Source of the DNA: Candidatus Omnitrophota bacterium
GTDB taxonomy: Bacteria; Omnitrophota; Gorgyraeia; Pluralincolimonadales; Pluralincolimonadaceae
Assembly (NCBI GenBank): GCA_041653595.1
Contig: JBAZFB010000004.1
Span: 14,757 to 78,756, forward strand
Length of the DNA stretch: 64,000 bases
Direction of reading: 5' to 3'
Part shown: positions 1 through 64,000 of the stretch, one piece after another
How the letters are laid out: the number at the start of each line of letters is the position of its first letter
How positions within the stretch are numbered: position 1 is the stretch's first letter
Program-made: the position numbers and the translations under genes
The notes under the pieces: model-generated
The model's input: the letters and a program-made list of their open reading frames with translations, nothing else
Databases searched by the model: none
Told to the model about the DNA's origin: nothing

Positions 1-1641
1 AACCTCAAGAACGCGAAATTACTGGATGATATCACCGACCTGACGAAGAAATACAACCTGTATTTCCAGCTCGTATTGAACCAGCACGGGCAGCTCAGCA
101 CAAAGGTCGACCCGGAGTGGCTCAATAACCCCTACAACGTGAAGAACGGCGGGCCATGCAAGGAGCCGAAAGATTTCCTTACGAACCCGGAAGCCAGGAA
201 GCTCTATAAGATGCGCGTGCGTTATATCGTGGCGCGCTGGGGATACTCCACGAACATCCTCGCGTGGGAGCCGTGGAACGAGCTTACGCTCATGGACAAT
301 TACGACGCGAAACTCGACATCCCGTGGCAGAGGGAGATGGGCCAGTACATTAATTCGATCGACCCCTACAGGCACATGGTAACCACCAGCTATTTCGGCA
401 ACTTCCCGAAGGAGATCTGGAAGCAGCCCGAGATATCCTACGGCCAGATACATATGTATACGCCGGAGATAGTCACGACCCTCGACGGGCTCTATACGAT
501 AATGAAGGATTATAAGAAGGCGTATTTCGTCGGCGAGTACGGCGGCAGCAATTTAAGCGGCATCGATATACAAGACCCGAATGCCACGGTCCACCACAAC
601 GGCATCTGGGCCGCCTATACCACAGTATCATCCGGCGACGCGATGCCGTGGCAATGGGACGATTATATCGAGCCGAATAACTTTTATTTCCACTGGCTCT
701 CGCTCGCAAAATTCAACGAGGGCGAAGACAGGCGCGGCCAAAGCTACCGGTACAGCCGCGGGACGCTCGAGTTCGATGACGGGACGATACTTAACGCCCA
801 GGGCATAATGAATAACAAGAGGGCGCTTATCTGGGTATATGACCTGCTGAGGACGAAATTCAACCAGGGCGCGTTCAGGCCTCTTGATATCAAAGGCGCC
901 GTATTGACGGTCGCCGGGATGGACAAGGGAGATTATAAAGTCGAGTTCTGGGACACATATAGCGGGAAAGTCACCGGGACGGTCGATGCCGCGTGCAAAG
1001 GCTCGAAGATAGAGATACCCTTGCCCGAGATAACCCGGGATATGGCCCTAAAGGTGATATCCCTGGATGCCAAGGCCCGTCCCAGGCCTGCAAAGGTCTA
1101 CATAGCTTCGAAATTGCTGAAGAAGGATGTGCCGTTGGAGATGCGCGATATCTGGGAAGGTTTTGAGAAACAGGGCGATTGGGTCTGCGCGGACTGGGGC
1201 GATAAAGGGAAGGTTTCGCTCGCCAAAGACAGGCTCACCGAAGGCAAGACTTCGATCAAAGTGGTATTCGACAAGGCGGGCAAGAGGACCGATGGGAAAG
1301 GCCTGTGCCTCCAGAATACCAAGCTTGACCTCGACCTGTCAAAGGCCAAAAAGATGATATTCGATGTTTATCTCGACGCGCCGAACTCCATAGAGGTAGC
1401 GGCCGTCCTTAACAGCAAGGGCTTCTGCGAGAGCGTCAGGAAGCAGCTGGTTCCCGGCTGGAACAGGAACATCACGTTCGATCTTACGGCTAATACTTTC
1501 AAGAAACAATCGACCAAGTGGCAACACAAGGGCGCCATCGACAGGGAAGAGCCGATGAAAGAAATGATGTTCATGTTCTACCCGTGGGACGTGGATTCCG
1601 GCGCTATCTACGTAGACAATGTGGGATTTTTGAACGACTAG
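1..1641 (+). CDS. Putative clan GH-A (GH5-like) glycoside hydrolase, 5'-truncated by the window edge. Paralog of the 9244..11370 gene, with a C-terminal beta-sandwich/CBM-like region.
   Basis: Frame 1 is open from nt 1. The translation (…QHGQLSTK…NPYNVKNGGPCKEPKDFLTNPEARKLYK…RYIVARWGYSTNILAWEPWNEL) aligns residue-for-residue with the 9244 ORF (…IHGQFSTSS…NPYNAKNGGPCKSPPDFFTNEDATKLFK…RYIIARWGYSPAIFSWELWNEI). The W-E-x-W-N-E motif resembles the GH5 acid/base NEP region. The tails also match (GMDKGDYKVEFWDTYSGKV vs GLKDGDYAVEYFDTIAGGV). Exact family (DUF4038/GH140-like or GH5) was not verified. Confidence 0.7.
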   Translation, partial: NLKNAKLLDDITDLTKKYNLYFQLVLNQHGQLSTKVDPEWLNNPYNVKNGGPCKEPKDFLTNPEARKLYKMRVRYIVARWGYSTNILAWEPWNELTLMDNYDAKLDIPWQREMGQYINSIDPYRHMVTTSYFGNFPKEIWKQPEISYGQIHMYTPEIVTTLDGLYTIMKDYKKAYFVGEYGGSNLSGIDIQDPNATVHHNGIWAAYTTVSSGDAMPWQWDDYIEPNNFYFHWLSLAKFNEGEDRRGQSYRYSRGTLEFDDGTILNAQGIMNNKRALIWVYDLLRTKFNQGAFRPLDIKGAVLTVAGMDKGDYKVEFWDTYSGKVTGTVDAACKGSKIEIPLPEITRDMALKVISLDAKARPRPAKVYIASKLLKKDVPLEMRDIWEGFEKQGDWVCADWGDKGKVSLAKDRLTEGKTSIKVVFDKAGKRTDGKGLCLQNTKLDLDLSKAKKMIFDVYLDAPNSIEVAAVLNSKGFCESVRKQLVPGWNRNITFDLTANTFKKQSTKWQHKGAIDREEPMKEMMFMFYPWDVDSGAIYVDNVGFLND

Positions 1642-1695
1642 GGATCTCAGACGCAGGATAACAAAATTTTACATCAAAAAAGCAATAATATATTC

Positions 1696-1724
1696 TTGAC
1701 AAAGAGTGCTTAAGGTGATATATT
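1696..1724 (+). promoter_or_regulatory. Sigma-70-like promoter: TTGACA, 17 nt spacer, TATATT, upstream of the PEP-CTERM gene.
   Basis: TTGACA lies at 1696-1701, a 17 nt spacer follows, and TATATT lies at 1719-1724, in a 293 bp AT-rich intergenic region. This would give a leader of roughly 200 nt. Confidence 0.45.
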
Positions 1725-1934
1725 TCCTTTGATAGTTATACCAGAGTATACTTGCCTTGTTATTCAATAATCATTTAATCCTTGTAGAAACATCTTTGTT
1801 TCCAATTAAATAGTATACTAGGATATACTAATCAAAGGAAAGGGGGTTGGTAAATGGTCAAAAGCTTAATAGCGGTAAAGGAAGAGATCAGCCAAACAAT
1901 TTCAACATTTCAAAAAGAAGGAGGTGAAACAATA

Positions 1935-2603
1935 ATGATGAAGTACATGGTAGTGATTGCAGCGATGTTATTGGTAAGCGGTTCGGCGTTCGGTACAACT
2001 TTGTATGACTTCGAGTCAGGCACGCAGGATTGGTCAGCTCAGACTTATGTAGACAGCCAGGCTATATCCGCCGTTGCGCAATCCAGCGCCCAGGCAAAAT
2101 CCGGTTCATCTTCATTGATGGGAACGACTCACTTGGTTGCGACGAACCCGGCCGATGCTAATTACAGCAAGGGTGAGGTCAAGATCGAAAGAGGCGCATC
2201 TAACGCGCTTAATCTGCAAGGAGTACTGGCTTCTGTGTCGGTCTTCGGACCTACCGGCGCGAAGGGAGGGAATCCTTCGTCCCCCAACGGATGGCAGATG
2301 TTCTTTAAAGACACTTCCTGGAAGTCGTGGTACGGTCCGTGGAGTGATTTGACGGAGAATACCTGGCAGACGTTATCGGTAACGCCAGGTTCTACGGTCC
2401 CGGCTTTTGTCGATTCGGGTTTTGACCCCACGCAGATCATGGTCATGGGCGTCAAGATCGGTACCGGTGGTTCGGCCACAGGGACCTATGACGGTCCCGT
2501 CTATGTCGACGACTACACCGTGGTCCCTGAACCGGCGAGCATGCTTCTTCTCGGCAGCGGTCTGATTGGCATCTTTGGTTTCGCGAGAAAGAAGAAAGCG
2601 TAG
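1935..2603 (+). CDS. PEP-CTERM sorting-domain protein with an N-terminal signal peptide and a CBM-like beta-sandwich domain.
   Basis: A strong SD (aagaaggaggtgaaacaataATGATG) precedes the start. The signal peptide reads MMKYMVVIAAMLLVSGSAFG. The C-terminus VPEPASMLLLGSGLIGIFGFARKKKA is a canonical PEP-CTERM (VPEP, TM helix, basic tail). 'YDFESGTQDW' is a CBM_4_9-like start. The ORF track begins at 1854, but that in-frame extension would precede the signal peptide. Confidence 0.8.
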   Translation: MMKYMVVIAAMLLVSGSAFGTTLYDFESGTQDWSAQTYVDSQAISAVAQSSAQAKSGSSSLMGTTHLVATNPADANYSKGEVKIERGASNALNLQGVLASVSVFGPTGAKGGNPSSPNGWQMFFKDTSWKSWYGPWSDLTENTWQTLSVTPGSTVPAFVDSGFDPTQIMVMGVKIGTGGSATGTYDGPVYVDDYTVVPEPASMLLLGSGLIGIFGFARKKKA

Positions 2604-2659
2604 TAAAAATTCGACAGTAGAGGTACAATAAGAAAAATAATAAAGGGGGTATTAAAGCT

Positions 2660-5089
2660 ATGAGGAAAGTTCAAAAGGACTTGCTCCCTCACCCGAAAAT
2701 AGCTTTAAGCACCCCCTTTTTTATCTCCGGGAGGAACAATAGGGGCGTCGCCCTTATCCTCACGGTAGGGGTGTTGGCCCTTATCCTGCTCGTCGGCACT
2801 TCCTTTGCCATCAACATGATAGCGGACCTCAAGTCGGCGAAAAACTTCAGGAATGCCGCGGAAGCGAAATATCTCGCCGAGGCCGGGATAAACAGGGCGA
2901 TCTCCGAACTCCTCTACGGCACCGAAGGATTTGTAAGCGACGCGGTCGACTCGTCGGATGAGCTTTGGGCGCAGAGCCCAGCTTATAATACGCCGGTAGG
3001 TAACGGCGGTTATAGGGTAGATAAAATATATGATTGCGCGGGCCAGATATGCATAAACGACGCAAATCCTAACCTAAGCGTTATACTGGAGAACCTGGTC
3101 GCTTCCCTTGGCGCGCCCCTGTCCGCCGGCGATGGCGCGGCGATAGTCACTAATCGTCCCGCTGCCGGTTATACCACAAAGGAAACAATAATAGAAGCCC
3201 TTCCCGGAGCGGCGCTTGCCGACAAAAAGGCAAAATACAATAAGATAAAGGACCATATAACCTTACAGGCATTTATAGATTACGATGTAATAAGCCCCGC
3301 GTCGCCTTATCCCGCGGCGCCCAGGGCGCCGGTAAACGTGAATACCGCATCAAGGGAGGTATTGATCGCGGTCCTGACGGGGATAAGCGACGGCACGAAT
3401 ACTATGACTTCCGCGAAGGCCGCTGCCCTCACCGACCATCTTATAAATAACCGCCCTTACGGGACCTACGACCAGTTGTGGGGCATGCTCTTGTCCGCAG
3501 AGACGCTCGGTTATATCGCCGCCGGCGACGCTGCTGCCGTCATGGCGAACGCCAACCCGAACACGGACCTGATGCGCGCGAACCCCAATTATTCATGGCG
3601 GTATAAGCATGTATCGAGGTATGATCCCGCCAATCCCGACATCCAGGCCTATTACGACGCGAATGGCGTCCCCCTCACGGTAGATAAGACCGCGCTCTCG
3701 GTTTATACGACGGAATTCTGCTTCAACTCCGGCGGATATTATGAGATCAACGCGACCGGGTTCATAAATGACGCGTCAGGGAACCAGGTGGCATCTAAAA
3801 GCCTGCAGGCGGTCGTAAAACTTTTCGATATCTGGAAACAGACTACCCAGGCCCAGTTCGCGCAGGGCACGATAAGTAATACCGAGCTCTATCCGGAGTA
3901 CGACCAGGCCTCTTCCGGCGTATCTCCCGCCGCCTATGACGGGCAGGTAATGCTCACGACAAGGAAAGAAGCAGCCCCTTCCGGAACACCGCATTTCAAG
4001 ATCGATTACGCAGATAAGGCCAATCATCTGAACGCCGACAGCGCGGGGGGAAACGCTGCCAGGCAGACGAGCGGCGTCACAGGCCCTATCCCGAGGGAGG
4101 CCGGCATACTTGCTAATCCTGCGGGCAATCTTATGCCTGACGGGGTATTTTATCCCCGCGATGGACAGACTATAGATTGGTTTTATCCAGAAAACAATAT
4201 AGAGGCGAGCAGGGGCTCTATAGAGATATGGTTTAAGCCGAATTTCTATGAAAGATGGGTGACGTTTCCTACCTATGATTCGGGTAAGATATTTGAAACG
4301 CAGACCAGATCTTTTTGGGATGCCGACGGCAATGAATGGAAATGGTCCAATTCTTCCATTGATATGTATATGGCCAGGGGTTCCGGCGAGACCTCGTGTA
4401 AAGTCGTCGTCAGGGTCCACGGGAAAGACGGCCTGGAGCATAATTTTTCTTATTGGCTTTGGGGCGTCAGCAGTTCCTGGGGGGCGGGGACGTGGCACCA
4501 CCTGGCTTTTGTGTGGGACTTTAATACCGCGGAACAGCATATGTATATAGACGGGATCAGCCAATATGATAATTCGCTGGCCATCCAGCCATACGGGTTT
4601 ACCGGATTTCAGGGCCTGCAGTTCGGCTGCGATACGAACGCGAACGAGCCTCCGAACGGCACTATGGATGAGATACGCGTATTCCCGACGATGTTAAATG
4701 CATCCGACATCGGCAACGATTGCGCTGCCGGAAGATACTACGATGTGGGGGACGCCTCTTTTACGTCTTCTTCGCATGCGGCGGGCGCGGTAAGACTTGG
4801 GACTATATCATGGACCGAACACGTCTCGGACATGAACGGCAACCCTATTATCCCGGGTGCGGACATAACTTTTGACGTTTTTGACGGCGCGAATTGGCTA
4901 GGCAACAGCTCATCCAGGTCTAACCCGGCGGGCAATCCGCTCAATGTCGTTACCGGCGGCACGGGTGATATCAGGTATAACGCCTATTTCCTGGAATCCG
5001 GGGACGGCCTCCTTGATTCGCCGGTCCTGGACGATGTGACGATAACTTATCAAAAACGCGCGAAGATATTATACTGGAGAAATATATAA
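2660..5089 (+). CDS. GspK-like minor pseudopilin (T2SS protein K / PilX-N family) with a large C-terminal extension containing a LamG / concanavalin A-like lectin domain.
   Basis: The N-terminus RGVALILTVGVLALILLVGTSFA, followed by a helix, resembles E. coli GspK 'RGMALVVVLVLLAVMMLVTITLS'. 'VNVNTASREVLIAVLTGI' matches the GspK 'ININTLDVTQSVILEAL' helix-hairpin-helix motif. The C-terminal region has LamG_3-like signatures (SIEIWFKPNFYERW…WHHLAFVWDFNTAEQHMYIDGIS…GLQFGCDT…MDEIRVF). An RBS (aaagggggtattaaagctATG) precedes the start. Confidence 0.75.
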   Translation: MRKVQKDLLPHPKIALSTPFFISGRNNRGVALILTVGVLALILLVGTSFAINMIADLKSAKNFRNAAEAKYLAEAGINRAISELLYGTEGFVSDAVDSSDELWAQSPAYNTPVGNGGYRVDKIYDCAGQICINDANPNLSVILENLVASLGAPLSAGDGAAIVTNRPAAGYTTKETIIEALPGAALADKKAKYNKIKDHITLQAFIDYDVISPASPYPAAPRAPVNVNTASREVLIAVLTGISDGTNTMTSAKAAALTDHLINNRPYGTYDQLWGMLLSAETLGYIAAGDAAAVMANANPNTDLMRANPNYSWRYKHVSRYDPANPDIQAYYDANGVPLTVDKTALSVYTTEFCFNSGGYYEINATGFINDASGNQVASKSLQAVVKLFDIWKQTTQAQFAQGTISNTELYPEYDQASSGVSPAAYDGQVMLTTRKEAAPSGTPHFKIDYADKANHLNADSAGGNAARQTSGVTGPIPREAGILANPAGNLMPDGVFYPRDGQTIDWFYPENNIEASRGSIEIWFKPNFYERWVTFPTYDSGKIFETQTRSFWDADGNEWKWSNSSIDMYMARGSGETSCKVVVRVHGKDGLEHNFSYWLWGVSSSWGAGTWHHLAFVWDFNTAEQHMYIDGISQYDNSLAIQPYGFTGFQGLQFGCDTNANEPPNGTMDEIRVFPTMLNASDIGNDCAAGRYYDVGDASFTSSSHAAGAVRLGTISWTEHVSDMNGNPIIPGADITFDVFDGANWLGNSSSRSNPAGNPLNVVTGGTGDIRYNAYFLESGDGLLDSPVLDDVTITYQKRAKILYWRNI

Positions 5090-6169
5090 ATGAAAAAGGG
5101 AATATGTTTCATCTCTCTTATATTTGCTCTGTCATTGGCGTGCCGGGCCTCATTCGCGGACACGGTGACGCTCAATAACGGCCGCTCGCTCGAAGGAGAG
5201 ATACTCGAAGAGAACGGCGCGACCATGACTTTAAGGACGAAAATAGGAAAGGTAATTTTCAAACGCGCCGATGTCGCCTCGGAGAAACGCACGGAGCTGC
5301 CCGAGGGATTCTTCGGCGCGAGGGCGGAGGAGAAGCCCCGGGTCACGGTAAATCCGGTGCCGCTCAAGGCCGAGGGTTACGGCGAGGCGAATTCCGGGAA
5401 ATTTAATTTGAACGTTTCGGCCGAGATGAAAAGTTCTTACAACGGCGACGCTATTCTCGTTAAGTATAAGACAAACCTTCCGCAGAAGACCGTCCTCTTC
5501 CTGCAGGTCAGGGCGCTCAACCAGGTTATCGTCACGCGCAAGCATGCGGTGGAAGGGCAGTCATTTGCGATAAGGTTCGGCCCGTTCAAGGAGAAGAGAT
5601 TCTCGCCGGGCATCTATGTAGTCGAGGTCTCCTGCATAGCCTCAAGGCAGGAGAGCGAAGAGATAAAGAAGAAACTCGAAGGCGTTGGCGATATCGTCGC
5701 GACCGCGGAGATCCGCGTAGGGTCTCCGGACGAGGCAGAGGGGGCTACCGGCAAGCGCAGGAAGGAGTTGGCGGCCGAACTTAAGGAACTGGACAGCCTT
5801 TACAATAAGCTGAGCCTGGAATACGAATCCCAAAAGAAGAAATTCAACAAAGAGAGATGGGAATCGTTTACGAACGACTTTGAGGGCACGATAGAGAAGA
5901 TAAAGGATGCGGACCTGGCGTACCGGAAGGTCGCGATAGTCATGGACTACCCGGCGCAGGAGAACGCCAAGATATCTATCGCGGATATTTTAAGGAAGCT
6001 CCGGATCCGTTATGCGGAAAGTCTATACAAGGCGAACAACCTCGAGTTCAAGGTCCCTCCGTCGGATGACGGCAGGGGAGCGGAAGCGCTCGACGTCAAC
6101 ACGAAGAGCCTTCTTGCCTCTGCCCGTAGTTTTGTAGAGAAATCGGAAAAAAAGACGGAGCAAAAGTAA
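5090..6169 (+). CDS. Hypothetical secreted protein with a signal peptide and a C-terminal coiled-coil-rich region, translationally coupled to the GspK-like gene.
   Basis: ATG is 1 nt after the upstream stop (tataaATGaaaaag). The signal peptide is MKKGICFISLIFALSLACRASFA. The C-terminal half is K/E-rich and low-complexity helical. No recognisable catalytic motif. Confidence 0.7.
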   Translation: MKKGICFISLIFALSLACRASFADTVTLNNGRSLEGEILEENGATMTLRTKIGKVIFKRADVASEKRTELPEGFFGARAEEKPRVTVNPVPLKAEGYGEANSGKFNLNVSAEMKSSYNGDAILVKYKTNLPQKTVLFLQVRALNQVIVTRKHAVEGQSFAIRFGPFKEKRFSPGIYVVEVSCIASRQESEEIKKKLEGVGDIVATAEIRVGSPDEAEGATGKRRKELAAELKELDSLYNKLSLEYESQKKKFNKERWESFTNDFEGTIEKIKDADLAYRKVAIVMDYPAQENAKISIADILRKLRIRYAESLYKANNLEFKVPPSDDGRGAEALDVNTKSLLASARSFVEKSEKKTEQK

Positions 6170-6210
6170 CTATTTCTTGACTTTTTATCACAATAGAGAA
6201 TAATAAGGCT

Positions 6211-7455
6211 ATGCGCGGAATAGAACGCGGAAGTGCTATATGGTGTCTTTTTTTATTTTTTGCGGCCCTCATTTTATCCTGCCTTTCCGGCTGCGCGAAG
6301 AAATCTTCCGAGAAAGAGATACTCATGTGGCTCGTCGGTTCCGAGAAGCAGGCCCAGAAGATAACCGAGCTCGGGCGGGATTTTTATAAAGAGACCGGAG
6401 TCAAAGTGAGATGCGAGGCGCTCTCGTGGGGAGAGGCCCATTCGAAATACCTGACCTCGGTCGTAGGGGAAGTCACCCCCGACATCGGGACGATGGGGCT
6501 TACCTGGGGGACCGAATTCGGCAACCTGGGCGCGATGGTCGACCTCCAGAAGGCTTTTCCTGCGGACCTCAAGGATATAGAGGACAACATCTTTCCCGGC
6601 CTCGCGGAATCCATAAGATATAAAAACAGCGTCTATGCCGTCCCGTTCGATATAAGCGAATATGTAATGTATTACAGGATCGACATAGTCGGAAGGCCGC
6701 CGCGGGACTGGAAAGAACTGGCTTCCCTTCTGGCCGATCTCAACCGCGACGGCAAGTCGATGATAATCGACTGGGGCGGCCTCGGATGGATAGGATACAG
6801 CCCGTTCCTGTGGCAGGCGGGCGGGGATTTTTATAATAAGGAGAAGACGGCCGCCACGCTCGATACCGCGGCCGCGGAAACCGGGATGGAATTCTTTACC
6901 GGCCTATATAAGAGATACGGCGTGCCGAAAGAGGAGAAACCCGTAGAGCAAGGATTTAAGATGGGCGACTACCCGATATTCATCTCCGGGAACTGGAAGA
7001 TGAAGAGCCTTGCGGACGTTGCCCCGGAGATAAACGGTAAATGGGGCATATCGCCGCTCCCGGCCGGGCCCACAGGAAAGAGGACCGGGTTCATCGGCGG
7101 CAGGGTTATGGGAGTCTTCTCCCAGTCCAAATTAAAGGATGAGTCGTGGGAGTTCATCAAGTATCTCTCCCGCCCGGCGGTCCAGCTGAAATTATACGAG
7201 GCGACCCTCGAGTCGCACGATACCTATCTTCCCCCGAACATAAAGACGTGGGATATCCTCCCGATGGATGCGGCGTTCAAGGAACCGCTTAAGGCGCAGG
7301 CGATGGACTCGAAAGGGCCGCCGTCATTATTGGGCTGGGATGACAGCACGAGGTTCATAGATACGGCCATACAACTTATCGTCCTGAAGGGCAAGGACGT
7401 GAAGGCCGCTTTAGCCGGCGCGAACGACGAGTTGAACAGGAGGCTCAGGAAGTGA
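6211..7455 (+). CDS. ABC transporter extracellular solute-binding lipoprotein (family 1, CUT1 sugar type).
   Basis: The LSGC lipobox follows the signal peptide. The length and composition are typical of sugar SBPs. The gene is followed by two MalF/MalG-type permeases. Confidence 0.8.
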   Translation: MRGIERGSAIWCLFLFFAALILSCLSGCAKKSSEKEILMWLVGSEKQAQKITELGRDFYKETGVKVRCEALSWGEAHSKYLTSVVGEVTPDIGTMGLTWGTEFGNLGAMVDLQKAFPADLKDIEDNIFPGLAESIRYKNSVYAVPFDISEYVMYYRIDIVGRPPRDWKELASLLADLNRDGKSMIIDWGGLGWIGYSPFLWQAGGDFYNKEKTAATLDTAAAETGMEFFTGLYKRYGVPKEEKPVEQGFKMGDYPIFISGNWKMKSLADVAPEINGKWGISPLPAGPTGKRTGFIGGRVMGVFSQSKLKDESWEFIKYLSRPAVQLKLYEATLESHDTYLPPNIKTWDILPMDAAFKEPLKAQAMDSKGPPSLLGWDDSTRFIDTAIQLIVLKGKDVKAALAGANDELNRRLRK

Positions 7456-8354
7456 AGTCGGTAGCCAAGGAATTGAACAAGCAGAAATGGGCGTATATCT
7501 TCATCGGGCCGTCCTTTATCATCTTCGCCGTATTTCTCATAATACCGGTCTTCGCGTCGCTTTACTGGAGCCTGACCGAATACAATATCCTCCAGCCGCC
7601 CAAATTTGTCGGCCTGCAGAATTATATAAATATAATATTCCACGACCCGCGTTTCTGGAAGGCGATGGTAAACACCGCGATCTATGTGGCCGGCACGGTC
7701 CCGACGAGCATAGCTATCTCGCTGCTTCTCGCCGTGGCCATCGACCAGAACATCCGTTTCAAGAACTGGTTCAAGACCTTCTTCTTCATCCCGAGTATCA
7801 CTTCGATTATAGCGATCTCGGTCATCTGGAAGTGGCTTTACGCGAGCGGGAAATACGGCCTCTTTAACCACGCCCTTTCGTCGATCGGGATAGCGCCGGT
7901 AAACTGGCTCGGAGTGGATTGGACGCTTCCCTCGATAATAATCATGAGCGTCTGGGGCGGTCTCGGGTATAACATGATACTCTTCATCGCCGGGCTGCAA
8001 GGCATCCCCCAGGTCTTCTATGAGGCGGCCGAGGTCGACGGGGCGAGCGAATGGGACAAGTTCCGCAACATCACGCTTCCGCTCCTGGCGCCGACGATGG
8101 TCTTTGTCACCATAATGTCGATCATAAGCGCGTTCCAGGTCTTCGACGCGGTATATATCATGACCTACAGTTCGGAGGGGGCGGTGGGCGGGGCGCTCGA
8201 CTGCGCGCTGACGATAGTCGCGTATCTCTACGATACCGGCTTCCAGAGGTTCGCGATGGGCTACGCCTCGGCGCTGGCGTACCTGATATTCTTCGTCCTC
8301 TTCATCGTAACGGTGATAAACATGAGACTGGTCGAGAAAAAGATAGAGTATTGA
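7452..8354 (+). CDS. Carbohydrate ABC transporter permease (MalF/UgpA-like).
   Basis: Multi-TM protein with an EAA loop 'EAAEVDGASEWDKFRNITLPLLAPT'. GTG start overlaps the SBP stop (GTGA). Confidence 0.85.
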   Translation: MKSVAKELNKQKWAYIFIGPSFIIFAVFLIIPVFASLYWSLTEYNILQPPKFVGLQNYINIIFHDPRFWKAMVNTAIYVAGTVPTSIAISLLLAVAIDQNIRFKNWFKTFFFIPSITSIIAISVIWKWLYASGKYGLFNHALSSIGIAPVNWLGVDWTLPSIIIMSVWGGLGYNMILFIAGLQGIPQVFYEAAEVDGASEWDKFRNITLPLLAPTMVFVTIMSIISAFQVFDAVYIMTYSSEGAVGGALDCALTIVAYLYDTGFQRFAMGYASALAYLIFFVLFIVTVINMRLVEKKIEY

Positions 8355-8355
8355 T

Positions 8356-9240
8356 ATGGACATAAACGGGATAAAAGAGCTGGAGAGAAGAGGCACCGTC
8401 AGGGTCGCGAGCAAGAAGAAGCAGCAGCGGACCGCCAACCTCCTCATTTATACTTTCCTGATAGCCGGCTCATTCATAATGATCGTGCCGTTCGTGTGGA
8501 TGATAGTCACGTCATTCAAACCGCTCGACGAGATAAATACCTATCCGCCGAGCTTCTTTATCCGCAAGCCGACGATCGCGGCATACCTTGAACTCTTCAG
8601 GATAATACCGATGGGCAGGTATTTCCTCAACAGCCTTTTTGCCACGACGGCGATCACGCTGGCCAACATATTCTTCTGTTCCCTGGCCGGCTACGCCTTC
8701 GCCAAGCACAGGTTCTTCGGCAGGGACAAGCTCTTCCTCCTGCTTGTGGGTTCGATGATGATACCCTGGCAGGTGAACCTGATACCGAGTTTCGTCATAG
8801 TGAAGAAGTTCGGGTGGCTTAACTCGTTTTACGGGTTGATAATCCCGGCGATGTCCGGCGCGTTCGGGATATTCCTGATGAGGCAGTTCATAATGAACAT
8901 CCCGGATGACCTGATAGACGCGGCTAAGATAGACGGCTGTTCCGAGTTCACTATATACCGCAGGGTGATCTTGCCGCTCATACAGCCGGCGCTCGCCTCG
9001 CTGGCGATATTTACCTTTATGGCCCAATGGAACAATTTCGTCTGGCCGCTCGTGATAATATATTCCTCGAAGATGAGGACGATACCGCTCGCGCTCTCTG
9101 TCCTGAACGGGCAGTTCGGGACGAATTTCGCGATGGTCATGGCCGGCGCCGTGGTCGCCACGGCCCCCGTATTGATAGTATTTATAGCCTTCCAGAAATA
9201 TTTCGTAAAGGGTATAGCGCTTACCGGCCTGAAGGCGTGA
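8356..9240 (+). CDS. Carbohydrate ABC transporter permease (MalG/UgpE-like).
   Basis: EAA loop 'AAKIDGCSEFTIYRRVILPLIQPAL'. Six TM segments. No ATPase gene in the locus, which is usual for CUT1 systems sharing an MsmK-like ATPase. Confidence 0.85.
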   Translation: MDINGIKELERRGTVRVASKKKQQRTANLLIYTFLIAGSFIMIVPFVWMIVTSFKPLDEINTYPPSFFIRKPTIAAYLELFRIIPMGRYFLNSLFATTAITLANIFFCSLAGYAFAKHRFFGRDKLFLLLVGSMMIPWQVNLIPSFVIVKKFGWLNSFYGLIIPAMSGAFGIFLMRQFIMNIPDDLIDAAKIDGCSEFTIYRRVILPLIQPALASLAIFTFMAQWNNFVWPLVIIYSSKMRTIPLALSVLNGQFGTNFAMVMAGAVVATAPVLIVFIAFQKYFVKGIALTGLKA

Positions 9241-9243
9241 CGC

Positions 9244-11370
9244 ATGAAAAATCCCCTCCCCGTCGTCCTGGCGTGCGTTTTTGTATTGGCCGCGGCCGAA
9301 GCCCACGCCTATAAGCCGGCCGCGATAAATTCGGCCATCGCTTCTTCCGAAAAAGTGGGCATGTACGGCCTGTTCGAACTTACGGTTGACCTGAGCGCCG
9401 AATACGAAAACCCGTTTGATCCCTCCCAGGTCGACCTCTCCTGCATCTTCAAATCACCGTCCGCCAAGGAAATAAAAATCCCGGGATTCCTTTACTCATC
9501 GTCAGGGAAGAGGCCGGTCTGGAAGATACGTTTCTCCCCGAATGAAGAGGGAGAGTGGGCCTATTGCGCGGCAGTCGCAGACAGGCGGTCTTCTGCCAGG
9601 TCGCCGGCCGGAAGGTTCATGTGCGTCCCGTCCGGCGCGAGCGGACCGGTGAGGGTAAGCAAGATCGATCCCTGTTATTTTGAGACCTCCGACGGAAAAT
9701 TCTTCTTCCCTGTCGGCATGAACGTCGCGTGGCTCGGTGGGGATACGCTGTATAATTACGACGGCTATTATAAGAAGATAAGCGGCAACGGCGGGAACTG
9801 GTCGCGGCTGTGGCTGTGTTCCTGGGGCCTCGGGCTTGAATGGAAGAAGGACAAGTCGTACGGCGGCCTCGGGAAATACAATCTCAGGAACGCGGACAGG
9901 ATAGATAAGATACTGGGGATGGCCGAAAAATACGGCATGCGCGTCCAGCTTACGATAAATATCCACGGCCAGTTTAGCACTTCATCAAATTCTGAGTGGG
10001 GCGTAAACCCATATAACGCCAAGAACGGCGGGCCATGCAAGTCCCCGCCGGATTTTTTTACGAACGAGGACGCAACAAAGCTCTTCAAGAACCAGCTCCG
10101 TTATATAATCGCCAGGTGGGGATACAGCCCGGCGATATTCTCGTGGGAGCTTTGGAACGAGATTGACCTGACCGACGGTTTCGACGAGGCCCGCGCCGGC
10201 GAATGGCACAAGGAGATGGCGGATTATATAAAGGGCGCGGACCCGCTCGGCCATATGATAACCACGAGTTTCTCAAAGCCGCTGGATTACTCGCTCTGGC
10301 GCGCGCCATACATCAGCTATACGCAGATCCACCAGTACAGCGACGTTATGATAGACGAGATAGTCTTCCGCGCGAAGGAGTTCCGGGAGAGGTACGGAAA
10401 GCCGGTCCTTATCGCTGAAGTAGCCAGCACCGCGAAGGAAGGGACAATAGAGCGCAGGCAGGATCCCCAGGGGATAAGGTTACATAACGCGCTCTGGTCT
10501 TCGGCCGCCTCGCCTGCAGCCGGGACCGCGATGTATTGGTGGTGGGACAGCTATATCAAGCCGCGAAACCTTTTCTACGAGCTTAGGGCGGTCTCCGGGT
10601 TTACCGCCGGCGATGACAGGCGCGGTAAAAAGTTCACGGATATCGATTACAGGATAATTTACCCCAAGGATACCTATAATACGCTCACTTTCACGCCTTA
10701 TCTCGACTGGCAGGCCTCGACCGCCTCGGAATTCATCGTGGGGAACGACGGGCGCGTCTCGGATATCGACAAACTTTCGAGGTTTTTCCAGGGCTCGGCG
10801 CACACGGACATGAAGGTCACTCCGGTATTCGCCGTAGATTATCCCGAGGACGGCTCGTTCACCCTTAATATCGACATGGTATCCGAGGGCGGGGCCAAAG
10901 CTGCCATCTGGCTTGACGACCGGATGGTCCTGGAACATATCTATAAGCCGCTCCCGAGTTATAAGCATCTCGATGACAGTTTCGAGGTCGGCGTGAGCAA
11001 GGGGAAGCACCGCATAAAGATAACCAATGACGGGCCCGATTGGTTCAGGGTCAGGAACATCTGCCTGAGCGGCTATTCCAACCCGCTCCAGGTGGTAGGT
11101 ATCCGGTCCGGCGATTCGGCGTATCTTTGGTTCAAAAACAGGGATGACACGGTCGATAACCGCAGGAAAGGCGTCAGGTATACCTGGATAGAGATACCCA
11201 GGGTCGTCATAACCGGTTTGAAGGACGGGGATTACGCAGTCGAATATTTCGATACCATCGCCGGCGGCGTGATCCGGAGCGAGAAAACCGGGTGCCGGAA
11301 CGGCAGCCTCGAGCTGGTCATACCAACCTTTACCACCGATCTGGGCTGCAAGGTCAAACTCTCCAGATAA
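9244..11370 (+). CDS. Secreted clan GH-A (GH5-like) glycoside hydrolase with N-terminal and C-terminal beta-sandwich domains. Paralog of the gene at 1..1641.
   Basis: Signal peptide MKNPLPVVLACVFVLAAAEA. An N-terminal Ig-like region (…KIPGFLYSSSGKRPVWKIRFSPNEEGEWAY) is followed by a TIM-barrel region with WELWNEID and a C-terminal beta-sandwich. The architecture resembles DUF5060+DUF4038-type putative glycosidases (unverified). Confidence 0.7.
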   Translation: MKNPLPVVLACVFVLAAAEAHAYKPAAINSAIASSEKVGMYGLFELTVDLSAEYENPFDPSQVDLSCIFKSPSAKEIKIPGFLYSSSGKRPVWKIRFSPNEEGEWAYCAAVADRRSSARSPAGRFMCVPSGASGPVRVSKIDPCYFETSDGKFFFPVGMNVAWLGGDTLYNYDGYYKKISGNGGNWSRLWLCSWGLGLEWKKDKSYGGLGKYNLRNADRIDKILGMAEKYGMRVQLTINIHGQFSTSSNSEWGVNPYNAKNGGPCKSPPDFFTNEDATKLFKNQLRYIIARWGYSPAIFSWELWNEIDLTDGFDEARAGEWHKEMADYIKGADPLGHMITTSFSKPLDYSLWRAPYISYTQIHQYSDVMIDEIVFRAKEFRERYGKPVLIAEVASTAKEGTIERRQDPQGIRLHNALWSSAASPAAGTAMYWWWDSYIKPRNLFYELRAVSGFTAGDDRRGKKFTDIDYRIIYPKDTYNTLTFTPYLDWQASTASEFIVGNDGRVSDIDKLSRFFQGSAHTDMKVTPVFAVDYPEDGSFTLNIDMVSEGGAKAAIWLDDRMVLEHIYKPLPSYKHLDDSFEVGVSKGKHRIKITNDGPDWFRVRNICLSGYSNPLQVVGIRSGDSAYLWFKNRDDTVDNRRKGVRYTWIEIPRVVITGLKDGDYAVEYFDTIAGGVIRSEKTGCRNGSLELVIPTFTTDLGCKVKLSR

Positions 11371-11372
11371 GA

Positions 11373-11386
11373 TGTTATCGGTCACA
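11373..11386 (+). promoter_or_regulatory. Putative LacI-family operator, a CG-centred 14-mer palindrome (TGTTATCGGTCACA), abutting a TTGACA -35-like hexamer (11387-11392).
   Basis: Near-palindrome with a central CG, as in the LacI/CcpA consensus TGnnAnCGnTnnCA. A nearly identical 14-mer (TGTTATCGGTAACA) precedes the second LacI gene at 19969-19982. Confidence 0.5.
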
Positions 11387-11438
11387 TTGACAAAAGGCCG
11401 TTCGTATGGTAACCTTTCTTTTAGAGGTATGCTAATCA

Positions 11439-12464
11439 ATGAAACGTTTCGATAAATCCAGTATAACGATAAAAGACGTGGCAAAACGGGCGGGGGTCGC
11501 TCACTCAACCGTCTCTCTTGTTATGAACGACCGTGAACACGTGTCGCCGAAGCTGCGCGAACGTATCCTTAAGATCGCCAAAGAGATGGGCTATATGCCC
11601 AACCTGGTCGCGCGCAGCCTTATCAGCAAGAAATCGTCCACCGTAGGGGTGGTATTCCCCGAGAACCCGCATTTCTTCACCATAACGTACTTCCTTATGA
11701 TAATAGAGGGCATACAGAACGCCTGTAAGAAATACGACAGGGCGCTCATGTTCTTCAGCCTCGACCAGACCAAAGGCGAGTCGTATTACCAGATATCCCG
11801 CAAATGGCTTATCGACCTCATGGTCATCCTGAACGTCGATTACACAAGAGATATCTCCAAAGACATCCGCGACCTAAAAGACAACGGCATAGCCTTCTCT
11901 TTAGTGACAAAATATAACGGCAAAGAAAAGGTCAACTCGGTCTGCGTCGATAATTTCGAGGGCGTGAGATTGGCCCTGGAATATCTGGCCTCGCAAGGCC
12001 ACAAGCGCGTCGGGTTCATAAGCGGCAACCCGAACTCGGCAGACGGCCCCGAAAGGCTGCAGGCGTTCAAGGTCCTATCCAAAAAGATGGGCTTTGACCA
12101 GGACGAGGAGCTTATCGTCTACGGCGATTTCACGTTCGAGAGCGGCGAGAGGGAGGTCCCGAAGCTCCTGGGGCTCAAGAAACGCCCCACCGCGATATTC
12201 GCGGCGAGCGATTATATGGCCATCGGCGCGATGCGCGTCATGAAAGCGCAGGGTATCTCTATACCCAAAGACATGGCGTTGATGGGGTTCGATAATACCC
12301 TCGAGGTCGCTTATGTCGAACCCCCGCTGACGACGATAAGGCAGCCTCTCCAGGAGATGGGAGAGAAGGCGGTCGACCTCGCAGTCCGCTCCATGAACGA
12401 CGAGAATTTTGAACCCCAGATGGCAGTGATAAAACCCGAACTCATCAAGAGGCAATCATGCTGA
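11439..12464 (+). CDS. LacI-family transcriptional regulator.
   Basis: N-terminal HTH 'ITIKDVAKRAGVAHSTVSLVMND…SPKLRERILKIAKEMGYMPNLVARSL' followed by a periplasmic-binding-protein-like sugar-binding domain. Overlaps the start of the GH2 gene by 7 nt. Confidence 0.9.
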   Translation: MKRFDKSSITIKDVAKRAGVAHSTVSLVMNDREHVSPKLRERILKIAKEMGYMPNLVARSLISKKSSTVGVVFPENPHFFTITYFLMIIEGIQNACKKYDRALMFFSLDQTKGESYYQISRKWLIDLMVILNVDYTRDISKDIRDLKDNGIAFSLVTKYNGKEKVNSVCVDNFEGVRLALEYLASQGHKRVGFISGNPNSADGPERLQAFKVLSKKMGFDQDEELIVYGDFTFESGEREVPKLLGLKKRPTAIFAASDYMAIGAMRVMKAQGISIPKDMALMGFDNTLEVAYVEPPLTTIRQPLQEMGEKAVDLAVRSMNDENFEPQMAVIKPELIKRQSC

Positions 12465-15400
12465 AAAAAACCTTCCCGTATTTTGCGATAGCGGTCTTCC
12501 TGACGTGCGCGTTCGCGCCTGCGCAGGTGTATCCCGCCCAGGACGCGGGACCCGGGGTCCAGCCCCCCACATTCGAGGTAAAAGAGATAGACGGCCTGTA
12601 TCTCCCGTTCCAGAACGGGATACCTTTCCCGTCATGGGAGAGGCAGGACCGCCCTTACATTGAATTGGACGGCTCATGGAGGTCCGAACGGCAGGGCGTC
12701 GACCACAAACTTACGCTTTACAAGAGGACGCCGGAGACCTTAAAACTCCTCGAAGAAGAGAGCGCCGGCAGGTATAAGGCCGATTACGACGACAGCGCGT
12801 GGAAAGAGAAGCCTGTCCCGGGCGTCGAGGACCCGGCCCCTGACAGGTATATGGACGGGGCATGGTACAGGAGGCATTTCACAGTCCCGGCCGACGCGTC
12901 CGGCAAGTACGTTAAGCTCATGTTCGAGGCCGCGAATTATTTTACGGATGTGTGGATCAACGGCAAATGGATAGGCTGCCATGAAGGCGGCTATACGCCG
13001 TTCGCGTTCGATATAAGCCAATACCTTAACTATGGGCAGGATAATGTCATAGCCGTCCGCGTAGATAATATCCCGTGGCTCCCCAACGGAGACGCCTCGT
13101 CCGAAGCGCTCAGTACCAACGACCATAACATAGTCCCTTACGTTACAGGCGACTGGTGGAATTACGGCGGGATAACAAGGAGCGTATATATAGAGATATC
13201 TCCGCCGGTCTCTATTGTCCGCGCCGACATAAAACCGAAACTGGTCAACGAGAAAGATTCCGAACTGACGATAGATGTGACCGTTTATAACCGGAGCGAT
13301 GCCGAATTCGATTCATCCCTTGCCCTCAAGATCGTCCAGGCCAATGTGAAGGACGACAACTTAGAGGAAGCGTCTGTAAAGAAGATAGCTACAGGCAGGA
13401 CCGTCTCCCTGGAAGGCGAAACCTCCAAACAGGTAACGTTGAAGGCGGGCGAGGCGAAGGTGTTCAGGTTCTCGCTGAAATCGGGCGGGCTCAAACCCTG
13501 GTCGCCGGAGTCGCCTAACCTTTACGTGTTACGGGTAACCCTCGGGGACAGGAAAGCAAGATCGGGCGAGCTCTACACCCAGTTCGGCGTCAGGGAGGTA
13601 AGCGTAGATAAAGCCAACGCTAAACTGCTCCTGAACGGCAAAGAGATATTCCTCCGCGGTATCGCGCGCCATGAAGTATTTTACGGAGAGCCCGGCCCGC
13701 TGGTTTACGGCCCGGCCGCGGTCACGGCGGATTTCAAGTACATAAAGGACGCCAACGCGAATTTCGTCAGGACGGCCCATTATCCCAACCAGCAGCAGAC
13801 CTACACTATCGCCGACAGGATGGGGCTTCTCGTATGGGAGGAGATACCCATGTTCTGGTTCACCGGGCCGGAGTTCCTCATCCAGAAAAACGTCCGGGGC
13901 ATCGGAAGGCAAATGTGGTTCGAGATGATATACCGCGATTATAACAGGCCGTCGGTCATAATCTGGGGCGCGTGCAACGAATGCAGCTGGCAGGGGGAGA
14001 GGGCCGCTTTTATAAAAGACCTGCGGGAGAACGCTTATAAGGTCGACGGGACCCGGCTTGTAGCGCAGTCAGCCTCGGGAAGCGATCCTACCGACGCCAC
14101 CCAGAAGGAATGCGATATCATAGGGTTTACGACTTATTACGGTATATTCTACGGCAACTCGTATTTTGCCGATACGAAAGAAGCGCTCAGGAAGACCCAT
14201 GAAGCTTTTCCGGACAAACCGGTCATATCCACCGAATACGGCGTCTGGGCCCGTTACGGGGACCTTGCCCAGGAAGCGTCGCAGGTCGAAGTGGCGAAAG
14301 ATACCTTCAAGGCTTTCAGGGACTTCCCGTTCGTCGCCGGCGCGACATGGTGGACGATCGCGGATTGGCACACGATGATCAACGAGCCGGAGGTTATGGG
14401 CACTATGACGATCGACAGGAAATTCCAGAAGCCGGTATATTTCCAGCTGCAGCGGCAATATGCCTCGCTTTTAGGCGACCTGGCGGTCGAGCTTAAAGAA
14501 CCGAAGGAAGAAGCGGTCTTGCAGGGAAAAGCCGGTATATCGGCCGAGATAAAAGGGGAAGAAAAGCCCGAGGCGGTGGAACTGATGGTAGAAGGGAAAC
14601 TCTTGGGCCGGCTATACCAGAAGAAAGACCTTTACCGGATGGAATTGGACACGTCAAAACTTCCGGAAGGCAAACATATGCTTATCGTCCGCGCGACCGG
14701 CAAGAAGAGTTATTATGTCTCCGGTTTCGTCCGGGTCATCGTAGATAATATAGACGAACTTCCTGCGGTCACTGTCAATCTCAAAGATAACGACGCAGTT
14801 ATAGGCAAAGTCTCGCTGAAGGCCGTCGCGGCCGACGACAGGGGCATCGCCTCGGTCACTTATTCCGTCGACGGGGGAGAGCCCAAGCAGATGGAAGGCA
14901 TAGGCGAGGGAAACTACCAGGCGGTATGGGACGCCTCGCAGCTTCCCGACGGCTCTACTCATGATATTAAATTCATAGTGACGGACACGGGCAGCCAGAC
15001 CTCCGGGGCAACGGCCAAAGTAACTATCGATAATAAGCCGGGCAAGTATGCGGAGTTGCCGTTCGACCACGACTGGATCTCATGGAACACAAGCCGCAAT
15101 GACGGGACCGGCTATGACTTCCCGGCGGAGGAACTGCCGGACTCGAATTCCGAGTTCATATTCAACGGCGCGGAAAAGGTAAAGTTCAAATTCGGCGACA
15201 AGGCCGACGGCCAAAAGAACACCGTCGAATGCGGCAGGCAAAAGATAGCTTTCCCGCCCGGGTATTATACGAAAGTATATATTCTTGGCAGCATGCATGA
15301 CGGCGGTTCGAAACAGACGTTCGTCCTGAACTACACCGACGGGACATCGGCGAAGATCGTGACAGGTTTTTCAGACTGGTGGGGCGGCAATCCCATCTAC

Positions 15401-17011
15401 GGCGAAGAAGCAGCCGTAGTGACGACGTACCATCATGAATCGGCCGGCGACAGGAAGCCCGGCGTGGCGCTTTATATGCAGACGCTCGAGCCGGACAAGA
15501 GCAAGATCCTCTCTTCGATCACCCTGCCCGCGGACAAGAGATTGAATATATTCGCGATCACCCTTGAGGGGGAGGCCTCTAACATTCCCTTGCCCGAGCC
15601 CGCTATAAGTAAGCCCGGGCCCAACTCATCGGTGGGCGGCGCCGTAAAGATCGCGGCGGAGGACAAGCAGGAAAATATAGCGAAGATCGATTATTCCGTG
15701 GACGGGGGAGAGTGGATGCCGATGTCGCCTTCGGCCGCAGGGACTTATACCGCCGAATGGGACACGTCAAAAGTGCCGGGGATAAATCATACGATAAGCG
15801 TAAAGGCGACCGATAAGATCGGGCAGATAAATATAAAAAGCATAGACGTGAGGGTCGTAAATAAGGTCACCATAGTATTCCCGTTCGACGGCGCCAGCAT
15901 ATATAAAATGGCTACTCTTATGGTCGAGCCGAGGGCCAACACGGAAGTCGATAAACTGGAGTATTCAATCGATAACGGCCGGTTTATCGAGATGACGCCG
16001 AATATGGGGCTCTACACGGCCGAGTGGAAGATAGACGAGGGGTATAAGCCCGGCTCAAGCCATACGCTGATGGTCAGGGAGAACGAGAAAGGCGGCGGGG
16101 TCACGATAGACACGGTCAAGGTAACGGCCGATACCGTCAAGATAATGATAGCGGAGCCGGTCAAGGGCCATACGATAAAGGTCGACAAGAACATAAGGGA
16201 CTGGGTAGGCACCGCGCCGGCCCAGGAGAATACGGCGACTATCAGCGGAGGCGAATATATCTGGGAAGACGCCAAAGGCGACGATACCGGAAACGGGCAT
16301 TACACTTATCCGACTAATAAAGCGCTGACTAAAGGCGCCGACCTTAGGGAATTCAGGGCCACATGGGACAACGAGAACCTGTACCTGATGATAAAATGCG
16401 ACCGGCCCGGGGATTTCTGGACGCCTTACAGGATAATAGGCATAGACCAGGACGGCGCTAAAGGCGGCAAGGGCGGCACGCAGGTCCTTGCCCAGGGCGA
16501 CGGGGACCAGGATACCGGCTGTTACGGTAATCTTAAGGTCTCGCCGGATTTGGCGTGCGAATATGTGATAGGGATATTCAATTCCTACAAGGGCCGGATC
16601 TGGGACGCGAAGGGGAGAACTATCGCCCGCAAAGAAGGAGATAGCAACGATACGCAGGGGTTCATGATCGACGACGCCAACTGGAACTCGGTCGAGGTCG
16701 CTATTCCTTTGAAACTCATCGGCGGAAGCCCTGCGGGCCATACGTGGAGGTTCGTTGTGGGGACCGGCCAGCAGGACAACGGAATTTTCAGGAAAGTGGA
16801 TAAGGACGTGTCCGAGTGGCACGGCGGCGGGGGCGAGGCGAACAGCTCGAACCCGTACACTTACGACCTGGCAAGCCCGGACAGGAAGACGCAGGAATAT
16901 GAGTTGAACAGCTACAAGAAGGACGGGGACTCTTCGGACCCGTCGACGTTCGCGGTAATAAACAGATCTTATCTTGCGGTCACTTTCAGCGACGAGGCAA
17001 AGTCCCCGTAA
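12458..17011 (+). CDS. GH2 glycoside hydrolase (beta-glucuronidase/beta-mannosidase/beta-galactosidase-like) fused to Ig-like repeats and a C-terminal CBM9/DOMON-like module.
   Basis: Signal peptide. GH2 sugar-binding domain (…YFTDVWINGKWIGCHEGGYTPFAFDISQYL…). GH2 TIM barrel with acid/base 'IIWGACNECS' and nucleophile 'PVISTEYGV'. The last ~300 aa (from ~nt 16165) are paralogous to the three downstream stand-alone proteins. Confidence 0.85.
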   Translation: MLKKTFPYFAIAVFLTCAFAPAQVYPAQDAGPGVQPPTFEVKEIDGLYLPFQNGIPFPSWERQDRPYIELDGSWRSERQGVDHKLTLYKRTPETLKLLEEESAGRYKADYDDSAWKEKPVPGVEDPAPDRYMDGAWYRRHFTVPADASGKYVKLMFEAANYFTDVWINGKWIGCHEGGYTPFAFDISQYLNYGQDNVIAVRVDNIPWLPNGDASSEALSTNDHNIVPYVTGDWWNYGGITRSVYIEISPPVSIVRADIKPKLVNEKDSELTIDVTVYNRSDAEFDSSLALKIVQANVKDDNLEEASVKKIATGRTVSLEGETSKQVTLKAGEAKVFRFSLKSGGLKPWSPESPNLYVLRVTLGDRKARSGELYTQFGVREVSVDKANAKLLLNGKEIFLRGIARHEVFYGEPGPLVYGPAAVTADFKYIKDANANFVRTAHYPNQQQTYTIADRMGLLVWEEIPMFWFTGPEFLIQKNVRGIGRQMWFEMIYRDYNRPSVIIWGACNECSWQGERAAFIKDLRENAYKVDGTRLVAQSASGSDPTDATQKECDIIGFTTYYGIFYGNSYFADTKEALRKTHEAFPDKPVISTEYGVWARYGDLAQEASQVEVAKDTFKAFRDFPFVAGATWWTIADWHTMINEPEVMGTMTIDRKFQKPVYFQLQRQYASLLGDLAVELKEPKEEAVLQGKAGISAEIKGEEKPEAVELMVEGKLLGRLYQKKDLYRMELDTSKLPEGKHMLIVRATGKKSYYVSGFVRVIVDNIDELPAVTVNLKDNDAVIGKVSLKAVAADDRGIASVTYSVDGGEPKQMEGIGEGNYQAVWDASQLPDGSTHDIKFIVTDTGSQTSGATAKVTIDNKPGKYAELPFDHDWISWNTSRNDGTGYDFPAEELPDSNSEFIFNGAEKVKFKFGDKADGQKNTVECGRQKIAFPPGYYTKVYILGSMHDGGSKQTFVLNYTDGTSAKIVTGFSDWWGGNPIYGEEAAVVTTYHHESAGDRKPGVALYMQTLEPDKSKILSSITLPADKRLNIFAITLEGEASNIPLPEPAISKPGPNSSVGGAVKIAAEDKQENIAKIDYSVDGGEWMPMSPSAAGTYTAEWDTSKVPGINHTISVKATDKIGQINIKSIDVRVVNKVTIVFPFDGASIYKMATLMVEPRANTEVDKLEYSIDNGRFIEMTPNMGLYTAEWKIDEGYKPGSSHTLMVRENEKGGGVTIDTVKVTADTVKIMIAEPVKGHTIKVDKNIRDWVGTAPAQENTATISGGEYIWEDAKGDDTGNGHYTYPTNKALTKGADLREFRATWDNENLYLMIKCDRPGDFWTPYRIIGIDQDGAKGGKGGTQVLAQGDGDQDTGCYGNLKVSPDLACEYVIGIFNSYKGRIWDAKGRTIARKEGDSNDTQGFMIDDANWNSVEVAIPLKLIGGSPAGHTWRFVVGTGQQDNGIFRKVDKDVSEWHGGGGEANSSNPYTYDLASPDRKTQEYELNSYKKDGDSSDPSTFAVINRSYLAVTFSDEAKSP

Positions 17012-17060
17012 AGGGGGAGCGAAAAAGTAATTAAACCGGTACAAAAAGGAGGGCGGTAAA

Positions 17061-17966
17061 ATGGGTAAAGTGGCGGTGCTGTTAGCGGTCGGATTGGTCT
17101 TTTCGTCTGTCTGTTTCGCCGAGGATGCGGTCACAGGGCATACTATCGCGGTCGACAAAAATATAAAGGACTGGACCGGCGTTGCTCCGGAGCAGGAGAA
17201 CTCGGCAGCGGTAAGTAACGGCGAGTATATCTGGAAGGATGCCGCCGGCGACGATACGGGAAACGGGAAATACACTTATCCTTTGGATAAAGCGCTCAAG
17301 AAGGGCGCGGACCTGAAGGAGTTCAGGGTCACGTTCGACAAGGAGAACCTTTATATCCTGATCAAGACCGACAGGCCCGGAGACTGGTGGACCGGCTACA
17401 AGGTAATAGGGATACACAAGGAAGGCGTAGAGGGCGGCACGCAGGTCCTGGCCCAGGGCGATCCCGACGAATTAAATTTTGATTCGGGCACTTTCGCCAA
17501 CCTGAAGGCCGCGCCGGCGTTATCCTGCCAGTATGTGGTGGCGGTCTCCTCGACTTACAAAGGCCGTATCTATGACGAGAAAGGCAAGATGATAGCGCGC
17601 AAAGAAGCGCAACCGGATGATACAGCCGGGTTCAAGGTTGACGATTTCAACTGGAACGCGGTAGAGATAGCGATCCCGTTAAGCCTCATCGGCGGAAGCC
17701 CGGCGGGCCAGACATGGAAGTTCATTGTGGCAGTCGGACAGCAGGATAACGATATTGCCCGTAAGGTACTTGTCGAACAGAGCCAGTATAACGGCGGCGG
17801 CGGGGCCGAGAACGGCGAAAATCCGAGCGCATATGACCTCGCAGGCGCCGATAAGGCTACGCAGGAGAAAGATCTCGGAAGTTATGATCCTAACGCGTCA
17901 GAGGGTGACCTGAAAGGGTTAGCGACGATCGAGAAGTCGTTCTTGACCGTTAATTTCGCGAAATAA
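17061..17966 (+). CDS. Secreted CBM9/DOMON-like carbohydrate-binding domain protein (stand-alone paralog 1).
   Basis: RBS aaaaaggagggcggtaaaATG. Signal peptide. Shares GEYIWKDAAGDDTGNGKYTYP, EFRVTFDKENLYILIKTDRPGDWW, NWNAVEIAIPLSLIGGSPAG and QQDN…GGGG motifs with the GH2 C-terminus. The 'WD..NLY' and 'VE.AIP' pattern is reminiscent of CBM9. Confidence 0.8.
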   Translation: MGKVAVLLAVGLVFSSVCFAEDAVTGHTIAVDKNIKDWTGVAPEQENSAAVSNGEYIWKDAAGDDTGNGKYTYPLDKALKKGADLKEFRVTFDKENLYILIKTDRPGDWWTGYKVIGIHKEGVEGGTQVLAQGDPDELNFDSGTFANLKAAPALSCQYVVAVSSTYKGRIYDEKGKMIARKEAQPDDTAGFKVDDFNWNAVEIAIPLSLIGGSPAGQTWKFIVAVGQQDNDIARKVLVEQSQYNGGGGAENGENPSAYDLAGADKATQEKDLGSYDPNASEGDLKGLATIEKSFLTVNFAK

Positions 17967-17999
17967 GCCCGGCTCATCGTAAACAGGAAGGGCAGACAT

Positions 18000-19019
18000 A
18001 TGAAAAGAGTCCCCTACTTTCTTTTTTATATGTTCGTAGCGATGAGCGCCATCTTTTTTATGGATCAACGGATGGCAGGCGCTTTTTCCGGCCATCCGGT
18101 CCTTGTCGGCGGCGCGACCAACGATTGGATCGGGACGGCGCCGTCCGAACCCAACAGCTGGACGATAAGCGGCGGGGAATATATATGGAAGGACGGCGTG
18201 GGCGATGATACCGGTAACGGCAGTTATACCTATCCTCTCCAGAAGGCCCTGAAAGGCGGATGCGACCTAAGGGAGTTCAGGCTTACCTACGACGACAAGA
18301 ACCTCTACTTATTGATAAAATGCGACCGGCCCGGGGATTTCTGGCCCCCTTTAAGGATAATAGGGATACATAAAGAGGGAATGGTGGGCGGAATGACCGT
18401 CCTGGCGCAGGGCGATGCGAATGAACCGAATTTTGATAAAGGAGTTTCCGCCAACCTGAAGGTCGCGCCCGAGTTAGCCTGCCAATACGTGATCGCTATA
18501 TCATCCTCCGCATATAAGGGCCGGATATGGGATGCCGAAGGAAAACTTGTTGCCCGGAAAGAGGGCGAAAAGAACGATACTCCCGGTTTTAAAGTGGAAG
18601 GCGTAAATTGGAATCATGTCGAAGCCGCGATACCGCTGGAGCTGATAGGCGGCAGTCCGGCGGGACAGGTGTGGAAGGTCATTATCGCCATAGGCCAGCA
18701 GGATTTTGATGTCGCGCGCAAGATAGACGTGGACGCGAGCGAATGGAACGGCGGCGGCGGCGCGCCGAACAATTCCAATCCGTATATCTATGACCTGGCC
18801 GGCGCCGATAAAGAGACGCAGGAGAAAGAATTGGGAAGCTATAACCTTAATGCGCCGTTCGGGGATCCCGACGGATTCGCCGTTATAGCGAAATCATTCC
18901 TGAAAATCGATTTCAGCAATGAGGGTCCCGGTAAATTATCAAGGAGGGGTGAAAATGGCACGGAAACCGGTTTTTTATCTGGCGTTGGCGTCTTTTTTCC
19001 TGCTCTGCTCTCACGCTGA
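18000..19019 (+). CDS. Secreted CBM9/DOMON-like carbohydrate-binding domain protein (paralog 2). Its 3' end overlaps the next paralog.
   Basis: Same motif set (GEYIWKDGVGDDTGNGSYTYP, LIKCDRPGDFW, VEAAIPLELIGGSPAG). Other family members stop right after the '…F(S/A)' motif. This ORF reads ~35 codons further (…SNEGPGKLSRRGENGTETGFLSGVGVFFPALLSR) into the next gene in another frame. Confidence 0.7.
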   Translation: MKRVPYFLFYMFVAMSAIFFMDQRMAGAFSGHPVLVGGATNDWIGTAPSEPNSWTISGGEYIWKDGVGDDTGNGSYTYPLQKALKGGCDLREFRLTYDDKNLYLLIKCDRPGDFWPPLRIIGIHKEGMVGGMTVLAQGDANEPNFDKGVSANLKVAPELACQYVIAISSSAYKGRIWDAEGKLVARKEGEKNDTPGFKVEGVNWNHVEAAIPLELIGGSPAGQVWKVIIAIGQQDFDVARKIDVDASEWNGGGGAPNNSNPYIYDLAGADKETQEKELGSYNLNAPFGDPDGFAVIAKSFLKIDFSNEGPGKLSRRGENGTETGFLSGVGVFFPALLSR

Positions 19020-19920
19020 GGCGGCAGACAGGTACGGGCCTTTTTCCGGCCATTCGATAAAAGTGGACGGTTCGCTGGCCGACTGGGTTGGTGTAGCCCC
19101 GTCCAGCCCTAATACCGGCGCGATAAGCGGCGGCGAGTTCATCTGGAAGGACGCTTCAGGCGACGATACCGGAAACGGCAGCTATACCTATCCAAAGAAT
19201 GCCGCCTTCGCAAGAGCCGCCGACCTGGAGGAATTCAGGGTAACGTGGGACAAGAAGAATGTTTATTTCCTGGTCAAGACGGCCATGCCCGGAGAATGGT
19301 GGGCCCCTTACCGCGTCATAGCCATAGATACGGACGGCGCCGGCGGAGGAGGGAAAGGGATGCAGGTCATACAGCAGGGCTATATTAATGCCGAGTCCGC
19401 CGATTCCGGCACGTTCGGAGAGTTGAAGGTCGACGATGCGACCGCGGCGAATTATGTAATAGCCATAGCGGGCACATACAAGGGGCGCATCTGGGACGAG
19501 AAGGGCAACCTTATCGCAAAGGCCGCCGGTGAAAGCACGGATACCCGCGGTTTCAAGATAAAGGATGCCAATGCTTGCGCAATCGAGATCCAGGTGCCGC
19601 AGAAGATAATCGGGGATCCTGCCGGGAAGATATGGAGATTCATCGTGGCCTGCGGCCTCGAAGACAAGGAGCGCGCCAGGGAGGTCTATAAGGTTGCCGA
19701 CGAATGGCATGGCGGCGGAGGGGAATCCACGACAGCCGAAGACGGCGTAGACCCGGATTTTTATGACCTGGCCGGCCTCGAAAAGACCACGCAGGAGACG
19801 GAGCTTTCGAGCTACGGCTCCAACAAGGCGCCGGGAGACCCCTCGGGTTTCGCGGAGATAAAAAGGTCTTATCTGCAGGTAAAGTTCGCGCCGTATCCGA
19901 ACGCGAAGAACCCGAAATAA
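18955..19920 (+). CDS. Secreted CBM9/DOMON-like carbohydrate-binding domain protein (paralog 3).
   Basis: SD aaggaggggtgaaaATG. Signal peptide MARKPVFYLALASFFLLCSHAEA. Motifs GEFIWKDASGDDTGNGSYTYP and EFRVTWDKKNVYFLVKT. The ORF-track start at 18919 would precede the signal peptide. Confidence 0.8.
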   Translation: MARKPVFYLALASFFLLCSHAEAADRYGPFSGHSIKVDGSLADWVGVAPSSPNTGAISGGEFIWKDASGDDTGNGSYTYPKNAAFARAADLEEFRVTWDKKNVYFLVKTAMPGEWWAPYRVIAIDTDGAGGGGKGMQVIQQGYINAESADSGTFGELKVDDATAANYVIAIAGTYKGRIWDEKGNLIAKAAGESTDTRGFKIKDANACAIEIQVPQKIIGDPAGKIWRFIVACGLEDKERAREVYKVADEWHGGGGESTTAEDGVDPDFYDLAGLEKTTQETELSSYGSNKAPGDPSGFAEIKRSYLQVKFAPYPNAKNPK

Positions 19921-19938
19921 CCGCCGGTTTTTTTCCCC

Positions 19939-19982
19939 TTGACGGGGAGAATTTTTTACGGTATTATATGTTATCGGTAACA
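19939..19982 (+). promoter_or_regulatory. Sigma-70-like promoter (TTGACG, 17 nt spacer, TATTAT) immediately followed by a LacI-type palindromic operator TGTTATCGGTAACA (19969-19982). A weak CCCC/GGGG hairpin with flanking T-runs sits just upstream.
   Basis: TTGACG at 19939-19944, TATTAT at 19962-19967. The 14-mer is a 6/7 half-site palindrome with a central CG and is identical at 13/14 positions to the site at 11373-11386. Confidence 0.5.
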
Positions 19983-19986
19983 TAAG

Positions 19987-21012
19987 ATGAAGAAAGTCAC
20001 CTTTAAAGAGATCTCCAGGATAGTCGGCGTGTCCCCGATGCACGTGTCGAGGGCCCTCGCAGGGCACCCTTACGTAAAGGAGGAGCTGCGCCGCGAGATA
20101 TCCAAGGTAGCCAAGAAGCTCAACTACAGCATCAATCCCTTCGGCCGCGGCCTGTCCAAGAATATCCAGATGAAGGCCCGGATGATATGCGTCCTGACCA
20201 AATACGGGAACTTCTTCCGGACCGAGTATTTCGTCAACCTGATAGACGCGATCAGCAGCAATTGCAGGGCGAAGGGATACGACGTGATAATGGCGAGCCT
20301 CACGGACGATGAAAGCGGAAACATAAAGAGGCTCAAGAACCTGGTCAGTTATTATAAGGCGGGCATAATAGAGGGGTTCGTCTTCATCGCGCCGGACCTC
20401 GACGCCGCGGAAGGCTTTTTCCTGCGCGCGGAAAAGGTCAATTTTGTCTGCGCCGGCAGCAGGATAGAAGCGGCTACGAAATATGTCGACGTCGATAATT
20501 TCAGGGCGGGCTCCGAGGTCGGCGGCTATCTTATCCGGCTGGGCCACAGGAGGATAGCTTTTGTGAAAGGCCTCGAGAAGAGGCGCGATAGCCGGGAGAG
20601 GCAGCAGGGTTTCTTGAATGCCCTGACGGCAAGCGGGATCGCGCCGGACGAAGGCCTATTCATTTCCGGCGATTACAGTATTCCCGGCGGGAAGAAGGCG
20701 ACAGCGGAATTGTTTTCGCGCAAGAAGAAGCCGGACGCGATATTTTATGCTAACGACCTTATGGCCTACGGCGGCCTCGAATTTTTCAAGGAAAAAAAGA
20801 TAAGGGTCCCTCGCGAGATCTCTATCGTGGGTTTTGACGACCTCGCTGCGTCGTCTCGGACCGAGCCCCCGCTTACGACCGTGAGGCAACCTTATAAGGA
20901 GATGGGAGAGGCGGTCATGGAGGCCGTATCCCACCCGGAATTCGCTTCAAGGATGATAACGGCGAAATTAATAATAAGGAAGAGCTGCGACAAGCCAAGG
21001 AGAATTGGATGA
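19987..21012 (+). CDS. LacI-family transcriptional regulator (second copy).
   Basis: HTH 'VTFKEISRIVGVSPMHVSRALAGHPYVKEELRREISKVAKKLNYSIN' followed by a PBP-like domain. 4-nt ATGA overlap with the downstream hydrolase gene. Confidence 0.9.
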   Translation: MKKVTFKEISRIVGVSPMHVSRALAGHPYVKEELRREISKVAKKLNYSINPFGRGLSKNIQMKARMICVLTKYGNFFRTEYFVNLIDAISSNCRAKGYDVIMASLTDDESGNIKRLKNLVSYYKAGIIEGFVFIAPDLDAAEGFFLRAEKVNFVCAGSRIEAATKYVDVDNFRAGSEVGGYLIRLGHRRIAFVKGLEKRRDSRERQQGFLNALTASGIAPDEGLFISGDYSIPGGKKATAELFSRKKKPDAIFYANDLMAYGGLEFFKEKKIRVPREISIVGFDDLAASSRTEPPLTTVRQPYKEMGEAVMEAVSHPEFASRMITAKLIIRKSCDKPRRIG

Positions 21013-24000
21013 GGACTACCGCGGGATACAGGATCGGTAACGACAACGAATTCATAATTGAAAATTACAACTATTCCAAGGCCTTTTCGAGTTTCCTGCC
21101 CGGCATAGCCGGCGTCGACGGCATCCCGATGTGGGTCTTTTACGTGAACAGGAACCAGGCGGTATGCAGCCTCGGCATAGAGAGCAAGGACCGCGCGATG
21201 ATGGAATTTCTGCCCGCGAATTTCGCCTACCAGCTGGTCGGGACGCAGGGCTTCAGGACCTTTATCAAGATAATTGGCAAAAACGGTTTTACGCTGTATG
21301 AGCCGTTCAGGGTATACGAGAAAGAAGAGGGGTATATCCCGTCCCAGGTGATGGCTATTACCCCTTATTCCGTGACGCTAAGGGAGGTCCACGAGAAGCT
21401 GGGCATGAGCGTCGAGGTCAGGTATTGCAACGTCGTCCAGGAGCCGTTCCCCGGCCTCATAAGGCAGGTGGAGATAAAGAATATCTCCGGGAGGGCCGTG
21501 AAGATCGAGCTCCTCGACGGGATGCCGCAGGTGATACCCTTCGGGATGGACGATTCCAGCCTGAAGAAGATGAAATACCTCGTCAAATCCTTCAGTTACG
21601 CGGAAAACCTCGGGGAAAAGATACCTTATTTCCATATCAGGACGACCCATGAGGACGGCCCTGAGGTGGCCATGGTAAAGAGAGGCCATTATTACGCGTG
21701 CGTCAGGGTGGAGGGAGGCAAGGCTGAGTTGAAACGGCCCCTTATAGATGCCTCGCAGATCTTCGGAATTAGGAAGGACATGATCCTCCCCTCGCGCTTT
21801 AACGTGAGGTCGAAATTCATTTATGATACTAAGGGCGAACTGACCAGCGGGGAGTTCTCTTCGGCCATGTGCCATGAGGATGCGGCACTCAAGCCTTCGG
21901 AGACGCTCACTTTATACTGCGTCTGCGGCACCCTGGATTCTGTCGGCGGCACGAAAGAGGTGGCGCGCGCCCTCACCGCGGATTTCGCGGAGACGCAGCT
22001 CAAGAAAAACCGGACCGTCATCGAATCGATCATGGGCTCTTCCCTGGTCATAAGCGAAGACGAGAAGTTTGACAGGTATTCCGCCCAAAATTTCCTCGAC
22101 AACGTGCTGCGCGGAGGCTTCCCCCTGACGGTAACGAAAGACAGGAGCAAAGTCTTCTATGTCTATTCCAGGAAGCACGGCGACCTGGAGAGGGATTATA
22201 ACCAGTTCTACACTTCCCCGACCCTTTATTCCCAGGGCGATTCCAATTACAGGGACGTCAACCAGAACAGGCGAAACGACACGTTCTTCAATCCCGACGT
22301 CGGGATGTCCAACATTATCAACTTCATAAACTTCATACAGATGGACGGGTTCAATCCGCAAGGCGTGGACGGAGTGACATTCATATATAAGGGAGACAAA
22401 AAACTTCTCATAAGCCTTTTCGGATCCGGCGCGGAAAAGATGGAGGAGTTTTTCAGGAAGCCTTTCGCCCCGGGCGACATCTTCAAGTTCGCCGGATCCA
22501 ATTCTATCAAGGCCGCCGTATCGAACGGGGAGATGCTCTCGAAGATACTCGAGCGCTCGGACGCCGGGCAGAATTCGCGGCATATCGACGGTTTCTGGAG
22601 CGACCACTGGTCCTATAATATGGACCTCATCGACAGTTTCCTGGCCGTCTATCCGGACAGGAGGAAGGAGCTATTCTCCGGGCGCAGGGATTTCACGTTC
22701 CACGACAGCCCTTACGTCGTCCTGCCGAGGCAGGATAAATACGTCTTGTGGGACGGAAAACCGGTCCAGTTGGGCGCGGTAAAGGTCGACGAGGAGAAGA
22801 GGAAGATGATCGCCGGCAGGAGATCGGAGAAGACGCTCGTCCGCAAAGTAAACGGCAAAGGAGATGTTTACAGGACCGACCTCATCACGAAACTCCTTAT
22901 AATCGCGGTCAATAAGATAAATTCCATCGGGCCGGACGGCTGCGGCATCGAGATGGAGACGGATAAGCCGAACTGGTGCGACGCGCTTAACGGACTTCCG
23001 GGGCTCTTCGGGTCGTCCTCGAACGAGACATTTGAACTGAAGAGGCTGATAACCATGATCTCGAAGAACCTTGGCGGCAAGGCCCTCGAGCTTCCCGAGG
23101 AAGCCGTCGAGGCGATCAGGGATTCTAAAGACGCGCTAAACGGTTATCTCGGCGGGAGACTGGACGATCTCGGCATATGGGACAAACTGACCGCGATAAA
23201 AGAAAATTTCAGGAGAAAGACGAGATGCGGGATAATCGGCAGGCTCATCCCGGTCCCGGCAGACGAAATATCCGGCTACCTTGCGCTCGCGGCAAAGAGG
23301 GTCCAGGCGGCCATAAACAAAAGTTTTGACGAGAAGACCGGACTTTATTCCGGGTATTTTATCAATGTCCCGGCCGAATACGAACAGATCACGGTCACGG
23401 ACAGCGCCGGCAGGGAGGTCCCGAAGGCCAACCACAAGGGCCTGCCGTGCATCAGGGTGATGAAATTCAACTCCCGGACGCTGCCGTTATTCCTGGAGGC
23501 GCAGGTCCACGCGCTGAAGGCGGAAGAGGACAGATCTGTCGCCGCGAGGCTGCACTACAACCTCATGAAGAGCGGCCTGGTCGACAAAAAATTGAAGATG
23601 TTCTCGGTCAATGCCTCGCTTGAAAAGGAGCCGTATGAGATAGGCAGGACCAAGACGTTCAATCCGGGCTGGCTCGAGAACCAGTCGATCTGGCTTCACA
23701 TGGAATATAAATACTTGCTCGAGTTATTGAAGGCCGGGCTTTACAAAGATTATTACGCGAATTTCAAGGACGTCCTCGTGCCGTTCCTGAGGCCAGAGGT
23801 CTACGGAAGGAGCATCTTCGAGAACTCGTCTTTCATCGCGGGCAGCGTCCATCCGGACAAGAAAGTCCACGGACAGGGGTTTTACGCGAGGCTCTCCGGC
23901 TCGACCGCAGAATTCGTCCATATGTGGCTTATAATGATGACCGGAGGAAGGCCGTTTTCGCTCGACGCAAACGGCAAACTGGTCTTCAGCCTCTCCCCGG

Positions 24001-24299
24001 TCCTTAAGGGCGGGATGTTCCTGAAAAAAGACCGCAAGGCGGAGCACTATTCTCCCGAAGGAAAATTGCAGAAAGAGACCGTCAAGAAAGGCACATTGAA
24101 ATTCATGCTGCTTGGCAGCATACCCGTGACTTATATCAATCCCCGGCGGAAGGATATATTCGGGGGCGGCAAAGGGGCTAAGTACGCGCTGACGCTCGAG
24201 GACGGCGCGGTGAAGGAATTCACCGGCAGCGTCCCGGAACCGTATTCGGCCCTTGTCAGGGAAAGAAAAATAAAAGAGATAAAGATGTATCTTGATTAA
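21009..24299 (+). CDS. Large (1096 aa) cytoplasmic glycoside hydrolase/phosphorylase-like protein of the (alpha/alpha)6-toroid type, family unassigned.
   Basis: No signal peptide. N-terminal beta-rich region followed by a helical-repeat region (…LLELLKAGLYKDYYANFKDVLVPFLRPEVYGRSIFENSSFIAGSVHPD…GQGFYARLSGSTAEFVHMWLIMM) typical of six-hairpin glycosidases (GH94/GH65/GH116-like). Confidence in the exact product is low. Confidence that this is a real CDS is high. Confidence 0.55.
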   Translation: MRTTAGYRIGNDNEFIIENYNYSKAFSSFLPGIAGVDGIPMWVFYVNRNQAVCSLGIESKDRAMMEFLPANFAYQLVGTQGFRTFIKIIGKNGFTLYEPFRVYEKEEGYIPSQVMAITPYSVTLREVHEKLGMSVEVRYCNVVQEPFPGLIRQVEIKNISGRAVKIELLDGMPQVIPFGMDDSSLKKMKYLVKSFSYAENLGEKIPYFHIRTTHEDGPEVAMVKRGHYYACVRVEGGKAELKRPLIDASQIFGIRKDMILPSRFNVRSKFIYDTKGELTSGEFSSAMCHEDAALKPSETLTLYCVCGTLDSVGGTKEVARALTADFAETQLKKNRTVIESIMGSSLVISEDEKFDRYSAQNFLDNVLRGGFPLTVTKDRSKVFYVYSRKHGDLERDYNQFYTSPTLYSQGDSNYRDVNQNRRNDTFFNPDVGMSNIINFINFIQMDGFNPQGVDGVTFIYKGDKKLLISLFGSGAEKMEEFFRKPFAPGDIFKFAGSNSIKAAVSNGEMLSKILERSDAGQNSRHIDGFWSDHWSYNMDLIDSFLAVYPDRRKELFSGRRDFTFHDSPYVVLPRQDKYVLWDGKPVQLGAVKVDEEKRKMIAGRRSEKTLVRKVNGKGDVYRTDLITKLLIIAVNKINSIGPDGCGIEMETDKPNWCDALNGLPGLFGSSSNETFELKRLITMISKNLGGKALELPEEAVEAIRDSKDALNGYLGGRLDDLGIWDKLTAIKENFRRKTRCGIIGRLIPVPADEISGYLALAAKRVQAAINKSFDEKTGLYSGYFINVPAEYEQITVTDSAGREVPKANHKGLPCIRVMKFNSRTLPLFLEAQVHALKAEEDRSVAARLHYNLMKSGLVDKKLKMFSVNASLEKEPYEIGRTKTFNPGWLENQSIWLHMEYKYLLELLKAGLYKDYYANFKDVLVPFLRPEVYGRSIFENSSFIAGSVHPDKKVHGQGFYARLSGSTAEFVHMWLIMMTGGRPFSLDANGKLVFSLSPVLKGGMFLKKDRKAEHYSPEGKLQKETVKKGTLKFMLLGSIPVTYINPRRKDIFGGGKGAKYALTLEDGAVKEFTGSVPEPYSALVRERKIKEIKMYLD

Positions 24300-24312
24300 A
24301 CAGGAGGTTTCG

Positions 24313-27087
24313 GTGGAGGAGAAGGTGATCTCTTTCGACAGGAAGAGCATGATCATTAACGGGAAACGCATCATGCTCTACGGAGGGGAATTCCATTACT
24401 TCCGCGTGCCGCACGAACTTTGGGAGGACAGGCTCCGTAAGATGAAGGCGGCGGGGCTTAACCTCGTCGCGACATATATACCCTGGAATTTCCATGAGAT
24501 GAAGGAGGGTGAGTTCGTCTGGGAAGGCGACCGCGACCTCGAGAAGTTCGTGACGCTGACGGAAAAATACGGGTTTTACCTCGCGATAAAGCCGGGGCCG
24601 TATATCTGCGCGGAATGGGATTTCGGCGGGTTCCCTGACTGGCTCCTCGGAAAGGACGTGAAACTGCGCGAAGACGACCCGGAGTACCTCAGGCTTATCG
24701 GCAGGTATTATAAGGAGATCGCCGGGATCCTGCGGCCGCACCTGGTCACAAAAGGCGGCAATATAATCCTATTCCAGATAGAGAACGAATATGACCACCT
24801 GATCGCATTTACCGGCATAAAGAGATACAAGGACGGCGCCCTGCGATACCACCTCAAGCTTTTGAAGATGGCTCGCGAGGCGGGCATAGACGTGCCGGCG
24901 TTCACGGTGGAAGGGAGTTTCCTGAGGAAGAGCGAAATAATCGACGCGAGGACCTATTACCCGAATATCCCGTGGATATGGCTCTGGGAGTTCGACGATT
25001 TCGATAAGGCGATCGAGGCGTCGGTCGCCCAACAGCCGAAGAAGCCGCTGATGATAATGGAACTCGAGACCGGCTGGTTCGCGCAGTTCGGGAAGCCGCT
25101 GTACCAGATAGAGCCGGAGGTCACGAGGGCCATATTAAGGACGGTCATCGCCGAGGGCGCATCCGTCATGAACCATTTCCTGTTCGTCGGCGGCACGACG
25201 TTCCCTTACTGGAACTGCAAGGGCGACTACGGCGGGATAGGCACCTGCACGACATATGACTTCGGCCATTCGCCGCTCAGGGAATGGGGCGAGGTCTCGC
25301 CGACGAAATACCATATGGCCCGCAACACCGCGCAGTTCCTCGATTCATTCGAGGACGTGCTCTTCGGTTCCGAAAAGATAGGTGGAGCGGCGAAGTTTAT
25401 CGACAGCGGGAATACCGTGGCGCTCGTGGACCTGAGAAAGGGCACGGTCAAACCCGACTTCTCCGGGACTTTCGAGAACGTCAAGGTCACCGAGAGGGCG
25501 GGGAAGAGAGGCGGATTCCTGATGGTCCGCAACCTTACCGACGATACGCTCAGGACGCAGATCGAATATCTATCTCCGGCCGGGAAGAAAACCGAAAAGC
25601 TGCCCTTTTCCGGAGACCTTAAGCTCGCTCCCAGGTCCTCATTCCTTTTCCCCATAGATGTCCCTATCGGCGATAAAGGAGTGGTCATCAAGCACTCTAC
25701 CTGCGAACTTCTTTTGAAGAAAGAGATAGGGAGGAACGCGTTTGTCTTCCTCACCGGAAGACCCGAATTTAGGGGAGAGACCTATATCAAGTGCGGTCCC
25801 GTAAAGCCTGCCGTCATCGAAGGCGATTTCGATGTAAAAGGGGTAAAGGACGGCTATATCATCGGGAACGAGAACTCAGGGCTCCGGATAATAAAAATTG
25901 AAGGGGTATTCTTCGTTTTTCTCGACGACAAGACGGCCGCTAAAGTATGGGACGGCGAAGAGACGGTCGCGATAAGCGATTACTACTACATCGAGGACCT
26001 TATTGCCGACGGGCGGTCGATCGAGATAAACGCGCAGGTCAAGAACGGATGCAACCAGCTTACAAGGATATTTACCGCGGTCAGGCCCGGATACGTAACG
26101 ATCAACAAGGAAAAGGCGCCTTTTAAATATGACAAAAAGACCGGGTCGGTGATCTTCAAATACGATTGCGCGGTGGAGGAGCTTCCGAGGATAACATGGC
26201 TCGACTCTCCGCGGTTCATCTCCGACGTCGACGAGAAAGAGCCCGGTTTCGACGACTCGTCTTGGAAGACGATAACCATGCCCAAAGCGCTTGAGCAGGC
26301 CGGCCTGCTCAAGCACGGTTTCATCTGGTACAGGCAGGAGTTCGGGCTTAAGGGGAGGCCGGCGGAATGCCGGGCAAGGATAATAACCAATGACATGGAC
26401 AGGTTCTATGTCTATATCAACGGGGAATTCATCTGGCGCGGGATAGGCAGTCCCGACCTTGATATCTCCGGGGCGGCCAGGAAAGGGAAGAACCTCCTCG
26501 CGGTCAGGTATGAGAACGCCTACCATACCAAGGCGCATCCCCACGAAGGGCCGATAAAAAAACTCAGCGGCATAATGCGGCCGGTAAAGATCAGCGGCAG
26601 GGCGCAGGGAAAGTCCTTCAATATTGTCCTTAATAAATTGCTGGTCCGCGAGAATGCGGGCGGCCTCTTGAAGGGCTATCATGAACCTGAGATCGATGAA
26701 AACGGCTGGAAGGTCTCGCCTCCCGCTAAGAAATACGTATTCGCGAAAGAGATGGGAGAGCTTGTCTGGTACAGGCGGAGGTTCAAGTTCCTGCCGCGCA
26801 AGGGCGGCACCTGCGCGCTCAAGCTCACGATAGACCACGCCTTCGAGAGGTGCGTCATATACCTGAACGGAAGGGCGCTCGGCAAATACGAGTCGGTCGG
26901 TCCGCAGAATGATTTTTATATCCCCGAGCCGTTCCTGCGCGCGGAGAATACTCTGGCTATCCTCGTCGAGGGGCCGGGTTTCCATCCCGTCAAGGGATCG
27001 GGGTTCGTCCCGCCGGTCCTTAAAGACCCCAGGATAGGTTTCTACTATGCGGCCAAAAAGGTGAGCGCGAGGGTATCGGCCTATTGA
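24313..27087 (+). CDS. GH35 beta-galactosidase with C-terminal beta-sandwich domains.
   Basis: GH35 hallmarks: GGEFHYFRVP, YIPWNFHE, 'KPGPYICAEWDFGGFPDWLL', acid/base 'FQIENEYD' and nucleophile region 'MELETGWFAQFG'. Start assigned to GTG 24313 (SD acaggaggt 5 nt upstream). The ORF-track TTG at 24292 is the alternative. Confidence 0.85.
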   Translation: MEEKVISFDRKSMIINGKRIMLYGGEFHYFRVPHELWEDRLRKMKAAGLNLVATYIPWNFHEMKEGEFVWEGDRDLEKFVTLTEKYGFYLAIKPGPYICAEWDFGGFPDWLLGKDVKLREDDPEYLRLIGRYYKEIAGILRPHLVTKGGNIILFQIENEYDHLIAFTGIKRYKDGALRYHLKLLKMAREAGIDVPAFTVEGSFLRKSEIIDARTYYPNIPWIWLWEFDDFDKAIEASVAQQPKKPLMIMELETGWFAQFGKPLYQIEPEVTRAILRTVIAEGASVMNHFLFVGGTTFPYWNCKGDYGGIGTCTTYDFGHSPLREWGEVSPTKYHMARNTAQFLDSFEDVLFGSEKIGGAAKFIDSGNTVALVDLRKGTVKPDFSGTFENVKVTERAGKRGGFLMVRNLTDDTLRTQIEYLSPAGKKTEKLPFSGDLKLAPRSSFLFPIDVPIGDKGVVIKHSTCELLLKKEIGRNAFVFLTGRPEFRGETYIKCGPVKPAVIEGDFDVKGVKDGYIIGNENSGLRIIKIEGVFFVFLDDKTAAKVWDGEETVAISDYYYIEDLIADGRSIEINAQVKNGCNQLTRIFTAVRPGYVTINKEKAPFKYDKKTGSVIFKYDCAVEELPRITWLDSPRFISDVDEKEPGFDDSSWKTITMPKALEQAGLLKHGFIWYRQEFGLKGRPAECRARIITNDMDRFYVYINGEFIWRGIGSPDLDISGAARKGKNLLAVRYENAYHTKAHPHEGPIKKLSGIMRPVKISGRAQGKSFNIVLNKLLVRENAGGLLKGYHEPEIDENGWKVSPPAKKYVFAKEMGELVWYRRRFKFLPRKGGTCALKLTIDHAFERCVIYLNGRALGKYESVGPQNDFYIPEPFLRAENTLAILVEGPGFHPVKGSGFVPPVLKDPRIGFYYAAKKVSARVSAY

Positions 27088-27140
27088 CAAGGGTCAGGAT
27101 TGTGCTATAATTAAATAGAGCCTAAAATGAATTAGGAAGA

Positions 27141-27183
27141 GACGAAGGCGTCTTTCATATAAATGAAAGGCGCCTTTTTCGTC
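27141..27183 (+). terminator. Imperfect ~18-bp hairpin with a T-rich 3' arm. It could be an intrinsic terminator for the GH35 gene, or a leader attenuator for gltB.
   Basis: gacgaaggcgtctttcat-ATAA-atgaaaggcgcctttttcgtc. It lies downstream of a TTGACA (27085-90), 15 nt spacer, TATAAT (27106-11) promoter-like element and ~50 nt upstream of gltB. Confidence 0.4.
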
Positions 27184-27232
27184 TTCTGTAGTACAACTGA
27201 TTACGCAAATGAATAAAAAAGCAGGGAATAAA

Positions 27233-31784
<4,552 letters not shown>

Positions 31785-31792
<8 letters not shown>

Positions 31793-33224
31793 TACAAAGA
31801 GATTCCTGAAAATAAAACGGGAGGCCTCATCTTACCGCGAGGTATGCGAGCGCGTAAAGGATTACAGAGAGGTGGCTGTCCTGCGCCCGGAGGAGAAGTC
31901 GAAAGACCAGAGCTCTCGCTGCATGGACTGCGGAGTGCCGTTCTGCCATTGGGGCTGCCCGATCGGGAATTATATACCGGAGTGGAACGACCTGATGTTT
32001 CGCGGCCAATGGAAAAAGGCAATAGACGTCCTGGGCGCGACGAATAACCTGCCCGAGATAACCGGCAGGATCTGCCCGGCACCGTGCGAATACGCGTGCG
32101 TCCTCGGGATAAACGATGACCCTGTCACTATACGGGAAGACGAGCTCGATATTATAGAATATGCTTTCAAAGAGGGAGGGCTCAAGCCCAACCCGCCGAA
32201 AAAACGCACCGGCAAGAAAGTCGCCGTCATAGGTTCCGGACCGTCAGGCCTTGCCTGCGCCGACCAGTTGAATAAAGCCGGGCATAAAGTCACGGTATTC
32301 GAGAAGGACGACAAGATAGGCGGAATACTGCGCTACGGCATACCCGATTTCAAGCTCGACAAATCCGTCCTCGACAGGCGCATAAAGATATGGAAGAAAG
32401 AGGGGATAGAATTCAAGACATCCGCTGATGTAGGCGCCGATTATAAAACGTCCAAACTGAAGAAGGATTTCGACGTGATCGTGCTTGCCGGCGGGAGCCG
32501 CTTCCCGCGCGACCTCAAGATACCCGGCCGCGAGCTGGGCGGAATACATTTCGCGATGGATTTCCTCGTCCAGTCGAATAATAGGGTTTCCGGAATCAAG
32601 GTACCTTCCGGAAAGCTCATCGACGCGAAGGGTAAGAAGGTTGTCGTTATCGGCGGCGGTGACACAGGCGCTGACTGCGTAGGCACCGCGCACAGGCAGG
32701 GCGCGTCATGCATCGTCCAGATAGAGCTCTTGTCCCAGCCTCCGGAATGCCGCACAAAGGATTTTCCGTGGCCGAAATATCCGATGCTTTTGAAGACAAC
32801 TACGAGTCATCAGGAGGGCGGCGAACGCTATTGGTCGGTCTCGACCAAGAAGTTTGAGGGCGCCGGCGGAAAGGTCAAGAAACTTTCCTGCGTAAAGGTC
32901 GAGATAGGCCGTGACGATAAAGGCTGCATGATGATAAAAGACGTCCCGGGAAGCGGATTTGAGATAGAAGCGGACCTTGTCGTCCTCGCGCTCGGGTTTA
33001 TGCACCCCGAGAAAGGGCTCATCTCACAGCTCGGCGTCGAGCTCGACCCGCGCGGGAACGTAAAGACCGACGAGCATTATCTTACCTCGGTAAAAGATGT
33101 CTTCGCCGCAGGCGATATGAGGAGGGGCCAGTCGCTCATCGTCTGGGCCATCTCCGAAGGCCGCCGCGCCGCCCACTCCATCGACAAATACCTCATGGGC
33201 TCCACCCGCCTGCCGGCCATTTGA
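31785..33224 (+). CDS. gltD: Glutamate synthase small subunit (NADPH-dependent, GltD-like).
   Basis: Two Cys clusters (CMDCGVPFCH…CP, CPAPCEYAC). FAD/NAD Rossmann motifs (VAVIGSGPSGLACA, VVVIGGGDTGADC). 8-nt overlap with gltB. Confidence 0.9.
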
Positions 33225-33230
33225 GCCGTC

Positions 33231-33259
33231 TTGACAATCCCCGCATTTTGCCGTAAAAT
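33231..33259 (+). promoter_or_regulatory. Sigma-70-like promoter: TTGACA, 17 nt spacer, TAAAAT, for the hyf-like operon.
   Basis: TTGACA at 33231-33236, TAAAAT at 33254-33259, in the 117 bp gap after gltD. Confidence 0.45.
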
Positions 33260-33341
33260 ACCACCTACAACAGTCAAGTAATACTGCAGCGAAGAACCGA
33301 AGCTCCTGCCAGCATTACCTCTAACTAACAAAAAAACGTAA

Positions 33342-35168
33342 ATGGAATATCTCAAAATAGGTCTTACATTACTATTTGACCCGCTGTCTTTGTTTTTCCT
33401 GGCGGTCATAGCGCTCGTCTCGGTGCCGTCGGCGGTCTACGCGATAGGCTACTTAAAAGGGGACCATTCACGCGGCGGGACGCTCCTCGCGTGGTCGCTT
33501 ATGGCCGCGTTCGTCCTGTCTATGGCGCTCGTAGTCACGGCCGGCAATGCCTTTCTTTTCCTCGTCGCATGGGAGCTGATGTCGCTCCTTTCGTATTTCC
33601 TCGTCGTCTTCGACCACAAGCATGAAAAATCAGTGAAGGCAGGCACTATCTACATAGTCATGACCCACATCGGGACGGCATTTATTACCGCGGCCTTCCT
33701 TATTATTTTCAAGTACGCCGGGTCGTTCGAATTTTCCGCGTTCAAACAGGCCTGCCTCTCGATGCCCGGTAACATAAAAGATATCGTTTTTATCTTCTTA
33801 TTGATAGGGTTCGGTACGAAGGCGGGGATCGTGCCGCTTCACATCTGGCTTCCTTACGCGCATCCCCAGGCGCCCAGCCACATCTCAAGCATAATGTCCG
33901 GTGTTATGATAAAGACGGCCATCTACGGGATGGTCAGGTTCATCATCTTTATCCTCGGCGTCAATTCGTTGTGGTGGGGCAACCTCGTGCTGGTCGTCGC
34001 GATAGTTTCGTGCCTCGTTGGCGTCATTTATGCGCTTATGGAACATGACCTGAAGAAGCTCCTGGCCTATCACAGCGTCGAGAATATCGGGATCATCCTT
34101 CTCGGCGTCGGCGCCTCGATGGTTTTTATTAAAATGGGAAATCCGGTCCTTGCCGTATTCGCGCTCTGCGCCGGCCTGTATCATTTGGTTAACCACGCTG
34201 TATTTAAAGGCCTTTTATTTTTGGGCGCGGGCGCAGTCTATAAAGCTACCGGGACGCGCAATATGGAAGACCTCGGCGGGCTGATAAAGCTGATGCCGTG
34301 GACCGCGGCGACATTCCTTGTCGGCGCGATGGCGATATCGGCGCTGCCTCCGTTGAGCGGGTTCGTGAGCGAGTGGCTTACCCTCCAGGCGTTCTTTTTT
34401 GGCGCGCTCGCTTCGGCGGGAAGCTATAAGATATTCTTAAGCGTATGCGCGGCGATGCTCGCCCTGACAGGCGGCCTTGCCGCCTCGTGTTTCGTGAAGG
34501 CCTTCGGCATTACGTTCCTGGCGATGCCGAGGAGCGACCGCGCGAGGGAGGCAAAAGAGGTATCGCTTTCGATGAAATCAGCCCTTGTAGCCATGTCCAT
34601 ATTTACGGTCATCCTTGGGCTTGCGGCTTCGGTGATGATCAAGATATTGGTCGTCGTCTCGGGCTGCGCGACAGGCATCGAAACCTCCGGCATGAGCTTT
34701 ACCCTGAATAATTTCACGCTCGCGCCGCAGCCTGGAACATATCTTTCGGTCCCGCTCATAACCCTTGCGCTTATATTCGCAGCCGGCGCCGGCTTGGCCC
34801 TCGTCCGTACCGGACGCAAGCGCGTTTGCGAGGGAAAGACATGGGGCTGCGGCTATTACGACCTGGACTCAAGGACAGAATATACCGCGACCGCCTTTTC
34901 AAAGCCGTTCCGGATAGCGTTCAGTTTCTTTTTACGGCCGTACAGCAAGACAGAGAAGATAAGGGAATCGTTCTATCACGTAAAATCATTCAAGTACGAG
35001 GTCTTTACCACCCCTGTCTTCAGGCGTTATATATACGAGCCTGCGCTTAACCTTATCGTCAAGACGGCGCACGCGATGAAGCGTATACAGCCGGGCAGCA
35101 TCCACGTCTATATCGCCTATATTTTTGTCACGATACTGGCGCTTGTTATTTTTATGGGGAGGCCCTGA
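33342..35168 (+). CDS. HyfB/HycC-like proton-translocating membrane subunit (NuoL family) of a group-4 hydrogenase-related complex.
   Basis: Aligns along its length with E. coli HyfB (e.g. GTKAGIVPLHIWLPYAHPQAPSHISSIMSGVMIKTAIYG vs [39 protein letters not shown]). Confidence 0.85.
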   Translation: MEYLKIGLTLLFDPLSLFFLAVIALVSVPSAVYAIGYLKGDHSRGGTLLAWSLMAAFVLSMALVVTAGNAFLFLVAWELMSLLSYFLVVFDHKHEKSVKAGTIYIVMTHIGTAFITAAFLIIFKYAGSFEFSAFKQACLSMPGNIKDIVFIFLLIGFGTKAGIVPLHIWLPYAHPQAPSHISSIMSGVMIKTAIYGMVRFIIFILGVNSLWWGNLVLVVAIVSCLVGVIYALMEHDLKKLLAYHSVENIGIILLGVGASMVFIKMGNPVLAVFALCAGLYHLVNHAVFKGLLFLGAGAVYKATGTRNMEDLGGLIKLMPWTAATFLVGAMAISALPPLSGFVSEWLTLQAFFFGALASAGSYKIFLSVCAAMLALTGGLAASCFVKAFGITFLAMPRSDRAREAKEVSLSMKSALVAMSIFTVILGLAASVMIKILVVVSGCATGIETSGMSFTLNNFTLAPQPGTYLSVPLITLALIFAAGAGLALVRTGRKRVCEGKTWGCGYYDLDSRTEYTATAFSKPFRIAFSFFLRPYSKTEKIRESFYHVKSFKYEVFTTPVFRRYIYEPALNLIVKTAHAMKRIQPGSIHVYIAYIFVTILALVIFMGRP

Positions 35169-35169
35169 C

Positions 35170-36045
35170 ATGAAAACCGCGCTTATCTTCATCCAGGTCG
35201 CGATGCTCATCGTTTTATCGCCTCTCGTTAGCGGCATAATAAGGAAGATAAAGAATAATATCAGGATGCGCAAAGGCGCCGGCATATTCCAGCCGTATTA
35301 TAACCTTGCTAAGCTTTTCGCGAAGGAAGAGGTCGTATCGGATACTACGTCGTGGATATTCAGGGCCGCGCCGTTTGTCGTCCTTGCCTCATCCGTGTGC
35401 GCGTTGTCGCTCGTGCCTGTATTCTCGCCGGCGCTTTCGTTCTCCAATATGGGCGATTTCCTCTCCTTAATATTTATTTTGGCGCTCGGCAGGTTCTTTA
35501 TCGCCCTCGCCGGACTCGACGCGGGGAGCGCGTTCGGCGGAATGGGCTCATCGCGGGAGATGTTCATATCGACATTCGTGGAGCCCGTGGCCTTGCTGTC
35601 GATCTTCGCGGTCTCGCTCAACGCGGGTTCGACGAACCTGGCGTCGGTCAGCGCGCCTGCCGTTCTGCGGTTGTCATCCATCATCGCGGCGCTCTCGCTT
35701 TTTATAGTGACTATCGCCGAGACCTCGCGCATCCCGGTCGATAACCGGGAGACCCACCTGGAATTGACGATGATACACGAGGCGATGGTCCTGGAATATT
35801 CAGGCAGGCCGCTCGCCCTTATAGAATTGGCCTCGCACATAAAGCAGATATTGTTCTTTTCCCTGATAGCCGCGGTCGTCATCCCGTGGGGCGATTTCGC
35901 CCTCAAGATGGCGGCGATCATCATAGCGGTGAGCCTGATAGAGGTATCGGTGGCTAAGATGAGGCTGTTCAGGGCCGTGGATTTCCTGAGCTTCGCGTTC
36001 GTCCTCTCGATAATGGCGGTCATCGTCTCCGCGGCGGGGTACTGA
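35170..36045 (+). CDS. HyfC/HycD-like membrane subunit (NuoH family).
   Basis: Multi-TM protein. The N-terminus MKTALIFIQVAMLIVLSPLVSGIIRKIKNNIRMRKGAGIFQPYYNLAKLF matches the NuoH/HycD pattern. ATG 1 nt after the upstream stop. Confidence 0.8.
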   Translation: MKTALIFIQVAMLIVLSPLVSGIIRKIKNNIRMRKGAGIFQPYYNLAKLFAKEEVVSDTTSWIFRAAPFVVLASSVCALSLVPVFSPALSFSNMGDFLSLIFILALGRFFIALAGLDAGSAFGGMGSSREMFISTFVEPVALLSIFAVSLNAGSTNLASVSAPAVLRLSSIIAALSLFIVTIAETSRIPVDNRETHLELTMIHEAMVLEYSGRPLALIELASHIKQILFFSLIAAVVIPWGDFALKMAAIIIAVSLIEVSVAKMRLFRAVDFLSFAFVLSIMAVIVSAAGY

Positions 36046-36046
36046 T

Positions 36047-36667
36047 ATGTTCATGAATATATCCTTATTCGCGATACTCATGATGGCCTTCGCCATGGTC
36101 GCGGCGAAACGGGTGACCGCCCTGATAAACGGTTTCCGCGCCCAGTCGCTATTCCTGTTCCTTTTTATGTTAGTGCTGGCGCGCAGGGCCGATTCGACGG
36201 AATTATATATAGTCGCCGCGCTCCTCTTCCTGATAAAAGTCATATTGATACCGCGCATGCTGCACAGGGTGGTAAAAAGGATAAAAGTGAGCGAAGATCT
36301 CGGGCTTTCCGCGAACCCGACCGTCTCGATCTTCGCAGCCATCGTGCTGGCTTACCTGGCGTACGCGTTCACCGGGATGATAGCCGGTGTTCCGGCGTTC
36401 TTCGTCTCTATCTCGATAACGCTCATCGGCTTATTTATCATGATATTCAGGATGAAGGCGCTGGCCCAGATAGCCGGCCTGCTCATAATGGAGAACGGGA
36501 TGTTCCTCGCCGCAGCCAGTGTCTCCGGCGGGATGCCGTTCATAGTCGAAATAGCGATATTCTTCGATGTCTTCCTCGCGGTGATAATACTCGGTATTTT
36601 CGTCTATAAGATAAACAGCCTGTTCACGCATATAGACGTGGACAAGCTCACTGAGCTGAAAGGTTGA
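36047..36667 (+). CDS. HyfE-like small hydrophobic membrane subunit.
   Basis: 206 aa, 6-7 TM helices. Position and size match HyfE of hydrogenase-4 type operons. Sequence-level identification is weak. Confidence 0.55.
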   Translation: MFMNISLFAILMMAFAMVAAKRVTALINGFRAQSLFLFLFMLVLARRADSTELYIVAALLFLIKVILIPRMLHRVVKRIKVSEDLGLSANPTVSIFAAIVLAYLAYAFTGMIAGVPAFFVSISITLIGLFIMIFRMKALAQIAGLLIMENGMFLAAASVSGGMPFIVEIAIFFDVFLAVIILGIFVYKINSLFTHIDVDKLTELKG

Positions 36668-36670
36668 CGA

Positions 36671-38071
36671 ATGAATAGGATAAAGGCATTGGGCGTCATC
36701 AACGCGGTATTGCATCTCGCGATATCGGCCGCTTCTGTATTCCTTGCCTCGTATGTGCTAAAGGAAGGTCCGGTCAGCGGTTTTGATTTCTTCTATATCG
36801 ACGCGCTGAGCGCTTTCTTTATCCTTACGATATCCGTAGTTAACCTTGCTGCGGCGCTTTATTCGATAGGCTATATGGAGAAGGATGTCGAGGCGGGGAC
36901 GATAAAGGAGAGGAAGGCGGGCGCCTATTACGGGCTCTTTAATCTCTTCGCGTTCACTATGTATTTCGTGACGGTCGTGAATAACCTCGGCATGCTCTGG
37001 GTCGCGATCGAGATGACGACCCTCGTTTCCGCGTTCCTGGTGGGTTTCTACAACAACAAGAGATCCATCGAGGCGGCCTGGAAATATATAATAATATGCT
37101 CGGTAGGCATAACGCTTGCCCTTTTGGGGACGATATTATTTTATTATACCGCCTCGCGCGACGGGGGGATATCGAGCCTGAACTGGACCGACATGATGGA
37201 CGCGGCGGGAAAGCTCGACCCGAAGGTGTTGAAGGTCGCGTTCCTTTTCATCCTTGTCGGATACGGGACCAAGGCCGGCCTCGCGCCCATGCATACCTGG
37301 CTCCCTGACGCGCACAGCCAGGCGCCGGCGCCGATAAGCGCGCTCCTCTCCGGCGTGCTCCTTAAGACGGCTATCTACGCGATAATCAGGTTCACTTCCA
37401 TAATAAATATCTGCATCGGCACGTCATATTCGGACGGGCTGCTTATCTTCTTCGGGCTCCTTTCACTCGGCGTATCCGCGGCGTTCGTGATCGTCCAAAA
37501 GGACATCAAGCGCCTGTTCGCGTACAGCAGCGTCGAGCATATCGGCGTCATAACTTTCGGCCTGGGCATGGGCGGCGCGCTCGGGCTTTTCGGCGCGCTC
37601 TTCCACGTATTCAATCACGCGGTGACGAAATCACTCATGTTCTTCAGCGCCGGCAATGTGGTGAAAAAATATAAGACGAGCGAGATGGGCGCGATAAGGG
37701 GAGTGCTAAACGCCATGCCTTTTACCGGCATCATGCTGATAATAGGCGCGTTCGCCCTGACGGGTTCCCCGCCGTTCTCGGTATTTTTCAGCGAAGTGAT
37801 GATACTCATCTCGGGTTTCGGGCAGGGGCTTTATCTCCAGTCGGCGCTCTTCCTGCTCTTTTTGGCGATAATATTCGGCGCGGTCATACACCATATAAGT
37901 AAAATAGCCTTCGGAAAGAAGCCGCAGGATATGCCGGTCTCCGGCGAACCCTTGAGCGGGAAGATGGCGTTCGTACTCCTGCTGTTATTCATATGCGCGC
38001 TCGGGTTCAAGCTGCCCGCGCTTTTCAGCGGGCTTATTACTTCGGCGATAGAGATAATAAGAGGGGCATGA
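36671..38071 (+). CDS. HyfF/HyfD-like antiporter-type membrane subunit (NuoM/NuoN family).
   Basis: 'GTKAGLAPMHTWLPDAHSQAPAPISALLSGVLLKTAIYAIIRF' is the conserved NuoL/M/N motif. 466 aa polytopic protein. Confidence 0.8.
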   Translation: MNRIKALGVINAVLHLAISAASVFLASYVLKEGPVSGFDFFYIDALSAFFILTISVVNLAAALYSIGYMEKDVEAGTIKERKAGAYYGLFNLFAFTMYFVTVVNNLGMLWVAIEMTTLVSAFLVGFYNNKRSIEAAWKYIIICSVGITLALLGTILFYYTASRDGGISSLNWTDMMDAAGKLDPKVLKVAFLFILVGYGTKAGLAPMHTWLPDAHSQAPAPISALLSGVLLKTAIYAIIRFTSIINICIGTSYSDGLLIFFGLLSLGVSAAFVIVQKDIKRLFAYSSVEHIGVITFGLGMGGALGLFGALFHVFNHAVTKSLMFFSAGNVVKKYKTSEMGAIRGVLNAMPFTGIMLIIGAFALTGSPPFSVFFSEVMILISGFGQGLYLQSALFLLFLAIIFGAVIHHISKIAFGKKPQDMPVSGEPLSGKMAFVLLLLFICALGFKLPALFSGLITSAIEIIRGA

Positions 38072-39597
38072 TGGGCTTCAGGGATGAATTATATATAGAC
38101 GTAAAACCGGAAGAGTTCAGGAGCAAGTGCCTGGAACTCCACAAAAAACTTTCTTCTCCTGTGATGATGTATTTCGCGGTCGACGAGAGGAAAGAGAAGG
38201 GATCATTTGCGGTCTATTGCGCCTTCCTCGACGCGGCGGATAAGAGGTGGGCATTTGTCAGGATGTACCTGCCCCAGGACGGACCCGCATTCGAGTCGGT
38301 CTCAAAAGACATATTTTCCGCGTCCCTCTTCGAAAGGGAGATAAGGGAGATGTTCGGGATCGAGCCGCGGGGGAATCCCGACCTGAGAAGGCTCAATCTC
38401 CACGAGGAGGTCTGGCCCGAGGGATTTTATCCCCTGCGCAAGGATTTTACCCCTCCGGAGCGCGCGCGGAAAGCCGAGGGTTCGTACAAATTCAGGAAAG
38501 TCGAAGGAGAAGGCATCTTCGAGGTGCCGGTCGGCCCGGTCCATGCCGGGATAATCGGCCCGGGCCATTTCAGGTTCAGCGCGGCCGGTGAACCGATAAT
38601 AAATCTTGAGGCGAGGCTCGGGTTTACCCATCGCGGGGTCGAGAAGATCTTTGAAGGTATGCCTTCGGCCGGGTCGGCTGAGGCTGTTTGTTTTTCCGAG
38701 CGCGTCTCAGGCGATTCCGCGTTCGCTTACAGCACGGCATATTGCTCGGCAGTAGAGAAGATATACGGTATACGCGTCCCGGAACGGGCGCAGTACATAA
38801 GGGCGATATTCCTCGAGCTTGAGAGGATGTATAACCACGCGAACGATATCGGGGGAATGGCCCTCGACGTGGGTTTCAGTTTCCCGAACGCGTTCGCCTC
38901 GGTAGTAAAAGAAAAGATCCTTGCCCTCAACGAGAAGATGTCCGGCAGCAGGTACCTCAAAGGCGTAAATACCGTAGGCGGAGTGAACAGGGACCTGAGC
39001 GGGTCCGAGAGGATGGCCCTGGCGGATTCGCTTGCCGGGATATCTAAGGACCTCGAAGAGCTCAAGGCCATGCTCAAATCAAGCATATCCTTCATGGACA
39101 GGGTCGATAAGACAGGCATATTAAAGAAGAAGACCGCCGCAGACCTCGGCATAGTCGGCCTCGCGGCGCGCGCGTCGGGCATCCCGATGGACCTGAGGAA
39201 TACTTTTCCCGGCGTTTACGCCGCCGCGAATTTCAACCTCATAAAAGAGGAAGAGGGCGATGTCCTCGCCCGCCTTAACCTGCGCCTGCGGGAAGCCTCC
39301 GAATCGGCGCGCCTCATAAAAGAATTTGTCAGGATCATGAACCAGGGCGACACATCGCCCGCGAAGAAGATCGAACCGGCGGCGGGCTGCGGGATCGGCC
39401 ATGCCGAAGGCTGGCGGGGCCCGGTCCTCTTCTGGATAAAGACAGGCGCCTCAGGCCGGATAGAGAGATGCAAGATAGTCGACCCGTCTTTCCATAACTG
39501 GCAGGGGTTGTGTTTCGCGGTCCTGGGGAATATCATCCCCGATTTCCCTCTGTGCAATAAGAGCTTCGACCTATCGTATCCGGGGAATGACCTATGA
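38068..39597 (+). CDS. Fused NuoC-NuoD-like 'large subunit' (HycE/HyfG homolog) lacking the [NiFe]-binding cysteines, i.e. Ehr-type.
   Basis: N-terminal NuoC-like region, then NuoD/hydrogenase large-subunit motifs (GPVHAGIIGPGHFRF…ARLGFTHRGVEKIFEG). The L1 motif position reads ERVSGDSAFAYSTAY (expected ER-x-C-G-x-C-x-x-x-H). The C-terminal L2 reads VDPSFHNWQG (expected DPC-x-x-C). ATGA overlap with the upstream gene. The ORF-track start 37993 was rejected because it lies inside hyfF. Confidence 0.85.
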   Translation: MMGFRDELYIDVKPEEFRSKCLELHKKLSSPVMMYFAVDERKEKGSFAVYCAFLDAADKRWAFVRMYLPQDGPAFESVSKDIFSASLFEREIREMFGIEPRGNPDLRRLNLHEEVWPEGFYPLRKDFTPPERARKAEGSYKFRKVEGEGIFEVPVGPVHAGIIGPGHFRFSAAGEPIINLEARLGFTHRGVEKIFEGMPSAGSAEAVCFSERVSGDSAFAYSTAYCSAVEKIYGIRVPERAQYIRAIFLELERMYNHANDIGGMALDVGFSFPNAFASVVKEKILALNEKMSGSRYLKGVNTVGGVNRDLSGSERMALADSLAGISKDLEELKAMLKSSISFMDRVDKTGILKKKTAADLGIVGLAARASGIPMDLRNTFPGVYAAANFNLIKEEEGDVLARLNLRLREASESARLIKEFVRIMNQGDTSPAKKIEPAAGCGIGHAEGWRGPVLFWIKTGASGRIERCKIVDPSFHNWQGLCFAVLGNIIPDFPLCNKSFDLSYPGNDL

Positions 39598-40100
39598 AAA
39601 ATATATTTAAGAACAGAATGATCAAGGGGATGGTCACCATCCCGGTAGGGAAAGACGCCGATGAGGCCGATAAGCTCGGCGTAGAATTAAAAGCGCGGAT
39701 ACAAAAGAGGTTCGGCAGGTCTTTCCATATACGGGAGGTCGATACCGGTTCATGCAACGGCTGCGAATCCGAGATAATCGCGACCACGAACCCCATTTAT
39801 GATATCCAGCGGTTCGGTATCGACTTTGTCGCGTCCCCGCGCCATGCCGACGCGCTGCTCGTGACCGGACCGGTATCGAAGAATATGGCGCTGGCGCTGC
39901 GCAGGACCTACGATGCGATGGCCGAGCCGAAATTCGTCATAACCCTGGGCGATTGCGCCCTCGACGGCGGCGCGTTCAAGGATTCATATTACGTCGCCGG
40001 CGGGGTAAAAGAGATACTTCCCGTAGACCTGCATATCCCCGGCTGCCCGCCGTCGCCTCTTGCCATAATAAAATCACTCTTGGACTTTCTAAGCGCATAG
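39594..40100 (+). CDS. NuoB-like small subunit (HycG/HyfI homolog) retaining the [4Fe-4S] ligands.
   Basis: Cys ligands at GSCNGCE, GDCA and IPGCPPSP. ATGA overlap with the large-subunit gene. Confidence 0.85.
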   Translation: MKNIFKNRMIKGMVTIPVGKDADEADKLGVELKARIQKRFGRSFHIREVDTGSCNGCESEIIATTNPIYDIQRFGIDFVASPRHADALLVTGPVSKNMALALRRTYDAMAEPKFVITLGDCALDGGAFKDSYYVAGGVKEILPVDLHIPGCPPSPLAIIKSLLDFLSA

Positions 40101-40118
40101 AGTATAATCGTTGGTGAT

Positions 40119-40733
40119 ATGGAAGACCGCCATTCGGACGATACTCTAAAAGTTATCAATCGCCGGCACAGCGTCAGGCAATTCCTGGAGAGGCCGGTCG
40201 ACGATTCCCTTATTAAGGCGGTGCTCGACGCCGCGAATAAGGCGCCGTCGGCGCATAACCAGCAGTCGTGGCGTTTCATCGTCGTGCGCGGCGAGAAAAA
40301 GCAGCAGCTGGCCCAGCTCGTTGTGGATAAGTCCCCGGGATTCCCGAAGCCGTCCTCTTCCATACTCCGTATGGCGGCGAGGAGCATAAGCAACGCTCCG
40401 GTCGTCATCGCGGTCATGAACACGGGCACGCTGATAAGCCGCGGGACAGAACTGTTCAAGATAGAAAAAGACAAGGCGAAGGATTTTTTCCGGACGATGG
40501 AGATACAAAGCTCTTCCGCGGCGGTCGAGAACCTGCTTATCGCCGCGACCTCCCTCGGCCTCGGCAGCGTATGGCTCGGGATATTGTTCTTGATAAAAGA
40601 TGAGATCCTGTCGTTCTTCGGTGAGGCAAAAGGGGAATTTATGGCGGTCATCCCAGTCGGTTATCCGGCCAAAGAACAGGAAGGCCCCAAGAAAAAATCG
40701 CTGGAATATGTCGTGAGGTATATTGAAAAATGA
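40119..40733 (+). CDS. Nitroreductase-family flavoprotein.
   Basis: 'INRRHSVRQF…LDAANKAPSAHNQQSWRFIVV' is the nitroreductase fold signature. 18 nt after the NuoB-like gene. Confidence 0.75.
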   Translation: MEDRHSDDTLKVINRRHSVRQFLERPVDDSLIKAVLDAANKAPSAHNQQSWRFIVVRGEKKQQLAQLVVDKSPGFPKPSSSILRMAARSISNAPVVIAVMNTGTLISRGTELFKIEKDKAKDFFRTMEIQSSSAAVENLLIAATSLGLGSVWLGILFLIKDEILSFFGEAKGEFMAVIPVGYPAKEQEGPKKKSLEYVVRYIEK

Positions 40734-41152
40734 CAAAAGAAGATATTATCAAGTTCATCAACGCGAATCTCGTCTGCCATCTCGCCACAACCGAAGGGGA
40801 CCAGCCCCACGTCAGGGGCATGATGGCGTACCGGGCGGACGAGAAAGGGATAATATTCCACACCGGTAATTTGAAAGACCTGTTCAAGCAGGTCTGCGAC
40901 AACCCCCTGGTCGAGGCCTGTTTCTTCGATCCCAATACCAACACGCAGGTCAGGGTGAAGGGCAAGGCCGTCATAATATACGACGATAACCTGAAGAGGG
41001 AGATCGTCGCGGCAAGGCCGTTTTTGAAACCCTGGGTCGAGGAGCTCGGCCTCGATCTGATAGTGACCTTCAGGATAACGGATTGCCGCGCCTGCGTCTG
41101 GACGTTCGGGACGAATTTTGCGCCCAAGGAATACGTCAAGATCTCCGACTGA
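40730..41152 (+). CDS. Pyridoxamine 5'-phosphate oxidase-like FMN-binding split-barrel protein.
   Basis: The pattern 'INANLVCHLATTEGDQPHVRGMMAYRADEKGIIFHTGNLKDLFKQV…EACFFD' is typical of PNPOx-like/GSP26-like proteins. 4-nt overlap with the nitroreductase gene. Confidence 0.65.
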   Translation: MTKEDIIKFINANLVCHLATTEGDQPHVRGMMAYRADEKGIIFHTGNLKDLFKQVCDNPLVEACFFDPNTNTQVRVKGKAVIIYDDNLKREIVAARPFLKPWVEELGLDLIVTFRITDCRACVWTFGTNFAPKEYVKISD

Positions 41153-41157
41153 TACTT

Positions 41158-42117
41158 ATGCTGACGATCGGAAAGCTCAACCTGAAGTCCAGCCTCATCC
41201 TCGCCCCTATGGCGGGCATAACCGACCTGCCGTACCGCATGCTCAACCGCAAGTTCGGCGCCGAGCTCGCATTTACCGAGATGGTCAACGCGCGCTCGTT
41301 AAGCTACAGCAATGTCAAGGCGCTCGAGATGCTCGGATCGGCGAAAGGCGACAGGCCGCTCGGCATCCAGCTCGTCGGGAACGAGCCCGAATATCTTAAC
41401 CGCGCGGTAGAAAAACTCCATAAATACAGGTTCGATATCCTCGATTTCAACGCAGCCTGCCCGGAGAGAAAGGTCACCGCAAAGGGAGAGGGCGCCGCCC
41501 TTCTTAAAGACCTGAAAAAATTAAAACGCCTCCTTAAGATACTCGTCAGGGAATCGAAATGGCCGGTCACGGTCAAGCTTCGCTCCGGTTGGGACAAGAA
41601 TAGCGTAAACGCCGCGGATGCGGCTTTGCATGCCGAGGACGCGGGCGTGGCCGCAATATTCATCCACGGCAGGACGCGCAACCAGCTCTACGGCGGCCAG
41701 GCCGATTACGGCATAATAAGGAAGGTAAAAGGCGCCGTCAGGGTCCCGGTCATCGGAAGCGGCGACGTCTTGTCAGGGCCGCTCGCGAAGAAGATGTTCG
41801 ATGAGACCGGCTGCGACGCGATACTCCTTGCGCGCGGCGCGCTGGGGAACCCATGGCTGTTCAAAGAGGTAGAGGCTTATCTTAAGGATGGCTCTGTGCC
41901 GGAAAGGCCGTCAAAAGAGGTCATAATAAAGACGATGGTTAGTCATCTCAATGCCTCGGTCAAATGCTTCGGCGCGAAGAGGAGCATCCCGTTCTTCCGG
42001 AAATTCTTCTGCTGGTATACCAAGGGGCTCGATAACGTCCGCCCGCTGCGCGTAAAAGCATGCGCCGCTGAGACAAAGAAAGAAATGCTTGATATAATAA
42101 ACGAAATTAACATATAA
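41158..42117 (+). CDS. dus: tRNA-dihydrouridine synthase.
   Basis: 'LILAPMAGITDLPYRMLNRKFGAELAFTEMVNARSL…GIQLVGNEP…NAACP' are Dus family motifs. The ORF-track start 41083 overlaps the upstream gene. ATG at 41158 chosen. Confidence 0.85.
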   Translation: MLTIGKLNLKSSLILAPMAGITDLPYRMLNRKFGAELAFTEMVNARSLSYSNVKALEMLGSAKGDRPLGIQLVGNEPEYLNRAVEKLHKYRFDILDFNAACPERKVTAKGEGAALLKDLKKLKRLLKILVRESKWPVTVKLRSGWDKNSVNAADAALHAEDAGVAAIFIHGRTRNQLYGGQADYGIIRKVKGAVRVPVIGSGDVLSGPLAKKMFDETGCDAILLARGALGNPWLFKEVEAYLKDGSVPERPSKEVIIKTMVSHLNASVKCFGAKRSIPFFRKFFCWYTKGLDNVRPLRVKACAAETKKEMLDIINEINI

Positions 42118-42137
42118 TCTAATAAGGAAGGGCTAAT

Positions 42138-43229
42138 ATGAGACCAAAAAGGATAGCGATACTTACCGGCGGCGGGGACTGCCCGGGCCTGAACGCGGTC
42201 ATACGCGCCGTGGCTAAAAAAGCCATGGGCGAGGGGCGCGAGGTCGTGGGGATCAAGGACGGTTACAAGGGCCTCGTTGAAAACAATTTCAAGAAACTCG
42301 ATAATTCCGATGTCTCGGGTATCCTCACCCTGGGAGGCACGATACTCGGCACGTCCAATATCGCCAACCCTTACCGTTACGCCATAGAAGGCAAGGGCTG
42401 CAAGGTCACCTTCAAGGATTACCACAAGAGAGCCATAAATAATTTTAAGAACTCGAAAGCCGACGCGCTGGTGGCTATCGGCGGGGACGGGACGCTAAGC
42501 ATAGCCTATCGGCTTTATGAAGACGGCATCCCGGTAATCGGTGTCCCTAAGACGATAGATAACGATATCCTCGGCACCGACATCACGTTCGGTTTCGATA
42601 CGGCCGTATGGGTGGCGACCGAAGGCATAGACAGGATACACACGACCGCGCAATCGCATCATCGCGCGATGATAATAGAGGTCATGGGGCGGACCGCGGG
42701 CTGGATAGCCCTGCACTCCGGGGTTGCCGGCGGCGGCGATATCATACTCATCCCCGAGATCCCCTACGATATCAATGTGGTCGTCAAAAAGATAAAAGAT
42801 AGGCACCGCAGGGGAAAGAGGTTCAGCATAATAGTGATATCCGAAGGCGCGAAGCCGAAGGGCGGGGATGTTGTAGTAAAGAGGGTGGTAAAGGAGAGTT
42901 TCGAGTCGGTCAGGCTCGGCGGCGTAAGCTTTGTTCTCGGCAGCCAGATCGAGAAATTAGCGTGCGGCATCGAGTCGCGCGCTGTAGTGATGGGCCATCT
43001 ACAAAGGGGCGGTTCGCCCACGCCTTTCGACCGCGTATTAGCCACACAGCTCGGCACAAGGGCGGTGGATTTCATAAACGAAGGCGCGTTCGGCCATATG
43101 GTCGCGGTCAGGAACAATGAGTTTGTGAAAGTCTCGCTCAGTGAAGTAGCCGGGGGCAAAAGGCTTGTCCCGAGGAACCATCCGCTCGTCGCGTCAGCGC
43201 GCGCGGTCGGGACCTGCTTCGGGGATTAA
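42138..43229 (+). CDS. pfk: 6-phosphofructokinase, ATP-dependent type judging by the GGDGT motif.
   Basis: 'RIAILTGGGDCPGLNAVIRAV' and 'AIGGDGTLS' are PFK signatures. Confidence 0.85.
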   Translation: MRPKRIAILTGGGDCPGLNAVIRAVAKKAMGEGREVVGIKDGYKGLVENNFKKLDNSDVSGILTLGGTILGTSNIANPYRYAIEGKGCKVTFKDYHKRAINNFKNSKADALVAIGGDGTLSIAYRLYEDGIPVIGVPKTIDNDILGTDITFGFDTAVWVATEGIDRIHTTAQSHHRAMIIEVMGRTAGWIALHSGVAGGGDIILIPEIPYDINVVVKKIKDRHRRGKRFSIIVISEGAKPKGGDVVVKRVVKESFESVRLGGVSFVLGSQIEKLACGIESRAVVMGHLQRGGSPTPFDRVLATQLGTRAVDFINEGAFGHMVAVRNNEFVKVSLSEVAGGKRLVPRNHPLVASARAVGTCFGD

Positions 43230-43246
43230 GGATCCAAGGAGGGAAG

Positions 43247-43504
43247 ATGAAGAGCATACTGATAGCGCTTTTGCGCACCCGCAGTAGATCGGCGGTGAAT
43301 TTCCAGAAAGTCCTCACCAAATACGGTTGTTTCGTGAAGACGCGCCTCGGCATCCACGACGGCGTCCTTAACCAATGCTCCGATGTTGGCCTGATAATTC
43401 TAGAACTCGTCGGTGACAGCAAGAAAAAGAAGGAACTCGCCAAAAGGCTTAATGCCATTCCCGGCGTCACCGCGAAACTCGTCGAGATCACTCTTAAAAA
43501 ATAA
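43247..43504 (+). CDS. Small hypothetical protein (85 aa), possibly ACT/NikR-C-like.
   Basis: Compact ORF with a 17-nt gap after pfk and 3 nt before the next gene. No recognisable motif. Fold guess only. Confidence 0.45.
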   Translation: MKSILIALLRTRSRSAVNFQKVLTKYGCFVKTRLGIHDGVLNQCSDVGLIILELVGDSKKKKELAKRLNAIPGVTAKLVEITLKK

Positions 43505-43507
43505 CCC

Positions 43508-44170
43508 ATGCCGCGATACACAGCCAAAGAGATATTAAAGAAACTCAAATCCCTTTCGAACCCCAAAAATATCGAGGGAATGTCGCGCTTCGGCATCAGT
43601 TCCAAAAATACCCTCGGCGTATCTATACCAAATCTCAGGAAGATAGCGAAAGAGACAGGCAAAGACCACGCGCTCGCGCAAAAACTGTGGGCATCAGGCA
43701 TCCACGAGGCGCGCATCCTCGCCGGTATGGTAGCCGATCCCGATAAGGTCACGCACAAAGAGATGGACAAGTGGGCGAAGGATTTCGATTCGTGGGATGT
43801 CTGCGACCAGGTATGTTCGAACCTTTTTTCTTATACGCCGGTCGCCCACAAGAAGACCATCGAATGGAGCAGGAAGAAAGAAGAATATTATAAGCGGTCG
43901 GGTTTCGCGCTGATGGCCTGCCTCGCGGTCCATGACAAGAAGGCGAAAGACGCGGCATTCATGGTTTATTTTCCCGTAATAAAGAGGGAGTCTACCGACG
44001 AGCGCAATTACGTCAGGAAAGCCGTCAACTGGGCCCTGCGCCAGATCGGCAAGCGCAACTCGAAACTCAGGAAAGCCGCGCTTAAAGCTGCCAAAGAGAT
44101 ATATAATATAGACTCGAAGGCCGCCCGCTGGATCGCCGCGGACGCGATAAGGGAGTTAAAGAATAGATGA
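43508..44170 (+). CDS. DNA alkylation repair protein (AlkD/AlkC-like HEAT-repeat glycosylase family).
   Basis: 'AKEILKKLKSLSNPKNIEGMSRFGI…LGVSIPNLRKIAKE…LWASGIHEARILA' matches the DNA_alkylation family. Confidence 0.7.
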   Translation: MPRYTAKEILKKLKSLSNPKNIEGMSRFGISSKNTLGVSIPNLRKIAKETGKDHALAQKLWASGIHEARILAGMVADPDKVTHKEMDKWAKDFDSWDVCDQVCSNLFSYTPVAHKKTIEWSRKKEEYYKRSGFALMACLAVHDKKAKDAAFMVYFPVIKRESTDERNYVRKAVNWALRQIGKRNSKLRKAALKAAKEIYNIDSKAARWIAADAIRELKNR

Positions 44171-44634
44171 GCAGGAGATTCATGCTCCTGGCCGTTAAAG
44201 AGGCCGCGAAGAACCTCAAGAAGATGGGCGGCGGGCCGTTCGGCGCCTGCATCGTCAAAGGTAACAGGGTGATTGCCGTTGCGCGAAACTCCGTCCTGAA
44301 AAATGACGCGACATGCCATGCCGAGATGAATGCCATACGTCTTGCCTCGCGCAAATTAAAGACCTTCGACCTTTCAGGATGCGTTATTTATTCTACGACA
44401 GAGCCGTGCCCGATGTGTTTTTCCGCGATACACTGGGCCCGGATAGATAAGATAATCTACGGCACGTCGACGAAAGACGCCAAAAAGATCGGTTTCAACG
44501 AGCTCGAGATAACCGACAGCCGTCTCAAATCCCTGGGAAAGAGCAGGGTAAAACTTGTCCCGGGATATATGCGTAAAGAATGCCTCGAACTCCTCAATAA
44601 ATTCAATGGACTTCCAAATAAGAAATTATATTAA
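44167..44634 (+). CDS. CMP/dCMP-type zinc deaminase (TadA/guanine deaminase-like nucleoside deaminase).
   Basis: The HAE…(zinc ligand) and 'TEPCPMC' motifs (CHAEMNAIRLA…YSTTEPCPMCFSAIHWARI) are the cytidine/deoxycytidylate deaminase zinc signature. Confidence 0.8.
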   Translation: MSRRFMLLAVKEAAKNLKKMGGGPFGACIVKGNRVIAVARNSVLKNDATCHAEMNAIRLASRKLKTFDLSGCVIYSTTEPCPMCFSAIHWARIDKIIYGTSTKDAKKIGFNELEITDSRLKSLGKSRVKLVPGYMRKECLELLNKFNGLPNKKLY

Positions 44635-45169
44635 GATCTACCTCTGGGCAGTCGCGATCTCCCTGGTCGCCTTCTTCGCCTATAACATCCTCCAGGAAGT
44701 CTTCGGCGGCGAGCAGGCCCGGATAAAAAAATTCATAATGACCGGGAAAGCCCGTATCGAGAAGAAGAACATCCTCGGCATCTCGGATATGGTCTCCTTC
44801 AACTACAAGGACAAATACGGCAATGACCGCCCGGCTATTGTCTACGGCGCGAAGGGTTTCGTCTCGTATTATAAGGATGTCTTCATAAATATCGAGAGCG
44901 TCGATATAAAACTGAACGCGGCGAAGACAGAGGCGGACGTGGAAGTGGTCGCCCTGATAATAGGCCGCACCGGCGGGGGGACATCGGAAACGATAATGCA
45001 GGGGCTGGAAGGGGAGAAGGATAAGTTCAGGCTGAGGCTCATCAAAGAAGAAAACGGCTGGAAGCTCCTTGAGTTGGAATTCCTCCAGCCGCTAAATGTG
45101 ATGGGCGAGACTATCGGCTGCGTCCCAGCGCCTTGTCGAGATTATTCTGGAGATCCGCCTTCTTCCTGA
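44606..45169 (+). CDS. Hypothetical membrane-anchored protein (one N-terminal TM helix; NTF2/SnoaL-like fold guessed).
   Basis: Start chosen at ATG 44606 (MDFQIRNYIKIYLWAVAISLVAFFAY), not ORF-track 44555, to limit overlap with the deaminase gene. Its 3' end overlaps the convergent ppiD by 59 nt. Confidence 0.5.
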   Translation: MDFQIRNYIKIYLWAVAISLVAFFAYNILQEVFGGEQARIKKFIMTGKARIEKKNILGISDMVSFNYKDKYGNDRPAIVYGAKGFVSYYKDVFINIESVDIKLNAAKTEADVEVVALIIGRTGGGTSETIMQGLEGEKDKFRLRLIKEENGWKLLELEFLQPLNVMGETIGCVPAPCRDYSGDPPSS

Positions 45170-46559
45170 GCTCGTTGAACCAGGTTATCGAGGCGAAATA
45201 TCTCTTCTGCTCCGCCATCATCTTCTTCAATTTATCTTTTTCTTCCTGGTATTTCTTCTCGTCTATGGGGACTATCGAATCCTGTTTCACGATCGCGTAT
45301 CCGTCATGGACCCTGACCGCGTCGCCGAATACCTCGCCCTGTTTTAAGGAGAACGCGGCTTCCGCGAACTCGGGCGCCACGCCGAGTCCTTCTATATATT
45401 GTCCGCGCGCGAACGCGTCGGTCTTTTTGACGGATAGCGACAGCCCTTTCGCGGCCGACTCGAATGACTCTTTCTTTTCGATAGAGGCCTTTATCGCCTT
45501 CAGGGCTTCCTGCGCCTTGGTTTTTGCCGTCGCATCAGCTTTCTCCGCCTTTAAACTTTTTTCGACGGCATCCTTTACCTCGGCGAGGGCGGCCTGGCGC
45601 TCCGGCTTCTTTTCCTTTATCTTTATTATATATACGCCGGTCTTCGTTTCGATGGGGCTGCTGACCTGGCCCTCGGCAAGGGAGAGCGCGGTGTCCGCGA
45701 ATTTGAGGTCGTATCCTATGGTCGGGATATTCGTCTCCCTGTTAAAAAGCCCCGTCTCTTTTACCGCGAGCGAGAACTTCTTTGCGGCCGCCGCGAGGTC
45801 CGTGTTCGCGGCTAATTCGTAGGAGACATCCTTCATCTCTTTCCTGATCTTTTGTTTAGTCTCTTCCTTGTCGTCCGGGAACGGCTTGGCGATGTATTCC
45901 GCGTTCACCTGCGCGGGTATCTTAAAGGCCTCTTTGTTCTTTTCGAAATAGGCCTTTATCTCGTCTTCGGCCGCCGCGGCCTTCGGAAGGTTATCGGCGG
46001 TCTTGAACAACGCGTAATCGGCTTTCGCCTTTTCGTTCAGGAATTTATATTCCTTGAGGACTTCATCGTCGGTGATCTTCGCGTCGCCGCTGTGTTTTTC
46101 GATCAGCTTGTCTATCGCCAGGTTCTCTTTGACCTGTCCCTCGAACTCAGCAGGGGTGAGGCCGAGGCTGTATTTCAGTATCTCCTCGTATTGCCTCTTG
46201 CTGAACCTGCCGCTCTTGTCGTTGAAGGCGGTTATTTCCTTGACGGAATCGACGATCTCCTTATCGCTGACTTTTATGCGCTCTTTTTTTGCCTCGTAGA
46301 GCATTATGAGCCTGTTCCATGCCTCGTCCTCGACCACCTTTTGTACTTTCGAATCGTCGGGCAGGTTGCCGTACCTCATTTTCAGCTGGGTCGCCGCGGC
46401 GTTATAGGCCTTCCGGAAATCGCTTATGGGGACCTTCCTGCCGAATATCTTTCCGGCCGGCGGGTTGGTCTCGTGTCCGCTGACCGCGTAGAGGCCGATG
46501 AAGGCCACTATCAAAATATAAAGAGGCACCCTTGCGTTTTCCCTGATCTGTTTGAGCAT
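45111..46559 (-). CDS. ppiD: Periplasmic chaperone / peptidyl-prolyl isomerase PpiD-like (SurA-N plus parvulin domain).
   Basis: Start set at the internal Met (MLKQIRENARVPLYILIVAFIGLYA, signal anchor) preceded by GGAGAACCTAAAatg. The ORF-track start 46757 adds 66 non-hydrophobic residues. Parvulin-like segment 'VSSPIETKTGVYIIKIKEK'. Confidence 0.8.
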   Translation of the reverse strand: MLKQIRENARVPLYILIVAFIGLYAVSGHETNPPAGKIFGRKVPISDFRKAYNAAATQLKMRYGNLPDDSKVQKVVEDEAWNRLIMLYEAKKERIKVSDKEIVDSVKEITAFNDKSGRFSKRQYEEILKYSLGLTPAEFEGQVKENLAIDKLIEKHSGDAKITDDEVLKEYKFLNEKAKADYALFKTADNLPKAAAAEDEIKAYFEKNKEAFKIPAQVNAEYIAKPFPDDKEETKQKIRKEMKDVSYELAANTDLAAAAKKFSLAVKETGLFNRETNIPTIGYDLKFADTALSLAEGQVSSPIETKTGVYIIKIKEKKPERQAALAEVKDAVEKSLKAEKADATAKTKAQEALKAIKASIEKKESFESAAKGLSLSVKKTDAFARGQYIEGLGVAPEFAEAAFSLKQGEVFGDAVRVHDGYAIVKQDSIVPIDEKKYQEEKDKLKKMMAEQKRYFASITWFNELRKKADLQNNLDKALGRSR

Positions 46560-46710
46560 TTTAGGTTCTCCTTGGAACCCCCGTTGCGAGGGGGTATATA
46601 AAGTCAGGACATTATAACAGGAAAACCGGGGACAGGCAACCCCATTTATGGTAAGATAAAGTAAACTTTTTGCGGTCATTATACGTCTAATAAAGTAAAA
46701 GGAGGATAAG

Positions 46711-47034
46711 ATGAGGGTATCCCAGGCAATTTTGGCGGCAGCGCTTGTCCTGATCATCGCGTCAAGCTCGGCCTTTACCGGTTATTATATCGGCAAGACG
46801 CAATCAAGGGAGCACGCCTTTGAGAGGTTCCATAAGCTGAAGGAATACGGTAAGGAGCATCCCGAGCAGTTCAAAAAGATGATGGACCGCAGGCGCGGGC
46901 AGATCCGCGAGAGGCTCGGGAAATTGAAAGAGAAGGACCCGGCGAAGTACAGGGAGATAATCCAGGGCCAGATCGAGAGGATGGAGTCGACCCTCTCGGA
47001 GCTCAAGAAGGACCTGGCGGATACGGGCAAGTAG
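46711..47034 (+). CDS. Small membrane-anchored coiled-coil protein, first gene of a putative ECF sigma operon.
   Basis: SD aaaaggaggataagATG. N-terminal TM helix (AILAAALVLIIASSSAF) then a charged helical region. 14 nt upstream of the sigma-factor gene. Confidence 0.65.
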   Translation: MRVSQAILAAALVLIIASSSAFTGYYIGKTQSREHAFERFHKLKEYGKEHPEQFKKMMDRRRGQIRERLGKLKEKDPAKYREIIQGQIERMESTLSELKKDLADTGK

Positions 47035-47048
47035 GGGTCGAACCGATA

Positions 47049-47651
47049 TTGGATCCTGAACTTCTGCTTATTGAACGGGCAAAAAATGGCGAGCGGGCTG
47101 CGTTCGACTCGCTTGTGGATATCTACAAGGGGAAGGCGTTCGCCCTCGCTTACAGTTTTACCGGGAACGCCGAAGATGCCAAGGACGTGCTGCAGGAGGC
47201 GTTCGTAAAGGCGTATTTGAATATCAGGAAATTCCGCGGCGGCTCGGCTTTCTATACCTGGTTTTACAGGATACTGGTGAACCAGTGCAGGGACGTCTTA
47301 AGGAAGAAGCAGTCCAGGATGAAGGTGCTTGCCGACATGCCTGAGCCCGCGGATGAGGACGATGCGGCGCCGGTAGAGGCGGTCGAGGGTGGTCCGGACC
47401 CGGGAGAGGCGCTCCTCAACAAGGAGATACGGGAAAAAGTCGACGAGGCGATAAATAGGCTGCCGGAGAAGCAGAAGATGACATTTATATTAAGACATGT
47501 GCACGGGATGAAATTGGGCGAGATCGCCGGCGTGATAAAATGCAGCGAGTCGACCGCGAAGGTCCATCTTTTTCGCGCGACAAAGAACCTGCAAAAGGCG
47601 TTATCGCCGTACATAAATACGGAGGGGGGTGGCCAATATGGCGTCGTTTAA
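47049..47651 (+). CDS. RNA polymerase ECF-type sigma-70 factor.
   Basis: Region 2 (LLIERAKNGERAAFDSLVDIYKGKAFALAYSFTGNAEDAKDVLQEAFVKAY) and region 4 (MTFILRHVHGMKLGEIAGVIKCSESTAKVHLFRA). Confidence 0.9.
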   Translation: MDPELLLIERAKNGERAAFDSLVDIYKGKAFALAYSFTGNAEDAKDVLQEAFVKAYLNIRKFRGGSAFYTWFYRILVNQCRDVLRKKQSRMKVLADMPEPADEDDAAPVEAVEGGPDPGEALLNKEIREKVDEAINRLPEKQKMTFILRHVHGMKLGEIAGVIKCSESTAKVHLFRATKNLQKALSPYINTEGGGQYGVV

Positions 47652-48000
47652 GGATATTATGGAGATGATGGCGAAGAAGAAGGTTCCCGAGCCTCAAAAA
47701 GAGTTTTGGCTGAAGTTCGACAGGGAACTGCGCGAAAGGCTGGATGCCATAGACAGCCGTAAGTCTAGCCGCGGCTATGGGTTCGCCGAAAGCCTGGGCT
47801 GGGCCTTCTCCGCGATATTCCAGCCCAAGCCGGTCCTTGTCGCGGCGACATTAGTCGTTGCGATCAACCTGATGGTCTTCTCCCTGTCATCCGGCGGATC
47901 GGGCCTTGTCTCGGTCGCGCTCCTCTCAAGGGATGACCTCGCCGGAGAGTTCGTGCTGACGGAAGAACTGGCTTCCGGCGAAAATATCGTTGACTTTTAG
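47629..48000 (+). CDS. Putative anti-sigma factor (single-pass membrane protein).
   Basis: Overlaps the sigma-factor gene by 23 nt. Has one TM helix (VLVAATLVVAINLMVFSL) with short flanking domains. Assignment is by context only. Confidence 0.55.
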   Translation: MANMASFKDIMEMMAKKKVPEPQKEFWLKFDRELRERLDAIDSRKSSRGYGFAESLGWAFSAIFQPKPVLVAATLVVAINLMVFSLSSGGSGLVSVALLSRDDLAGEFVLTEELASGENIVDF

Positions 48001-48025
48001 GCTCGTAGAATATAGAATATGAGCC

Positions 48026-48901
48026 ATGTCAAAGCTAAAAATAGGTTTGCCGAAAGGTAGCCTGCAAGAGGCTACCTTTAAACTGTTTAAGAAGGCCGGA
48101 TTTTCCATATCCTCTTCAGAGAGGTCGTATTTTCCTTCGACCGATGACCCGGAGCTTGCCCCTGTCCTGTTGAGGGCGCAGGAGATGTCGCGGTATGTCG
48201 AAGGGGGCATCCTCGATTGCGGCATTACCGGCAATGACTGGATACTCGAGAACAAGTCCGACGTCATCCGCGTCGAAGAGCTTACCTACGCCAAACAGAG
48301 CCTCAATCCCGTAAGATGGGTCCTGGCCGTCCCGGAGAATTCCAATATACGCGGCGTAAAGGACCTCAGCGGCAAAAGGATAGCCACCGAACTCGTAAAT
48401 TTCACAAAAGAATATCTTAAGAAGAAGAAAGTCGCCGCCGACGTCGAATTCTCCTGGGGCGCGACAGAGGCCAAGGTATATTCCGGCCTTGTCGACGCTA
48501 TCGTCGAACTTACCGAGACCGGCTCGTCGCTGCGCGCGCACAACCTCAAGATCGTCGAGACGCTCTGCACATCGACGACCCAATTAATAGCGAACAAAAA
48601 ATCCTGGAAGGACCCCTGGAAGAGGGCGAAGATAGAGAAGATCGCCATACTCCTCAAGGGCGCCATAGCCGCCGAGGAGAAGGTCGGCCTGAAGATGAAC
48701 ATCGCTAACAAGAACCTGAAGAAGATCCTCGGCATACTTCCGGCCATGCGCAGGCCCACGATCTCGCAGCTTAGCGTCCCCGGATGGTGCGCGATCGAGA
48801 CGATCATAGACGAGAAACAGGTGCGCGAGCTCATACCCAAATTGAAACAGGCCGGGGCGGAAGGCATAATCGAATACCCGCTCAATAAAGTCATATATTA
48901 A
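48026..48901 (+). CDS. hisG: ATP phosphoribosyltransferase, long form with C-terminal regulatory domain.
   Basis: '[12 protein letters not shown]…' and '[20 protein letters not shown]' match HisG. Its 291 aa length fits the long form. Confidence 0.85.
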
Positions 48902-48917
48902 AAGGAGGCAGTACAAG

Positions 48918-49007
48918 ATGCCGTGCGGTAAAAAGCGCAAAAGAAGGAAGATCAGGACTCACAAGAGGAAAAAGAGGCTCCGCAGGGATAGGCACAAGAA
49001 GAAGTAG
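48918..49007 (+). CDS. 29-aa highly basic micro-protein resembling ribosomal protein bS22 (AURKAIP1/COX24-like).
   Basis: Not in the ORF track because it is under 60 aa. SD aaaggaggcagtacaagATG. MPCGKKRKRRKIRTHKRKKRLRRDRHKKK resembles the bS22 pattern (M-x-x-G-K-K-R-K…H-K-R-K-K-R-L-R-x-x-R-H-K-K), recalled from memory and not checked. Confidence 0.6.
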   Translation: MPCGKKRKRRKIRTHKRKKRLRRDRHKKK

Positions 49008-49013
49008 TCCTTC

Positions 49014-50567
49014 TTGGGACCCGGCTTTCCACAGGTGAAAAAGTATATTTTCGTTGCCATAACAGGGGTGGCCCTTTTTGCCATAATAAAAGGGTCACCT
49101 CTCTATTGCAGGTCTTCCGAGCGCCTCTCCGATTACGATACCCTTTTTTCCGAAGGCCAAAAATCGAAGAGCGCCGATACGAAGTCCTATGCCCATTTTC
49201 TCATGGGCAACATGCTCGACAACGAATCGAAGTTCGAGCAGGCCATCGAGGAATACAAGAAGGCCCTGCAGCAGGACCCCAAGTCCTCGACCATAAATAC
49301 GTGCATAGCGCTCGATTACATCCGGCTCAACAAGTCCGAGGATGCGGAGAAATACCTCAATATCGCGATCGAGAGCGACCCTTCGGACGTCAATGCCCGC
49401 TTTACCCTCGCCCTCCTCTACACGATAACGAAGAAATTCGATAAGGCCGCCCAGCAATATGAGGAGATAGTAAAAAAGGATCCGCACGACATCAAAGCCC
49501 TCGCCTCGCTCGCCGATCTTTACGTAGTCCAGAAAAAGATAGAGGAAGCCGCCAAGGTTTACGAGGACATCCTCAAGGAAGGCAAGGAGTCGGGGCTGAT
49601 ACATTTTACGCTGGGGATCTTTTACACGAAGTTAGGGAAATATGACGATGCGCTCAAGCATTTCGACGCGGCTGTAAAGCTCAGTCCCGATTATGCCGAA
49701 GCGCGCCTGAGCAGGGCGATAATCTGGGAACTTAAGGGCGATTACCCCAAGGCGATAGAGGACTACAAGAAGACCCTCGAGGCCGAGCCCCTGAACACGA
49801 AGATATACGCCTTGCTTGCGCACGCGTATTACCGCGCCGGAAAAATTGAGGACTCGATCGCGACCTATAAACTTATCATCGGCCTCGCGCCGGATAAGAT
49901 AGACGGTTATCTTGAGCTCGCATATGTCTATCTAAATGAAAAGAAGCCGGACGAAGCTCTTAGCCTCCTTGATAAGGCGTCCGTTATAAAAAATGAGCCG
50001 CGCGCCAACCTGGCCTTTATAGTAAAAGGGATGGCCTATTCGCAGAAGAAGATGCCGGAGGAAGCCATAGCCGCCTATAAGCGGGCGGTAGAACTCGCGC
50101 CGAAGGATGCCGAAGGATATTTTTATTTAGCCTCAGTTTACGAAAGCAGCGGGGATAAAGCGCTCGCCATAGAAGAATTAAAAAAGGCGATCACGCTCAA
50201 CCCCGGGCATGCCGACGCGCTTAACTTTTTAGGCTATATGTACGCCGAAGGCGGGACAAATCTCGACGAGGCGATAAGCCTGATCAAGCGCGCTATCGAT
50301 ATAAGCCCGAATAACGGCGCCTATATAGACAGCCTCGGCTGGGCATATTTCAAGAAGGGGATGACCGACGAGGCGATAGACCAGCTCGAGAAGGCGATAT
50401 CCATTTACGGGAAAGATTCGATACTCTATGACCACCTTGGGGACGCGTATTACAAGAAAGGCCTGACGGCGAAGGCGGAGGACGCCTGGAAGAAGTCGCT
50501 GGAATTGAAAGCCGACCAGCCGTCGATCAAAGAGAAGCTCGAAAGATCGCAGAAAGCCCGGAGATAA
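49014..50567 (+). CDS. TPR-repeat protein with an N-terminal signal/anchor.
   Basis: More than 10 TPR units (e.g. AEGYFYLASVYESSGDKALAIEELKKAITLNPGHADALNFLGYMY). Start is uncertain: the ORF track uses TTG 49014. GTG 49035 would give the signal-like MKKYIFVAITGVALFAII. Confidence 0.8.
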   Translation: MGPGFPQVKKYIFVAITGVALFAIIKGSPLYCRSSERLSDYDTLFSEGQKSKSADTKSYAHFLMGNMLDNESKFEQAIEEYKKALQQDPKSSTINTCIALDYIRLNKSEDAEKYLNIAIESDPSDVNARFTLALLYTITKKFDKAAQQYEEIVKKDPHDIKALASLADLYVVQKKIEEAAKVYEDILKEGKESGLIHFTLGIFYTKLGKYDDALKHFDAAVKLSPDYAEARLSRAIIWELKGDYPKAIEDYKKTLEAEPLNTKIYALLAHAYYRAGKIEDSIATYKLIIGLAPDKIDGYLELAYVYLNEKKPDEALSLLDKASVIKNEPRANLAFIVKGMAYSQKKMPEEAIAAYKRAVELAPKDAEGYFYLASVYESSGDKALAIEELKKAITLNPGHADALNFLGYMYAEGGTNLDEAISLIKRAIDISPNNGAYIDSLGWAYFKKGMTDEAIDQLEKAISIYGKDSILYDHLGDAYYKKGLTAKAEDAWKKSLELKADQPSIKEKLERSQKARR

Positions 50568-51397
50568 TGGCAAGACCAAGCCTCGACCAGTTAAAAGATG
50601 CGGCTAAAGTGATAAGGAAAGACGTCCTGACGATGCTTTCGGAGGCGGGGTCCGGACATACGTCCGGCTCGCTCTCATGCGTCGAGATCGTCGTAGCCCT
50701 TTACTATTATAAATTGCGTTATGACCCCAAGAATATCAAATGGCCGGAGAGGGACAGGTTCGTCCTTTCGAAGGGTCACACCTGCCCGACGCTCTACGCG
50801 GTGCTCGCGCGCAGGGGATTCTTCCCGTGCGAAACCCTCATGACCGTGCGCAAGCGCGGTTCGATACTCCAGGGGCACGCGAGCCTCAACACGCCGGGCT
50901 GCGAGGCCTCGACCGGCTCGCTCGGACAGGGACTCTCCATCTCAGACGGGATGGCGTTATCCGCGCGCATGGACTTCAAGGATTACAGGGTATATTGCCT
51001 GTTGGGCGACGGCGAGCTTGACGAAGGGCAGGTATGGGAAGCCGCTATGACCGCCGCGCATTATAAGCTCGACAACCTCTGCGCCATCATAGACCTCAAC
51101 AAGCAGCAGATAGACGGTTGGACGAGCGACATCAAGAACCTCGAGCCGGTAAAAGACAAATGGCTTGCTTTCGGCTGGCACGTCATAGAGATAGACGGCC
51201 ATGATTTCAAGCAGATAATGGACGCGCTCGATAAGGCCGAGATGATAAAAGGGAAACCTACGGTGATAATAGCGCATACGGTAAAGGGCAAGGGCGTCTC
51301 GTTCATCGAGAAGAACGCGCCCGGATACCACGGCACGGCGGTCAAGAAGGCCGACCTTGAAAAGGCGCTGAAAGAAATAGAAGAGGGCCTTAAATAA
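50567..51397 (+). CDS. Transketolase, N-terminal (TPP-binding) section of a split enzyme.
   Basis: 'GSGHTSGSLSCVEIVVALYY' and 'GSLGQGLS…GDGELDEGQVWEA' are the TPP-binding motifs. Confidence 0.9.
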   Translation: MARPSLDQLKDAAKVIRKDVLTMLSEAGSGHTSGSLSCVEIVVALYYYKLRYDPKNIKWPERDRFVLSKGHTCPTLYAVLARRGFFPCETLMTVRKRGSILQGHASLNTPGCEASTGSLGQGLSISDGMALSARMDFKDYRVYCLLGDGELDEGQVWEAAMTAAHYKLDNLCAIIDLNKQQIDGWTSDIKNLEPVKDKWLAFGWHVIEIDGHDFKQIMDALDKAEMIKGKPTVIIAHTVKGKGVSFIEKNAPGYHGTAVKKADLEKALKEIEEGLK

Positions 51398-52339
51398 ATG
51401 GCTGTAATTAAACCCACGCGCGACGGATTCGGCGAGGCGCTGGTCGAGCTCGGGAGGTCCAACAAGGACGTCGTAGTATTGTCCGCGGACCTTACCGCTT
51501 CGGTGCGCGCCAATTGGTTCAGGGATAAATATCCGGAGAGATTCTTCGATTTCGGCGTGGCCGAGCAGGATATGATATCCACTGCCGCCGGTTTCGCGTT
51601 GAGCGGCAAAGTCCCGTTCGCGTGCACGTTCGGCGTCTTCGCCTCGGGCCGCGCATGGGACCAGATACGGCTTTCGGTCTGCTACATGAATTTGAACGTC
51701 AAGATCGCGGGCAGCCACGGCGGGATATCGGTAGGCCCTGACGGCGCCTCGCACCAGGCGCTGGAAGAGATAACGCTTATGCGCGTCCTTCCGAACATGA
51801 CCGTGATCGTGCCGTGCGATTCCGAAGAGGCCCGCCTCGCGACACTCGCGGCCGCTTCGCATCCCGGACCGGTATACTTAAGGCTTGGGCGCGAACCCTG
51901 CCCGGTAATAACCGACTATAAGGATACTTACAAGATAGGCAGGGCCCTGCGCATGGCCGACGGTTCCGATCTCACTATAATAGGGACCGGTATTATGGTA
52001 CATGAAGCGCTGAAGGCGAGAGACGACCTCAAGAAACAGGGAGTGTCGGCTCGAGTAATAAATCTCCATACGGTAAAGCCGATAGATAAGGAAGAAATAA
52101 TAAAGGCCGCGAAGGAGACAAGGGCTATCGTCACCGCCGAGGAGCATACGATCGCAGGCGGTATGGGAAGCGCTGTCGCCGAAGTGTTGGCCGAGAATTG
52201 CCCGGTCCCGATGCGCATGGTGGGAATGAAGGACCGTTTCGGCGAATCCGGCGAGGCCCTTGAGCTCATGAAGTATTTCGGCCTTACCGCCGAGGGCATC
52301 GTGAAAGCGGCGCTTGAACTCCTTAAAACCAAAAAGTAA
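51398..52339 (+). CDS. Transketolase, C-terminal (pyrimidine-binding) section of a split enzyme.
   Basis: 'FGVAEQDMISTAAGFA…' and 'AGSHGGISVGPDGASHQALEEI'. ATG 1 nt after the upstream stop. Confidence 0.9.
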   Translation: MAVIKPTRDGFGEALVELGRSNKDVVVLSADLTASVRANWFRDKYPERFFDFGVAEQDMISTAAGFALSGKVPFACTFGVFASGRAWDQIRLSVCYMNLNVKIAGSHGGISVGPDGASHQALEEITLMRVLPNMTVIVPCDSEEARLATLAAASHPGPVYLRLGREPCPVITDYKDTYKIGRALRMADGSDLTIIGTGIMVHEALKARDDLKKQGVSARVINLHTVKPIDKEEIIKAAKETRAIVTAEEHTIAGGMGSAVAEVLAENCPVPMRMVGMKDRFGESGEALELMKYFGLTAEGIVKAALELLKTKK

Positions 52340-53199
52340 TGCCTATGATCAACCTGAAGCCTCCCGCGAAGATAAATCTTTACCTTAAAGTCCTGCGCAA
52401 GCGGCCCGACGGCTATCACGATATCGAGACCGTCTTCGAGCGCATAGACCTCTGCGACGAGCTTACCCTGAAGCCGATACCCGAAGATATTGTGGTCAAA
52501 TGCGATGACCCACAAGTGCCTTGTGATAAGCGCAACCTCATATACAGGGCCGCGCAGATGCTCAGGGAAAAATGCGGAGTATTGGACGGGGTGGAGATGA
52601 CCTTAAAGAAGAATATCCCGGTCGCCGCCGGGTTAGGCGGCGCCAGCTCGGATTGCGCCTACGCCTTGCGCGGCCTGAACGAGCTGTGGAACTTAAAACT
52701 TAATAAAAGTCAATTATTTGAGATAGGCGGCGCCATAGGGGCTGATGTCGCCTTCTTTTTGCTCGATTGCGGGAGAGCGATAGGCCGCGAAAGAGGCGAA
52801 ATCCTCGAGCCGTTGCCCAAGGGCAACGGCTTTTGGTATCTCCTTGTGAATCCCGGGTTTCCGGTGCTGGCAAAAGAAGCCTATGAGGGCCTAAATTTGG
52901 GCTTGACTTCGGCCCCTTCTGATAGTAGAATTAACCCTGCTCGCCTCAAAGAGATAAGATTTGGGGGCCTTAAGGATCTTTTGTTTAATAGCTTGGAAGT
53001 CCCGGTTGAACGCAAGTTCAGCGCCATCTCCGAGATGAAATCTGCGATAAAAGAAGCGGGGCTCAGGTTTTCGATAATGAGCGGCAGCGGACCTACTGTG
53101 TATGGGGTGGCTTCCGGTAAAGAGGAAGCTCTGGAAGCTAAGAGTAGGCTCATACTAAGGGAGGGCTGGCAGGCTTTTGTCGCGCAGACTTTGTGGTAA
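52339..53199 (+). CDS. ispE: 4-diphosphocytidyl-2-C-methyl-D-erythritol kinase.
   Basis: 'PAKINLYLKVLRKRPDGYHDIETVF' and the GHMP kinase motif 'PVAAGLGGASSDCAYAL'. TAATG overlap with the tkt-C stop. An alternative ATG lies at 52345. Confidence 0.85.
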   Translation: MPMINLKPPAKINLYLKVLRKRPDGYHDIETVFERIDLCDELTLKPIPEDIVVKCDDPQVPCDKRNLIYRAAQMLREKCGVLDGVEMTLKKNIPVAAGLGGASSDCAYALRGLNELWNLKLNKSQLFEIGGAIGADVAFFLLDCGRAIGRERGEILEPLPKGNGFWYLLVNPGFPVLAKEAYEGLNLGLTSAPSDSRINPARLKEIRFGGLKDLLFNSLEVPVERKFSAISEMKSAIKEAGLRFSIMSGSGPTVYGVASGKEEALEAKSRLILREGWQAFVAQTLW

Positions 53200-53258
53200 G
53201 CCAGTCATTTCTCGATCCCGCCGGGCGGGACTTCATCTGAGGTGGAAAGGAGCGGCAG

Positions 53259-53693
53259 ATGCAGATCACCGAGGTCAGGGTCTTCATGAAAGAGGGTCAG
53301 GATAGGAAGCTTAAGGCTTACGCCACGGTCACTTTCGACAATGCGTTTGTCGTCAGGAATATAAAGGTCATCGAGGGGCAGAAGGGCCTCTTCGTCGCGA
53401 TGCCGTCGAGGAAGATGAAGGAACCCTGCCCTAAATGCAATTTTAAGAACGTAGTGCGCTCCAAATATTGCAACAACTGCGGTTCCGCCCTGGATTGCAT
53501 CGCCCGTCAGGCGGCGAAGAGCCCGGAGGACGAGGCGAAGGAACGCCAGGCGGAACACAAAGACATAGCCCATCCTATCACGCTCGAATTCAGGGAGCTT
53601 ATCCAGAAGAAGGTCCTGGATGCCTTTGATGCCGAGAAGAAGAAGGGTCCTGTCCCAGCCAAAGGGGCGGAGTACGCAGAAGAAGAAGACTAA
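53259..53693 (+). CDS. spoVG: SpoVG family protein carrying a ~50-aa internal insertion with a CxxC…CxxC zinc-ribbon-like motif.
   Basis: 'MQITEVRVFMKEG…KLKAYATVTFDNAFVVRNIKVIEGQKGLFVAMPSRK' and later 'DIAHPITLEFRELIQKKV' match SpoVG. Between them lies 'MKEPCPKCNFKNVVRSKYCNNCGSALDCIARQAAKSPEDEAKERQAEHK', which is absent from canonical ~95-aa SpoVG. Confidence 0.8.
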   Translation: MQITEVRVFMKEGQDRKLKAYATVTFDNAFVVRNIKVIEGQKGLFVAMPSRKMKEPCPKCNFKNVVRSKYCNNCGSALDCIARQAAKSPEDEAKERQAEHKDIAHPITLEFRELIQKKVLDAFDAEKKKGPVPAKGAEYAEEED

Positions 53694-53713
53694 CCGCTAG
53701 TTTTATTTTCTTC

Positions 53714-53787
53714 TGCCCGGTAGTGTAAGGGTAGCACACGAGAATTTGGATCTCGGCGTTGAGGTTCGAATCCTCACCGGGCAACCA
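53714..53787 (+). tRNA. tRNA-Gln (anticodon TTG), CCA encoded.
   Basis: Cloverleaf folded by hand. Acceptor TGCCCGG/CCGGGCA. D-arm GTG…CAC with GG in the loop. Anticodon stem CGAGA/TCTCG with loop A-T-TTG-G-A. T-arm TGAGG-TTCGAAT-CCTCA. Discriminator A, then CCA. Confidence 0.7.
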
Positions 53788-53804
53788 ATGCGAGGCGAAT
53801 CGGA

Positions 53805-55061
53805 ATGACAGAGAGATGCTCGTTTTGCGGGAAATCCCGCGAAAAGGTCAAAAAATTGTTCTCAGGGCAGGGCGCGTATATCTGCGAGAGTTGCGTCAAG
53901 CTTTGCGGACAGATACTGTCCAGCGACGACGAAGAGGAGCTTAAACAGAAACGCGAGACCCGCGTCAAGGAACTTTTAAAGCCCGCCGAGTTAAAGCGCC
54001 AGCTCGACCAATACATCGTCGGACAGGAGCGCGCCAAGAGGCAGCTTTCCGTTGCCGTATATAACCATTACAAACGCATAGTCACGCAGGTCCAGAGCCG
54101 CGACGTCGAGTTCGAGAAGTCGAATGTCCTGCTTATCGGGCCGACCGGGTCCGGCAAGACGCTTTTGGCGAGGACGCTCGCGAAGGTCCTCGATGTGCCG
54201 TTTGCCCTGTGCGACGCCACGCCGTTGACAGAGGCCGGTTACGTAGGCGAGGACGTCGAGAACGTGCTCTTGCGCCTCCTCCAGGCGTGCAATTACGACG
54301 TAAAACGCGCGCAGCACGGAATAATATATATCGATGAGATAGATAAGATAGGGAAGACCCAGGAGAACGTCTCGGTCACGAGGGATGTCTCGGGCGAGGG
54401 CGTCCAGCAGGCGCTGTTAAAGATCCTGGAAGGGACGACCGCCAATGTCCCGCCCCAGGGCGGCAGGAAGCACCCTCAACAGGAATACATACAGGTCGAT
54501 ACGACCAACATACTTTTCATCTGCGGAGGGACTTTCTCTACCATTGACAAGATAATCGAGCGCAGGATAGGGAAGAAGACGATCGGCTTCAGCACATATC
54601 TCGAAGAGCCGCAGGCCAGCAAGGCCAAGAAGCTGGGAGACCTCCTTTCCCGCGTCGAGCCCGAGGACCTGTTGAAGTTCGGGATGATCCCGGAATTCGT
54701 CGGGCGCCTTCCGGTCGTCGCGACGCTCAACCCGCTTGACGAGAAGGACCTCGTTGAAGTCCTCATCAAGCCGAAGAATTCGCTGGTAAAGCAATATACG
54801 AAATTTTTCGAGATGGAGAACGTGAAACTTACGATCCCCGAAGATTCGCTTGTAGCGATCGCGAAAGAGGCCATGCATAAAGGCACCGGAGCGCGCGGCC
54901 TGCGTTCGATACTCGAAGAGATAATGTTCGAAGTGATGTATGATATTCCGTCGCAGAACGAGATCGCGGAGTGCGTAATCACGCCCGAATGCGTCACGCG
55001 CAAGACCATGCCCATACTCATCTCGCGCGGCGAAGACAAAGACAAACGTAAAATAGCTTAA
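53805..55061 (+). CDS. clpX: ATP-dependent Clp protease ATP-binding subunit ClpX.
   Basis: Zinc finger 'CSFCGKS…YICESC'. Walker A '[14 protein letters not shown]'. '[10 protein letters not shown]'. Confidence 0.95.
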
Positions 55062-55077
55062 GGGATAAGAGCACAAA

Positions 55078-56349
55078 TTGAGCGGCTTCGGTTGTGTGAT
55101 CCTTGCCGCCGGCAAGGGAACGCGTTTCTATTCCGATATACCGAAAGTCCTGCATGACCTGAACGGGAAACCCGTCCTTCAGCATGTCCTGGACGCGGCG
55201 TCGGCATGCGGGTTCGAAAAGCCGGCCGTCGTGATAGGCCGCGGGGCCGGAGAGATCGGGCGTTTCCTTAAAGGTAAAGCCAGGCCCGTCGTCCAGGAGA
55301 GGCAGCTAGGCACGGCGGACGCGGTAAAGTCCGCGAAGAAAGAATTATCGCGGTTTGATAACATCGCGGTCCTTTACGGCGATGTCCCTCTCGTAAAGAA
55401 AGAGACCTTACGGTCTTTGGTAAGGCAGCATAAGGCTTTCGCGTCTTCCTGTACGGTCCTGACCGTCGAGATGGAAGACCCGTCCGGATACGGCAGGATC
55501 ATCCGCGGGATATCAGGCGGCGTGGAGGCTATCGTTGAGGATAAGGAGGCGACGGCGGAAGAGAAGCGGGTCCGCGAGATAAACGTCGGGCTCTATTGTT
55601 TCGACCGCAAAGACCTTTTTGAAGTCATTGACAGGGTGCAGAGATCGAAGGTCAAGAAGGAATTCTACCTGACCGACGTGATCGCTATCCTTCTGGAAGA
55701 CGGCAGGAAAGTCGGCGCATTCAAGACCGGCGATCCCGATGAGTCCATCGGGATCAACTCGAGGGCTGATTTGGCTAAGGCATATTCGATATTGAACCAA
55801 AGGAAAATAAAAGAACTTACCGGCGGGTCGGTCACCGTATTGGACCCGGCGACGACATTCATATCGCCGGAGGCGAAGATCGGCAGGGACACGGTAATAT
55901 ATCCCTTTACCTTTATCGAGAAGGATGTGGTCATAGGCAAGCGCTGCTCGATAGGGCCGTTCTGCAGGTTAAGGCCCGGCACGGCCATCGGTGACGGCGC
56001 CGAGATCGGGAATTTTGTCGAGATCGTCCGTTCGAAGATCGGCTCCAAGTCGAAGGCCAAGCACCTGACTTACCTCGGCGATACCGTCGTCGGCAAAGGC
56101 GCTAACGTGGGATGCGGCACGATAACGGCCAACTACGACGGGAAGAGGAAGAGCAAGACTGTAATAGGGGATAAGGCTTTTGTCGGGAGCGGCACGATAC
56201 TGGTCGCCCCGGTCAAGATCGGGAACGGCGCCGCAACAGGCGCGGGAAGCGTCGTCTTAAAAAATAAAAACATCCCGGCAGGGGCTGTCGTCGTGGGAGT
56301 GCCGGCGAGGATACTGGATAAATCCAAAAAGGCAAAGGGCAAAAGATGA
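55078..56349 (+). CDS. glmU: Bifunctional UDP-N-acetylglucosamine pyrophosphorylase / glucosamine-1-phosphate N-acetyltransferase.
   Basis: 'VILAAGKGTRFYSDIPKVLH' nucleotidyltransferase motif and C-terminal left-handed beta-helix hexapeptide repeats. TTG start per the ORF track. GTG at 55093 is an alternative. Confidence 0.85.
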   Translation: MSGFGCVILAAGKGTRFYSDIPKVLHDLNGKPVLQHVLDAASACGFEKPAVVIGRGAGEIGRFLKGKARPVVQERQLGTADAVKSAKKELSRFDNIAVLYGDVPLVKKETLRSLVRQHKAFASSCTVLTVEMEDPSGYGRIIRGISGGVEAIVEDKEATAEEKRVREINVGLYCFDRKDLFEVIDRVQRSKVKKEFYLTDVIAILLEDGRKVGAFKTGDPDESIGINSRADLAKAYSILNQRKIKELTGGSVTVLDPATTFISPEAKIGRDTVIYPFTFIEKDVVIGKRCSIGPFCRLRPGTAIGDGAEIGNFVEIVRSKIGSKSKAKHLTYLGDTVVGKGANVGCGTITANYDGKRKSKTVIGDKAFVGSGTILVAPVKIGNGAATGAGSVVLKNKNIPAGAVVVGVPARILDKSKKAKGKR

Positions 56350-57302
56350 AGAACAATAAGGAGATACTGGTATTTTCCGGCAACGCGAATCGCGATCTGG
56401 CGAAGAAGATCTGCAACTACCTTAAGGTCCAGTTAGGCAACGCCCAGGTCGACAGGTTCAACGACGGCGAGGTAAGGATAAGGATCGCCGAGGACGTAAG
56501 GGGCCGGGACGTATTCATCGTCCAGCCGACATGCAATCCGGTAAACGACAATCTGATGGAATTATTGATAATGATAGACGCCATAAAGCGCTCGTCGGCG
56601 AGGCGCATCACCGCGGTCATGCCTTATTACGGATACAGCAGGCAGGACAGGAAGGACCGCCCGCGCGTCCCGATCACGGCGAAGTTGGTCGCCAACCTCA
56701 TAACCGTCGCCGGCGCGAACCGCGTACTGACGATGGACCTGCACGCCGGACAGATACAGGGATTTTTCGATATACCGCTCGATAACCTCTTCGCGGTAAA
56801 CACATTCATGAGGCATTTCGAGAAGATGCACCTTCCTAACCTCGTCGTAGTCTCGCCTGATGTCGGCGGCATGAAGATGGCGCGCGCTTACGCGAAGAAA
56901 TTCAAGGCGGGCCTGGCTGTCGTAGATAAGAGGCGGATAAACGACAAGGAAGCCGAGGTAATGAATATAATGGGCGAGGTCAAAGGCAAGAACGTCTGCC
57001 TTATCGATGACCTCGTCGCTACGGCCGGGACCCTGGTAGAGGCGGTCGCGGCGCTCAAGAACGCCGGGGCAAGGAAGGTCTTTGCCGCGGCCACTCATGC
57101 CGTCTTGTCAGGGCCGGCCATAGAGAGGATAGAAAATTCCGAACTCGAGGAATTGATAGTGACCGACACGATACCCATACCCAGGGAGAAGCTGATCCCG
57201 CGGATAAAAGTGTTATCGGTGGGGCCGCTTTTGGGACAGGCGATAGAGAGGATACACTACGAGAAATCGATAAGCACATTATTCGAGAAAGTGTACCAAT
57301 AA
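56346..57302 (+). CDS. prs: Ribose-phosphate pyrophosphokinase.
   Basis: 'ILVFSGNANRDLAKKI…RFNDGEVRIRI' and the PRPP-binding 'CLIDDLVATAGTL'. Confidence 0.95.
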   Translation: MKNNKEILVFSGNANRDLAKKICNYLKVQLGNAQVDRFNDGEVRIRIAEDVRGRDVFIVQPTCNPVNDNLMELLIMIDAIKRSSARRITAVMPYYGYSRQDRKDRPRVPITAKLVANLITVAGANRVLTMDLHAGQIQGFFDIPLDNLFAVNTFMRHFEKMHLPNLVVVSPDVGGMKMARAYAKKFKAGLAVVDKRRINDKEAEVMNIMGEVKGKNVCLIDDLVATAGTLVEAVAALKNAGARKVFAAATHAVLSGPAIERIENSELEELIVTDTIPIPREKLIPRIKVLSVGPLLGQAIERIHYEKSISTLFEKVYQ

Positions 57303-57319
57303 AAGGAGAAAGAAGTTAA

Positions 57320-58033
57320 ATGGAACAGGTAAAACTGGAAGCTAAGGCAAGGAAGGAACTCGGCAAAGAAATAGTAAAGCGCGAACGCGTAAAGGGGATA
57401 ATCCCCGCCGTCGTCTACAGGAAGGGCGAGAAGTCCATGCCGCTTTTCCTCGACAGGAAAGCGATGGATAAGGCGCTCCATACCTCGGCCGGAGAGAACG
57501 CCCTCATCAACCTCAAGATCGAGGGCGATGAGAAGGCGAAGGCCAAGACCTGCATCATAAAAGAGATCCAGCATGACCCGCTGAGCGGCCACATATTGCA
57601 CGTCGATTTCAACGAGATCTCGTTGACCGAGGAGATCAAGGTGAACGTGCCCCTCTCCTCGAAGGGCGAGTCTGTCGGCGTGAAACAGGAAGGCGGCGTG
57701 CTCGAGCATCTCCTCTGGGAGATCCAGGTCGAGTGCTTGCCTACCGATATCCCGCAGAAACTTGAGGTCGATGTCAGCAACATGAAGATAGGCGACGCGC
57801 TTTTCATAAAGGATATAGTCGCGCCTAAGGGCGTAAAGATCCTCAACGACCCCGACGTCAGGATCTTCGCGGTCGAGAAACCGATAGAGATCATGCCTGA
57901 GGAAGTCGCTGCCGCTGCAGAGACCGCTCCGGCCGAACCCGAAGTCCTGAAGCAGAAGAAACCCGAAGAGATCGCCGCGGAAGAGGCAGCTAAAGCCGCA
58001 GCGAAGGCCAAGGAGAAAGAGAAGAAGGAATAA
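57320..58033 (+). CDS. rplY: 50S ribosomal protein bL25 / general stress protein Ctc, with an A/E/K-rich C-terminal tail.
   Basis: 'LEAKARKELGKEIVKRERVKGIIPAVVYRKGEKSMPLFLD' is the L25/Ctc N-domain. Confidence 0.9.
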   Translation: MEQVKLEAKARKELGKEIVKRERVKGIIPAVVYRKGEKSMPLFLDRKAMDKALHTSAGENALINLKIEGDEKAKAKTCIIKEIQHDPLSGHILHVDFNEISLTEEIKVNVPLSSKGESVGVKQEGGVLEHLLWEIQVECLPTDIPQKLEVDVSNMKIGDALFIKDIVAPKGVKILNDPDVRIFAVEKPIEIMPEEVAAAAETAPAEPEVLKQKKPEEIAAEEAAKAAAKAKEKEKKE

Positions 58034-58044
58034 CGGTCAACGGG

Positions 58045-58623
58045 ATGAAAGTGATCATCGGCCTCGGGAATCCCGGGAAGAGATACGAAAAGACTCGGCA
58101 CAACGTGGGCTTCATGGTTGCGTCCGCGCTGGCCGGCATCCACGGCATAAGGTTAAATACGAAGGCGTTCAATTCGCTCATTGGAAGAGGCAGGATGTTA
58201 GGGGAGGAAGTGACCATAGCGCTTCCCCAGACCTATATGAACAGGTCCGGAGAGGCTGTCAGGGCGATACTCTCGCGCAGGAAGACCGAGCTTTGCGACC
58301 TGCTCGTTATCTGCGATGACGTCAACCTCTCTCTCGGGATCACGCGCATAAGGGCTGACGGCTCTGCCGGAGGCCACAACGGCCTCGCTTCAATAATAGA
58401 GTGCCTCGGAAGCGGCGATTTCGCGAGGCTTAGGGTCGGCATAGGCAAAGAAACGCAAAGCGCCGGCCTGAGCGGATATGTCCTCTCGACTTTCAAGAAA
58501 TTTGAAGAAGCGATCCTAGACGAAGCAGTGGAAACTTCCGTCGATTGTTGCGAAACATGGCTCAAGGGCGGCGTAGAACGCGCCGCGACTCAGTTCAATC
58601 TGAAGAATAGAAAGGAAGGATAG
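58045..58623 (+). CDS. pth: Peptidyl-tRNA hydrolase.
   Basis: 'MKVIIGLGNPGKRYEKTRHNVGFMV' and 'GHNGL' motif. Confidence 0.95.
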   Translation: MKVIIGLGNPGKRYEKTRHNVGFMVASALAGIHGIRLNTKAFNSLIGRGRMLGEEVTIALPQTYMNRSGEAVRAILSRRKTELCDLLVICDDVNLSLGITRIRADGSAGGHNGLASIIECLGSGDFARLRVGIGKETQSAGLSGYVLSTFKKFEEAILDEAVETSVDCCETWLKGGVERAATQFNLKNRKEG

Positions 58624-58914
58624 ATGAAGAAATACGAAGGGCTTTTCATACTCAAACCGAACTTAAGCGATGAAGAATACGGGAAGCTGACCGCCGCTGT
58701 CTTAGAGGTCATCACCAAGAACGGCGGGAAGGTCGACGCTAAAGAGGAATTAGGGACCAGAGACCTCGCCTATCCCATAAAGAAAGAGAAGAAAGGCCGC
58801 TACCTTTTGGCGTATTTTACCGCCGAGCCGCAGTCGATTGTGGCGATGGAGAGGGTCTATAAGATAAACGAATCTGTCCTCAGGGCCGTCATCTTCATCC
58901 ACGAAGCCCAATAA
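58624..58914 (+). CDS. rpsF: 30S ribosomal protein bS6.
   Basis: 'MKKYEGLFILKPNLSDEEY…' is typical of S6. Positioned before ssb-rpsR-rplI. Confidence 0.9.
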   Translation: MKKYEGLFILKPNLSDEEYGKLTAAVLEVITKNGGKVDAKEELGTRDLAYPIKKEKKGRYLLAYFTAEPQSIVAMERVYKINESVLRAVIFIHEAQ

Positions 58915-58925
58915 TAGAGGTATCT

Positions 58926-59339
58926 ATGGCCAGCCTTAACAAGGTATTTCTGATCGGTAATCTGACGCGGGATCCCGAATTGAGGTATATCCCGAGCGGG
59001 AGCGCGGTCACGACATTCACCGTCGCGGTCAACCGCGTCTATACGCAGCAGGGAGAGAAGAAGGAAGAGGTCTCTTTTATCAAAGTGGTCGTCTGGGCCA
59101 AGATGGCGGAGACGTGCGGCGAGTATCTTTCTAAAGGCAGCCCGGTCTTCGTCGAGGGAAGGATCCAGAGCCGCAGCTGGGAAACGCCCCAGGGCGAAAA
59201 ACGCTCCGCGGTCGAAGTCATCGCCGAACGGGTGCAGTTCCTGGGACGGGCCAAAGGAACCAAACAGGAGGGCGGCCCGGAGGCCGAGCCTGCCGATACG
59301 CAAACCAACGCGCCATCCGGAGAGGATGCGCCGTTTTAA
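58926..59339 (+). CDS. ssb: Single-stranded DNA-binding protein.
   Basis: OB-fold 'LNKVFLIGNLTRDPELRYIPSGSAVTTFTVAVNR' with an acidic tail ending DAPF. Confidence 0.9.
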   Translation: MASLNKVFLIGNLTRDPELRYIPSGSAVTTFTVAVNRVYTQQGEKKEEVSFIKVVVWAKMAETCGEYLSKGSPVFVEGRIQSRSWETPQGEKRSAVEVIAERVQFLGRAKGTKQEGGPEAEPADTQTNAPSGEDAPF

Positions 59340-59367
59340 CCGAAAGTAAGGAGAGAACAGGCAGAAG

Positions 59368-59598
59368 ATGGAAAGAAGAGAAAAGAGGGTATACAGGAAG
59401 AAGGTCTGCAAATTCTGCGGAGAGAAGTTAAAGGCGATAGATTACAAAGACACGATGAGGATAGCGAAATTCGTCACGGAAAGGGGCAAGATCATACCGT
59501 CGAGGATATCCGGCAATTGCGCGAAACACCAGCGCATGCTCGCGAAGGCCATCAAGAAGGCGCGCCTCGCCGCGTTCATACCTTATACCTCAGTCTAG
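59368..59598 (+). CDS. rpsR: 30S ribosomal protein bS18.
   Basis: '[10 protein letters not shown]…[33 protein letters not shown]' matches S18. Confidence 0.95.
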
Positions 59599-59626
59599 GC
59601 TGTCCAAAATATAGAGAGGACGTTCA

Positions 59627-60076
59627 ATGGCGACAAAATTGATATTGTTGAAGGATGTCGATAACCTCGGGAAATCCGGCGATATAATATCCGCAAGCGA
59701 AGGCTACGCGAGGAACTTCCTTTTACCGCGCGGCTTTGCTCTGTCGGCAACCGAGCAGAATATAAAGACGGCCGAAACCAACAAGAAACAGAAGGCCGAG
59801 GCGATGGAGAAGGAGAGGCAGGAAGCGGCCAGGCTCGCCGATGCCATCTCGAAAGTCTCCTGCACCATAGCCGTAGAGGCGGGAAAGGACGACAAGTTGT
59901 TCGGCTCGGTCACGAACATCGACATACAGAAAGCGCTGGAGGCCGAGGGCATAATCGTCGACAAGAAGAGGATAGAGATCAAAGACCATATAACCCAGAT
60001 AGGGATATTCCAGATCCCGATAAAACTGCACCAGGATATCACCGCTAACCTGAAATTATGGGTGGTCAAGAAATAA
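59627..60076 (+). CDS. rplI: 50S ribosomal protein bL9.
   Basis: 'MATKLILLKDVDNLGKSGDIISASEGYARNFLLPRGFA' matches L9. Confidence 0.95.
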   Translation: MATKLILLKDVDNLGKSGDIISASEGYARNFLLPRGFALSATEQNIKTAETNKKQKAEAMEKERQEAARLADAISKVSCTIAVEAGKDDKLFGSVTNIDIQKALEAEGIIVDKKRIEIKDHITQIGIFQIPIKLHQDITANLKLWVVKK

Positions 60077-60077
60077 C

Positions 60078-61439
60078 ATGGCCCAGGGCAAAGAAGGCAG
60101 GGATATATCCCTGGAGAAACTCCCGCCGCAGGACCTCGATGCCGAGATGGCCGTCCTATGCTCTATGATGATAGAGGAAGAGGCGATATCGCATGCCGTC
60201 GAGCTGCTGAAGGAAGACGTTTTTTACAAACAGGCCCACAGGATAATATTCAACGCCATCGTAGGGCTTTACAGCAACAATAAGGCCGTCGACCTCATAA
60301 CGCTCGTCGACGAACTGAAGAAGAAGGGCGAGCTCGAAGAGGCCGGCGGCATAAGCTACCTCACTTCCCTTACTACTTTCGTTCCGACCGCCGCCAACAT
60401 CAGCCATTACGCGAAGATAGTAAAAGACAAGAGCATGCTCCGCAGCCTGATCACGAGCGCCACCACCATACTTTCGGCCGCATACGACGCCCAGGACGAG
60501 GCGAAAGAGATACTCGACAAGGCCGAGAGGATGATATTCGAGATAACCTCCAGGAAGGTCGAAGGGGGGTTCGTCTCGCTCAAAGAGATAATAAAAGATT
60601 CCATAGAGACCATAGATTCGCTCTATCAGAGGAAGACGAACGTGACCGGCCTGGCGACCGGGTTCGACGATTTCGACAAGATGACCTCCGGCTTGCACGA
60701 AGGCGAACTTGTAGTGGTCGCAGGAAGGCCGTCGATGGGCAAGAGCGCCCTGGCCTGCTGCATCGCCGAACACGTAGGCATAGTGCTAAAACAGGGAGTG
60801 GCTGTCTTCAGCCTGGAAATGTCCAAGGAACAGCTCGCGCAGAGGATGCTTTGCTCCCACGCGAGGGTCGACGCCAGCAAGGTGAGGACCGGCTTCCTTT
60901 CCCAGACCGACTGGCCGCGCCTCGTCAACGCGGCAGGAAAATTCTCGGAAGCGCCTATATTTATAGACGATTCCTCGGCGCTTTCGGTCCTGGAGCTGAG
61001 AGGGAAGGCCAGAAGGCTTAAATCTATGCATGACATCAAGCTTATAATAGTAGACTACCTGCAGCTGCTCGAGAGCCCGTCGTTTCGGTCCGAGGGCAGG
61101 CAGCAGGAGATATCCGACATATCTCGTTCGCTGAAGGCTTTGTCCAAGGAGTTAGGCGTCCCCCTTATCGCGGTAAGCCAGCTTTCGAGGAAGCCGGAGG
61201 GCAGGGATGATAAGCGCCCGCAGCTTGCTGACTTGCGCGAATCCGGCGCTATCGAGCAGGACGCGGACCTGGTGCTTTTGTTGTTCCGCGAGGAGTTTTA
61301 TAACCCCACCGAAGAGAACAGGGGCATCGCGGAAGTGATGATAGCCAAGCAGCGCAACGGCCCGACCGGACCGACGAAACTCGCGTTCCTGAAAGAATTT
61401 ACGAGATTTGAGAACCTGTCCGTAAGGCAGGATACATGA
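60078..61439 (+). CDS. dnaB: Replicative DNA helicase DnaB.
   Basis: 'PPQDLDAEMAVLCSMM' N-domain. Walker A 'AGRPSMGKSALAC'. 'IIVDYLQLL'. Confidence 0.95.
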   Translation: MAQGKEGRDISLEKLPPQDLDAEMAVLCSMMIEEEAISHAVELLKEDVFYKQAHRIIFNAIVGLYSNNKAVDLITLVDELKKKGELEEAGGISYLTSLTTFVPTAANISHYAKIVKDKSMLRSLITSATTILSAAYDAQDEAKEILDKAERMIFEITSRKVEGGFVSLKEIIKDSIETIDSLYQRKTNVTGLATGFDDFDKMTSGLHEGELVVVAGRPSMGKSALACCIAEHVGIVLKQGVAVFSLEMSKEQLAQRMLCSHARVDASKVRTGFLSQTDWPRLVNAAGKFSEAPIFIDDSSALSVLELRGKARRLKSMHDIKLIIVDYLQLLESPSFRSEGRQQEISDISRSLKALSKELGVPLIAVSQLSRKPEGRDDKRPQLADLRESGAIEQDADLVLLLFREEFYNPTEENRGIAEVMIAKQRNGPTGPTKLAFLKEFTRFENLSVRQDT

Positions 61440-61549
61440 TCCTGAAGGATGGACCTTCCTTTGTTATTATGGGAGGGGTCCACAATTCGCTTTACATTGT
61501 TTTTAGTGTATGTTAAATTAAACATTTAATGAGGATTCCTTATATACCT

Positions 61550-63970
61550 ATGAAGATCTTTCCCGGGGTTATCTTCCTATCGGCCCTTTTGATCCTGTGC
61601 CTTAAACCGGTTTTTTCCGAGGAGATGGTCGCGCCCGAGCAACAGGCGCCGGCCGCAGCCGCAGAGGCGCCGGCGGAATCCGTCCCGGAATCGCCTGAAA
61701 ATCCCTCCCTTGAGAATCCCGTCCCGGCGCAGCCCCCGGTTGTGGCCGCGCAGGAAAAGACGGTCGGGGGAGTCTATATCACGGGAAATAAGGCGGTCTC
61801 TTCGTCCTTGATACTTTCTAAGGTAAAGAGCAAGCAGGGCGAGGCGTACAAGAAGGCCACGGTCGATGAAGATATAAAGCGCATCTACGGCCTCGGATAT
61901 TTCTCCGATGTGAAGGCCGAGGTGAAGGAATTTGAAAACAGCCTTGATATCACCTTTGCGGTGACCGAGAAACCGCCTATAGGCCAGATAATATTCGCCG
62001 GTAACAAGACCTTCAGGGATGAAAGGCTCAAGAAAGAGCTCAAGATAAAACAGGACGAGATCCTCGACGAGCGCCAGCTCAAAGAGAGCACGAAGGTCAT
62101 CAGGGAGATGTATTATAAGAAGGGGTTTACCCACGCCAAGGTCGATTACGCGATAAGGCTTGATCCTGTGACCAATAAGGCGGTCGTAACGATCCTGATC
62201 GATGAGGACAAAAGGGTAAAGATAAACAGGATAACATTCGAGGGGAATAAGGCGTTCAAGTCGGACCAGCTCACCAGGCTTATGTCCACGAAGACGGCGT
62301 GGTGGTTCTTCAGGTCGGGCACTTTTAACGAGGATGCTTTCGAGAGCGATCTCGAAAAGATAAAAGCGTTTTATGAAAACAACGGTTACCTTGACATCAA
62401 GCTGGAACCCGACCTCAAGTACAACGAACAGGGCGGATCCCTCTGGATCAACATAAAGGTCGATGAGGGCAAGAAATATCTCGTCAATACGCTGGCGATA
62501 ACCGGCCAAGCCGTCATCGCGGAGAAAGACCTGAGGAAACCCCTTAAGATGACGGTAGGAAAGGCTTTCAGCCAGGAAGCTATGCGCGCTGACGCCGACG
62601 CGATGCAAGGGCTGTATTTTGAGAAAGGGTATATATACGCCACTATAAAGCCGGAGAGCTCGCTTAATCCCGAGACTAACAATATCGACGTCAAATATAC
62701 TATCATAGAGAACGAACTTACATTTGTCGGCAGGGTAGAGATCAAAGGCAACGTCCGCACCAAGGATAAGGTTATAAGGCGGGAGCTAAGGCTGCGTCCC
62801 GGACAGGCTTTTGATGGGAAGAAGCTCCAGCGTTCCAAAGAGAGGCTCTATAACCTCGGTTATTTTGAGGATATAACTTTCGATACGGAGAAGAGCACCG
62901 AGCCGAACAAGGCGAACCTCATCGTGGATGTCAAGGAGACCAAGACAGGAGAGTTCTCGTTCGGCGGCGGTTTCTCGACCGTAGATAAATTGGTCGGCTT
63001 CATCCAGGTTACGCAGCGTAATTTCGACCTGTTTAATTTCCCGACCTTTACCGGCGGCGGACAGCAACTCGCCGTCAGGGCGGAGATAGGTACCGTAAGA
63101 AGGGATTACCAGTTGAGTTTTACCGAACCCTGGGTATTCGATTATCCGTATCTTTTCGGGTTCGACTTATACCAAAACACCCACTTAAAGGCGGCGGATA
63201 TAGGTTATGGTTATAGCGAGCAGAGGCAGGGAGGGGACTTAAGGCTGGGCAAAGAATTCGACGATAACGACAGGGCCGATATGATTTACAGGCTGGAGAG
63301 CGTCAAGATCTCGGATGTCGACTCAACCGCGCTGGCCGACCTCCAGAAAGAGCAGGGCACCAATGTCATCTCGAGCCTGACCCTGGGATTGACGAGAGAC
63401 CTGAGGGATTCGACGTTGTCCCCGACTAAAGGATATATTTTGTTCGGTTCGGTCCAGGGCGCCGGCGGGCCTATCGGCGGCGACAAGAATTTCGTGAAGT
63501 ACTACGGTTCGTCGAGTTTTTATTTCTCGTTCATCGAAAGACAGGTTTTGCAATTAACCGCGAGAGCGGGCGCGGTAGGCGCGTTCGGGAACACCGACAG
63601 CGTCCCCATCTATGAAAGGTTTTTCATCGGAGGCGCCGATACTGTCCGCGGCTACAAAGAAAGAAGCATAGGTCCAAAAGACCCGGTCACGAACAGCCCG
63701 TTAGGAGGCAACGCCATGCTTGTCGGGAACGCCGAATATGTCTTTCCCATAGTGGAATTCCTCAAGGGCGCGGTCTTCATGGATGCAGGCAACGTCTGGC
63801 AGAGGGAAGGCGATTTCGGCAAGGGCGGAGTTATGTATTCTGCCGGCACCGGTATCAGGGTAAAAACTCCGGTAGGGCCTATAAAGCTGGATTACGGTTA
63901 TCCGCTTAAAACCGACCAGGGCGAGAAGAAGGTTGGAAGGTTTCACTTTAGCCTGAGCAGGGCTTTTTAA
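61550..63970 (+). CDS. bamA: Outer-membrane protein assembly factor BamA (POTRA repeats plus Omp85 beta-barrel).
   Basis: Signal peptide MKIFPGVIFLSALLILCLKPVFS. Multiple POTRA units (…VGRVEIKGNVRTKDKVIRRELRL…). C-terminal barrel ending …FHFSLSRAF (aromatic C-terminus). The ORF-track start 61529 lacks an SD. 61550 has GAGGA 12 nt upstream. Confidence 0.85.
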   Translation: MKIFPGVIFLSALLILCLKPVFSEEMVAPEQQAPAAAAEAPAESVPESPENPSLENPVPAQPPVVAAQEKTVGGVYITGNKAVSSSLILSKVKSKQGEAYKKATVDEDIKRIYGLGYFSDVKAEVKEFENSLDITFAVTEKPPIGQIIFAGNKTFRDERLKKELKIKQDEILDERQLKESTKVIREMYYKKGFTHAKVDYAIRLDPVTNKAVVTILIDEDKRVKINRITFEGNKAFKSDQLTRLMSTKTAWWFFRSGTFNEDAFESDLEKIKAFYENNGYLDIKLEPDLKYNEQGGSLWINIKVDEGKKYLVNTLAITGQAVIAEKDLRKPLKMTVGKAFSQEAMRADADAMQGLYFEKGYIYATIKPESSLNPETNNIDVKYTIIENELTFVGRVEIKGNVRTKDKVIRRELRLRPGQAFDGKKLQRSKERLYNLGYFEDITFDTEKSTEPNKANLIVDVKETKTGEFSFGGGFSTVDKLVGFIQVTQRNFDLFNFPTFTGGGQQLAVRAEIGTVRRDYQLSFTEPWVFDYPYLFGFDLYQNTHLKAADIGYGYSEQRQGGDLRLGKEFDDNDRADMIYRLESVKISDVDSTALADLQKEQGTNVISSLTLGLTRDLRDSTLSPTKGYILFGSVQGAGGPIGGDKNFVKYYGSSSFYFSFIERQVLQLTARAGAVGAFGNTDSVPIYERFFIGGADTVRGYKERSIGPKDPVTNSPLGGNAMLVGNAEYVFPIVEFLKGAVFMDAGNVWQREGDFGKGGVMYSAGTGIRVKTPVGPIKLDYGYPLKTDQGEKKVGRFHFSLSRAF

Positions 63971-63988
63971 CACGGAAGGAGAAGAAAG

Positions 63989-64000
63989 ATGAAGGCAATG
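63989..64000 (+). CDS. 5' end of a downstream gene (likely an OmpH/Skp-like chaperone by context), truncated by the window.
   Basis: ggaaggagaagaaagATGaaggcaatg: a strong SD plus ATG 18 nt after bamA. Only 4 codons are visible. Confidence 0.3.

Follow-up and report, generated by a model that had tools for sequence, protein, structure and literature searches.

A SpoVG family protein with an inserted four-cysteine segment, predicted to be a zinc ribbon, in an Omnitrophota bacterium

The gene at positions 53259–53693 of the window (the whole stretch of 64,000 nucleotides that was analyzed) is an ordinary orthologous spoVG of an Omnitrophota bacterium, a housekeeping-locus gene and not a new system. 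Its product carries a four-cysteine segment inserted between the N-terminal and C-terminal parts of the SpoVG domain, which confirms the central observation of an earlier note made from the sequence of this DNA. Judged from alignments of relatives, the insertion is ancient, lineage-wide and strongly constrained. Conservation and structure modeling indicate that the segment most likely binds one structural Zn2+ via C57, C60, C71 and C74. The features of the gene and of its immediate surroundings are as follows, with the evidence for each in brackets.

52339–53199, plus strand: ispE (GHMP kinase), directly upstream of spoVG (conserved neighbor)
53248–53252, plus strand: Shine-Dalgarno AGGAG, 6 nt before the ATG (read in the sequence)
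53259–53693, plus strand: spoVG, predicted zinc-ribbon-bearing form, 144 aa plus stop (open reading frame list, Pfam PF04026, Foldseek)
53259–53417, plus strand: SpoVG N-terminal beta-sheet part, aa 1–53, ending at AMPSR51-K52 (alignment with PDB SpoVG 4–55)
53418–53549, plus strand: insertion, aa 54–97, in place of the canonical short hairpin turn (gap in HMMER alignments to PDB SpoVG)
53427–53483, plus strand: putative zinc-ribbon knuckles, C57-P-K-C60...C71-N-N-C74-G75 (conservation, Pfam, AF2, dN/dS)
53484–53549, plus strand: variable charged linker of the insertion, aa 76–97, ending in conserved R96 (alignments, dN/dS, pLDDT)
53550–53645, plus strand: SpoVG C-terminal part, aa 98–129, comprising EHKDIAHPI and the alpha-helix 109–129 (PDB SpoVG from 58)
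53646–53690, plus strand: disordered acidic C-terminal tail, aa 130–144, ending YAEEED (pLDDT below 50, charge)
53714–53787, plus strand: tRNA-Gln(UUG), 20 nt after the spoVG stop (ARAGORN)

The spoVG gene and its locus

The open reading frame begins with ATG, and its product matches the Pfam SpoVG model (PF04026) with E=9e-30 and 103.1 bits against a gathering cutoff of 29.6. The match spans aa 1–124 of the protein, yet takes up only 81 model positions (1–81 of 82). When the AF2 model was compared with the PDB using Foldseek, the top 10 matches were to 2i9z, 2i9x and 2ia9 (probability 1.00, TM score by target 0.64–0.81). The model has the beta-sheet and C-terminal helix of the SpoVG fold, with the helix at pLDDT 80–86, and the basic doublet and the DIAHP-helix segment are both in place: R51, D102, A104, H105 and P106 are invariant among relatives and position 52 is Lys or Arg. 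The NCBIfam equivalog model NF009749 (septation regulator SpoVG), whose match is broken in two by the insertion, scores 99.4 bits against a cutoff of 108; because this is under the equivalog cutoff, the database name of the protein is "SpoVG family protein." Searches of the 64-kb window by tblastn with the window protein and S. aureus SpoVG as queries found no second or canonical spoVG copy. By analogy, the protein presumably shares the role of canonical SpoVG as a pleiotropic RNA/DNA-binding regulator.

Retrieval of 80 loci from GTDB genomes showed the gene order ispE-spoVG-(tRNA-Gln)-(clpX)-glmU. The ispE gene adjoins spoVG in nearly all of them, the exceptions being L023 and L051, where the contig breaks off about 100 nt before spoVG. 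The glmU gene lies downstream wherever the contig reaches far enough, with clpX between spoVG and glmU in the sublineage of the window. The order ispE...spoVG-glmU is that of Bacillus and other Firmicutes too. In two Phycisphaerae genomes, again, a gap of about 20 nt separates a ribbon-bearing spoVG from an upstream orthologue of ispE (34% identity, E=2e-40). The conserved ispE-spoVG-glmU synteny therefore marks an orthologous spoVG locus, in which the insertion was most simply inherited vertically. A tRNA-Gln(UUG) follows spoVG within 20–250 nt in 36 of 36 loci tested; it is absent from the two Phycisphaerae loci and was therefore not in the ancestral unit. A promoter and terminator scan of the window returned one promoter-like site, inside ispE, and no terminator-like site between spoVG and tRNA-Gln, and the two may be co-transcribed.

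Several other observations were made at the locus. The spacer from the spoVG stop to tRNA-Gln is 45–70 nt longer in six close relatives (L002, L004, L006, L008, L009, and L010), where it looks inverted-repeat-like by eye; this element is absent from the window, L001 and L003. The last 15 spoVG codons (53646–53693 in the window, compared with L001–L010) have a dS of 0.29 vs. about 1.0–1.3 elsewhere in the gene, and within them TACGCAGAAGAAGA(A/G)GACTA is near-invariant as DNA. The low dS at the 3' end could come from codon bias in the GAA run, or from a constraint on the nucleotides themselves close to the tRNA gene. Directly upstream of ispE, at 50567–52339 of the window, a split transketolase occupies two adjacent genes, one for the N-terminal 276 aa and one for the C-terminal 313 aa. 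The order tktN-tktC-ispE-spoVG is kept in most retrieved loci, and in some the two halves lie about 2.5–3 kb apart with other sequence between them.

Extent, conservation and predicted fold of the insertion

HMMER alignments with SpoVG chains of the PDB pair query residues 1–53 with chain residues 4–55 and query residues from 98 on with chain residues from 58 on. Because these alignments skip from 53 to 98, aa 54–97 are without a canonical counterpart. The earlier note had canonical SpoVG running straight from AMPSR(K/R) to DIAHPI and counted 49 inserted residues; in S. aureus seven residues (TPDGEFR) lie between the two motifs, and the net insertion is about 42 aa. AMPS and DIAHP lie 51 aa apart in the window protein, as against 45 for most Planctomycetota and 9 for S. 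aureus. The inserted motif reads C57-x2-C60-x10-C71-x2-C74 (CPKC-NFKNVVRSKY-CNNC), and the spacing between the cysteine pairs is thus 10 residues, where 13 had been given. A fifth cysteine, C80, is not conserved in the homologue alignments, and the linker at aa 76–97 varies in length and sequence across the family. Gene fusion, frameshift and assembly artefact were ruled out as sources of the insertion, because the same architecture of SpoVG and ribbon occurs in hundreds of independent assemblies.

Conservation and spread were judged from the best 120–150 matches of each search. The pattern CxxC-x10-CxxC was found at the same place in 120 of the 120 closest homologues (65–94% identity). An exhaustive HMMER search covered 1.84 billion cluster representatives; the best 150 matches, each from a different 50%-identity cluster, were inspected, and 148 carried the pattern. 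Of the other two, one is a SpoVG repeat protein with multiple domains, and one is without the complete motif, its match being to query residues 1–73 only. The earlier note had named non-conserved cysteines among insert-carrying orthologues as what would refute it, and the alignments went the other way: C57, C60, C71 and C74 are invariant in 388 ribbon-bearing relatives, and the four cysteines are invariant columns in each of the alignments A1, A2 and A3. Such invariance among ribbon-bearing orthologues is far from what chance would give and speaks clearly for a real metal site. In a 108-sequence alignment of the two phyla Omnitrophota and Planctomycetota, N64 and G75 are invariant together with the four cysteines; conservation is 95% or higher at K63, R67, N72, L78 and R96; and Tyr or Phe nearly always occupies position 70. 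Across a sample of the window and ten close orthologues, in which synonymous divergence exceeded 1, dN/dS was 0.042 in the core, 0.060 in the knuckle, 0.19 in the rest of the insertion, and 0.43 in the C-terminal tail.

Profile searches place the segment among zinc ribbons. The Pfam models DZR, Zn_Ribbon_1 and RanBP2 all match aa 57–81 of the window protein below threshold, with 20.0 bits vs. 27.3 for DZR and 19.0 vs. 25 for Zn_Ribbon_1. A relative (P0289) reaches both cutoffs, scoring 32.0 bits with DZR (cutoff 27.3) and 25.0 with Zn_Ribbon_1 (cutoff 25), and precomputed PF12773/PF13240 matches are present on many homologues. Searched against the PDB, a profile made from the ribbon by itself matched DZANK1 zinc ribbons (E=1e-8) and eL40, an archaeal ribosomal protein (E=1e-3). 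The label rubredoxin/zinc-ribbon-like, which had been given to the segment, held in its zinc-ribbon half and failed in the other. Rubredoxin was rejected, as the sole match of that kind was a weak one to an artificial mini-rubredoxin (E=0.007), and the spacing and the conserved Asn and Gly fit zinc-ribbon/RanBP2.

Structure prediction, also suggested in the earlier note, agreed with the profiles. With a shallow, Omnitrophota-only alignment AF2 gave a mean pLDDT of 63.9 and no confident ribbon. With the two-phylum alignment the mean pLDDT was 71, with about 80–86 in the core, 73–78 in the ribbon, and about 50 in the flanking linkers. This model is a metal-free monomer of moderate confidence, and where the ribbon lies with respect to the SpoVG core is uncertain because the tethering linkers score about 50. 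The modeled ribbon has short strands at aa 54–56 and 63–65, and a helix is weakly predicted in the linker at aa 89–99 (pLDDT about 50). The insert superposes locally on the eL40, Nup153/RanBP2, NZF and ZRANB2 ZnF2 fingers with 1–2 A rmsd over 25–27 residues, although the Foldseek E-values of these insert-only matches are not significant, the segment being short. The insert is thus predicted to adopt a zinc-ribbon fold of two beta-hairpin knuckles.

Relatives of the window protein also differ in their C-terminal tails. Many ribbon-bearing SpoVGs among the inspected matches (P0001–P0120 and P0121–P0270) are 200–470 aa long, with the extra length contributed by a low-complexity tail rich in R, E, D, G and P. 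Two peptides recur at the tail end: of 390 sequences, 165 have "DD..FGAGIL," the form of Planctomycetota-like proteins, and 77 have "E-[ED]-N-D-I-E-L," the form of many Omnitrophota. Such acidic-then-hydrophobic endings resemble partner-binding tails such as that of SSB. The tail of the window protein is short and acidic only (net charge −4), unlike those of the longer-tailed relatives. The SpoVG repeat protein (P0126, 388 aa) is without a zinc ribbon, and its eight separate stretches of match to the query suggest that several SpoVG domains stand in tandem. Its source name is "DNA-binding cell septation regulator SpoVG," and its cluster has 118 members, single members of which occur on up to 145 contigs, many of them long.

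Possible roles of the ribbon

The mode of action of SpoVG is debated, with DNA, RNA or both as proposed targets, and we know of no structure of SpoVG bound to nucleic acid so far. Jutras et al. have shown that S66–E71 in the C-terminal helix of S. aureus SpoVG sets sequence specificity (PMC3688583). In the same work K50 and R51 of S. aureus SpoVG (R53–R54 in Borrelia) were each needed for DNA binding, and alanine mutants of this basic doublet abolished it (PMC3688583). Binding of RNA has been reported in Listeria (PMC4959528) and in Borrelia (PMC11086051). In the window protein R51-K52 corresponds to the S. aureus K50-R51 doublet, and TLEFRE (T108–E113) corresponds to the specificity segment S66–E71. 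The insertion starts two residues past R51-K52 and ends before the DIAHP-helix segment, and is thus grafted between both mapped binding determinants. The 27-residue knuckle has a net charge of +5 in the window protein; across the 388 ribbon-bearing sequences the charge is always positive, from +1 to +7, with means of +4.3 to +5.0.

With middling confidence, we read the ribbon as a structural Zn module whose conserved basic surface, by the binding face, may alter the affinity or specificity of SpoVG for RNA or DNA. We infer a role in extending the nucleic-acid-binding surface because the insertion sits between the basic doublet and the specificity helix, and altered DNA/RNA binding through the ribbon, raised as a possibility in the earlier note, is favored by its position, charge and conservation. 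In the proposed sequence of events, the short turn after the basic doublet would have been replaced by a C4 zinc ribbon and a flexible charged linker, either in the common ancestor of Omnitrophota and Planctomycetota or via early transfer between them. The ribbon would display a basic surface made of K59, K63, R67 and K69 together with N64, N72 and the aromatic residue at position 70, with R96 at the end of the linker, and this surface would lie beside R51-K52 and the C-terminal helix, the two determinants already known. As an added contact module for nucleic acid, the ribbon could give higher affinity, a changed target preference, or both, and the preferred target would probably be RNA or single-stranded nucleic acid. 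Weighing against nucleic-acid contact is the fact that, by analogy, the same small fold is equally often protein-binding, as in NZF-ubiquitin and Nup153/RanBP2-Ran. Also counting against it are the poor agreement with the RNA-contacting positions of ZRANB2 ZnF2, the subthreshold Pfam zinc-ribbon scores of the window protein, and the moderate confidence of the monomer model. If the contact-module reading is right, a basic ribbon between both mapped determinants would mark that face of SpoVG as the functional one, and the natural ribbon variant allows SpoVG to be compared with and without a ribbon.

Protein binding is indeed the main competing explanation, in which the ribbon would be a docking module that brings SpoVG to the ribosome, RNA polymerase, an RNase or a protease/unfoldase; we consider this unlikely, though less so than the other alternatives. 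The structural matches include protein-binding fingers (Nup153/RanBP2-Ran, NZF-ubiquitin, and MDM2-RPL11), and the conserved short C-terminal motifs DIEL and FGAGIL of the family are typical of partner-binding peptides. The clpX gene adjoins spoVG in the lineage of the window, but this adjacency is found in a subset of Omnitrophota loci only and is absent in Phycisphaerae, and the conserved gene neighborhood points to no partner. The uniform basic charge and the place between the determinants suit nucleic acid better. It is also conceivable, at a clearly lower level of belief, that the four cysteines act as a switch responsive to redox state or zinc, much as the earlier note had raised as a possibility, in which oxidation or loss of zinc would unfold the ribbon and change SpoVG activity; Hsp33 and RsrA are the comparison cases. 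In principle, oxidation could free the zinc from an exposed, flexibly tethered C4 site, and a thioredoxin/peroxiredoxin-family gene lies about 3 kb away in one Phycisphaerae locus. However, the 80 retrieved loci show no consistent linkage to a redox gene, and nothing specific favors a switch; there is no extra conserved Cys or His (C80 is not conserved). The conserved basic and polar residues that are not ligands argue for a binding surface over a mere switch, and C4 ribbons of this Pfam type mostly have a structural role.

Very improbable, and the least credible of the explanations weighed, is neutrality, in which the insertion would be a lineage-specific signature indel of no functional consequence, stably folded and tolerated by SpoVG. 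The insertion has been published, Figure A3 of that paper aside, purely as a phylogenetic marker (PMC3444138), and its second half varies in length and sequence. Against neutrality, the knuckle evolves as slowly as the core (dN/dS 0.06 vs. 0.04, with dS above 1), at least 12 positions of the insert are 90–95% or more conserved between Omnitrophota and Planctomycetota, and no cysteine has been lost in any ribbon-bearing lineage sampled. A further, speculative proposal, to which we give little credence, has two separate parts: that the ribbon and the acidic tail together are a regulated module gating SpoVG, and that Omnitrophota and Planctomycetota are united by the insertion, as a rare genomic change. 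Control would come from the acidic tail covering the basic ribbon, or from unfolding of the ribbon under oxidation or zinc limitation. Were this so, SpoVG would be a metal/redox- or partner-gated global post-transcriptional regulator and not a constitutive binder.

Distribution and comparison with known systems

A survey of lineages, again as the earlier note had proposed, found the insertion spread over Omnitrophota and Planctomycetota. It is present in all 80 retrieved GTDB loci, of which 59 are titled Omnitrophota or Omnitrophica in their records, and the best GTDB match to the window protein has 97% identity. One of the 80 ribbon-bearing loci is from the complete genome of Ca. Velamenicoccus archaeovorus LiM. 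More distant ribbon-bearing proteins are named, by record titles, as Planctomycetota, Phycisphaerae (including the cultured Anaerohalosphaera lusitana) and Brocadiaceae. Ribbon-bearing forms account for a large share of metagenomic SpoVG diversity, as seen in the best 120–150 matches inspected per search.

Some record titles may not fit the loci that they name. Eighteen loci (e.g., L004, L008, and L013) come from co-assembly MAGs whose title is "uncultured Planctomycetia/Planctomycetales"; two further loci bear the titles Margulisiibacteriota and "bacterium," respectively. The 18 loci and the Margulisiibacteriota locus have 64–86% identity to the window spoVG and an Omnitrophota-type gene order, and tRNA-Gln is present in the subset of them that was tested. 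Their titles are probably wrong or very coarse. Two MAGs, JAHFGO01 (L026/L039) and JAUYPN01 (L034/L048), have two contigs each with a ribbon-bearing spoVG, which could reflect paralogy, strain mixture or bin contamination.

Gupta, Bhandari and Naushad (2012) have reported a 32–36-aa conserved signature indel in SpoVG as "Planctomycetes-specific" (PMC3444138). That paper, its Figure A3 aside, handles the indel as a marker only and makes no mention of cysteines, zinc or function. The site of insertion is the same as in the window protein and the sequence is homologous, again with Figure A3 aside, and the difference between the 45 residues from AMPS to DIAHP in Planctomycetota and the 9 in S. aureus corresponds to the published 36-aa insert. 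Both inserts have CxxC-x10-CxxC and K-N-x-[LV]-R-[AS]-x-[FY]-C-N-x-C-G, and that of the window is about 6 aa longer. Because ribbon-bearing spoVG occurs in Omnitrophota, the indel is not specific to Planctomycetes, and the literature is corrected to this extent; the shared insertion becomes a candidate shared derived character linking the two phyla. Full-text searches found no literature linking SpoVG with a zinc ribbon, or with Omnitrophota or Velamenicoccus. The SpoVG indel was thus already known as a marker and its interpretation as a zinc ribbon appears to be new, which makes for modest novelty and for modest interest to SpoVG and PVC specialists.

Among known zinc ribbons, DZR/Zn_Ribbon_1 (PF12773, PF13240), DZANK1 and eL40 have the pattern C-x2-C-x3-N-x6-C-x2-C-G in common with the SpoVG insert, and identity to eL40 is 37% over 27 aligned columns (Foldseek). 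Those ribbons are terminal or stand alone, whereas the SpoVG insert is a single ribbon inside another domain. The RanBP2/NZF fingers (PF00641; ZRANB2, PDB 3g9y) share the cysteine spacing and the structural Asn, and the predicted insert superposes on them at 1.0–1.5 A over about 25 residues; the window protein scores 15 against the cutoff of 27 of the RanBP2 model PF00641. A GGU-binding ssRNA finger of the ZRANB2 type was considered and rejected, as only two of the five RNA-contacting positions (R67 and N72) are kept. In ZRANB2 residue numbering, the stacking Trp W79 corresponds to V65 (His in Planctomycetota), R81 to R67, the second Arg R82 to S68 (Ala/Ser), N76 to F62 (variable) and N86 to N72. 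A finger with Lys/Ser at both Arg positions has been reported not to bind RNA (PMC6384913).

The canonical SpoVGs of B. subtilis, S. aureus/S. epidermidis, Listeria and Borrelia have AMPS followed by two basic residues, D-I-A-H-P and the fold in common with the window protein. Where these proteins have a TPDG turn, the window protein has about 42 extra residues with a C4 ribbon, and, unlike canonical SpoVG, it ends in an acidic, disordered tail.
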